Assembly (NCBI GenBank): GCA_045595605.1
Contig: JAZOAS010000133.1
Coordinates: forward strand, 1-38,208
Direction of reading: 5' to 3'
DNA: 38,208 nucleotides
Source: Eubacteriales bacterium
GTDB lineage: Bacteria > Bacillota > Clostridia > Oscillospirales > JAAYXM01
The translations under genes and the position numbers were made by a program. Within the stretch, counting starts at the first letter, position 1. The number at the start of each line of letters is the position of its first letter. Shown here one piece after another: positions 1 through 38,208 of this stretch. The notes under the pieces are model-generated. The model saw only the letters and a program-made list of their open reading frames with translations. It had not been told where the DNA came from and ran no database searches.

Positions 1-1344
1 CAGTTCTGGCTTGCGATGATCGGTCTTAATAAGCTTGGTGCGATTGCGATTCCTGCGACAAACCAGCTCCAGGTTCACGACATCGAATACCGCTTCCAGG
101 CGGCAGGCGTAAACACTATTATCTGTACGGCAGACGGCGATGTTTCGTCATATGTTGATGAGGCGCAGAAAAGCTGCCCCGAGCTTGTCAATAAGCTCAT
201 AGTCGGCGGCGAGCGCGACGGCTGGAGAAGCTTTGATGAAGAGTATAAGCTCTTCAGCTCTCACTTTGAGAGAACAGAAGATTCTCCCTGTGGGGATGAC
301 CTTCTCCTTATGTTCTTCACATCCGGAACAACAGGTTACCCGAAGATTGCGGCGCATAGCCATAAGTACCCGCTCGGTCACTTCCATACAGCAAAGTACT
401 GGCACAATGTTGACCCGGACGGACTTCACTTCACAATCTCCGATACCGGTTGGGCGAAGTCTATGTGGGGTAAGCTTTATGGGCAGTGGCTCTGTGAAGC
501 GGCAACATTTGTTTACGACTTTGACCGTTTTGATGCAAAGGAAATTCTTCCGATGTTTGCAAAACACAAGATAACAACCTTCTGTGCACCTCCGACAATG
601 CTCCGTATGCTTATCAAAGAGGATATCTCGCAGTACGACTTCTCCTCTGTAAAGCATATGTCAACTGCGGGCGAGGCGCTCAACCCCGAGGTTTACAGGC
701 AATTTGAAAAGGCAACAGGCCTTCAGATTATCGAAGGCTTCGGTCAGACCGAAAGCACGATGATTATCGGCAATATGGTCGGCGCTCCGCATAAGATCGG
801 TTCTATGGGTAAGCCTGCTCCGATTTACAATGTCGAGCTTGTCAATGACAAGGGCGAAGAAGTTGCAGTCGGTGAAACAGGCGAAATCGTTATCAATGTA
901 AAGGACGGCTACCCCTGCGGTCTCTTCAGAGGCTATTACCGCGACGAGGAGAAGACGGCTGAGGTTCTCCACGACGGTTATTACCATACGGGCGATACCG
1001 CGTGGCGCGATGAAGACGGCTTCTATTGGTATGTCGGTCGTGTTGATGATGTTATCAAGTCATCCGGTTACCGTATCGGTCCGTTTGAAATCGAAAGTGT
1101 TATTATGGAGCTTCCGTATGTTCTCGAATGTGGCGTTTCTGCTGCTCCCGACGAGGTTCGCGGTCAGATAGTAAAGGCAAGCGTTGTTCTCACAAAGGGA
1201 ACAGAGCCGACCGAAGAGCTCAAGAAAGAGATTCAGACATATGTAAAGGAGCATACCGCTCCGTATAAGTATCCGAGACTTGTTGTTTTCCGCGATGAGC
1301 TTCCGAAGACAGTAAGCGGTAAGATACAGAGAAATAAGCTTTAA
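1..1344 (+). CDS. AMP-forming acyl-CoA synthetase, medium/branched-chain (ACSM-like); 5' partial
   Basis: Frame open from base 1 (QFWLAMIG...). Adenylate-forming motifs FTSGTTGYPK, EGFGQTE, YHTGD, GRVDD, PKTVSGK. Confidence 0.92.
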   Translation, partial: QFWLAMIGLNKLGAIAIPATNQLQVHDIEYRFQAAGVNTIICTADGDVSSYVDEAQKSCPELVNKLIVGGERDGWRSFDEEYKLFSSHFERTEDSPCGDDLLLMFFTSGTTGYPKIAAHSHKYPLGHFHTAKYWHNVDPDGLHFTISDTGWAKSMWGKLYGQWLCEAATFVYDFDRFDAKEILPMFAKHKITTFCAPPTMLRMLIKEDISQYDFSSVKHMSTAGEALNPEVYRQFEKATGLQIIEGFGQTESTMIIGNMVGAPHKIGSMGKPAPIYNVELVNDKGEEVAVGETGEIVINVKDGYPCGLFRGYYRDEEKTAEVLHDGYYHTGDTAWRDEDGFYWYVGRVDDVIKSSGYRIGPFEIESVIMELPYVLECGVSAAPDEVRGQIVKASVVLTKGTEPTEELKKEIQTYVKEHTAPYKYPRLVVFRDELPKTVSGKIQRNKL

Positions 1345-1374
1345 TAAACTATTTATATAAAGGAGAGAAAAACG

Positions 1375-2442
1375 ATGTATAATTTCAAAGTAACAAAGAC
1401 AACTTCTCCGAAAGCGCGTCCCGCAGACGAGTCAAAGCTCGGCTTCGGTAAGGTATTTACAGACCATATGTTCATGATGAACTACACCGAAGGCAAAGGC
1501 TGGCACGACGGAAGAATCGTTCCGTACGAGAAGCTTTCTCTTGACCCGTCAGCTATGGTTTTCCACTACGGTCAGGAAATGTTTGAAGGTCTTAAGGCAT
1601 ATAAGGGAAAAGACGGCAAGGCTCGTCTTTTCAGACCTGATATGAACGCAAAGCGTACAAACGCTACAAACAAGCGCCTTTGCATTCCGGAGCTTCCGGA
1701 AGAGCTTTTTGTTGAAGCTTGTAAGGCAGTTGTAAAGGTTGATGAGGATTGGATTCCGACGGCTCCCGGCACATCACTCTACATCCGTCCGTTCATCATC
1801 GCAACTGACGAGTTCCTCGGCGTTGCTCCGTCAAAGACATATCTCTTTATTATCATCCTTTCACCGTCGGGTGCATACTACGCAAGCGGTCTTGCTCCGG
1901 TTGGTATCTGGATTGAAGACGACTATGTAAGAGCTGTCAAGGGTGGTATGGGCTTTGCAAAGACCGGCGGTAACTACGCGGCTTCTCTCGCGGCTCAGGT
2001 AAAGGCTCACGACGAAGGTTATTCACAGGTTCTCTGGCTCGACGGTGTTGAGAGAAAGTACATCGAAGAAGTCGGTGCTATGAACATCTTCTTTAAGATT
2101 GACGGCAAAATCGTCACCCCGATGCTCAACGGCAGTATCCTCCCGGGTATCACAAGAAACTCTGTAATCGAGGTTTGCAAGTCCTGGGGTTATGAAGTTG
2201 AGGAACGCAGGATAAGCGTTGAAGAGCTTATCACAGCTCAGAAGGAAGGTCGCCTTGAGGAGTGCTTCGGTACAGGTACTGCTGCTGTTATCTCACCTGT
2301 CGGTAAGCTTCGCTACAAGGACGATGTAATGCTCATCAACGATAATACAATCGGCGAAGTAAGCCAGAAGCTCTACGATACAATTACGGGAATTCAGTGG
2401 GGCGAATGCGAGGATAAGTTCAATTGGTCAATTGTTCTTTAA
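1375..2442 (+). CDS. ilvE: Branched-chain amino acid aminotransferase
   Basis: FHYGQEMFEGLKAY, SLYIRP, AKTGGNY (PLP Lys), EEVGAMN, LPGITR. SD AAGGAG at ~1360. Confidence 0.96.
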   Translation: MYNFKVTKTTSPKARPADESKLGFGKVFTDHMFMMNYTEGKGWHDGRIVPYEKLSLDPSAMVFHYGQEMFEGLKAYKGKDGKARLFRPDMNAKRTNATNKRLCIPELPEELFVEACKAVVKVDEDWIPTAPGTSLYIRPFIIATDEFLGVAPSKTYLFIIILSPSGAYYASGLAPVGIWIEDDYVRAVKGGMGFAKTGGNYAASLAAQVKAHDEGYSQVLWLDGVERKYIEEVGAMNIFFKIDGKIVTPMLNGSILPGITRNSVIEVCKSWGYEVEERRISVEELITAQKEGRLEECFGTGTAAVISPVGKLRYKDDVMLINDNTIGEVSQKLYDTITGIQWGECEDKFNWSIVL

Positions 2443-3092
2443 ATAAAAGAGTAACGCTTTTCTGCGGTCACTACGGAAGCGGAAAAACGAATATAGCTGT
2501 TAACTTTGCTATCGCAAAGAGAAAAGCGGGACTTCCCGTAAGCATTGCTGATATCGATATCGTAAACCCATATTTCAGAACGAAGGATAGTTTAAAAGAG
2601 CTTGAGGACGCAGGCGTTGAGGTTGTTGCTCTTCCTTTTGCGAATTCAAGCGTTGACCTTCCTGCGATTCCGTCAGAGGTTATGGGGCTTATTCAGCGCC
2701 GAGATACATATGTTATAATGGATATCGGCGGGGATGACAGAGGCGCGTATGCGCTCGGCAGATACGCCCCTGCGATACTTTCTGAGGGAAATTACGATAT
2801 GGTGTTTGTCGTAAACTTCTACCGCCCGCTGACAAGAACGCCCGAAGAGGCGCTTGAGATAATGCGGGAGATTGAAGCGGCGTGCAAGATTCCCTTTACG
2901 GCTATTATAAATAACTCAAACATAGGAGAGGCGACAACGGTCGAAAAGGTTCTTGAAACAGACCCTCTCGCAAAAGAGCTTTCAAGGATATCAGGCCTTC
3001 CGCTTGTCGGAACAACCGTCGAAGAGTCACTCTGTAAGGAAGATGCAGAAAACGGCTTTATGAGCCTTAAATTACAGGAAAAACTTTTTTAG
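2424..3092 (+). CDS. P-loop ATP-binding protein (CobQ/MinD/ParA-like) associated with 2-oxoacid oxidoreductase operons
   Basis: Walker A GHYGSGKT, DIDIVNPYFR, DIGGDD. TTG start overlaps the ilvE end; start uncertain. Confidence 0.8.
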   Translation: MVNCSLNKRVTLFCGHYGSGKTNIAVNFAIAKRKAGLPVSIADIDIVNPYFRTKDSLKELEDAGVEVVALPFANSSVDLPAIPSEVMGLIQRRDTYVIMDIGGDDRGAYALGRYAPAILSEGNYDMVFVVNFYRPLTRTPEEALEIMREIEAACKIPFTAIINNSNIGEATTVEKVLETDPLAKELSRISGLPLVGTTVEESLCKEDAENGFMSLKLQEKLF

Positions 3093-3105
3093 GAAGGAGA
3101 TTGTT

Positions 3106-3312
3106 ATGGCTAAAGTAACATTCGCGTCGGACATCTGCAAGGGCTGCGGTCTTTGTGTAACTGCTTGTCCGAAGGGCATCATCGCTCTTTCAAAAGATAA
3201 AATCAATAAAAAGGGACACTCTCCTGCGGAGATTACCGACCAGGAGAAGTGCATCGGCTGTGCTTTCTGCGCAACCATGTGCCCCGACTGTGTAATCACA
3301 GTAGAAAAGTGA
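3106..3312 (+). CDS. 2x[4Fe-4S] ferredoxin, delta subunit of 2-oxoacid:ferredoxin oxidoreductase
   Basis: Two CxxCxxCxxxCP motifs; SD AAGGAG. Confidence 0.93.
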   Translation: MAKVTFASDICKGCGLCVTACPKGIIALSKDKINKKGHSPAEITDQEKCIGCAFCATMCPDCVITVEK

Positions 3313-3322
3313 GGTGTTTGAA

Positions 3323-4384
3323 ATGGCAGAAAAAGTATTGATGAAGGGTAACGAAGCTATCGCGGAAGCTGCTATCCGTGCAGGTTGCCGTCATTACTTC
3401 GGATATCCCATTACTCCGCAGACAGAAGTCGCGGCTTATATGGCAAAGAGAATGCCGCAAATCCGAGGAACCTTCCTCCAGGCAGAGAGTGAAGTTTCTG
3501 CTATCAATATGGTTTACGGTGTTGCAGGTGCAGGTTTCCGTGTTATGACATCATCTTCAAGCCCCGGTATCTCGCTCAAGCAGGAGGGTATCTCCTATAT
3601 CGCAGGTGCTGATTTGCCGGCGCTCATCGTAAATGTTCAGCGCGGTGGCCCGGGCCTTGGCGGAATCCAGCCGTCACAGTCTGACTATTTCCAGGCTACA
3701 AAGGGCGGCGGTCACGGTGACTATCACCTCATCGTTCTCACTCCCGAGTCTGTTCAGGAAATGGCTGATATGACAGCTCTTGCTTTCGACCTTGGCGATA
3801 AGTACCGTATGCCGGTAATGCTCCTTGCTGACGGAACAATGGGTCAGATGATGGAGCCGGTTGAGCTTCCCGAGGAGAAGGTAAATGTTATCGAGAAGCC
3901 GTGGGCTGTTACGGGAACAGAAAATAAGCGTGAGCATAATATCATCAATTCTCTCTATCTTAAACCCGAGATTCTCGAGGAAAAGAACTTTGAGAGATAT
4001 GAGAGATATAAGTATATTGAAGAGCATGAAGCAAGACATGAGAGCTTTATGATGGACGATGCTGAAATCTGTGTTGCAGCATACGGTATCGCTGCCCGCG
4101 TTGCGAAAAACGCAGTTGTTGCGGCTCGTAAGGAAGGCATAAAGGTCGGTATGATCCGCCCGATTACAGTATGGCCGTTCCCGAAGAAAGCATTTGCTGA
4201 GGCTGCAGAGAAGGTTAACTCCTTCATCAGCGTTGAGCTTTCAATGGGTCAGATGATCGAAGACGTCGCTCTTGCAACAGAGTGCAAGAAGCCGATTACT
4301 CTCTGCAACCGTTCAGGCGGTATGATTCCGACTCCTGAGCAGGTTCTTGAGGCAATCAAAAAAGCTAACGGAGGTGCGCGATAA
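3323..4384 (+). CDS. vorB: 2-oxoacid (2-ketoisovalerate-type):ferredoxin oxidoreductase alpha subunit
   Basis: KGNEAIA, GYPITPQTE, QAESE, TSSSSPG, RGGPGLG. ATG 3323 follows SD GAGGTG. Confidence 0.9.
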   Translation: MAEKVLMKGNEAIAEAAIRAGCRHYFGYPITPQTEVAAYMAKRMPQIRGTFLQAESEVSAINMVYGVAGAGFRVMTSSSSPGISLKQEGISYIAGADLPALIVNVQRGGPGLGGIQPSQSDYFQATKGGGHGDYHLIVLTPESVQEMADMTALAFDLGDKYRMPVMLLADGTMGQMMEPVELPEEKVNVIEKPWAVTGTENKREHNIINSLYLKPEILEEKNFERYERYKYIEEHEARHESFMMDDAEICVAAYGIAARVAKNAVVAARKEGIKVGMIRPITVWPFPKKAFAEAAEKVNSFISVELSMGQMIEDVALATECKKPITLCNRSGGMIPTPEQVLEAIKKANGGAR

Positions 4385-5136
4385 TGGTAGTATTTGAAAA
4401 ACCGAAAAGTCTTACAAATGCCGAGCTTCACTATTGCCCGGGCTGCTGCCACGGTATTATCCACCGTCTTGTCGCAAACGCTCTTGATAAGCTTGACATC
4501 ACAGGAAAAACAGTAGGCGTTGCTCCTGTTGGATGCGCTGTTATGGCATACGACTACTTTGCTTGCGATATGGTTGAGGCGGCTCACGGCCGTGCTCCGG
4601 CTGTTGCAACAGGTCTTAAGCGCGCAATGCCCGATAATATCATCTTTACATACCAGGGCGACGGCGACCTCGCTTCAATCGGTATGGCAGAGACAGTTCA
4701 CTCTGCGGCAAGAAACGAAAACATCACAATCATTTTCGTTAACAACGCAATTTACGGTATGACAGGCGGTCAGATGGCTCCGACCTCACTTCCGGGTCAG
4801 GTCACTCAGACTTCTCCCTACGGCCGTGATGTTAACACTGCAGGTTACCCGATCAAAGTCTGCGAGATGCTCGCAACTCTTGACGGTCCGCAGTACATCG
4901 AGCGCGTAGCGGTCAACAATGTAAAGAATGTAAAGAAGGCTGAAAAGGCTATTCTCAAGGCTTTCGAGAACCAGGTAAACGGCAAGGGCTTCTCATTCAT
5001 TGAGGTTGTTTCAACTTGCCCGACAAACTGGGGTATGACTCCGGAAAAGGCTCTTGAATGGGTTGACGAGAAGATGATTCCGTACTATCCGCTCGGAGTT
5101 TATAAAGACAAGAGCACCGAAAAGGAGGAAGCATAA
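4384..5136 (+). CDS. 2-oxoacid:ferredoxin oxidoreductase beta subunit (TPP-binding)
   Basis: YCPGCCHG, AHGRAPA, GDGD...NN TPP motif, YGMTGGQ. Stop/start overlap (TAATG). Confidence 0.93.
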   Translation: MVVFEKPKSLTNAELHYCPGCCHGIIHRLVANALDKLDITGKTVGVAPVGCAVMAYDYFACDMVEAAHGRAPAVATGLKRAMPDNIIFTYQGDGDLASIGMAETVHSAARNENITIIFVNNAIYGMTGGQMAPTSLPGQVTQTSPYGRDVNTAGYPIKVCEMLATLDGPQYIERVAVNNVKNVKKAEKAILKAFENQVNGKGFSFIEVVSTCPTNWGMTPEKALEWVDEKMIPYYPLGVYKDKSTEKEEA

Positions 5137-5138
5137 TT

Positions 5139-5675
5139 ATGACTACACAGTTGCTTTTAGCAGGTTTTGGCGGTCAGGGTATCCTCTTTGCAGGTAAGTT
5201 CCTTGCATACGCAGGTCTCCTTGAAGGCAGACAGCTCAGCTGGCTTCCGTCTTACGGTCCTGAGATGCGCGGCGGTACAGCAAACTGCAGCGTTATCCTT
5301 TCAGACGAGCCAGTCGGTTCTCCGATCGTTTCAAACCCCGACATTCTCGTTGCTATGAACCTTCCGTCACTTGATAAGTATGAGGATGCAGTTGTTCCGG
5401 GCGGAATGATTTTCGTTGACTCTACTCTTATCGAGCGCAAGGTAAAGCGCGACGATGTAAAGGTCTTCTACATTCCTGCAACTCAGCTTGCACAGCAGAT
5501 GCAGGCTCCGACTCTTGCGAATATGATTATCACAGGTAAGCTTATCAAAGAGAGCGGAATTATAAAGAACGATAGCATCGACGATACTCTTAAAAAGATA
5601 GTTTCCGCAAAGCGCGCAAACCTCCTTGAGGTTAACTTTAAGGCACTTAAGTGCGGTATGGACTACGAAGGCTAA
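5139..5675 (+). CDS. 2-oxoacid:ferredoxin oxidoreductase gamma subunit
   Basis: AGFGGQG and SYGPEMRGG motifs. Confidence 0.93.
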
Positions 5676-5685
5676 AGCGAAAGTT

Positions 5686-5720
5686 AAAAGACAATTTCCC
5701 ATTTTGGGAAATTGTCTTTT
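5686..5720 (+). terminator. Intrinsic terminator after the vor operon
   Basis: AAAAGACAATTTCCCA-ttt-TGGGAAATTGTCTTTT, perfect 16-bp inverted repeat. Confidence 0.85.
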
Positions 5721-5740
5721 CTTATTATGTGTGGTATAAT
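5712..5740 (+). promoter_or_regulatory. Sigma-A-type promoter with extended -10
   Basis: TTGTCT-17 nt-TATAAT with TG at -15/-14. Confidence 0.7.
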
Positions 5741-5785
5741 TTAATTGGTATCTTATAGTTTCAAATTGTATTTAGGAGAGTAAAT

Positions 5786-6229
5786 ATGAAGAAGACGATT
5801 ATATGCGTTGTTTGTGTAATAATTGGGGTGATTCTTCTTCGCTTACCGTATCAGATAAATGATCGTGCTTGCTTGGAATATAGAAAAGAAATCGAAGCAA
5901 GCTTTATAGATATGCCGGAAGTTGCGGTTTTGCAAGTGGTCAGCGGTTGTGGAAACAGTAGCGGAACAGGGGATCATACTGATTTATATGTTGCTGTTTT
6001 AGTCGAAACCGGTTTGGATAAGGAAAATCTCGAAAAGGAAATTTCTGACATCGCCGAAATACACGATGTTCGCGAAACTGGTGACAAAACCTTTGCAATG
6101 GATATGATAGATTTAAGCTTTGAAGAAGAAAACTATACTGATAATGCAAATTACTATATTATTGAGTTCTTAAAAGAGTCTCCGTTTGCAGGAACACCGC
6201 TTTCTGCGTTGGATCTGAGGGGATGTTGA
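5786..6229 (+). CDS. Hypothetical N-terminally anchored or secreted protein
   Basis: SD AGGAG. MKK plus hydrophobic N-terminus, acidic body; no family recognised. Confidence 0.75.
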   Translation: MKKTIICVVCVIIGVILLRLPYQINDRACLEYRKEIEASFIDMPEVAVLQVVSGCGNSSGTGDHTDLYVAVLVETGLDKENLEKEISDIAEIHDVRETGDKTFAMDMIDLSFEEENYTDNANYYIIEFLKESPFAGTPLSALDLRGC

Positions 6230-6238
6230 GCATTGTAG

Positions 6239-7117
6239 TTGAACGGGGTGAGGGCATTGATTCAAAAGTATATCTTATTTGCAATAATTGTCGCTGTGTT
6301 AGTTTTGATAATCATCTGGATAGTTTATGGCAATACGGCATTAGAGATAAAAACAATCAATGTTTCAGCCGAAAATTTGCCGAAAGGCTTTGACGGATTC
6401 AGAATAGCGCAGATATCAGATTTGCACAACACTGAGTTTGGAAAGGATAACGAAAAATTGGTTTCTGCATTAAAAGAAACAAAAACTGATATAATTGTGA
6501 TTACGGGAGACATTATAGATTCACGAAGGACAAATATAGACAAAACACTTCGTTTTGCAGACGAGGCGGCAAAGCTTGCACCCGTGTATTATGTGAACGG
6601 AAATCATGAAGCAAGGCTTGTTGAAACTGAGTATGATCGCTTAATAGAAGGGCTTAAGAATGCAGGGGTAAAAGTTCTTGAAAATGATGTTGAGGAAATA
6701 TCAGTCGGAGATGAAGTGATAACACTTATCGGGATAAATGACCCGAAGTTTCCGATGAAACTTGTTGATGATGCGATTGAGCAAAATATAGAACATCAGC
6801 TTATGAGCGTTGTTCCTTCAAATGATAATTATAAGGTGCTTTTAGCTCACCGACCTGAATATTTTGATGTTTATGCAGATAAGGTAGATCTCGTCTTTTC
6901 AGGGCATGCCCACGGCGGACAGTTTATTGTCCCGTATATAGGTGGAATTCTTGCCCCTGGACAAGGTTTAATGCCAAAGTATTATGACGGTATTTATGAT
7001 AAGGGAAAAACGAAGATGATAGTAAGCCGCGGACTTGGTAACAGCATTTTCCCGTTCAGAATAAACAACAGACCTGTTGTGGTTGTGGCGGAACTTAACA
7101 TGTTAACCATAGCATAG
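6239..7117 (+). CDS. Membrane-anchored metallophosphoesterase (YkuE/YaeI-like)
   Basis: SDLH, TGD, GNHE, LAH, SGHAHGGQ, VSRGLG motifs; N-terminal TM helix. Start may be TTG 6257. Confidence 0.9.
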   Translation: MNGVRALIQKYILFAIIVAVLVLIIIWIVYGNTALEIKTINVSAENLPKGFDGFRIAQISDLHNTEFGKDNEKLVSALKETKTDIIVITGDIIDSRRTNIDKTLRFADEAAKLAPVYYVNGNHEARLVETEYDRLIEGLKNAGVKVLENDVEEISVGDEVITLIGINDPKFPMKLVDDAIEQNIEHQLMSVVPSNDNYKVLLAHRPEYFDVYADKVDLVFSGHAHGGQFIVPYIGGILAPGQGLMPKYYDGIYDKGKTKMIVSRGLGNSIFPFRINNRPVVVVAELNMLTIA

Positions 7118-7129
7118 GAGGGCAGTTTT

Positions 7130-7942
7130 ATGCTCGTAGATTTTCATACACACATATTTCCGGACGCCATTGCCCCAAGAGCGATGGAGAAGCTTGCATA
7201 CGCAAGCGGCGGGCTTGTTCCCCAAACTGACGGAACAGTTTCTTCGCTAAAGCGCGAAATGGAAAGAGACGGTGTTGATATTTCGGTCGCACTTTCTATT
7301 GCGACAAATGCAAAACAGCAGACAAATGTAAATAATTTTGCAAAAGCGGTAAACGACGGGAAAACGGTTTTCGCTTTCGGCTCAGTACATCCTGATGCGG
7401 AAAACGCGCTCGACGAGCTTGAGCGCATAAAGGATATGGGGCTTAAGGGTGTCAAGTTTCACCCTGAGTATCAGAAGTTTTATGTTGACGATGAGAAGAT
7501 GAAGCCCATTTACAAAAAAATTTCGTCGCTCGGGCTTATAACTGTTTTTCACGCGGGATATGACTACGGCTATGCACCGCCTTATCACTGTATGCCGGAC
7601 AATCTTCTCGGCGCATTGAAGTGGTTTGATTCACCCGTAATCGCCGCGCATTGGGGTGGCGTAACCTGTGGAGCAGAGGTTATAAAAAAGCTTTGCGGAA
7701 GAGATGTATGGTTTGATTTATCCTTTGGCTACGGTACAATGCCAAAGGCGATAGCGCAGGAGATTGTCGAGAAGCACACGCCTGGCAGACTCCTTTTTGC
7801 GTCCGATATGCCGTGGCACAGACCGTCCTGGGAAAAGAGGCTTATAGAAACTCTTGATATCTCGCAGGACGATAAGGATAAAATCTATTATAAAAACGCG
7901 TTTGAATTATTGAACATCTCAAAAAGGACGGATGAGGCATGA
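7130..7942 (+). CDS. Amidohydrolase-2 family metal-dependent hydrolase
   Basis: DFHTH, GVKFHP, FHAG, AAHWGG, LFASDMP. SD AGGAGG. Confidence 0.88.
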   Translation: MLVDFHTHIFPDAIAPRAMEKLAYASGGLVPQTDGTVSSLKREMERDGVDISVALSIATNAKQQTNVNNFAKAVNDGKTVFAFGSVHPDAENALDELERIKDMGLKGVKFHPEYQKFYVDDEKMKPIYKKISSLGLITVFHAGYDYGYAPPYHCMPDNLLGALKWFDSPVIAAHWGGVTCGAEVIKKLCGRDVWFDLSFGYGTMPKAIAQEIVEKHTPGRLLFASDMPWHRPSWEKRLIETLDISQDDKDKIYYKNAFELLNISKRTDEA

Positions 7943-9096
7943 CAGAGCGTCTTTATGAAAAAAATCAATATATGAGCGAATTTTCGGCAGAGGTTATATC
8001 GTGTACCGAAAACAACGGCCTGTACGGTGTTGTTCTTGATAAAACTGCTTTCTTTCCTGAGGGTGGTGGACAGGCTCCCGACAAAGGAACGATTGACGGT
8101 GTTTCCGTCGTCGATGTTCAGATGAATGACGGAGTTATTCTCCATAAGGTTAATTCTCCTTTCAAGGTTGGTCAGATTGTCTCTGGAAAGATAGATTTTC
8201 CTCTTCGTTTTTCGCGCATGCAGCGCCACTCGGGAGAGCATATCCTTTCGGGAATTGTGCATAAAAGGTTTGGATATAACAATGTCGGTTTTCATATGAG
8301 TGAGACCGAGATGACGGTTGATTTTGACGGCGTTCTTACTCAATCTGACATCGAAGCTACTGAAAAGGAAGTTAACTTTACAGTATGGAAAAACCTTGAA
8401 ATCAAGGCGTTTTTCCCGACTGACGAAGAAACACAGTCAATAGAATACAGAAGCAAGCTTGAGAACATCGAAAACCTCCGTCTTGTGACGATTGAGGGTG
8501 TTGACTGTTGCGCGTGTTGCGCGCCGCATGTCGCAAGAACGGGGGAAATCGGGCTTGTCAAGATAATTGATGCGACCCCGAACAAGGGAGGGACACGCCT
8601 TACAGTTCTTGCGGGTGAGGTTGCAATTTCTGACTATGCGCGCCTCAATCTTGCAACGAAGCAGATGATGAAAACGCTCTCCGTATCGCGCGACGAGGTT
8701 GCGGATTCCGCAAAGCGTCAGGTTGACCTTGTGGGCGCGCTCAGGTATGAAAACGAAGAGCTAAAATGCCGTCTTGCGTGGAGTGAGCTGAAGCCGAAAA
8801 AGGTAAACGGCGCAACACTCGCATTTTGTGAAAAGCTTTCCTATGAGGAGCTAAGGTATTGTTCAAACAAGCTCTCAGAAGGGGGAAGCGAGCTTAATTT
8901 TCTTTTCTCAAGTGAAGACGGAGAGAATTATATCTATGTAATAAGCAGCACAAATCGCGACATAAAACCGATTGTAAAGAGTGTAAATGATGCGCTTGAC
9001 GGTCGTGGCGGCGGAAAGGGAAATTTCGCGCAGGGGAAAATCGTTTCCGATTCAACAGAGGAAATAGAAAACTTTTTGAAAGAGATTTTAGGATAG
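7939..9096 (+). CDS. AlaX-type aminoacyl-tRNA editing protein with C-terminal DHHA1 domain
   Basis: TAFFPEGGGQ, HSGEH (HxxxH), CCAPH (CxxxH), GRGGGKG. ATGA overlap with the upstream gene. Confidence 0.9.
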   Translation: MTERLYEKNQYMSEFSAEVISCTENNGLYGVVLDKTAFFPEGGGQAPDKGTIDGVSVVDVQMNDGVILHKVNSPFKVGQIVSGKIDFPLRFSRMQRHSGEHILSGIVHKRFGYNNVGFHMSETEMTVDFDGVLTQSDIEATEKEVNFTVWKNLEIKAFFPTDEETQSIEYRSKLENIENLRLVTIEGVDCCACCAPHVARTGEIGLVKIIDATPNKGGTRLTVLAGEVAISDYARLNLATKQMMKTLSVSRDEVADSAKRQVDLVGALRYENEELKCRLAWSELKPKKVNGATLAFCEKLSYEELRYCSNKLSEGGSELNFLFSSEDGENYIYVISSTNRDIKPIVKSVNDALDGRGGGKGNFAQGKIVSDSTEEIENFLKEILG

Positions 9097-9099
9097 GTT

Positions 9100-11727
9100 A
9101 TGAAACAGATTGCGGCGGGAATCCTTGCTCATGTTGACGCCGGAAAGACAACGCTCTCCGAGGGGCTTTTATACACCGCGGGGGAGATACGAAGGCTCGG
9201 CAGAGTAGATGCAAGGGACAGCTTTCTTGACACAAATGAAATAGAGCGAAAAAGGGGTATTACCATTTTTTCAAAGCAAGCGGTTATTACTTTGAAAAAC
9301 TCGGTGATAACTCTTCTTGACACGCCCGGACATGTGGATTTTGCGGCAGAGGCAGAGAGAACTCTCTCTGTGCTCGACTATGCGATTCTCGTGATAAGTG
9401 CGACTGACGGCGTTCAGAGCCATACAAAGACCTTGTGGGAAATGCTTGAACGGCACAAACTTCCGGTTTTTGTTTTTATAAACAAAATGGACCTTGCAGG
9501 TAGTGATAAAGCTTCGGTTATCGAGAATCTGAAAGCCGAGTTTGGCGGAAACTTTGTAGATTTTACAGAGAGTCGCGAAGCAGTTTCGGAAAACCTTGCC
9601 GTATGTGATGAAGCTCTTATGGAGGAGTTTCTTGAAGGTGCGCTCTCCGAGGAAAGTGTTGCAAAGGCTATACGAAAGAGAAGTGTATTTCCGTGCTTTG
9701 CTGGTTCCGCGCTTAAAATGGAGGGGGTTGAAGGCTTCCTCAACGCGTTTGATATGCTCATTCGTGAAACTCCTGCAATGCAGGAGTTCGGCGCGAAGGT
9801 CTTCAAGATAAGTCAGGATGACAAGGGAAATCGCCTTACATTCATAAAGGTCACGGGCGGAAGCCTTAAGGTGCGAAATACAATCGAATCCGAAAAGGGA
9901 TTAAACGAAAAAGTCAACGAAATTCGCATTTATTCCGGAGAGAAATACAGAACGGTGGACGAGGCGCTACCGGGATGTGTATGTGCGGTGACAGGGCCGA
10001 AAAAGACGGTAGCGGGGCAGGGGCTCGGGTTTGAAAAAAAGGCGCTTGAGCTTACCGCTGAGCCGATATTTTCCTACCGCGTAATTCTTCCCAAGGGCGT
10101 TGACCCGACTGTTGCTCTCGGGAAGTTCAAGGAACTTGAGCAGGAGGAAACCCAGCTTCGTGTCAGCTGGAGCGAACAGCTTCGCGAGATTCAGTTAAGG
10201 CTTATGGGCGAGATTCAGCTTGAGGTTTTAAAACAGCTTATCCTTAAACGCTTTGATATGCCTGTTGAGTTTGAGGAAGGGCGTATCGTATATAAAGAGA
10301 CTATTGAGAACACGGTTGAGGGTGTTGGCCATTTTGAACCGCTTCGCCACTATGCCGAAGTGCATCTCGTTCTATCGCCGCTTTCTAAAGGGGCGGGAAT
10401 GCAGTTTGAGGTTGACTGCCCCGAGAGCGTTCTTGATAAAAATTGGCAGAGGCTTGTCCTCACTCACCTTATGGAGAAACAGCATGTCGGCGTCCTGACA
10501 GGCTCGCCGATAACCGATATAAAAATAACGCTCAAGACGGGTGCTGCGCACATAAAACATACCGAGGGTGGAGATTTCCGTGAGGCGACATACCGCGCGG
10601 TGAGAAATGGTCTTATGCGCGCGCAGTCGGTTCTCCTTGAGCCGTATTATCACTTTGTGATAGAGCTTCCGCCGATAAACCTCGGTCGTGCGATGACCGA
10701 CCTTGAGCTTCTGGGCGCTGAATTCTCTATGGACCGTCACAGTGGCGACAAGGCAAAAATAGAGGGCAGAGCGCCTGCCGCGGCGATTCGCAACTACCAG
10801 CAGGAGATAACCGCTTACACTCGCGGTGAGGGGAGAATCTCGTGCGCGTTTGACGGCTACGGCAAATGCAAAAACGCTGATGAGGTCATAGAGAAAATTG
10901 GCTATAACGCAGAGTCTGATGTCGAAAATACCGCAGACTCCGTTTTCTGTGCACATGGCGCAGGGTTTAATGTAAAATGGTACGATGTCGAGGAGTATAT
11001 GCACCTTGAAAGCGTGCTCAAGCCAAAGGTGACAGAAAGTGAAAAAACTCGCTCAAGAAACTTCCACGCGTCTGAAGATGAGCTTATGGAAATTTTCGAG
11101 AAGACCTACGGAAAAATTAAGCGCAGGCTTCCGTCTGATGACGTGCCCGTAAAAAGAGACGAGCCGGCAAAGGAGTTCAAACCTCGCCCGCAGAATAAAG
11201 GCGAGAAAAGCTATCTTCTCATTGACGGCTTCAACATCATTTTTGCGTGGGATGAGATGAAAAAGATTGCCGAAAAGAGCCTTGAAGAGGCGCGAGAGAC
11301 GCTTATCTTAAAGCTTTCGGTTTATAATGTGTTTACTGATTATGAGATAATTTTAGTGTTTGACGCGTACAAGGTAAAGGGCAACCGCGGTGAGGTAGAA
11401 ACTGACCACGGAATCACAGTTGTTTATACAAAAGAAGCGCAGACGGCAGACGCCTATATCGAAAAAGCCGCGCGCACTCTTTCCCGTCAGCATAAGGTAA
11501 CTGTTGCAACCTCGGACAGACTTGAGCAGATGATTATTTTCGGAAGCGGTGCATACCGACTTCCTGCAAGTCATCTTGAGCGCGAGATAAGAAATATAGA
11601 AAGCTCGGTTACGGAAACCGTCAAGGAGCATAACCTTAAAACAGACAGTAAAGTTTTCTCGGAAGACTTTGCTGAAAAACTGCTTGAATGGCAGAGGAGA
11701 AATTCCGCTTGCGAAGATAATGATTAA
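9100..11727 (+). CDS. Tet/EF-G-like translational GTPase fused to a C-terminal NYN (YacP/Rae1-like) RNase domain
   Basis: G1 AHVDAGKTT, G2 RGITI, G3 DTPGH, G4 NKMD, LLEPY. C-terminal LLIDGFN, VFDAY, TADAYIE, VATSD. Confidence 0.9.
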   Translation: MKQIAAGILAHVDAGKTTLSEGLLYTAGEIRRLGRVDARDSFLDTNEIERKRGITIFSKQAVITLKNSVITLLDTPGHVDFAAEAERTLSVLDYAILVISATDGVQSHTKTLWEMLERHKLPVFVFINKMDLAGSDKASVIENLKAEFGGNFVDFTESREAVSENLAVCDEALMEEFLEGALSEESVAKAIRKRSVFPCFAGSALKMEGVEGFLNAFDMLIRETPAMQEFGAKVFKISQDDKGNRLTFIKVTGGSLKVRNTIESEKGLNEKVNEIRIYSGEKYRTVDEALPGCVCAVTGPKKTVAGQGLGFEKKALELTAEPIFSYRVILPKGVDPTVALGKFKELEQEETQLRVSWSEQLREIQLRLMGEIQLEVLKQLILKRFDMPVEFEEGRIVYKETIENTVEGVGHFEPLRHYAEVHLVLSPLSKGAGMQFEVDCPESVLDKNWQRLVLTHLMEKQHVGVLTGSPITDIKITLKTGAAHIKHTEGGDFREATYRAVRNGLMRAQSVLLEPYYHFVIELPPINLGRAMTDLELLGAEFSMDRHSGDKAKIEGRAPAAAIRNYQQEITAYTRGEGRISCAFDGYGKCKNADEVIEKIGYNAESDVENTADSVFCAHGAGFNVKWYDVEEYMHLESVLKPKVTESEKTRSRNFHASEDELMEIFEKTYGKIKRRLPSDDVPVKRDEPAKEFKPRPQNKGEKSYLLIDGFNIIFAWDEMKKIAEKSLEEARETLILKLSVYNVFTDYEIILVFDAYKVKGNRGEVETDHGITVVYTKEAQTADAYIEKAARTLSRQHKVTVATSDRLEQMIIFGSGAYRLPASHLEREIRNIESSVTETVKEHNLKTDSKVFSEDFAEKLLEWQRRNSACEDND

Positions 11728-11746
11728 TGGGAGAATGGTGTCAGAT

Positions 11747-12889
11747 ATGAAGAAGATTGTTGTCGCGATAGACTCCTTCAAGGGAAGCCTATCAACTTTT
11801 GAAGCGGGGAGCGCAATAGAATCCGCAGCAAAAGAGGTTTTTGAGGATATTGAAGTTGTAATATCCCCGATTGCAGACGGCGGCGAGGGAACTGTTGACG
11901 CCATAATCTCGGCGACAGGTGGAGAGCTTTTCGAGGCGGAGGTCTCAAACCCGCTCGGAAAGAGAATAAAAGCAACTTACGGATTTATAAAAGAAACAAA
12001 AACTGCGATTATCGAGATGTCAGCCGCGGCGGGGATTACGCTTATAGGAGAGTGTGAGAGAAACCCGATGAATACAACGACCTACGGTGTCGGGGAGATG
12101 ATACTTGACGCAGTTTCAAAGGGAGCGCGTAAGTTTCTTATAGGAATCGGCGGAAGTGCGACGAATGACGGCGGTATTGGCATGCTCAAGGCTCTCGGTT
12201 TTGAGTTTCTTGATAAGGACGGACGCGATATTCCGCTCGGCGCAAAAGGGCTTTCTGTTCTTTCGGAAATCAGGATAGCGCGGGCGAATGAAATCCTAAA
12301 GGAGTGCTCATTCTCGGTCGCGTGTGATGTGAAAAATGTTTTGTGCGGGGAGACCGGTTGCAGCGCAGTTTACGGTCCTCAGAAGGGCGCAACTCCCAAG
12401 ATGATAAAGGAAATGGATGAGGCGCTTTTAAAATATGCAGAGCTCACAAAAAAGATAATTCCTCAGGCAGACCCCGACAGGGAAGGTGCAGGCGCGGCAG
12501 GCGGAATGGGCTTTGCGCTTATGTCATATCTTAATGCAAGCCTCCAGTCAGGTATTGAGCTTGTGATGAAAGAAACGGGTCTTGATGAGCATGTAAAGGA
12601 TGCAGACCTTGTAATAACCGGCGAGGGTAGGCTTGACGGACAGTCGTACATGGGCAAAGCTCCGATAGGAGTTGCGCGCCTTTCAAAAAAACATAATAAG
12701 CCTGTTATCGCGTTTTCAGGTTGCGTAACAGAAGACGCGCATCTCTGCAACGACCACGGGATAGACGCTTTCTTCCCGATTGTCAGAAAGCCGTGCACGC
12801 TTGAAGAGGCAATGGATATAGAAAATGCAAAAAAGAATTTAAAAGAAACGGCAATTCAGGTCTTAAGACTTATTAATACAAAGTTTTAA
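11747..12889 (+). CDS. glxK: Glycerate kinase
   Basis: DSFKGSL, PIADGGEG, GGSATNDGG, GAAGG, TGEGRLD. Start placed at MKKIVV. Confidence 0.93.
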   Translation: MKKIVVAIDSFKGSLSTFEAGSAIESAAKEVFEDIEVVISPIADGGEGTVDAIISATGGELFEAEVSNPLGKRIKATYGFIKETKTAIIEMSAAAGITLIGECERNPMNTTTYGVGEMILDAVSKGARKFLIGIGGSATNDGGIGMLKALGFEFLDKDGRDIPLGAKGLSVLSEIRIARANEILKECSFSVACDVKNVLCGETGCSAVYGPQKGATPKMIKEMDEALLKYAELTKKIIPQADPDREGAGAAGGMGFALMSYLNASLQSGIELVMKETGLDEHVKDADLVITGEGRLDGQSYMGKAPIGVARLSKKHNKPVIAFSGCVTEDAHLCNDHGIDAFFPIVRKPCTLEEAMDIENAKKNLKETAIQVLRLINTKF

Positions 12890-12903
12890 GGGGAGAAAGT
12901 AAT

Positions 12904-14280
12904 ATGTTTTCTTGCGACACAATGATAGTCAATGCGTCCCATTCGGCATACGGGAAAAACATTTTGGCTAAAAACAGCGACAGACCTACGGGAGAGCCGC
13001 AACCCCTGTGCTATTACGAGGGAAAAACCTATTCTGAGGGCGAAACGGTAAAGATAACCCATTCGGAAATTCCGCAGGTCAGAAAGACCTATTCCGTTGT
13101 TGGCTCAAGACCGTACTGGATATGGGGCTTTGAGATGGGCTACAACGAAAAAGGCGTTGTAATAGGTAACGAGGCAGAAGGCTCGCGTTCAGAGCCCGAG
13201 AAAGAAGACGGAATTCTGGGAATGGACCTTCTCCGCCTTGCGCTTGAGCGTGCGGCAACGGCAAGGGAAGCGATTTCCGTTATCACAGGCTTGCTCGAAA
13301 AATACGGTCAGAAGGCAAATGCGAATCCCTTGATGGCAAAAACCTACGAAAATAGCTTCATAATTTCCGATAAAGATGAATGCTGGGTTTTGGAAACTGC
13401 GGGGCGCCAGTGGGCGGCGAAGCAGATAAAAACCGTGCAGGGAATTTCAAACTGCTATTCAATCAGGCAGGAAATGGATATGGTATCTGCAAATGCTGAG
13501 AAGATAGCGAGGGAAAAACGCTGGCTCCTGCCGGATGAGCCTTTTGACTTTGCAAAGGCGTATTCCGGAAGGCTTGTCGCACAGCCATTGGGAGTACAGA
13601 GGTTCAGAAGGCTTAATAAGCTTCTTGGCGAAAAAGAAACCCATAGCTTTGAATCTCTTGCAAGTATTCTGCGCGACCATTTTGACGGTGAAATTATATC
13701 TGAGAGGTTTGGCGAAACTTCGGGGACCTTTATGAGTATCTGTATGCATATGCGCGATTGGGCAGAGAGTGAAACCTCTGCATCGCTTCTTGCCCGTTAT
13801 GATGACGAGCTTGGAATAATTGCACGATATGCTCCGGTACAGCCGTGTCTTTCAGCGTATATTCCGGTATATATGGTAGGACCATTGCCTTCGAAAATGG
13901 AGACTGCGGAAAAGCTTTTTGACGAGAATTCGCTTTGGTGGCAGGTTAAACTCCTGAGCCTTCTCGTTACGGTTGATGAAGACGCGTATGCAGATGAGGT
14001 GAGAGTAAAGCTTAAAGAGCTTGAAAAAACATTTTCCGAAAAGGCGGAAAAAGCCGAGGATAAAGCGCGCGAGCTTATCAGAGACGGAAAGAGAAATGAG
14101 GCAAACTCTCTTTTATATTCCGTCACAGAGGAATGTACAGAGGCGCTTTACAATTTTGCGAAAGAGGAAGGCGCGCGTGTAGGTGAAAGCATAAAGGCCA
14201 AAGGCGGGCTCTACGGCAGACAGAAGGAAGCGATTGAAAAGTATTTCGATTATGCCAAAGTGCCGTGGAGTGAAGCTTAA
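12904..14280 (+). CDS. Peptidase C69 / secernin-like Ntn hydrolase
   Basis: N-terminal CDT nucleophile, AKNSDR, WGFEMGYNEKGV, GMDLLRLALER. Confidence 0.88.
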   Translation: MFSCDTMIVNASHSAYGKNILAKNSDRPTGEPQPLCYYEGKTYSEGETVKITHSEIPQVRKTYSVVGSRPYWIWGFEMGYNEKGVVIGNEAEGSRSEPEKEDGILGMDLLRLALERAATAREAISVITGLLEKYGQKANANPLMAKTYENSFIISDKDECWVLETAGRQWAAKQIKTVQGISNCYSIRQEMDMVSANAEKIAREKRWLLPDEPFDFAKAYSGRLVAQPLGVQRFRRLNKLLGEKETHSFESLASILRDHFDGEIISERFGETSGTFMSICMHMRDWAESETSASLLARYDDELGIIARYAPVQPCLSAYIPVYMVGPLPSKMETAEKLFDENSLWWQVKLLSLLVTVDEDAYADEVRVKLKELEKTFSEKAEKAEDKARELIRDGKRNEANSLLYSVTEECTEALYNFAKEEGARVGESIKAKGGLYGRQKEAIEKYFDYAKVPWSEA

Positions 14281-14288
14281 ATACGGAG

Positions 14289-14317
14289 TTGTCTTTTTGG
14301 GAAAAATATGATATAGT
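14289..14317 (+). promoter_or_regulatory. Sigma-A-type promoter for the PRTase gene
   Basis: TTGTCT-17 nt-TATAGT with extended TG. Confidence 0.6.
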
Positions 14318-14354
14318 AAAGATATCAGAGAAAGAAAAGGAGCAACAACCTGAA

Positions 14355-14918
14355 ATGAAAGAGTTTTATACAATAGACATAGCGGGACTTAAGCGAGACC
14401 TTACACTTTGCAAATTGAACGAAAGCTTGTATATCGGCGCTTTCGTAATGTTTGGAGATGTCGAGCTTACAAAAAAAGCGGCAGAGGAGCTTCTCAAACG
14501 CGCTCCTGAGTATGATGTTATGATTACTGCTGAATCAAAGGGCATACCGCTTTTGTATGAAATGGCGCGTCAGGCGGGAACAAACTATTACATAATTGCG
14601 AGAAAGTCTCCGAAGCTCTATATGAAGGACATAATAAGCGTGGAGGTCGATTCCATAACCACCAGCCACAGACAGACGCTGTATCTCGACTCGAAGGATA
14701 TCGAAGCTATGAGAGGAAAACGCGTTCTTGTTGTCGATGATGTTATAAGTACGGGCGAATCACTTGCAGCGCTTGAAAAGCTTATTACCGCTGCGGGCGG
14801 AAACATTGTTGCAAAAATGGCGGTTCTTGCAGAGGGCGATGCTATCGACAGGAAGGATATAACATACCTTGCTCCGCTTCCGCTCTTTGACACAGAAGGA
14901 AACCCAATAAACGATTAA
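14355..14918 (+). CDS. Adenine/purine phosphoribosyltransferase family protein
   Basis: TAESKG, ARK, PRPP motif VVDDVISTGES. ATG 14355 after SD AAGGAG. Confidence 0.88.
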   Translation: MKEFYTIDIAGLKRDLTLCKLNESLYIGAFVMFGDVELTKKAAEELLKRAPEYDVMITAESKGIPLLYEMARQAGTNYYIIARKSPKLYMKDIISVEVDSITTSHRQTLYLDSKDIEAMRGKRVLVVDDVISTGESLAALEKLITAAGGNIVAKMAVLAEGDAIDRKDITYLAPLPLFDTEGNPIND

Positions 14919-14920
14919 TT

Positions 14921-14958
14921 AAAAAGACAATTTCTGAATACAGAAATTGTCTTTTTTT
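14921..14958 (+). terminator. Intrinsic terminator
   Basis: AAAAAGACAATTTCTG-aata-CAGAAATTGTCTTTTTTT. Confidence 0.85.
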
Positions 14959-14975
14959 ATTTTGTGTGATATTAT
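14947..14975 (+). promoter_or_regulatory. Sigma-A-type promoter for the GNAT gene
   Basis: TTGTCT-17 nt-TATTAT with extended TG. Confidence 0.6.
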
Positions 14976-15010
14976 GTAGATGTAAGATGTTTTCTTGGAG
15001 ATGGGATATT

Positions 15011-15478
15011 ATGGAGATAGTAAGGCTTACGGACAAAAACAGCCCTGTTTTTGAAAAGGTGGTTTTGTGGAACTATAACTGGTGGGGTTCGCCTTCGGGA
15101 AAAAGCCTTGACGAGGTAAGGTGTACGCTTGAACATTCGCTGATGACAGAGCGCCTTCCTCAGACCTTTGTTGCAATTGAAAATGGCGAGGCGCTTGGGA
15201 TGTATCAGCTCTCTATGCACGATGACCTCGCAGGCAGGCCCGATATCTACCCGTGGCTTATAAATGTGTATGTGGATGAAAAATTCCGCGGTCGCGGTGT
15301 GTGTGCGGAAATGATGAAAACGGTAGAGGAGAACGCGCGAAAAGCAAAGCTCTCCGAGCTTTATCTTTACACGAAGCATATAGGACTCTATGAAAAATAC
15401 GGTTGGGAGTTTATCGAATATGTGAAAACATTTGATGAAGCTTCGCCGATTGAAAGACTTTATAAACTTCACTATTAA
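15011..15478 (+). CDS. GNAT family N-acetyltransferase
   Basis: PWLINVYV, acetyl-CoA motif RGRG, LYEKYGW. ATG 15011. Confidence 0.88.
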   Translation: MEIVRLTDKNSPVFEKVVLWNYNWWGSPSGKSLDEVRCTLEHSLMTERLPQTFVAIENGEALGMYQLSMHDDLAGRPDIYPWLINVYVDEKFRGRGVCAEMMKTVEENARKAKLSELYLYTKHIGLYEKYGWEFIEYVKTFDEASPIERLYKLHY

Positions 15479-15513
15479 AAATAACGGGAAAGCAAATGCT
15501 TTCCCGTTATTTT
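15478..15513. terminator. Bidirectional intrinsic terminator between GNAT and AraC
   Basis: AAAATAACGGGAAAGCA-aa-TGCTTTCCCGTTATTTT between convergent genes. Confidence 0.88.
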
Positions 15514-16315
15514 ATATGATATTTGTTTTTCTGTACTCAGTAGGAGAAAGTCCGTAGCGTGCTTTAAAACAACGCGAAAAATAGAATTGGTCATAAAATT
15601 TGAACTTTTCGCTTATTTCTCCTATTGAAAGTTCGTTTTGCCGCAGAAGCTGTTCTGCTTCAAACATGATTTTGTCAAACAGGTACTCGTGAAGAGACAT
15701 TCCCATCTCCTCACGGAAGCGTTTTGTAAGCGTGCTCTTTGAGACGAGTGCTTCTTTTAAGACATCTTCATTTGAAAGATTGAGAGTGAGGTTTCGGTTA
15801 ATATATTTTATAGCTCTCTTGACACAGGGAGAGAAGTCGCGTGTCTCGAGATAGATGTTGTTTTTGTTAAGAAGAGAGAAAAGAACTCTCTCAATGAACT
15901 GATGCACATACATACAGCTTAAAGTGTCGCTCGCATCAAGATAATCTGTCAGAAACTCGGGGTTGAGGGACGGGTCATCAAGCGATATTGGAGAAGGGCA
16001 ATTACGGAGAAGGTCTGATTCGTCAAGAGAAGAAATTTTGAGGTGAAAATATATATGTTCCATTTGTTCTTCACATTCAAATGAAAAAGAGCAACCACTC
16101 GGAAGGAGATACCAGCGTGACGGTGCGAGGGAGATTTTTTCTCCGTTTGACAACGTTATGGAGGCGAAGCCTCCCGTAATATAATAAAGTCTCGAGTAGG
16201 AGGGCGAGATAACTGTTCCGTTCCAGGTATTATCTACCTGCGCCCGTCCGAAGACAAGCAGTGGGATTTTTATTCTGTTTGCTTCATTACATAAGGCAGA
16301 GTTAATTTTTATCAT
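15512..16315 (-). CDS. AraC family transcriptional regulator (267 aa)
   Basis: Cupin-like N-terminus, C-terminal HTH with FYDQFYFSRCFKARYGLSPTEYR. ATG 16315 with SD GGAG. Confidence 0.92.
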   Translation of the reverse strand: MIKINSALCNEANRIKIPLLVFGRAQVDNTWNGTVISPSYSRLYYITGGFASITLSNGEKISLAPSRWYLLPSGCSFSFECEEQMEHIYFHLKISSLDESDLLRNCPSPISLDDPSLNPEFLTDYLDASDTLSCMYVHQFIERVLFSLLNKNNIYLETRDFSPCVKRAIKYINRNLTLNLSNEDVLKEALVSKSTLTKRFREEMGMSLHEYLFDKIMFEAEQLLRQNELSIGEISEKFKFYDQFYFSRCFKARYGLSPTEYRKTNII

Positions 16316-16441
16316 GGTCAAATCTCCATATCTTGTGGTCGATTTTCTATTGTTATAATAAGAAAAAACGACTATGATGTAGCTATGATATACATATTGT
16401 ATCATGTATAAAAAACTATTCAATAACAAGGAGAGATTTTT

Positions 16442-17236
16442 ATGAAACTTCGTGATAATTTCTGGATATGGGGGCACCCGACAAACAGCCTTTTAAACTC
16501 ATTCGGCATTGACCGCAAGTCAGATATGCCGCCTGTTGAAGGAACATACTATCTCGGCGCAACAAAAACATTTCTTGTTCCTATGGGACGCCCGTGCGAC
16601 AGAAAGGCTGAAAGTGAGCTTGCATGTGATATTGCAGAAATCGGCTGGTCAATTGAACTTGCAAAGGATCATCCGGAGAACGTTACGGAAGTCTGCGAAC
16701 TTTCAAAGACATATAAGAACATATCAAGAGGTATTTTTCACGACTTTTTCAGCCCGTCAAACGAGGCAAACAATTTTAAAAATTACACCCCTGAAATGAT
16801 ACGAGGATATCGCAAGGAGCTCAATGCGGCAGGCCTTGAACTCTGGTGCGTTCTTTATACCGAGAACTTCCGCCAGACAGATATGGAAACAATACAGAGT
16901 TTCCTTGATGAGTTTGACGGCATAAGCCTCTGGTTCTGGAACGAGAAAGAAGTGCTTGAGGATTACGATAAATATATAGATATTTTCCTCAAGGTTGCAC
17001 GCGATAAAAAGCGCCTTGTCGGATGCTATATCTACGACTTCGGCGCAGCGGCACCGGCAACCTCAAAAGCAGTTATCTACCAGCTTGAAAAAGCAAGGGA
17101 AATGATTAAAAATGGCGATATCGGAGGCGTAATTCTTCATACTAATGCTGTTGTTGCAGCACCGGGAGAGGAACCGTATGAGGCGGTTGAAACATGTGTT
17201 TCCTGGATGAAAGAAAACGGAGACGAAGAAATTTAA
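16442..17236 (+). CDS. Hypothetical protein, possibly an alpha/beta-barrel hydrolase
   Basis: SD AAGGAG, 264 aa. Alternating short strands (FWIWGH, GIFHDFF, LWCVLY, ISLWFW, GCYIYDF) and helices. Confidence 0.75.
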   Translation: MKLRDNFWIWGHPTNSLLNSFGIDRKSDMPPVEGTYYLGATKTFLVPMGRPCDRKAESELACDIAEIGWSIELAKDHPENVTEVCELSKTYKNISRGIFHDFFSPSNEANNFKNYTPEMIRGYRKELNAAGLELWCVLYTENFRQTDMETIQSFLDEFDGISLWFWNEKEVLEDYDKYIDIFLKVARDKKRLVGCYIYDFGAAAPATSKAVIYQLEKAREMIKNGDIGGVILHTNAVVAAPGEEPYEAVETCVSWMKENGDEEI

Positions 17237-17270
17237 GGTAAATCGTATTTTTCAGGACGGAAGTGAAAAT

Positions 17271-18308
17271 ATGGAAATAAAGAGTGTATGCGGAAGTATT
17301 TCGAAGGAAAGCCTCGGCATAGTTGCACCGCATGAGCACGTGCTTCTGGACCTCACGGCGTTTTATCAGGCGCTCCCTGTGCCTGGAATTGAAAACCCGG
17401 AAACCCAGAAAGTCGAAATGTGGAATCTCGGAATTTTGAGCCGTGACTGCTATGCGCTCAAGGATAACCTTCTTCTTACTGACGAGCAGGTTGCGACAGA
17501 TGAACTCATGTTCTATAAGAGGGCAGGAGGAACAACGGTGGTTGACGCATCTCTTCCGGGTATCGGAAGAGACCCTAAGGGGCTTCGCCGCATATCTGAA
17601 AAAACAGGACTCAATATTATAATGGGAACGGGCTTCTATGTAGGAGAAACGCATCCCGAATCGCTTGATTCCATGACCGAAGAGGAAATCGGAGACCTTA
17701 TGGTAAAAGAGCTTTGCGAGGGCGTTGACGGAATCTGCGCAGGATACATCGGTGAAATCGGCATAAGCGAAATTTTTGACGATAAGGAAAGAAGAGTTCT
17801 TCGCGCCGCGGCACATGCACACAAAAAAACAGGTGCTGCCATAAATGTCCATATAAATCCGTGGACGACAAACGGCATTGAAGCTGCGGACATTCTTCTT
17901 GCGATGGGCGTTCCTGCAGACAGAATATGCATAAGCCACATTGATGTTGAAAATCGCGAGGAGTACATATATGAGCTTCTTGGAAAGGGAGTGTTTGTCG
18001 AGTTCGATAATTTCGGTAAGGAGTATTACATACGCCGAGAGGTGCGAAACTCAGGCTACGGGCTTTTTGTGCACGATACGGACAGAGTAAGGCTTCTTAA
18101 GAAGCTTGTGGACGACGGCTTTGTCGGACAGATTCTTCTTACTTGTGACTTATGCCTTAAAAATCTTTTGCATAAGTACGGCGGATGGGGATATGACCAT
18201 GTGCTTACAAACATAGTACCAATGATGGAGGATGAGGGAATCAGCTCATCCGATATAAGAAAGATGCTTGTAGAGAACCCGGCAGATTGGCTCTGCGGAA
18301 AGGAGTAG
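17271..18308 (+). CDS. Phosphotriesterase-related (PTER/PHP-like) amidohydrolase
   Basis: HEH, GYIGEIG (Glu-bridged type), NVH, SHID, TCD metal ligands; YGGWGY. Confidence 0.9.
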   Translation: MEIKSVCGSISKESLGIVAPHEHVLLDLTAFYQALPVPGIENPETQKVEMWNLGILSRDCYALKDNLLLTDEQVATDELMFYKRAGGTTVVDASLPGIGRDPKGLRRISEKTGLNIIMGTGFYVGETHPESLDSMTEEEIGDLMVKELCEGVDGICAGYIGEIGISEIFDDKERRVLRAAAHAHKKTGAAINVHINPWTTNGIEAADILLAMGVPADRICISHIDVENREEYIYELLGKGVFVEFDNFGKEYYIRREVRNSGYGLFVHDTDRVRLLKKLVDDGFVGQILLTCDLCLKNLLHKYGGWGYDHVLTNIVPMMEDEGISSSDIRKMLVENPADWLCGKE

Positions 18309-18312
18309 TATT

Positions 18313-19497
18313 ATGTTGAATATACCTTCAATTCCCGATGCGGAATACAAAGAGAGAATAGCGAAAGTTCAGAAAGCGATGAAGGAGGATGGTTTTGATC
18401 TTCTTCTTTCATACGGAAACGAGGCGGAGCCGCAGTTTGTAAGATACTTTTCTGCATACTGGCCGTCTTTTGAAACAGCAGGTGTTCTTATCCCTGCAGA
18501 AGGAGAACCGCTTCTCCTGATAGGACCTGAGAGCTACAATTATGCAAGTGACCGCTCGAAGATAAAGGAAATCTGCAGACTCAAGGCCTTCCGTGAATCT
18601 TCCGAGCCTGAATATCCGGGAGAGAAACTTGATACTTTCAATACAGTTATTGAAAGACTTATGGGAGATAAGAAGGTAGGGCGTTTTGGCGTTGCAGGTC
18701 TACCGCTTATGACAATCGGTGTATACGAGGCACTTGCTGAGGCGCTCTTAAAATACGGAGTTAAAATTGAAAAGGCAGATTATATAGTAAACAATCTGCG
18801 CATGAGAAAAACAGAAAACGAGCTTGCATGTATGCGTGCTGCTGCAAAAATCACCGCCGAAACATTTGACTATGTTATAGCGAACATAAAGGGCGGGATG
18901 ACTGAGCAGCAGGTTGCAGGACTTGCTCTCGGTAAGATGCACGAGCTTGGTGCGGAAAGAGAATCATACCCCGTATGGGTGCTCACGGGTAAAGGATCCA
19001 ATCAGGCGATAAGCCGTCCGAGAAACAAGCAGATCAAGAAAGGTGATATGACCTTTATCCAGATAGGTGCACGCGTTGACGGATATGCATCTACAATCGG
19101 AAGAGCTGTTGTTTTCGGTAAGGCGACGGATGAGCAGAGAAGCCTTATTGAGACGGGATACAAGGCACAGGCGGATGTCATTGCGCGTCTCAAACCCGGT
19201 GTGCCGGCTGCCGACATTGCAAAGTTCCATGTTGAGAATGTAACGAAAATGGGATATGGTGACTGGCTCCTCTACGGACCGTGCCACGGTAACGGAACAA
19301 TGGAGGGTGAAGCTCCGTGGATTGAGGTGAATGCCGATTATCTCCTTGAAGAGAATATGAGCTTCTGCGTCGATATTTTCCTTGGCTCAAAGGAAAAGGA
19401 AATCGGTCTTCGTATGGAAGATGTCGTTTGCATAACAAAAGACGGCGTAGAAAATCTTACGAATTACCCGAGAGAGCTTTTTGAAATTGAGTGTTAA
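18313..19497 (+). CDS. M24 pita-bread fold hydrolase (Xaa-Pro peptidase/creatinase family) with altered metal ligands
   Basis: Creatinase-type N-domain, RMRKTENE, DGYAS, CHGNG, GLRMEDVV, ENLTNYPR. Confidence 0.85.
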   Translation: MLNIPSIPDAEYKERIAKVQKAMKEDGFDLLLSYGNEAEPQFVRYFSAYWPSFETAGVLIPAEGEPLLLIGPESYNYASDRSKIKEICRLKAFRESSEPEYPGEKLDTFNTVIERLMGDKKVGRFGVAGLPLMTIGVYEALAEALLKYGVKIEKADYIVNNLRMRKTENELACMRAAAKITAETFDYVIANIKGGMTEQQVAGLALGKMHELGAERESYPVWVLTGKGSNQAISRPRNKQIKKGDMTFIQIGARVDGYASTIGRAVVFGKATDEQRSLIETGYKAQADVIARLKPGVPAADIAKFHVENVTKMGYGDWLLYGPCHGNGTMEGEAPWIEVNADYLLEENMSFCVDIFLGSKEKEIGLRMEDVVCITKDGVENLTNYPRELFEIEC

Positions 19498-19501
19498 AAT
19501 G

Positions 19502-19532
19502 AGAAAAGGATGTGCTTTGCACATCCTTTTCT
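19502..19532 (+). terminator. Intrinsic terminator
   Basis: AGAAAAGGATGTGC-ttt-GCACATCCTTTTCT. Confidence 0.85.
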
Positions 19533-19585
19533 TGCTTAATGTCGTATCTTCGTGATATACTTAATATATAAAAGGAGGGATTTTA

Positions 19586-20359
19586 ATGGCAGATATATTT
19601 GGTGAGCTTGAATTTCATCTAAAAATAAAGCGTGGCGATGTTGGGGAATATGTCATTCTTTGCGGTGACCCCGGCAGAGTTTCGAAGATTGCCGCATATC
19701 TTGACGGTGCAAAGAAGGTTTCTGAAAACCGCGAGTATGTCATATATACGGGAACGCTTCTCGGTGAAAAGGTTTCAGTTGCGTCAACCGGAATCGGCGG
19801 ACCGTCTGCAGCTATTTGTGTTGAGGAGCTTGTCCACTGCGGAGCAAAGACTTTTATCCGTGTAGGTACAAGCGGTGGAATTCGCGAGGATGTAATCGGC
19901 GGTGACCTTGTTATTGCGACAAGTGCCGTAAGAGCTGAAGGGACGAGCGCTGAATATCTCCCTGAAGGTTATCCTGCGGCGGCAGATTTTGAGGTTGTTC
20001 GTGCGCTTGCTGACGAGGCGGATGAGCTTTGCGATAAGACCTTCGGCAACTCATACCATGTCGGTGTAGTGCAGAGTAAGGACTCTTTCTACGGTGAAAC
20101 AAACCCTGAGACGATGCCTGTTTCTGATATGCTTTTAAGTAAGTGGCAGGCATACACGGCTCTCGGGTGCCTTACTTCTGAAATGGAGTGCGCGGCTATC
20201 TTTTCGGTTGCGCTTACTCGCGGAGTTCGTGCGGGTGCGGTTCTTCTTTCAATATGGAATGTTGAAAGGGAAAAAGAGGGAAAGGAAAGCCCTGTCAATA
20301 TGGACACTGACCGTGCAATAAGGTGTGCTGTCGGTGCAATAAAGAGACTCATAAAATAA
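19586..20359 (+). CDS. udp: Uridine phosphorylase
   Basis: GDPGR, STGIGGPS, IRVGT, DSFYGE, EME. SD AAGGAGG. Confidence 0.92.
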   Translation: MADIFGELEFHLKIKRGDVGEYVILCGDPGRVSKIAAYLDGAKKVSENREYVIYTGTLLGEKVSVASTGIGGPSAAICVEELVHCGAKTFIRVGTSGGIREDVIGGDLVIATSAVRAEGTSAEYLPEGYPAAADFEVVRALADEADELCDKTFGNSYHVGVVQSKDSFYGETNPETMPVSDMLLSKWQAYTALGCLTSEMECAAIFSVALTRGVRAGAVLLSIWNVEREKEGKESPVNMDTDRAIRCAVGAIKRLIK

Positions 20360-20389
20360 AAAAATCTGCCGGAATTCGGCAGATTTTTT
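20359..20389. terminator. Bidirectional intrinsic terminator
   Basis: AAAAAATCTGCCG-gaatt-CGGCAGATTTTTT between convergent genes. Confidence 0.85.
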
Positions 20390-20751
20390 TATTTCTTCAT
20401 ATATTTTTTTATAGCGTTGAGCGTTTCTTCGCTCAAGTAGTGTTCAATTTTGCAGGCGTCGGCGGATGCGATATCTTTATCAATGCCGAGGGAAGCAAGA
20501 AACGAAGTGAGGAGCGTATGTCTTTCGTAAATCTTAGTTGCGATCTCGAGACCGTCTTCCGTTAAAGAGATGAAACCGTCGTTATCGACGAGAATGTACC
20601 CACCGTTTTTGAGGAGACCGACGGCACGGCTGACACTCGGCTTTGAATAGCCCATATGCTCGACTATATCTATTGAACGAAAGTTCTTCTTCGTTTTTGA
20701 AAGGATAAAGATTGTTTCAAGATACATCTCGCCCGATTCGAGAAGCGGCAC
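20389..20751 (-). CDS. DtxR/MntR family metal-dependent transcriptional regulator
   Basis: ESGEMYLETI, SKPSVS, IYERH, ADACKIEH. GTG 20751 lies 6 nt after AAGGAGGTG. Confidence 0.92.
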   Translation of the reverse strand: MPLLESGEMYLETIFILSKTKKNFRSIDIVEHMGYSKPSVSRAVGLLKNGGYILVDNDGFISLTEDGLEIATKIYERHTLLTSFLASLGIDKDIASADACKIEHYLSEETLNAIKKYMKK

Positions 20752-20780
20752 AGCCGTCACCTCCTTAAATGTATGTTTAA

Positions 20781-20809
20781 ATCATATCACATTCAAGAGT
20801 TTTTTTCAA
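20781..20809 (-). promoter_or_regulatory. Sigma-A-type promoter of the MntR-like gene
   Basis: TTGAAA-17 nt-TATGAT with extended TG on the minus strand. Confidence 0.65.
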
Positions 20810-20824
20810 GTCGGAAAGGAGTTC

Positions 20825-21928
20825 TTATTCGTCAAGGGGCTTTGGCGCGCAGCTTTTCTTTTTAAAGAAGTCAAAGTATCCCCAATCGTAGAACTTCTTT
20901 ATGAGTGCAACGAGAATCGGGGTGAACATTCCGATGATTCCGAAAAGCTTAAGGCCGATATAAATGGAAGCAAGCGTAGCGAGCGGGTGAAGACCAATCT
21001 GCTCTCCGACGATTTTCGGTTCTATAAGATTTCTTACAACGGTGATAACGACATAGATTACAACAAGACCTATTGCGAGGAAATAATTGCCCGAGAACGC
21101 TGAAACAACAGCCCACGGCATAAGAAACCAACCGCTGCCGAGAACGGGAAGTGCATCGACAATTGCAATGACTGATGCGATAACAATAGCGTTAGGAACA
21201 CGAAGGATGGAAAGTCCGATAGAAAGCTCTACGAAAGTTATACAAATGAGAATAAGAACTGCTCTCAGGTAGGAAACGAGAGTATTTGAGATTTGTGAGC
21301 GTATGCGTTTGTATTTGTTCTTAACATTCTCGGAGGAGATTTCCCAGAGCTTCTGTCGAAGCTTCGGTGAGTCAGCGCTCAAAAAGAAGGTGGAAGCTAT
21401 TGCGACAATTATAAAAATGAGAATCGACGGAAGGATGGTAGCAATGTTCGCTGTGTATGAAACGACAGGGGCGATGAGCTTCTGTATAGCGGAAACGAGC
21501 TCGGAAAGCCAACCTTCGATGTTTGTGTAGATGAAGTCCTGTATGCCAAGGGGAAGGCGCGAAAGGATGTTGAAGAAAGTTTCCCTTATGTTTTCGACAA
21601 CGAGGTCAATATCAAGGTTTCTGAGTTTTTCAAAAAGCAGGACGAGAGTGTCTATGAGTCTGGAGGCGCAAAGATAAACAAGCGTTCCTATGATGCCGTA
21701 GAAAAGAACTGTAAAAATAAGGCTTGAAATGGGCCTTGGGAACTTAAGCTTCTTTTCGAAAAAAGAGACGGGGTAGTCTATTATTTTTGAGAAAATGAAC
21801 GCAAGAATAAACGGTGCGAGCCAGCCGAGAGCGTATTTGAGAACGAACCAGACGCAAGCTACCGCTAGTAAAACATATAAAATCGTAAGAAAAAACTTGA
21901 TATGCTTGTTTTCAGACACAAAAAACAC
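20825..21928 (-). CDS. ytvI: Sporulation integral membrane protein YtvI (AI-2E family)
   Basis: Multi-TM; PFILA, DALPVLGSG, RNLIEPKIVGEQIGLHPL. Confidence 0.88.
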   Translation of the reverse strand: MFFVSENKHIKFFLTILYVLLAVACVWFVLKYALGWLAPFILAFIFSKIIDYPVSFFEKKLKFPRPISSLIFTVLFYGIIGTLVYLCASRLIDTLVLLFEKLRNLDIDLVVENIRETFFNILSRLPLGIQDFIYTNIEGWLSELVSAIQKLIAPVVSYTANIATILPSILIFIIVAIASTFFLSADSPKLRQKLWEISSENVKNKYKRIRSQISNTLVSYLRAVLILICITFVELSIGLSILRVPNAIVIASVIAIVDALPVLGSGWFLMPWAVVSAFSGNYFLAIGLVVIYVVITVVRNLIEPKIVGEQIGLHPLATLASIYIGLKLFGIIGMFTPILVALIKKFYDWGYFDFFKKKSCAPKPLDE

Positions 21929-22029
21929 CTACCTTTTGAGTATATTATATATCAAAACTATTGTAAATAAAAGGATTTTTTTGCATATTAACAAAATTGT
22001 AAAAAAAGTCAAAAAAACGATTTTTTTGC

Positions 22030-22058
22030 TTGCATTAAATGACACGATGTGGTATCAT
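22030..22058 (+). promoter_or_regulatory. Sigma-A-type promoter of thrR-hom-lysC
   Basis: TTGCAT-17 nt-TATCAT with extended TG. Confidence 0.65.
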
Positions 22059-22103
22059 AATATCCGTGGTGCAAAAACAAATGCCCGCGAGAGGGGGATG
22101 TTG

Positions 22104-22547
22104 ATGAAGGAAAACCACAAGTATTATATCGTTCAGGACACAGCTCTCCCTGAGGTTTTGATTAAATGTGTCAAAGCGAAAGGCTATATCGATTCGGGCA
22201 AGGCAAGGACTGTTGAAGAGGCGTGTGTTGCTGCGGAAATAAGCCGAAGTGCTTTTTATAAGTACAAGGACCTCATCTCACCGTTTAACGATATGTCGCT
22301 CGGACATATCATAACCTTCTCAATGATGCTGATAGACGAACCGGGAGTGCTCTCTCGCATTCTTGCTCACTTCGCCGCATATTCGGCAAATATTCTGACT
22401 ATATATCAGACTATCCCGAGCGGTGGCAGAGCGCCGGTTACGATTTCTGCAGAGACAAACGGAATGACTACGGACATAGATACTTTCATAGAGCTTGCGA
22501 TGAAGATTGAAGGTGTTATTTCCTTCAAGCCGCTTGCAGGTCAGTAA
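22104..22547 (+). CDS. thrR: HTH-ACT regulator ThrR/PheB (UPF0735)
   Basis: LPEV...ISRSAFYKYKD HTH; ACT domain DEPGVLS...NILTIYQTIP. Directly upstream of hom. Confidence 0.85.
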   Translation: MKENHKYYIVQDTALPEVLIKCVKAKGYIDSGKARTVEEACVAAEISRSAFYKYKDLISPFNDMSLGHIITFSMMLIDEPGVLSRILAHFAAYSANILTIYQTIPSGGRAPVTISAETNGMTTDIDTFIELAMKIEGVISFKPLAGQ

Positions 22548-22575
22548 GAAGTTATTATATAAAGGGAGATAGATT

Positions 22576-23790
22576 ATGAAAAAGATAGCTGTTTTAGGTT
22601 ACGGTACAGTCGGCTCGGGCGTTGTTGAGCTTATGGAGCAGAACGCCAAAACGATTGCCGCTTCTGCCGGGGAAGAAATCGAGGTTAAATACATAGTAGA
22701 TATCCGCGATTTCTCAAACGATAAAAATGCCGCAAAGTTCGTAAAGGATTTCTCAGTTATTGAGGCGGATCCTGAGGTTTCGGTAGTTGTCGAGACAATC
22801 GGCGGCACAAACCCTGCATACGACTTTACAAAGCGCGCGCTTCTTGCGGGAAAGAGCGTTGTAACTTCAAACAAGGAGCTTGTTGCAACCCACGGTGCAG
22901 AGTTCTTTAAGATTGCAAAAGAGAAGAATGTAAATTATCTCTTCGAGGCTTCTGTCGGCGGCGGCATCCCTGTTCTCCGTCCGATAGCTCAGTGCCTCGG
23001 TGCAAATAAGATTGACGAAATCTACGGTATTCTCAACGGCACAACAAATTACATTCTTACGCGTATGATAAAAGCGGGGCTTACTTTTGAAAAGGCTCTT
23101 GCAGAGGCTCAGGAGCTCGGATATGCAGAGCGTGACCCGAGTGCTGATATCGAAGGTCACGATGCATGCAGAAAGATTTGTATTCTTGCATCTCTTGCGT
23201 TCGGCAACCACATCTATCCCGAGTACATCAAGACAGAAGGAATCACAAAGGTAACGCTCGAGGATGTCCGCCTTGCAGGCATCGCGGGTAAGGTAATCCG
23301 TCTCCTCGGAAGATGCCGCCTTGCTTCCGACGGAAAAGTTTATGCTTATGTCGGTCCGCACCTTGTGGATAAGTCTTCGCCGATTGCATCTGTTGAGGAT
23401 GTTTTCAATGCAATTATGGTTCACGGCAACATGGTCGGAAATGTCATGTTCTACGGACCTGGCGCAGGAAAGTTCCCGACAGCGAGCGCAGTTTGTGCCG
23501 ATGTCATCGATGCAGTAAAGCATATTGAAAGCCGTAAGTACCTCGGCTGGGCTGATGCGGGAGCAGAGGCAGTTGCAGATATGGCGCAGTTTAAGTCCTG
23601 CTATTATGTCCGCATCGACGGTGAGAACGCAAGAAGCGCTGCAACTCAGGTCTTTGCAGGAATTGAGTTTATTGATGATGAGCTTGCAACTGCATTTATC
23701 ACAAGTGAGATGTCAGAGGCTGAGTTTGATGCGAAGATTGCATCGCTCTCCGAAAGAGTAGATGTTCTCTCACAGATGAGAGTGTTATAA
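22576..23790 (+). CDS. hom: Homoserine dehydrogenase
   Basis: GYGTVG, VTSNK, FEASVGGGIP, ILNGTTNYIL, GPGAG. Confidence 0.96.
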   Translation: MKKIAVLGYGTVGSGVVELMEQNAKTIAASAGEEIEVKYIVDIRDFSNDKNAAKFVKDFSVIEADPEVSVVVETIGGTNPAYDFTKRALLAGKSVVTSNKELVATHGAEFFKIAKEKNVNYLFEASVGGGIPVLRPIAQCLGANKIDEIYGILNGTTNYILTRMIKAGLTFEKALAEAQELGYAERDPSADIEGHDACRKICILASLAFGNHIYPEYIKTEGITKVTLEDVRLAGIAGKVIRLLGRCRLASDGKVYAYVGPHLVDKSSPIASVEDVFNAIMVHGNMVGNVMFYGPGAGKFPTASAVCADVIDAVKHIESRKYLGWADAGAEAVADMAQFKSCYYVRIDGENARSAATQVFAGIEFIDDELATAFITSEMSEAEFDAKIASLSERVDVLSQMRVL

Positions 23791-23822
23791 TATAAAAAAT
23801 AATTCTGAAAGGAAGATAGTAT

Positions 23823-25025
23823 ATGAGTCTTATAGTGCAAAAATTCGGCGGCTCGTCTGTTGCTGATACAGAGCGCGTGTTCAATGTCGCGGATATCGTT
23901 ACAAGCACATATGCCGCAGGTAACGATGTCGTGGTTGTTGTATCGGCTCAGGGAGACACAACGGATGACCTCATCGAGAAGGCAAAGGAAATTAACCCGA
24001 ATCCTTCAAAGCGTGAGATGGATGTTCTTCTTGCTAACGGTGAGCAGATTTCAATGTCGCTTCTCGCGATGGCAATTGAGAAACTCGGTTACCCCGTAAT
24101 CTCACTTACAGGCTGGCAGGCAGGTATTCATACCGGTATGAACTACGGTGCTGCACGAATCAAGAAGATTGAAACAGAGCGTCTTAAGCTTGAGATTTCA
24201 AAGAGAAGAATCGTTATCGTCGCAGGTTTCCAGGGCATCAACAAGTTTGATGATGTAACAACCCTTGGCCGTGGCGGCAGTGATACTTCTGCTGTTGCGC
24301 TTGCTGCAGCTCTCGGCGCTGACCTCTGCCAGATTTACACCGATGTTGACGGTGTTTATACAGCAGACCCGAGAAAGATTCCGACAGCGAAAAAGCTTGA
24401 CGAAATTACTTATGACGAAATGCTTGAACTTGCATCCCTTGGAGCGCAGGTTCTCCACAACCGCTCGGTTGAAATGGGAAAACGCTTTAATGTAGATATG
24501 GAGGTTATCTCCAGCTTCACCCGTAACCCGGGAACAAAAATTAAGGAGGCACACAAAGTGGAAAAAATGAATGTAAGCGGCGTTGCTCGCGATATGGATG
24601 TTGCTCAGATTTCTCTCGTAAATATGGCAGATGCTCCGGGAATTGCCTACAAGGTATTCTCACTTCTCGCAAACAAGGGTGTCAATGTTGATATCATCCT
24701 TCAGTCTATCGGCCGTGAGTCGAGCAAGGATATTGCTTTCACTGTTCCGAGCGGGGCTCTTGATACAGCAAAGGCTCTCCTTGAAGAGAATAAAGAAAGC
24801 CTCGGCTTTGAAACAATCAAGGTTCGTGAGGACCTCTGCAAGCTCTCAATTGTCGGTGCAGGTATGGTAAACAACCCCGGTGTTGCTGCTATGATGTTTG
24901 AAGCTCTCGCAGCTGCCAATGTAAACATTGATATGATTTCAACAAGCGAAATCAAGGTTTCTGTTCTCATCAAGAAGGACGAATCTGAACGAGCAATGCG
25001 CGCAGTCCATGACAAATTCTTTTAA
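23823..25025 (+). CDS. lysC: Aspartokinase (alpha subunit; two ACT domains)
   Basis: QKFGGSS, VAGFQG, TLGRGGSD, TDVDG, ISTSEIK. Confidence 0.96.
   Translation: MSLIVQKFGGSSVADTERVFNVADIVTSTYAAGNDVVVVVSAQGDTTDDLIEKAKEINPNPSKREMDVLLANGEQISMSLLAMAIEKLGYPVISLTGWQAGIHTGMNYGAARIKKIETERLKLEISKRRIVIVAGFQGINKFDDVTTLGRGGSDTSAVALAAALGADLCQIYTDVDGVYTADPRKIPTAKKLDEITYDEMLELASLGAQVLHNRSVEMGKRFNVDMEVISSFTRNPGTKIKEAHKVEKMNVSGVARDMDVAQISLVNMADAPGIAYKVFSLLANKGVNVDIILQSIGRESSKDIAFTVPSGALDTAKALLEENKESLGFETIKVREDLCKLSIVGAGMVNNPGVAAMMFEALAAANVNIDMISTSEIKVSVLIKKDESERAMRAVHDKFF
24558..25025 (+). CDS. lysC: Probable aspartokinase beta subunit from an internal in-frame start
   Basis: AAGGAGG at 24543-24549, 8 nt before in-frame GTG at codon 246, just ahead of the ACT domains. 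Confidence 0.75.
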   Translation: MEKMNVSGVARDMDVAQISLVNMADAPGIAYKVFSLLANKGVNVDIILQSIGRESSKDIAFTVPSGALDTAKALLEENKESLGFETIKVREDLCKLSIVGAGMVNNPGVAAMMFEALAAANVNIDMISTSEIKVSVLIKKDESERAMRAVHDKFF

Positions 25026-25035
25026 TAGGTAAGAC

Positions 25036-25071
25036 AAAAGCTCAGTAAAGCAGTTGCTTTACTGAGCTTTT
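25036..25071. terminator. Bidirectional intrinsic terminator (lysC/thiN)
   Basis: AAAAGCTCAGTAAAGCA-gt-TGCTTTACTGAGCTTTT. The thiN stop codon lies in one arm. Confidence 0.85.
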
Positions 25072-25688
25072 TTTACTTTTATAAGAAGCGCCTGCCCTGA
25101 GTTTACTTTAACCGAGGCGAGCTTTCCTTTTAACGGTTCGTTGCTGATTCCCCGTTGATAGTCGGGTGTGATTTCTGCGTTTTCAATCGGGAAGAGCGCG
25201 TTTTCTATTGTGATTCCGTGAGCTGTGCCGTCGATATTGATAACCGAAAAATAGGGGTAGGAATCGTCTATGTATTTGGGTGCGCTGTCAACTATTTCCA
25301 TTTTTGAAAAGTCGTCAAGAAGTATGGCGCGTGCACCTTGCGCGTGAAGCATTAAAAGAATCGAGATATTTCCAAGCGTATGGTCAAGCCGCCCGCCGAC
25401 AACTCCGCAGAGAAGAAACTCTGAAAAGCCTCTCCTGAGAGCTTCCTTTGCGGCGAAGAAGGTGTCAGTGTCGTCTTTTGCGCGCGGAAGGGAGATGATT
25501 TCACAATCTCGAGAGGGTTTTTCGTGAGAGTCGAAATCTCCAACGATGAGATTGGGAGATACACCAAGCATCTTTTCGTGGAAAAGCCCGCCGTCGCAGA
25601 AAATGAAAAAATCATCAGCTCTTAGACTTTTCTTTATGCTCTCGTAATCTTTTATCTCGGCAGCGCCGACAATTACACATCTCGACAT
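25059..25688 (-). CDS. thiN: Thiamine pyrophosphokinase
   Basis: CDGG, GDFDS, KDDTD, GGRLDH, GISNE. ATG 25688 after SD GAGGTG. Confidence 0.93.
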   Translation of the reverse strand: MSRCVIVGAAEIKDYESIKKSLRADDFFIFCDGGLFHEKMLGVSPNLIVGDFDSHEKPSRDCEIISLPRAKDDTDTFFAAKEALRRGFSEFLLCGVVGGRLDHTLGNISILLMLHAQGARAILLDDFSKMEIVDSAPKYIDDSYPYFSVINIDGTAHGITIENALFPIENAEITPDYQRGISNEPLKGKLASVKVNSGQALLIKVKKAQ

Positions 25689-25707
25689 ATAAATCACCTC
25701 GCAATAT

Positions 25708-25736
25708 ATTATAGCCTACAAAACGCGTAAAAACAA
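25708..25736 (-). promoter_or_regulatory. Sigma-A-type promoter of thiN
   Basis: TTGTTT-17 nt-TATAAT on the minus strand. Confidence 0.6.
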
Positions 25737-25756
25737 GATACAAAAATCAACGGCTT

Positions 25757-25786
25757 GTCATATCTCTGACAAAAGTAAAATATAAT
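25757..25786 (+). promoter_or_regulatory. Possible sigma-E (mother cell) promoter
   Basis: GTCATA, 16 nt, then AATATAAT; fits ATA-N16-18-cATAcaaT and lies ahead of a spore-coat gene. Confidence 0.45.
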
Positions 25787-25817
25787 TTGGTGAGACAAAA
25801 TAAAAGGAGAGAGTGTA

Positions 25818-27362
25818 ATGGAGCTTTTGCTTGATAAGAAAAAATGCGAATATTTAAACCGGATAGCGTCAGGAAACGCGATTCACGAGGAGAGTACGGA
25901 AATAATCGTATCCGATAAAAGTCCTGATATTTCGAGAATCATCCGTGGCGCGGGAAATGTATTTATCACAAACAAGGAGGCGCGAGAGGGCAAGGTTACA
26001 GTCGAGGGGAATGTAAAAGGCGTTGTTCTGTATATTGCAGAAGAGGAGCGGTGCATTCGCAAGCTCGAAGTTGCAATGCCTTTCTTCCACAGCTTTGATG
26101 CAGAAGGTGTGACGAGCGACTCAAAGGTCATGGTGCGCGCCAATTTAAGGTCGTTTGATGTAAGGGAGATTAACCCGAGGAAGGTATCTGTTCGTGCAAA
26201 TATCGATATCTCGTATAAGGCATATGAGATAGCTGAGAAGGTTACATATGAAAATGTATTGAACGGCGAGGAGTATGGGATTTATACAAAGAGGCGGGAT
26301 TTTTACGGATACTGTCCGATAATAATGAAGGAAAAAAACTTTTCGATAAGCGACGATATAGAGCTCTCCGGTGAAGGAACTGAGATGAGCTCAATCCTGC
26401 TCGAAGGAGTTTCTGTAAATCTTGCTGAGACGAAAATAATAGGAAATAAATCAATACTCAAAGGCGTTGCAGAGGTGTCGTATGTGTACGAAACTGAAAA
26501 CGGTATGGTACATTGTGACGAGCATGAGCTTCCGTTTTCACACATACTTGATATTGAAGGAATGGACGAGGAGCACGACCTTGATGTAGTGCTTTCTGTG
26601 TCAGGTTTTGAGTTTGACCCGCAGTATGATGCGGCAGGAAAGGCTAGGTATATCACAGTCAGCATAACTGCGGATGCGCTTGCAACGGTCTACGAGAAAC
26701 ACGAGGCACGAATAATGGATGATGCATACAGTACGATGTACGAAATTGATGTAAAGCGAAATGGCTTAACAAGTGTAAAGTGCTTGAACAGAGCGGAAAA
26801 ACGCGTTCCGGTGACGGAAAGCGTAAAGACAGGTAGTGGGGTGAAGCGCGTCCTCGATGTGACAGTTTCAGTCCTTCCACCGGTCAGAAGACGCGAGGAA
26901 AACCGAGAGTTTATATCGTCTGATGCGTCAGTTTCCGTTATGTATATAGGTGAGGACGATATGGTTTACAGTGCGAACCGACGCGTTCCTGTAATCTGTC
27001 CGCTTGAGCTTTCGGAAAACCATTCTTATGAGGTTTCATCACATATCTGCGGAAAGGGATATTCCGTCGGAACAGACAACGAAATTAATGTACGGTTCTT
27101 TACGGACTTTGACATAACAGAGACGGAAGAGGAAAATGTCCTGTGCATTACTTCAATGGCGGTTGACACTGAAAAAAGCAGAAACGCCGATAAGAGATGC
27201 GGAGTAACCGTGAAGAGGATAGATGCGGGGTGTGACGCGTGGTCGCTTGCCAAGGAGTACGGTGCTACGGTGGAAGAAATCTGCCTCGTGAACGGACTTT
27301 CCTGCGGCGAGAGATTGCAGGAAGGAAGAATGGTAATTATTCCGAAGTGTAAGCAAAAATGA
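25818..27362 (+). CDS. SPOCS (DUF3794) repeat plus LysM protein, SipL-like spore coat morphogenetic protein
   Basis: PDISRII, repeated beta-rich modules, C-terminal LysM-like WSLAKEYGATVEEICLVNGL. 514 aa. Confidence 0.82.
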   Translation: MELLLDKKKCEYLNRIASGNAIHEESTEIIVSDKSPDISRIIRGAGNVFITNKEAREGKVTVEGNVKGVVLYIAEEERCIRKLEVAMPFFHSFDAEGVTSDSKVMVRANLRSFDVREINPRKVSVRANIDISYKAYEIAEKVTYENVLNGEEYGIYTKRRDFYGYCPIIMKEKNFSISDDIELSGEGTEMSSILLEGVSVNLAETKIIGNKSILKGVAEVSYVYETENGMVHCDEHELPFSHILDIEGMDEEHDLDVVLSVSGFEFDPQYDAAGKARYITVSITADALATVYEKHEARIMDDAYSTMYEIDVKRNGLTSVKCLNRAEKRVPVTESVKTGSGVKRVLDVTVSVLPPVRRREENREFISSDASVSVMYIGEDDMVYSANRRVPVICPLELSENHSYEVSSHICGKGYSVGTDNEINVRFFTDFDITETEEENVLCITSMAVDTEKSRNADKRCGVTVKRIDAGCDAWSLAKEYGATVEEICLVNGLSCGERLQEGRMVIIPKCKQK

Positions 27363-28021
27363 CAGGAGTAGTTGCTTTTTTAGGTGTAGCGGCGGCGATT
27401 TTCGCGGCGGAGCTCGGTGACAAGACGCAGCTTTTCGTTATGGGACTTTCTGCAAAGGGAAAACCGGGAAAAGATGTTCTCGGGATGAGTATTTCAATAA
27501 TTCTTCTGAATATAATCGCTGTGTTTCTCGGGGTGGCGCTTTCAGATCTGATAAATCCGGGGCTCATAAAGCTTGCGGCGGGTTTTGCGTTTCTGATTTT
27601 TGCCTACCTTTCTCTTTCTGATGAGGCGGAGGCAGGTGAGGAGAAAAAGGTCGGGAAATTTGTGATATTAAGTATCGCTACGATGTTTTTTCTCGCAGAG
27701 CTCGGGGACAAAACCCAGCTTTCCGTAATCGCGCTTTCGGCCAGAGAGCCCCAAATCAAGCTTTGGATTTTCTCAGGCGCTACTGTGGGGATGCTTCTCG
27801 CTGACGGTGTTGGAGTTCTTCTTGGCGCAAAAATCGGGAGAAAAATTCCTAAAAAGATTTTCTCAAGGATAGCGTTTATGCTGTTTCTTGTGTTCGGCAT
27901 CGCGTCTGTCGGCGAGAGTATAGATTTACTCTTTCCCGGAAGGGCGATCATACCGACTGTTATAATTGCGCTTGTTTATATTATAATTATTTTTCTAGGG
28001 AGAAAACCTGCAAGGGCATAG
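27359..28021 (+). CDS. UPF0016 (TMEM165/GDT1) Mn2+/Ca2+ transporter
   Basis: Two AELGDKTQL motifs, multi-TM. ATGA overlap with the upstream gene. Confidence 0.93.
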   Translation: MTGVVAFLGVAAAIFAAELGDKTQLFVMGLSAKGKPGKDVLGMSISIILLNIIAVFLGVALSDLINPGLIKLAAGFAFLIFAYLSLSDEAEAGEEKKVGKFVILSIATMFFLAELGDKTQLSVIALSAREPQIKLWIFSGATVGMLLADGVGVLLGAKIGRKIPKKIFSRIAFMLFLVFGIASVGESIDLLFPGRAIIPTVIIALVYIIIIFLGRKPARA

Positions 28022-28022
28022 A

Positions 28023-28053
28023 AAAAGACCGATGCAATTTGCATCGGTCTTTT
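28023..28053. terminator. Bidirectional intrinsic terminator
   Basis: AAAAGACCGATGCA-att-TGCATCGGTCTTTT. Confidence 0.85.
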
Positions 28054-28062
28054 ATGTACAGA

Positions 28063-29109
28063 TTAAAGGTCAAGCTTTAAATCGTTTTCGCCAATCCAGC
28101 CGATTTTTCTGAAGAAAAGACCGAGGAGAGAGCAGATAATCGCGGGGAGGATAAAGTGAACGAGGAGCATAGCTATCCAGTGCTCTGCGCCTATTGCGAC
28201 GCCACTTTCTACCCAGCCTGTGTATGTACCAATCTGACCGACGAGACCGCAGGTTCCCATACCTGATGAAACTGCGGCGCCGTTCATTTCAAGCTTGAAG
28301 ATGCAGGTTGAAATCGGGCCTGTAATTGCGGAGGTAAGAATCGGAGCAATCCAGATTTTCGGGTTCTTTACGATATTGCCCATTTGAAGCATACTTGTTC
28401 CGAGACCCTGCGCAAGAACACCGCCCCAACGGTTTTCGCGGAAGCTCATAACTGCAAAGCCGACCATCTGTGCACAGCAACCGGCAAGAGCTGCGCCTCC
28501 GGCAAGTCCTGTGAGGGAAAGGCCTGCACAGATTGCAGCGCTCGAAATCGGGAGCGTGAGCGCGATACCAACGACGACGGAGACGATAATTCCCATAAGG
28601 AACGGGTGGAGAGTAGTTGCATACATAATAAGCTCGCCAAGCTTGCTTGCGGCGATGCCGATAGGCTCTGCAATAAGCATAGCAACGAGAATACCTGAAC
28701 AGATTGTGACAATCGGAGTGACAATGATATCAAGCTTTGTCTCTTTGCTGACGGCTTTACCAAGCTCAGTTGCGATAATCGTTATGATAAGAACGGCAAA
28801 TGCGCCGCCTGCACCGCCGAGCTGATTTGCCGCAACACCGACAGAAGTAAGTGAGAAAAGAACAAGCGGAGAGGCTTTGAGTGCATAGCCAATAGCAACT
28901 GCCATTGCTGCACCCTGTGCGCCTTTAGCAAAATTGCCGACTTCTACGAGAGCATCAATCCCGAACTGCTGACCGATGGTAGAGATAATCGTGCCGATGA
29001 GAAGAGAAGCGAAGAGACCCTGAGCCATAGCTCCGAGCGCATCGATAAAATAGCGCTTGAGTGAAAACTCGATATCCTTACGCTTTAAGAAAGCTTTTAG
29101 TTTTTGCAT
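28063..29109 (-). CDS. Stand-alone PTS EIIC-like membrane protein (PfoR-like)
   Basis: MAQGLFASLLIG, LPISSAA, GCCAQM, GLGTSMLQ, SGMGTCGLVG. SD AAGGAGG. Confidence 0.82.
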   Translation of the reverse strand: MQKLKAFLKRKDIEFSLKRYFIDALGAMAQGLFASLLIGTIISTIGQQFGIDALVEVGNFAKGAQGAAMAVAIGYALKASPLVLFSLTSVGVAANQLGGAGGAFAVLIITIIATELGKAVSKETKLDIIVTPIVTICSGILVAMLIAEPIGIAASKLGELIMYATTLHPFLMGIIVSVVVGIALTLPISSAAICAGLSLTGLAGGAALAGCCAQMVGFAVMSFRENRWGGVLAQGLGTSMLQMGNIVKNPKIWIAPILTSAITGPISTCIFKLEMNGAAVSSGMGTCGLVGQIGTYTGWVESGVAIGAEHWIAMLLVHFILPAIICSLLGLFFRKIGWIGENDLKLDL

Positions 29110-29158
29110 TGAAAAGACCTCCTTGTTTGTCGGAAAAATAAAATTTTTGTTGAAAAAT

Positions 29159-29234
29159 ATTTTATCACATCAGTTTGAAATGTCAAGATAAAAGCGCACA
29201 TAAGGTTGATTTTTTTTGTGAAATTTACTATAAT
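29159..29234. promoter_or_regulatory. Divergent sigma-A-type promoter pair
   Basis: Minus strand TTGACA(29186)-16-TAAAAT with extended TG; plus strand TTGATT(29206)-17-TATAAT. Confidence 0.65.
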
Positions 29235-29266
29235 TACAGTAATGAAAATTCAAAAGGATTGGTTTT

Positions 29267-30427
29267 ATGAAAAACGAAAAAAGAAAGCAGACGGTAATTT
29301 ATCTCGCAACAGTTGTGTTTTCAATATTATTTATCCTTGTTGGCAATATAGTTTGCAGACCGGAGATTTTTGAAAGCGGAGAAGAGATTTACTACCGTGC
29401 TGAGGTTGTGAAAATAAACGAAGTTGTAGAGGATGAGTATAGCCTCGACGGCGGAGAGACAATGGTCTCGAATAAGCGGATAATATTCGATGCTCGCGTT
29501 GAAAGCGGTCCGTATAAGGGGGATATTGTTGAGGTCTCGCAGGATGTTGACAATATGTACGCCTATCAGCCGCGTGATGCAGCCCCGGGGGATAAGATAT
29601 TGATTTCAAGCCCGGGCTATGAGATTGAAGAGGGCGATGCTGAGTGGGTGTTTATTGAGCATAACAGAGTTGGTAAGATTATTATTCTTATTGTTGCTTT
29701 TCTCCTTCTTATCGTCATTATCGGGCGTGCGAAAGGTTTTTCAACGATACTTTCTCTTGTCTTCACCGTTCTCGCTGTTTTTATGGTCTATATCCCGTCG
29801 ATTCTCAAAGGGTTCAATATCTATGTGATGACTGTTATAGTCAGCGTGTTTGCTATCTTTATGAGCCTTATAATAATCAATGGCTGGAATAAGAAGACTG
29901 CTTGTGCAATATTCGGAAATGTTATGGGCGTTGCGATTTCGGGAGTTCTGGCATTCTGGGTCAGTCGCGCGTGGGGACTTACCGGTATGGTGGACGAGGA
30001 TTATGTTATGCTCACGCTTTTTGATTCCCCGATTGACCTTCGTGCAGTACTCTGGGGAGGCGTAGTAATCGGTGCACTCGGCGCTATCATGGATGTTGCG
30101 ATGTCAATTGCATCGGCTATGAATGAGCTTAATGACGAAATGCGAGATAAGAGCTTCGGAAGGATGCTTCGCTCGGGAATGAATATCGGTCGCGATGCGA
30201 TAGGAACGATGACAAATACACTTATCCTCGCGTATATCGGCGGCGCGCTTGCCACGGTGCTTTTGCTTGTAGCTTACAACAAGAACATCAACTATCTTTT
30301 CAACATGGAAATGATTATGGCGGAAATTCTGTCAGCTATCGTCGGAAGTATCGGAATTTTGGCGGCAGTTCCCGCAACCGCAATTTTCTCGGCATATGTA
30401 TTCAACCGCGATAAAAGTGAAGAATAA
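29267..30427 (+). CDS. YibE/F family membrane protein
   Basis: IGALGAIMDVA, GMNIGRDAIGTMTNTLILAY, GSIG. Confidence 0.9.
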   Translation: MKNEKRKQTVIYLATVVFSILFILVGNIVCRPEIFESGEEIYYRAEVVKINEVVEDEYSLDGGETMVSNKRIIFDARVESGPYKGDIVEVSQDVDNMYAYQPRDAAPGDKILISSPGYEIEEGDAEWVFIEHNRVGKIIILIVAFLLLIVIIGRAKGFSTILSLVFTVLAVFMVYIPSILKGFNIYVMTVIVSVFAIFMSLIIINGWNKKTACAIFGNVMGVAISGVLAFWVSRAWGLTGMVDEDYVMLTLFDSPIDLRAVLWGGVVIGALGAIMDVAMSIASAMNELNDEMRDKSFGRMLRSGMNIGRDAIGTMTNTLILAYIGGALATVLLLVAYNKNINYLFNMEMIMAEILSAIVGSIGILAAVPATAIFSAYVFNRDKSEE

Positions 30428-30460
30428 AAAATCCTGCTGTGGTTTCACAGCAGGATTTTT
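30427..30460. terminator. Bidirectional intrinsic terminator
   Basis: AAAAATCCTGCTGTG-gttt-CACAGCAGGATTTTT. Confidence 0.87.
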
Positions 30461-30461
30461 A

Positions 30462-31115
30462 TTAAAGATTTTCAAGTGCCGTAATTATGTCGCGCGGGTT
30501 ATTTGCGATTATCTTTGCGCCGGAGGCCTTTAAAACATCCTCGTCGCGGAAGCCCCAGAGGACGGATATGCACGGAATGTTCGTGTTATCAGCCGTTACG
30601 ACATCAACCTCAGAGTCGCCTATGTAAACTGCGTCTTCAACTGTTTTACCTATCTTTTCAAGCGCGTAGAGAATCATATCGGGCGCGGGCTTTTTGGGAA
30701 GAAAATCACAGTTTCCGAGCGCGAAATCGCAGGTGTCGGAGAAAAATTGATTGAAAAGCCCCTGCACTGCGTCATCGTGCTTGTTTGAAACGATAGCGAG
30801 CTTGCAACCGCGTTTTTTCAGCTCTGCAAGAACCTCAGGCATTCCGTCATATGGGGAAGTCTTATTTGTCTTGTTTGTTTCGTAGTGCGCTTTGAAGGCT
30901 GCAAGTGTTTTGTTGAGAGTTTCTTCGCTTTCTCCTTCGGGGAGAGCGCGGACGATAAGGTTTTTTGCGCCGTTTCCGACAAAGGTTCGGATTTCGTCAA
31001 TAGTTCTTGTCGGGAAACCTCCGTTTTCAAGAGCGAAGTTTACGCTGTCGGTGAGGTCTTCAAGGGTGTTGAGTATTGTACCGTCGAGGTCAAGGATAAT
31101 AGCAGTCTTGTTCAT
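30462..31115 (-). CDS. HAD family phosphatase (phosphoglycolate phosphatase-like)
   Basis: DLDGT, SNK, KKPAP, IGDSEVD. Confidence 0.92.
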   Translation of the reverse strand: MNKTAIILDLDGTILNTLEDLTDSVNFALENGGFPTRTIDEIRTFVGNGAKNLIVRALPEGESEETLNKTLAAFKAHYETNKTNKTSPYDGMPEVLAELKKRGCKLAIVSNKHDDAVQGLFNQFFSDTCDFALGNCDFLPKKPAPDMILYALEKIGKTVEDAVYIGDSEVDVVTADNTNIPCISVLWGFRDEDVLKASGAKIIANNPRDIITALENL

Positions 31116-31131
31116 TGTAAAAAGGGTCTCC

Positions 31132-31770
31132 TTAAATCTTGCTTTTCCCGTAAGTTTTGCAGAATTTGTTTATACTGCACTCTTCGCATTTCGGGCTTCT
31201 TGCGGAGCATACTGCGCGCCCGTGAAGAACGAAGCGGTGGCAGAGGTCATTCTGCTCATCCGGCGGGATTATTTTTTTAAGCTGAAGCTCAACCTGCTTC
31301 GGGTCGAGACTTTTGCACAGACCGAGCTTGTTTGAAATTCTGATACAGTGGGTGTCTGCGACAACTGCAGGTTTTTTGTAAATATCGCCGAGAATCAGGT
31401 TCGCGGTCTTTCTGCCGACTCCGGGGAGAGTCAGAAGCTCTTCCATAGTATCGGGGACGCGACCGTGAAACTTTTCGATAAGCATATTTGCCGCTGCTCT
31501 TATGTCGCGTGCCTTCATACGAAAAACTCCGCACGGGTGAACGATTTTTTCAAGCTCTTCTATATCGCAATTTGCGATTTCGGAAAGTGTTTTGAAACGA
31601 GCAAAAAGCTCTCTTGTAACTATATTGACGCGAGCATCCGTACATTGAGCCGAAAGACGGGTTGCAAAAAGAAGTTCATACGGCTCGTTGTATTCGAGCG
31701 AGCAGAGCGCTTCTGGATAGTCTTTTTTTAGGTTCTCGACAATACCGAGGACTCGTTCTTTCTGTGTCAT
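31132..31770 (-). CDS. nth: Endonuclease III
   Basis: LSAQCTD, HhH LPGVGRKTAN, DTH, C-x6-C-x2-C-x5-C Fe-S motif. Confidence 0.96.
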   Translation of the reverse strand: MTQKERVLGIVENLKKDYPEALCSLEYNEPYELLFATRLSAQCTDARVNIVTRELFARFKTLSEIANCDIEELEKIVHPCGVFRMKARDIRAAANMLIEKFHGRVPDTMEELLTLPGVGRKTANLILGDIYKKPAVVADTHCIRISNKLGLCKSLDPKQVELQLKKIIPPDEQNDLCHRFVLHGRAVCSARSPKCEECSINKFCKTYGKSKI

Positions 31771-31796
31771 GTTATTCCTCGTCCGGGTCTTCGGTT

Positions 31797-31925
31797 TTAA
31801 TTTGTAAAGAGGTTTGAGATTTTCTTCGTTTTTGAATAGAAGAAATATCCGACACAGTAGAAAACAACGCCGAGAAGAGTTACGGCGGAAATGAGCTTGC
31901 CGATAAATGAGAAAAACTTTTTCAT
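31797..31925 (-). CDS. 42-aa single-TM small protein (absent from the ORF track)
   Basis: MKKFFSFIGKLISAVTLLGVVFYCVGYFFYSKTKKISNLFTN; AAGGAG 8 nt upstream; fills an operon gap. Confidence 0.65.
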   Translation of the reverse strand: MKKFFSFIGKLISAVTLLGVVFYCVGYFFYSKTKKISNLFTN

Positions 31926-31937
31926 GGTATGTACTCC

Positions 31938-32426
31938 TTAATAGCCTTTAACGGAATCGTCCAAAGAATCGTCATTCTTGACCCAGTCGTTAACAAGAAC
32001 GATAGTGTATTCTGTGGGGGTGTTTCTGATTACAACGCGCTCAATTCCTGCGTTTATAATCATTCTTTTGCACATTGCGCAGGAGGAGGTGTTGGGAACG
32101 AGCTCGCCTGTCTTCATGTCGCGACCTACAAGATAAAGCGTCGAGCCAAGCATCTCGGAACGCGGTGCCGCGATAATGGCGTTAGCCTCAGCGTGAACAC
32201 TGCGGCAGAGCTCGTAGCGCTCGCCACGCGGGATGTTAAGCTGCTCGCGGCGGCAGTAGCCGAGGTCACAGCAGTTACAGCGTCCGCGCGGGGCGCCTGT
32301 GTAGCCTGTTGAGATGATTGAATCGTGGCGGACGATAATCGCGCCAAAATTGCGGCGGAGACAAGTTCCGCGCTCAAGTACGGTTTCTGCAATGTCAAGA
32401 TAGTAATTGAATTTGTCTGTTCTCAT
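31938..32426 (-). CDS. Deoxycytidylate deaminase family protein (ComEB-like)
   Basis: TCLRR, HAEANAI, CAMC zinc motif. Confidence 0.9.
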   Translation of the reverse strand: MRTDKFNYYLDIAETVLERGTCLRRNFGAIIVRHDSIISTGYTGAPRGRCNCCDLGYCRREQLNIPRGERYELCRSVHAEANAIIAAPRSEMLGSTLYLVGRDMKTGELVPNTSSCAMCKRMIINAGIERVVIRNTPTEYTIVLVNDWVKNDDSLDDSVKGY

Positions 32427-32428
32427 AA

Positions 32429-33106
32429 TTACAACTCCTTTTGAGTGTTTTTGATTTTTCCGTCTGAAATTTCAATAACGCGCTGGGCGCGGTTTGCGAC
32501 AGATGAATCGTGAGTGATGAGGACTATGGTTGAACCTTTTGAATGAAGCTCAGAGAGAAGCGAAAGAATTTCTTTGCCGGATGCGGAATCGAGGTTTCCT
32601 GTCGGTTCGTCGGCAAGTATTACCGACGGTTGCTGTGTAAGCGCGCGGGCGATGGCAATTCGTTGTTGCTGACCGCCTGAAAGCTCGTGCGGGCGGTGCT
32701 TTGCACGAGAGAGAAGACCGACTCTGGAGATTGCCTCATATGAAAGCTCGCGCCGTTTCTTTTTCGGGACTCCTGCATAAATGAGGGGAAGTTCAATATT
32801 CTCAAGTGCGGTCATCTTTTCGAAAAGGTTAAAGCCTTGGAAGATGAAACCGATTCTTTTGTTCCTTATTTCAGAAAGGGCGTTTTTTGAAAGCTTAAGA
32901 ACATTCTCACCGCAAAGCTCGTAAGTTCCTTTTGTCGGGCGGTCAAGACAGCCGAGAATGTTCATAAGCGTACTCTTTCCCGAGCCCGAGGAGCCGATTA
33001 TCGAGAGAAACTCACCTTTTTTAACGGTAAGATTTATGTTGTTGAGTGCATACACTTCGCCCGAAGCCATGGGGTAGATTTTCGAAACATTTGAAATTTT
33101 TATCAA
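32429..33106 (-). CDS. ABC transporter ATP-binding protein (LolD/MacB type)
   Basis: GSSGSGKS, LSGGQQQR, LADEPTGNLD, ITHD. TTG start with SD GAGGAG. Confidence 0.93.
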   Translation of the reverse strand: MIKISNVSKIYPMASGEVYALNNINLTVKKGEFLSIIGSSGSGKSTLMNILGCLDRPTKGTYELCGENVLKLSKNALSEIRNKRIGFIFQGFNLFEKMTALENIELPLIYAGVPKKKRRELSYEAISRVGLLSRAKHRPHELSGGQQQRIAIARALTQQPSVILADEPTGNLDSASGKEILSLLSELHSKGSTIVLITHDSSVANRAQRVIEISDGKIKNTQKEL

Positions 33107-33119
33107 AGCGAAAACTCCT

Positions 33120-33156
33120 CAATATTATAGTGTCACAAAGTGACCGTATAATATTG
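33120..33156. promoter_or_regulatory. 37-bp imperfect palindrome (operator or leader hairpin)
   Basis: CAATATTATAgtGTCAC-aaa-GTGACcgTATAATATTG; 15 of 17 arm positions match. Confidence 0.55.
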
Positions 33157-33182
33157 TCCGCGGTTTTTGCGATAATATGCCG

Positions 33183-34055
33183 TTATACATTTGATTTGAT
33201 GTTTGGTTTAAATCCAAAGCCCAAAACCTCGTGGGTATTTGTTACAATCATAAATGCACTATCGTCAGTTTCGCGGACGATTTCCTTCAGAAGACCGATC
33301 TGGTTCGGATTTATTGCACACATAAGCATTTTTCGCGGCTGATTTGTATATGCACCCTCACCGTTCATAATCGTAGCTCCGTGGCCAAGCTTTTCGATAA
33401 CAAGACGGCCGAGCTCTGCTGCTTTCTCACTGAAGATGAAGGCAAGCTTATCCGTTGCGAGGCCGTAGAGAACGCCGTCTGTCGCAATTGATGCGGCGTA
33501 CATCTTGATGATTGCGAAAAGGATACTGTCCATACTCTGGAACGCCCACGCGCCGAGAAGGACGATAACCGTATCTGCTATGAGAACGAGGTTTCCGATA
33601 GAAACGCCCGTAAATTTCTGCTTTGCAACGATACCCACGATGTCAGTGCCTGCGGTGCTTCCGCCGCGGAGGAAAACAAGGCCTATGCCGGCACCCGTAC
33701 CAAGACCGCCGAAAATCGCGCAGAGAAGAGTGTCCTGGGAAAGGGCGGGGAGCCAACCCTCTGTAAGGCGCATAACGGCAGAGAGAGTAACGGAGGCGAA
33801 AACGGTTTTAGCCATGAACTTTCCGCCGATTCTCCAGATACCGATGAGAAGAAACGGAATGTTGACAAGAAGGGTAAGCAGACCCATTGAAACCTTGCCA
33901 CGGAAAAGGTTGAAGATAATGACTGAAATACCTGTGATTCCGCCCATGGCAATCTGCGTATCTCTTATGAAAAGATTGAACGAAACGGAAAAAAGCGCAG
34001 CGCCGAGGAAAATGAAAATATAGTCTATAATTGTTTTTTTGATATTGTTCTTCAT
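33183..34055 (-). CDS. YitT/UPF0750 family membrane protein
   Basis: GGITGIS, NIPF, GGSTAGTD, GEGAYT, AFM...EVLGFGF. Start at MKNNIKK. Confidence 0.9.
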   Translation of the reverse strand: MKNNIKKTIIDYIFIFLGAALFSVSFNLFIRDTQIAMGGITGISVIIFNLFRGKVSMGLLTLLVNIPFLLIGIWRIGGKFMAKTVFASVTLSAVMRLTEGWLPALSQDTLLCAIFGGLGTGAGIGLVFLRGGSTAGTDIVGIVAKQKFTGVSIGNLVLIADTVIVLLGAWAFQSMDSILFAIIKMYAASIATDGVLYGLATDKLAFIFSEKAAELGRLVIEKLGHGATIMNGEGAYTNQPRKMLMCAINPNQIGLLKEIVRETDDSAFMIVTNTHEVLGFGFKPNIKSNV

Positions 34056-34202
34056 TGTTGTTGTAAACCCCCGTAAGAATATGGTATAATCGGAATGTAA
34101 AGTTTTGTTTGCAACGAGAAATGAAATTGTTTCATACATTATAATAATATCATAATAACCAAACTATATCAAGTTATAAATCTTTTGAGAGGAAGAAGAA
34201 TA

Positions 34203-35336
34203 ATGAAAATCAAAGCAGAAAAAATTTACAGCAACGGAACGGTTATTCCGTCGGGAATAATCGAAATTGAGGATGGTAAATTCAAAGCAATTTCGCCCTC
34301 GGGAGAAGCAGATCTTGACCTTAGCGCATACACGGTTTTTCCCGGATTTATAGATATGCACACTCACGGCGGAAACGGAAAAGAGGCGGTATCCGCATCG
34401 TTTGAAGAGCTTGATGATATGTCGGCTTTTTATGCTGAAGGCGGTGCGGCTGCTTTTTGTGCAACGACGGTTACGGAATCGATTGATAATCTTGTTGCGG
34501 CAGAAAAGCGAATTTCAGACCGCATAAAGGCGGGCACGAGAGGAGCAAGCATTGCGGGTATATATCTTGAAGGTCCGTTTTTGTCACACGATTTCCGCGG
34601 AGCTCACGAAGAAACTCTTCTCAGGACTCCGACAAAAGAGGATATGGATAAGCTTATCGCGGCAGGTGAGGGAAATCTCCGCGTTATCGCGATTGCGCCT
34701 GAAATTGACGGTGCGCTTGACGCGATAGAATACTTCACATCAAAGGGCGTCAGGGTTTCTCTCGGTCATTCCGGCGCGAGCTTCAAGGAAGCGAAGGCGG
34801 GCTTTGAGGCTGGCGGAAGCATCGCGGTTCACACATATAACGCGATGCGCGGTCTTAATCACCGTGAACCGGGTTTTCTCGGCGCAAGTCTTATTGAAGA
34901 TAGCGCGTACGGCGAAATCATCTGTGACTTTCTCCATGTAGCACCGGAGGCGGTTGAAATCGCGCTTCGTTGCAAGGGTAAGGACAAAGTAGTTCTTATA
35001 ACCGACTCTATTGTTACGGCAGGACTTGCGGACGGAAATTATTTCTCGGGCGCACTTCCCGTAATCGTAAAAGATGGGGTCGCAAGGGCGGAAAACGGCG
35101 CGCTTGCAGGCTCGTCTCTCCGTATAAACCGCGCACTCGGAAATGTTGTTGAAACCCTCGGTGTTCCGCTTTCCGATGCTATGCTCTGGGTCACGAAAAA
35201 CCCCGCCGAGGCGCTCGGGCTTTATGACAGCATCGGCTCGATTGAAGTCGGCAAGCGCGCGCACCTCACAGTGCTTGATGAAAAGTTCAATGTAGTTATG
35301 ACGATTGTTGACGGAAAAATTGTTTATAAGGCATAG
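34203..35336 (+). CDS. nagA: N-acetylglucosamine-6-phosphate deacetylase
   Basis: PGFIDMHTHG, LEGPF, GHS, HTYNAM, LITD, LAGS. Confidence 0.95.
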   Translation: MKIKAEKIYSNGTVIPSGIIEIEDGKFKAISPSGEADLDLSAYTVFPGFIDMHTHGGNGKEAVSASFEELDDMSAFYAEGGAAAFCATTVTESIDNLVAAEKRISDRIKAGTRGASIAGIYLEGPFLSHDFRGAHEETLLRTPTKEDMDKLIAAGEGNLRVIAIAPEIDGALDAIEYFTSKGVRVSLGHSGASFKEAKAGFEAGGSIAVHTYNAMRGLNHREPGFLGASLIEDSAYGEIICDFLHVAPEAVEIALRCKGKDKVVLITDSIVTAGLADGNYFSGALPVIVKDGVARAENGALAGSSLRINRALGNVVETLGVPLSDAMLWVTKNPAEALGLYDSIGSIEVGKRAHLTVLDEKFNVVMTIVDGKIVYKA

Positions 35337-35344
35337 TTTTTTTG

Positions 35345-35374
35345 TTGACAAAGAACCCTTTTGAGGAATATAAT
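35345..35374 (+). promoter_or_regulatory. Sigma-A promoter of the mgtE leader
   Basis: TTGACA-18 nt-TATAAT. Confidence 0.75.
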
Positions 35375-35380
35375 TAAAAA

Positions 35381-35572
35381 ATAGGAAAAAATAAAAAGGA
35401 CGGTGAGAATAATGGACGCAGGCGGTAGTAGAAGCGCATCTGATGGGCGAAGTTTTGGCGCCGTTTGGCGTTTGTTATTCGTTGCCGCAAAAGGATAGAT
35501 TTGCGGTTTTCTTATCTTTGCCCTTTATGTGCCTTTGCTTCCTGAAACTTATTAAAAGGAGGAAAGGAATTT
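35381..35572 (+). promoter_or_regulatory. Structured mgtE 5' leader with a 28-codon uORF (35412-35498) and an SD-sequestering hairpin
   Basis: Stem 35407-35426/35460-35480. Anti-SD CCTTTGCTTCCT (35532-35543) pairs with AGGAGGAAAGG (35557-35567). Confidence 0.5.
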
Positions 35573-36922
35573 ATGGGAGAGACAACTGCTGCACTTGAAA
35601 AAACTATACTTGCACTTCTCGATGACCGGAAATATCCGACCCTTCGAGATGTGCTCAATACCATGGCACCGGCTGATATTGCGATTTTGCTCGACGAGAT
35701 TCCGAGAGAGCGTATGCCGCTTCTTTTCAGGCTCCTTACAAAGGAGCTTGCGGCTGAGACCTTTGTTGAGATGGATGCCGACCTTCAGGAGCTTCTCATC
35801 AAGGGCTTTTCCGACAGTGAGCTCAAAGAGGTTGTCGATGAGCTTTATGTTGACGATGCGGTTGACATCGTTGAGGAAATGCCAGCAAATGTCGTAAAGC
35901 GAATCCTTCGCCAGGCAGACCCGGATATGAGAAAGATGATAAATGAAATTTTGAAGTATCCTGACGATTCTGCCGGAAGTATTATGACAACCGAATATGT
36001 AAATTTCCGCCCCGACCTTAAAGTGTCGGAGGCAATATTGCACCTCAGGCGTGCAGGCGTCGATAAGGAAACTATCTACACCTGCTATGTCACGGAGCGC
36101 GACCGTAAGCTTACGGGTATCGTTACCGTGCGCCGTCTTCTTATGGCAGACGACGAGGCTGAGATTCGCGATATTATGGAAGAGAATGTTCTTTCGGTAC
36201 ACACGCTTGATGACCGAGAGGATGTTGCAAACCAGTTTGCTAAATACGGTCTTCTTGCGCTTCCTGTTGTTGATAACGAGCAGAGGCTTGTCGGTATTGT
36301 CACTATCGACGACGCTATCGAGGTTATCCGTGAAGAGGCGACAGAGGATATCGAAAAAATGGCGGCTATTACGCCGTCGGATAAGCCGTATCTGAAGACG
36401 AGCGCATTTGAGCTCTTTAAAGCCCGAATCCCGTGGCTTATGCTCCTTATGCTTTCTTCTGCGTTTACGAGCCTTATCATAACGCGGTTTGAATCGGCGC
36501 TTGCAGCGACCGGAATACTTGCAGCCTACATCCCGATGCTTATGGGTACGGGCGGTAACTCAGGTAGCCAGTCGTCAGTCGCGGTAATCCGAAGTCTTTC
36601 GCTTGACGAGGTTGACTTTTCGGACATCTTCCGCGTTCAGTGGAAGGAAATAAGAGTTTCCGTGCTCTGCGGTATTGCGCTTGCTGTGGTAAACTTTATA
36701 AAGCTTATGCTTCTTGACAGAGTCGGAGTTTCGGTTTCGCTTGTCGTATCAATCGCGCTTGCGGTTACCGTTTTTACGGCGAAGTTTGTCGGATGTTCGC
36801 TTCCGATTCTTTCAAAGAAACTTAAGTTTGACCCTGCCGTTATGGCGAGTCCGCTTATCACAACGATAGTTGACTCATTATCGCTTCTTATTTATTTCTA
36901 CATCGCATCAATATTGTTATAA
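35573..36922 (+). CDS. mgtE: Magnesium transporter MgtE
   Basis: Acidic N-domain, AGSIMT, CBS pair, RIPWL, GGNSGSQ, DPAVMASPLITTIVD. Confidence 0.96.
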   Translation: MGETTAALEKTILALLDDRKYPTLRDVLNTMAPADIAILLDEIPRERMPLLFRLLTKELAAETFVEMDADLQELLIKGFSDSELKEVVDELYVDDAVDIVEEMPANVVKRILRQADPDMRKMINEILKYPDDSAGSIMTTEYVNFRPDLKVSEAILHLRRAGVDKETIYTCYVTERDRKLTGIVTVRRLLMADDEAEIRDIMEENVLSVHTLDDREDVANQFAKYGLLALPVVDNEQRLVGIVTIDDAIEVIREEATEDIEKMAAITPSDKPYLKTSAFELFKARIPWLMLLMLSSAFTSLIITRFESALAATGILAAYIPMLMGTGGNSGSQSSVAVIRSLSLDEVDFSDIFRVQWKEIRVSVLCGIALAVVNFIKLMLLDRVGVSVSLVVSIALAVTVFTAKFVGCSLPILSKKLKFDPAVMASPLITTIVDSLSLLIYFYIASILL

Positions 36923-36956
36923 AAAACAGCACCGTCGTACGGCGGTGCTGTTTTTT
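36921..36956. terminator. Bidirectional intrinsic terminator
   Basis: AAAAAACAGCACCGTC-gtac-GGCGGTGCTGTTTTTT. Confidence 0.87.
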
Positions 36957-36958
36957 AG

Positions 36959-37762
36959 TTATGGTTGAGAAATTCGGAAATCCTTTGGGGATTTTCCGAA
37001 TTTTTCTTTAAAACGCTTTGAAAAATAAAACTGGTCGCAAAAACCGAGTGCTTCGCTTATATCGTGAATTGACATGTCGCTGTTTCTGAGAAGTTGAGAA
37101 GCTTTGAATAAAACTTCGTTGGACAAATATTCATGTACTGACAAGCCAAGTTCTTGGCGAAAGTGTTTTTCGAGAGTGCTTTTTGATACAAAAGCATGTT
37201 CGGCAAGAGCTTCGGTGGATAACTGAATCGAAAGGTTGTTATTGATGTGCGAAAGTGTTGATGAAACGCATGTAGAGAGCTTTGGTTGATTGAGCTTTAT
37301 ATCATAAGCATCAATAAAATCAAGAAGTTTGAGATAGATGATGTTTTGAAGCTTTATCGCATCGGCGGTTGAAGTACTGTTCATAAGAGAAAAAAGAAGC
37401 TCCGTTATATCTTCGTCTATCGGAAGCGTATATGGTCCGGACACGCGGGAGAGAAGGTCTGTATGGTCGATATTACATAATTTGAAGTGGAAGGCGAATT
37501 CCTCCATAAAGTCATCGCACCAGTACTTTACAGAAGTCCCTGTCGGAAGCAGATACCATTTTCCTTCTTCCATTGTGAGGGTGGTGTCACCGTTGCAGAT
37601 TACCGTTGCAGAGCCTTTTACTATATAATAAAGCTGTGAGCAGAGAATGCTTTCAGCACCGCCTTTCCACCATGAGGCGAGGTTTGCGTGGAGAAAATAG
37701 AAGAGCGAAAGGTTTAGTTTATTTGCCTCTTCGCAAAGGGTTGGATTGTGGTCAACCGACAT
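36959..37762 (-). CDS. AraC family transcriptional regulator (267 aa)
   Basis: LGFCDQFYFSKRFKEKFGKSPKDFR. ATG 37762 after AAGGTGGTG. Confidence 0.92.
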   Translation of the reverse strand: MSVDHNPTLCEEANKLNLSLFYFLHANLASWWKGGAESILCSQLYYIVKGSATVICNGDTTLTMEEGKWYLLPTGTSVKYWCDDFMEEFAFHFKLCNIDHTDLLSRVSGPYTLPIDEDITELLFSLMNSTSTADAIKLQNIIYLKLLDFIDAYDIKLNQPKLSTCVSSTLSHINNNLSIQLSTEALAEHAFVSKSTLEKHFRQELGLSVHEYLSNEVLFKASQLLRNSDMSIHDISEALGFCDQFYFSKRFKEKFGKSPKDFRISQP

Positions 37763-37917
37763 ATAACTCACCACCTTACTGAAAAGTTACTTTTATAATA
37801 ACACACCGCATATGGACTTTCAATATATATTACTCAAAAACACATATTTTTAATTCTATATTTAATGTGATTTGAGAGTGTATAAAGATATAATTCAGGT
37901 GAAAGGACGGTGCTTGT

Positions 37918-38208
37918 ATGGAGATTATTAAAAAAATATCCGAAAAGGCGAAAAACATACCCGGAACAAAAGTTCCGACAATTGCATTTTTAGGTGACAG
38001 TGTCACCCAGGGCTGTTTTGAGATTTTTATGGAAAATGAAAAATGGTTCGGGAGTGCGTATGACTACAAAAATGTTTATCATGCGCGCGTGAAAGAAATG
38101 CTTGGTATTCTGTTTCCCTCAGCTCCGATAAATATCATAAACGCAGGTGTGGGAGGCGAAAGTGCAAAGGACGGTCTTGCGAGACTTTCGCGGGATGTGC
38201 TTGCATAT
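37918..38208 (+). CDS. SGNH/GDSL hydrolase, 3' partial
   Basis: MEIIKK...IAFLGDSVTQG (block I), INAGVGG (block II). Open to the window end. Confidence 0.88.
   Translation, partial: MEIIKKISEKAKNIPGTKVPTIAFLGDSVTQGCFEIFMENEKWFGSAYDYKNVYHARVKEMLGILFPSAPINIINAGVGGESAKDGLARLSRDVLAY

Follow-up and report, generated by a model that had tools for sequence, protein, structure and literature searches.

The window, by which we mean the whole stretch of 38,208 nucleotides that was analyzed, encodes a protein in which a translational GTPase and a ribonuclease are joined in one reading frame. This ORF (9100..11727, forward strand; ATG start, 875 amino acids plus stop) consists of an EF-G/Tet-type GTPase (domains G and II-V), a charged tether roughly 70 residues long, and an NYN_YacP (Rae1) domain that is complete and keeps every acidic residue. 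The gene belongs to an already known, uncharacterized family of fusions. We propose, with a probability of roughly 0.55, that its product is a Rae1 delivered by a GTPase to ribosomes that have stalled or collided, where it cuts mRNA. Computation shows the architecture, intact catalytic motifs in both halves, descent from one fusion event, a strictly complementary distribution of fused and free Rae1, and the autonomy of the GTPase subfamily; the proposal builds on these results.

An earlier note, made from the letters alone, had described an EF-G/Tet-like GTPase fused to an intact Rae1/YacP-type NYN domain. A Pfam domain scan and a motif alignment bear this out, and the positions it gave also hold: residue 481 (GAAHIKHTEGGDF) starts at nt 10540, and nt 11215-11691 code for the NYN domain. 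The features of the locus are as follows.

9090..9093, forward strand: Shine-Dalgarno-like AGGA, 6 nt 5' of the ATG (direct sequence reading)
9100..11727, forward strand: whole ORF, Tet/EF-G-like GTPase, tether and Rae1-type NYN nuclease (ORF read, Pfam domains)
9112..9762, forward strand: G domain, residues 5-221 (Pfam GTP_EFTU, E 3.7e-49)
9787..10275, forward strand: domains II (residues 230-306) and III (residues 341-392) (Pfam; Foldseek alignment to EF-G chains)
10279..10626, forward strand: domain IV, residues 394-509 (Pfam EFG_IV, E 4.1e-17)
10540..10599, forward strand: domain IV tip loop, G481-A-A-H484-I-K486-H487-T488-E-G490-G491-D492-F493-R494-E-A496-T497-Y498-R499-A500, a subfamily signature
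10630..10875, forward strand: domain V, residues 511-592 (Pfam EFG_C, E 6.3e-15)
10876..11019, forward strand: C-terminal GTPase module, residues 593-640, predicted helix, hairpin, helix (conservation, structure prediction)
11020..11208, forward strand: tether, residues 641-703, low-confidence, charged and little conserved apart from one short helix
11062..11115, forward strand: conserved tether helix, S655-K672 (alignment rows; helix 659-670 in the predicted model)
11215..11691, forward strand: NYN_YacP (Rae1) nuclease domain, residues 706-864, with D709/D755/D784/D806 (Pfam; alignment to PDB 5MQ8)

The AGGA falls in the 3' end of an upstream AlaX-like gene (stop at 9094-9096), and a scan of 6000-13200 for promoters and terminators stayed at the level of shuffled sequence (11 vs 8.8, sd 3.4, and 9 vs 8.1, sd 2.7, respectively). 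Within the protein, Pfam places EF-G_D2 at residues 230-306 (E 2.2e-08), while EFG_III is weak (residues 341-392; 18.2 bits, under the 27-bit cut-off). The agreement of the C-terminus with NYN_YacP had been set beforehand as a test, and the match to PF05991 is full-length, covering profile positions 1-164 of 166 with 162.6 bits against a gathering score of 24.6 (E 1.1e-47). The identical domain set was found in 120 of 120 among the relatives listed. A Foldseek search with the whole predicted model retrieves EF-G chains (E ~1e-52, ~680 columns aligned), a result that supports the EF-G fold only. The predicted complex between the GTPase half (1-640) and the tether plus NYN domain (650-850) scores 0.00, a value that speaks neither for nor against contact between them.

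Judged by their conserved residues, both enzymatic halves look intact and active. The G motifs (G15-K16-T17, D74-T75-P76-G77-H78, and K129 and D131 of N-K-x-D), with the catalytic His78, are invariant among 48 aligned family members. The four acidic NYN motifs are present as the earlier note wrote them (I708-D709-G710-F711-N712, V753-F754-D755, T782-A783-D784 and T804-S805-D806) and align with B. subtilis Rae1/YacP (PDB 5MQ8; E 5.5e-30). In the 48 aligned sequences D709, G710, N712, D755, D784 and D806 are invariant and position 711 is Y or F. The conserved aspartates of YacP and a G-Y-N-type motif after the first Asp are described in the accessible part of Matelska et al. 2017 (PMC5499597).

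Conservation is highest in domain IV, where 25-residue windows have means of 0.88-0.90. The tip of this domain is invariant across the fused forms, common to unfused GTPases, and unlike that of Tet proteins and EF-G. This is what one would expect of a region that touches invariant ribosomal RNA. The remark that the tip is not the YSPVST loop was confirmed by alignment against a true Tet control (GLYYSPVSTPADFR) and the genome's own EF-G (GSYHDVDSSEMAFK), both of which differ from the fusion. Directly after domain V comes the module of residues 593-640, in which Y602, S614, F616, C617, G620 and W627 are invariant; it is missing from Tet and EF-G, and the unfused GTPases terminate just past it. 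The stretch H635-D709 is indeed a charged linker, with 42% K/R/D/E, and the predicted model falls below a pLDDT of 50 at 642-659 and 669-701. The distance from H635 to D709 ranges from 61 to 112 residues (median 76); with 62 of 71 within 66-82, the tether is constrained in length. Its helix follows the family pattern D/E-E-L-L/M-x-I-F-E-x-T-Y-G-K, with L662, I665 and G671 at 90% or more.

The fusion exists as the earlier note described it, but it had not gone unnoticed: a clostridial Tet-like/NYN_YacP fusion was recorded by Atkinson 2015 (BMC Genomics, PMC4342817) and again by Matelska et al. 2017 (NAR, PMC5499597). In the portions of these two papers that were available, about ten species are known and the function is left open. 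The window protein has the architecture of that family (GTP_EFTU, EF-G II-V and C-terminal NYN_YacP in one polypeptide) and comes from the same Clostridia. The family now comprises at least ~140 clusters at 50% identity, and 381 stretches with the fusion were confirmed in species-representative genomes. As the note had anticipated, relatives carry automatic names in database records, namely 'TetM/TetW/TetO/TetS family tetracycline resistance ribosomal protection protein' or 'GTP-binding protein', and literature searches found no functional study of the fusion. What is new here is the mutual exclusivity of fused and free Rae1, trees compatible with a single fusion, and a distinct GTPase subfamily that also exists unfused.

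How are the fused and free forms distributed? NYN_YacP is present in 263 of 400 scored Clostridia genomes, with one match in 259 of the 263; in the four genomes with two matches, the second is either sub-threshold (21 bits) or comes from a gene cut in two at contig ends. Across these 263 genomes the real copy is always single, and no genome has the fused and the free form together. The window's own genome has a single NYN_YacP match in a profile search, which is the fusion. Among the 150 matches listed, 63 lie in frames of 169-216 aa (free), 84 in frames of 844-934 aa (fused), and 3 in between. Within the window's order the domain occurs in 88 of 301 genomes, 87 times in frames of at least 833 aa and once in a 292-aa frame. 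Stop codons interrupt 24 of the 88 order-level matches and 12 of the 84 long class-level ones. A search for shorter NYN relatives returned mostly contig-cut fragments of fused proteins, and its output does not count here toward free or split forms. The stand-alone form of ~170 aa that usually follows cysS, mrnC and rlmB is not what the window gene encodes, since it is fused and lies in another context; the mini-III gene of the same genome stands alone.

In the GTPase tree, 48 of 48 fused halves group together in a single clade (SH-aLRT 100) beside 24 unfused sequences, with the window protein inside it. For the nuclease half, a tree in which 85 fused domains are held together beats the free search (lnL +48.4, p-AU 0.967). 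The trees of both halves are therefore compatible with a single fusion event. NYN identity to free clostridial Rae1s is 35-51%, and the closest free Rae1s are encoded in the classical cysS, mini-III, rlmB, rae1 operon. Two of those nearest the fused clade (G546 and G590) were considered as split genes and rejected, each being a genuine rae1 in the cysS, mini-III, rlmB operon.

The GTPase half has relatives of its own. Unfused GTPases of the same subfamily, ~635-665 aa long, are found in Clostridia, and tblastn also located them in Ligilactobacillus salivarius megaplasmids and one Paenibacillus replicon. An unfused member is 28-31.5% identical to Tet(M), Tet(O), Tet(S), Tet(W) and TetB(P) and 26-27% identical to EF-G; the subfamily is distinct and equally far from both. 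TetB(P) was considered as a member and rejected, its identity of 31.5% being like that of Tet(M). In the window's family the fusion is patchy (6 of 32 genomes), because it alternates with the unfused GTPase, which occurs without any Rae1 in 13 of the 32. Of the 63 genomes with free Rae1, 10 carry the unfused GTPase alongside and 53 lack it. Considering both the genomes with a GTPase and no Rae1 and those with the reverse, neither activity needs the other, and the GTPase half probably represents an autonomous ribosome-factor subfamily.

Just upstream, an AlaX-like gene (tRNA_SAD plus DHHA1) stops 3 nt short of the fusion start, and a translation-quality operon was considered; the idea was dropped because only 2 of 79 related loci have the two genes side by side. 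Clustering of flanking ORFs at the 79 loci gave no conserved neighbor (the best cluster, an ABC ATPase, reached 9 of 79) and no conserved neighborhood tying the fusion to rescue genes. Of the 32 genomes of the family, 22 have SmpB, among them 4 of the 5 other fusion carriers. No SmpB turned up in the genome of the window, whose completeness is 87%. That genome contains MutS2-like and RqcH-like genes.

Leroy et al. 2017 (EMBO J) is reportedly the founding Rae1 paper. Reports from 2025-2026, in the parts at hand, recognize Rae1 as a collision-sensing nuclease of Gram-positive bacteria that feeds trans-translation. On ribosomes that have stalled or collided, its cuts are placed at the trailing edge and not in the A site, at a distance of 8-12 nt upstream of the A-site codon, and this cleavage at the tail feeds tmRNA rescue. 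The geometry of the delivery proposed in the earlier note must therefore be rethought. The cut lies on the mRNA exit side, far from the factor site of the same ribosome, so the fusion would need either to bind the trailing ribosome or to make its cut at another place. The Rae1 authors, in the same available parts, await a structure to explain how Rae1 finds collided ribosomes.

We suggest the following course of events. The N-terminal 640 residues would dock, as a translational GTPase, in the ribosomal factor site, an expectation drawn by analogy with EF-G and Tet proteins, and the invariant domain IV tip would insert into the decoding center. The flexible tether of ~70 residues would hold the Rae1-type NYN endonuclease, which would then cut mRNA on stalled or collided ribosomes; mRNA as substrate and collisions as trigger are carried over from B. 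subtilis Rae1. The nuclease would presumably be gated by GTP. The cut would destroy the problem message and free queued ribosomes for rescue. As the sole Rae1 in the organism, the fusion would do the job of free Rae1 in B. subtilis, with recruitment made GTPase-dependent. A GTP-driven factor that carries a nuclease to ribosomes, as first put forward in the earlier note, fits the comparative evidence: fused and free Rae1 never occur together, there was one fusion event, and the GTPase subfamily is autonomous. Against our reading stand the occurrence of each activity in genomes without the other, the distance between the Rae1 cut and the factor site, the failure to find SmpB in the window's genome, the lack of a conserved neighborhood with rescue genes, and the stop codons in part of the matches.

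The name in the databases implies a different function, that of a ribosomal protection protein whose GTPase dislodges tetracycline or another decoding-center antibiotic, with the nuclease as accessory. The five-domain EF-G-like GTPase with intact G motifs is that of the Tet class, the long EF-G insertion in the G domain is missing as in Tet, the top PDB sequence matches are TetO (4.6e-73) and TetM (1.7e-69), and tet_protect is the best NCBIfam match. However, the curated cut-offs are 775 bits for tet_protect (NF012153), 1100 for the M/W/O/S model and 659.4 for EF-G (TIGR00484), and the fusion stays under all of them with 397 (half of the cut-off), 284.5 and 272.7 bits, whereas a control tet(W)-class gene in L073, scored alike, passes the first two with 824.9 and 1293.3. 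The tip loop reads G-A-A-H-I-K-H-T-E-G-G-D-F-R in the fusion (H-x-K-H-T-E-G-G-D) and G-L-Y-Y-S-P-V-S-T-P-A-D-F-R in TetO and the tet control. In TetM and TetO the YSPVST loop acts in drug displacement. An altered tip could suit another drug, and the accessible text of Atkinson 2015 (PMC4342817) raises a resistance role involving RNase activity. Against this stand the 28-31.5% identity of the Tet classes to the unfused member, the position of the gene among housekeeping genes and not on a mobile element, a one-per-genome pattern complementary to rae1 that is unlike an acquired resistance gene, and one relative in which a truncated fusion gene adjoins a true tet gene. By the tests run, curated scores and loop, the fusion does not appear to be a tetracycline protection protein, and we consider a protective role quite improbable.

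Nor does it seem likely, with odds only slightly better than for protection, that the nuclease acts on rRNA or tRNA, in a GTP-dependent factor that retires, recycles or matures ribosomes. This idea follows the original prediction of rRNA/tRNA processing for YacP. Free rae1 lies beside mini-III (23S maturation) and an rRNA methyltransferase gene, as is also found in the available part of Matelska 2017 (PMC5499597); domain IV would put the protein next to 16S rRNA and tRNA; and the occurrence of the GTPase without any Rae1 would make the ribosome, not mRNA decay, its primary business. But the B. subtilis Rae1 substrates mapped so far, according to the sources as available, are all mRNAs cleaved in a translation-dependent manner, the complementary distribution of fused and free Rae1 speaks for substrates of one class, and a long flexible tether is better suited to mRNA outside the subunit interface than to a fixed rRNA site. 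The earlier note had also offered anti-phage arrest. Nuclease-NTPase fusions are common in defense systems, and a GTPase that senses hijacked ribosomes, coupled to a nuclease that stops translation, could form an abortive system triggered by phage or stress; the patchiness in the window's family would agree. It is difficult to reconcile with the rest of the evidence: no PADLOC family is matched, flanking genes are neither conserved nor of defense type, alternation between the fusion and the unfused GTPase accounts for the patchiness, and the mutual exclusion of fused and free Rae1 resembles the replacement of a housekeeping gene. We regard a defense function as very improbable.

In a large part of the gut Clostridia, Rae1 exists solely as the tail of a GTPase that would dock on the ribosome, a ready-made and structurally tractable recruitment module, and the fusion draws attention to a GTPase subfamily, as yet unstudied, that also acts by itself. 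A more ambitious version, which we put forward tentatively and consider rather doubtful, is that the GTPase half is an unrecognized Bacillota translational GTPase family with its own invariant decoding-center probe (H-x-K-H-T-x-G-G-D-F-R) and C-terminal module, natively recognizing stalled ribosomes. One ancient capture of Rae1 would have produced a single-chain, GTP-gated collision nuclease that went on to replace the free forms of both GTPase and Rae1 in much of the gut Clostridia. Were this so, the fusion would be a natural Rosetta stone for the delivery of Rae1 to collided ribosomes, and the unfused GTPase a new ribosome-rescue factor. There is also a practical consequence. Falling below the curated thresholds, the fusion genes do not qualify as tetracycline-resistance determinants, and many thousands of them in gut metagenomes, automatically labelled as such, inflate resistome counts.

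How does the protein compare with known systems? From the recorded clostridial fusions it shows no difference in kind, with the same architecture and taxonomic home. Tet(M), Tet(O) and Tet(W) are likewise five-domain translational GTPases without the long EF-G insertion, but the fusion has another domain IV tip, a conserved module of ~50 residues in place of the short Tet C-terminus, an attached nuclease, and a chromosomal housekeeping context. With EF-G, of which the genome has its own canonical copy, it shares overall fold, catalytic His and G motifs, and in alignment with that copy it lacks the G-domain insertion and the H-D-V-D-S-S tip. The unfused GTPases share with it the signatures G-x-G-H-F/Y-E-P-L-R-H-Y-A-E-V-H and H-x-K-H-T-x-G-G-D-F/L/I-R-E-A/S-T-Y-R-A and the C-terminal module (43-52% identity over residues 395-640), but end directly after it, without tether or nuclease. 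Rae1 itself (YacP; PDB 5MQ8/5MQ9) has the same full-length NYN_YacP domain, catalytic aspartates and D-G-(Y/F)-N motif, as a free protein of ~170-180 aa typically encoded in the cysS, mrnC, rlmB operon, whereas in the fusion it makes up the last fifth of 875 aa, in an unrelated context. Finally, the SMR-domain proteins SmrB, Cue2 and NONU-1, to which the Rae1 authors, in the text at hand, liken free Rae1, probably follow the same logic of an endonuclease recruited to collided ribosomes, but their nuclease fold is unrelated and their recruitment proceeds without a GTPase.

The fusion gene belongs, as a new member, to a family that is already known and catalogued and is still experimentally unstudied. 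A TetM-like/NYN_YacP fusion from some Clostridia is described by Matelska et al. 2017 (PMC5499597) as having an unclear role. A full-text literature search turned up no functional study, in agreement with the earlier note, and a term search of recent Rae1 papers returned no 'EF-G', 'TetM', 'GTPase' or 'Clostridi', with 'fused' and 'fusion' used for constructs only. The present analysis adds three points: the GTPase half is recognised as a separate subfamily, one that is also found without the fused nuclease, in genomes with and without Rae1; the mutual exclusivity between the fusion and free (stand-alone) Rae1 is quantified; and there is evidence that the fusion arose in a single event.

The reading frame, domains, motifs and coordinates reported from sequence alone were all found in place by ORF reading, Pfam scan and alignment, and the domain scan proposed at that time matched GTP_EFTU, EFG_IV and NYN_YacP.

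9100-11727, + strand: fusion gene, single ORF of 875 codons with an ATG start
9090-9093, + strand: AGGA, overlapping the end of the upstream gene (stop 9094-9096)
7939-9096, + strand: AlaX-like editing protein, directly upstream, ending 3 nt before the fusion start
Downstream of the fusion gene: glycerate kinase
Other neighbours: 2-oxoacid:ferredoxin oxidoreductase subunits, phosphoesterase, amidohydrolase
Fusion residues 5-221: GTP_EFTU (Pfam, E 3.7e-49)
Fusion residues 230-306: EF-G domain II (Pfam)
Fusion residues 341-392: domain III (Pfam, weak, below cut-off)
Fusion residues 394-509: EFG_IV (Pfam)
Fusion residues 511-592: EFG_C (Pfam)
Fusion residues 706-864: NYN_YacP (Pfam, full-length, E 1.1e-47)

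An AlphaFold model built from an alignment of 48 sequences (mean pLDDT 79.6, pTM 0.56) is confident for an EF-G-like body, which is followed by a small additional module at residues 593-632 (helix, hairpin, helix), a low-confidence stretch (pLDDT <50 at 642-659 and 669-701) with one short helix within it, and an NYN fold at 704-843; Foldseek aligns about 680 columns of the model with EF-G chains (E about 1e-52). Both the GTPase and the nuclease look intact, as judged from an alignment of 48 family members sharing 47-84% identity with the window protein. The P-loop residues G15-K16-T17, the D74-T75-P76-G77-H78 motif with its catalytic histidine, and K129 and D131 are invariant, as are D709, G710, N712, D755, D784 and D806 of the NYN domain, which line up with the same motifs in B. 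subtilis Rae1/YacP (PDB 5MQ8, E 5.5e-30); the G-motifs and acidic set picked out in the earlier note are thus borne out.

The genome holding the window (assembly 87% complete, 1.63 Mb) has a single NYN_YacP match, the fusion, and two EFG_IV matches, one in the fusion and the other in a canonical EF-G of 691 aa. NYN_YacP occurs in 6/32 genomes of the taxonomic family, in frames all of 871-895 aa, and in 88/301 genomes of the order (55/150 genera), one match each, 87 in frames of at least 833 aa and one at 292 aa. At the level of class, 263 of 400 scored genomes have it, and among the 150 matches listed, 63 are of 169-216 aa (free), 84 of 844-934 aa (fused) and 3 in between (313, 351 and 734). 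Stop codons interrupt the match in 24 order-sample rows (1-2 each) and in 12 of the 84 long class-level rows. Two matches were found in four class-level genomes; in three the second lies below cut-off (about 21 bits), and in the fourth both are pieces at two contig ends. Since all four are explained away, fused and free Rae1 occur together in no genome of the class sample.

Among 401 candidate stretches from a scan of species-representative genomes, 381 were confirmed as the fusion, under titles that include Oscillospiraceae, Ruminococcaceae, Lachnospiraceae, Congzhengia, Pygmaiobacter massiliensis and Ruminococcus flavefaciens. The closest relatives (83-84%) are assemblies from animal gut, and the best 150 representatives in a 50%-identity cluster library score 634-937 bits, most being 830-1000 aa long. 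One homologue (locus L071, 6001-8601) has an internal stop codon, which could reflect a pseudogene or an assembly error. Three fusion loci (L064, L070 and L077) are titled Barnesiella, Anaerovibrio or Flexilinea. In the GTPase tree the first two sit on very short branches beside other fused loci, L064 adjoining one titled Oscillospiraceae, and L077, a partial match, is absent; mis-binned contigs seem more likely here than cross-phylum transfer.

The unfused GTPase is exemplified by G546, a Clostridia genome with free Rae1; the GTPase there is a protein in its own right, about 663 aa long, that matches residues 3-637 at 46% identity and ends just past the C-terminal module. Such a GTPase is present in 10 of 63 free-Rae1 genomes, and in 13 genomes of the window's family in which NYN_YacP is missing altogether; the frames there measure 634-664 aa, one being truncated by a contig end. 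The six fusion carriers in that family each have a single subfamily match, the fusion itself; among the rest, a 137-aa fragment is all that one genome has, and 12 gave no match. Congeneric species of the family thus alternate between the fused type and the unfused one carried by these 13 Rae1-less genomes (loci L152-L164), and the two types are only 43-52% identical. Both share a first domain IV loop (G-x-G-H-F/Y-E-P-L-R-H-Y-A-E-V-H), a tip (H-x-K-H-T-x-G-G-D-F/L/I-R-E-A/S-T-Y-R-A) and a C-terminal module (...S-V/I-F-C-x-K/H-G-x-G...), and conservation within the fused family is highest in domain IV (windows of 0.88-0.90 mean conservation vs 0.5-0.7 elsewhere). Further members, 46-55% identical, came from tblastn: they lie on large Ligilactobacillus salivarius plasmids and on Monoglobus, Agathobacter and Paenibacillus replicons. 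In the L. salivarius megaplasmid records (H3-H25, including UCC118), a protein annotated as TetM/TetW/TetO/TetS family matches residues 1-637 at 46-47% identity, and probably represents a lactobacillus member of the unfused type. The C-terminal module region (residues 590-636, nt 10867-11007) has conserved C590, C617 and H635, and often H619, and many unfused forms terminate in M-H-C; one may speculate that these Cys and His residues are a candidate metal site.

For both halves of the protein the trees are quick ones, in which the outgroup branches are long and the composition was flagged as heterogeneous. The NYN tree (85 fused and 30 free rows) needs two state changes; constraining the fused rows together gives a better tree than the free search (lnL +48.4, p-AU 0.967), and therefore a single fused clade is not rejected. 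The GTPase tree (48 fused and 24 unfused rows, a tet gene and EF-G) unites all fused rows in one clade (SH-aLRT 100); the branch splitting all 72 subfamily rows from Tet and EF-G has a support of 86 (not starred), and one with support 98 joins 71 of them, leaving out the long-branched L150. Taken together, the trees are evidence for what would be a single fusion event. The free Rae1s that come closest to the fused group (G546 and a second Clostridia genome, G590) sit in the classical cysS, mini-III, rlmB, rae1 operon. This operon of free-Rae1 Clostridia (L128, L129) is not kept in the window's genome, where a mini-III RNase gene stands alone (L130, contig C135).

EF-G and Tet proteins bind the ribosome at the factor site, their GTPase is turned on by the large subunit via the conserved histidine, and their domain IV reaches into the decoding centre. 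The GTPase half of the fusion would provide ribosome recognition, with the stalled state probably sensed by the invariant tip, and the tethered Rae1 domain would then cleave mRNA close by. The H635-D709 span is 61-112 residues long (median 76; 66-82 in 62 of 71 family members), with a median charged fraction of 0.34 for the tether and a conserved helix at window residues 655-672 (D/E-E-L-L/M-x-I-F-E-x-T-Y-G-K); this constrained length and helix suggest a docking element and not a mere spacer. According to published work on B. subtilis Rae1, the enzyme requires collided ribosomes, cuts mRNA 8-12 nt upstream of the stalled ribosome's A-site codon with a preference for cytosine-poor sites, and queued ribosomes then pass to tmRNA. 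Free Rae1 cleaves on the exit side of the leading ribosome, which leaves two possible geometries: the GTPase could sit on the collided ribosome behind, the mRNA entry of which is turned towards the Rae1 cut site, or the fusion could cleave elsewhere than free Rae1. Since the GTPase is found without any Rae1, it would have a ribosomal function of its own. The proposal of GTP-driven nuclease delivery to stalled ribosomes thus gains partial support, and the complementary distribution supports a role shared with free Rae1.

A nuclease directed at rRNA or tRNA, in place of mRNA, is an unlikely reading of the same domain. Anti-phage arrest, which the earlier note had left as an option, seems very improbable: a PADLOC scan gave no match, and no conserved neighbour extends beyond 9 of 79 related loci. 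The gene lies in a long co-directional run of unrelated housekeeping genes, and its adjacency to the AlaX-like gene (C-terminal part of tRNA-synt_2c, then tRNA_SAD and DHHA1) recurs in 2 of 79 loci only, both closest relatives. The same genome has a MutS2-like gene (Smr in a 796-aa frame) and an RqcH-like gene (NFACT_N); SmpB was not found in this 87% complete assembly, and occurs in 22/32 genomes of the family.

Protection against tetracycline or another decoding-centre drug is the function implied by public labels, since close relatives are named 'TetM/TetW/TetO/TetS family tetracycline resistance ribosomal protection protein' or 'GTP-binding protein', as had been anticipated, and tet_protect is the top NCBIfam model for the fusion. 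The score, however, is 397 bits vs a curated 775, and EF-G models fail as well (272.7 vs 659.4); the unfused GTPases also fall under the tet_protect cut-off (417-448 bits), and a tet(W)-class positive control in the related locus L073 passes (824.9 vs 775, 1293.3 vs 1100 bits). The domain IV loop of the fusion is G-A-A-H-I-K-H-T-E-G-G-D-F-R, confirming that it is not YSPVST, vs G-L-Y-Y-S-P-V-S-T-P-A-D-F-R in the control and TetO and G-S-Y-H-D-V-D-S-S-E-M-A-F-K in the genome's own EF-G. By the tests applied, the fusion is rejected as a tetracycline protection protein, and a drug-protective role is quite doubtful.

In locus L073 (5941-10354, titled Allofournierella massiliensis An912) a fusion homologue ends at 617 aa, just short of the C-terminal module. 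About 640 nt further downstream begins the tet(W)-class gene, which encodes 639 aa with a YSPVST loop and scores above the NCBIfam cut-offs; the 13.8-kb locus showed no remnant of an NYN domain. It looks as if a tet-bearing element inserted into the fusion gene.

The first domain IV loop, the tip and the C-terminal module of the subfamily are all three lacking in the tet control and in EF-G, and an unfused subfamily member is 28-31.5% identical to Tet(M), Tet(O), Tet(S), Tet(W) and TetB(P), and 26-27% identical to EF-G.
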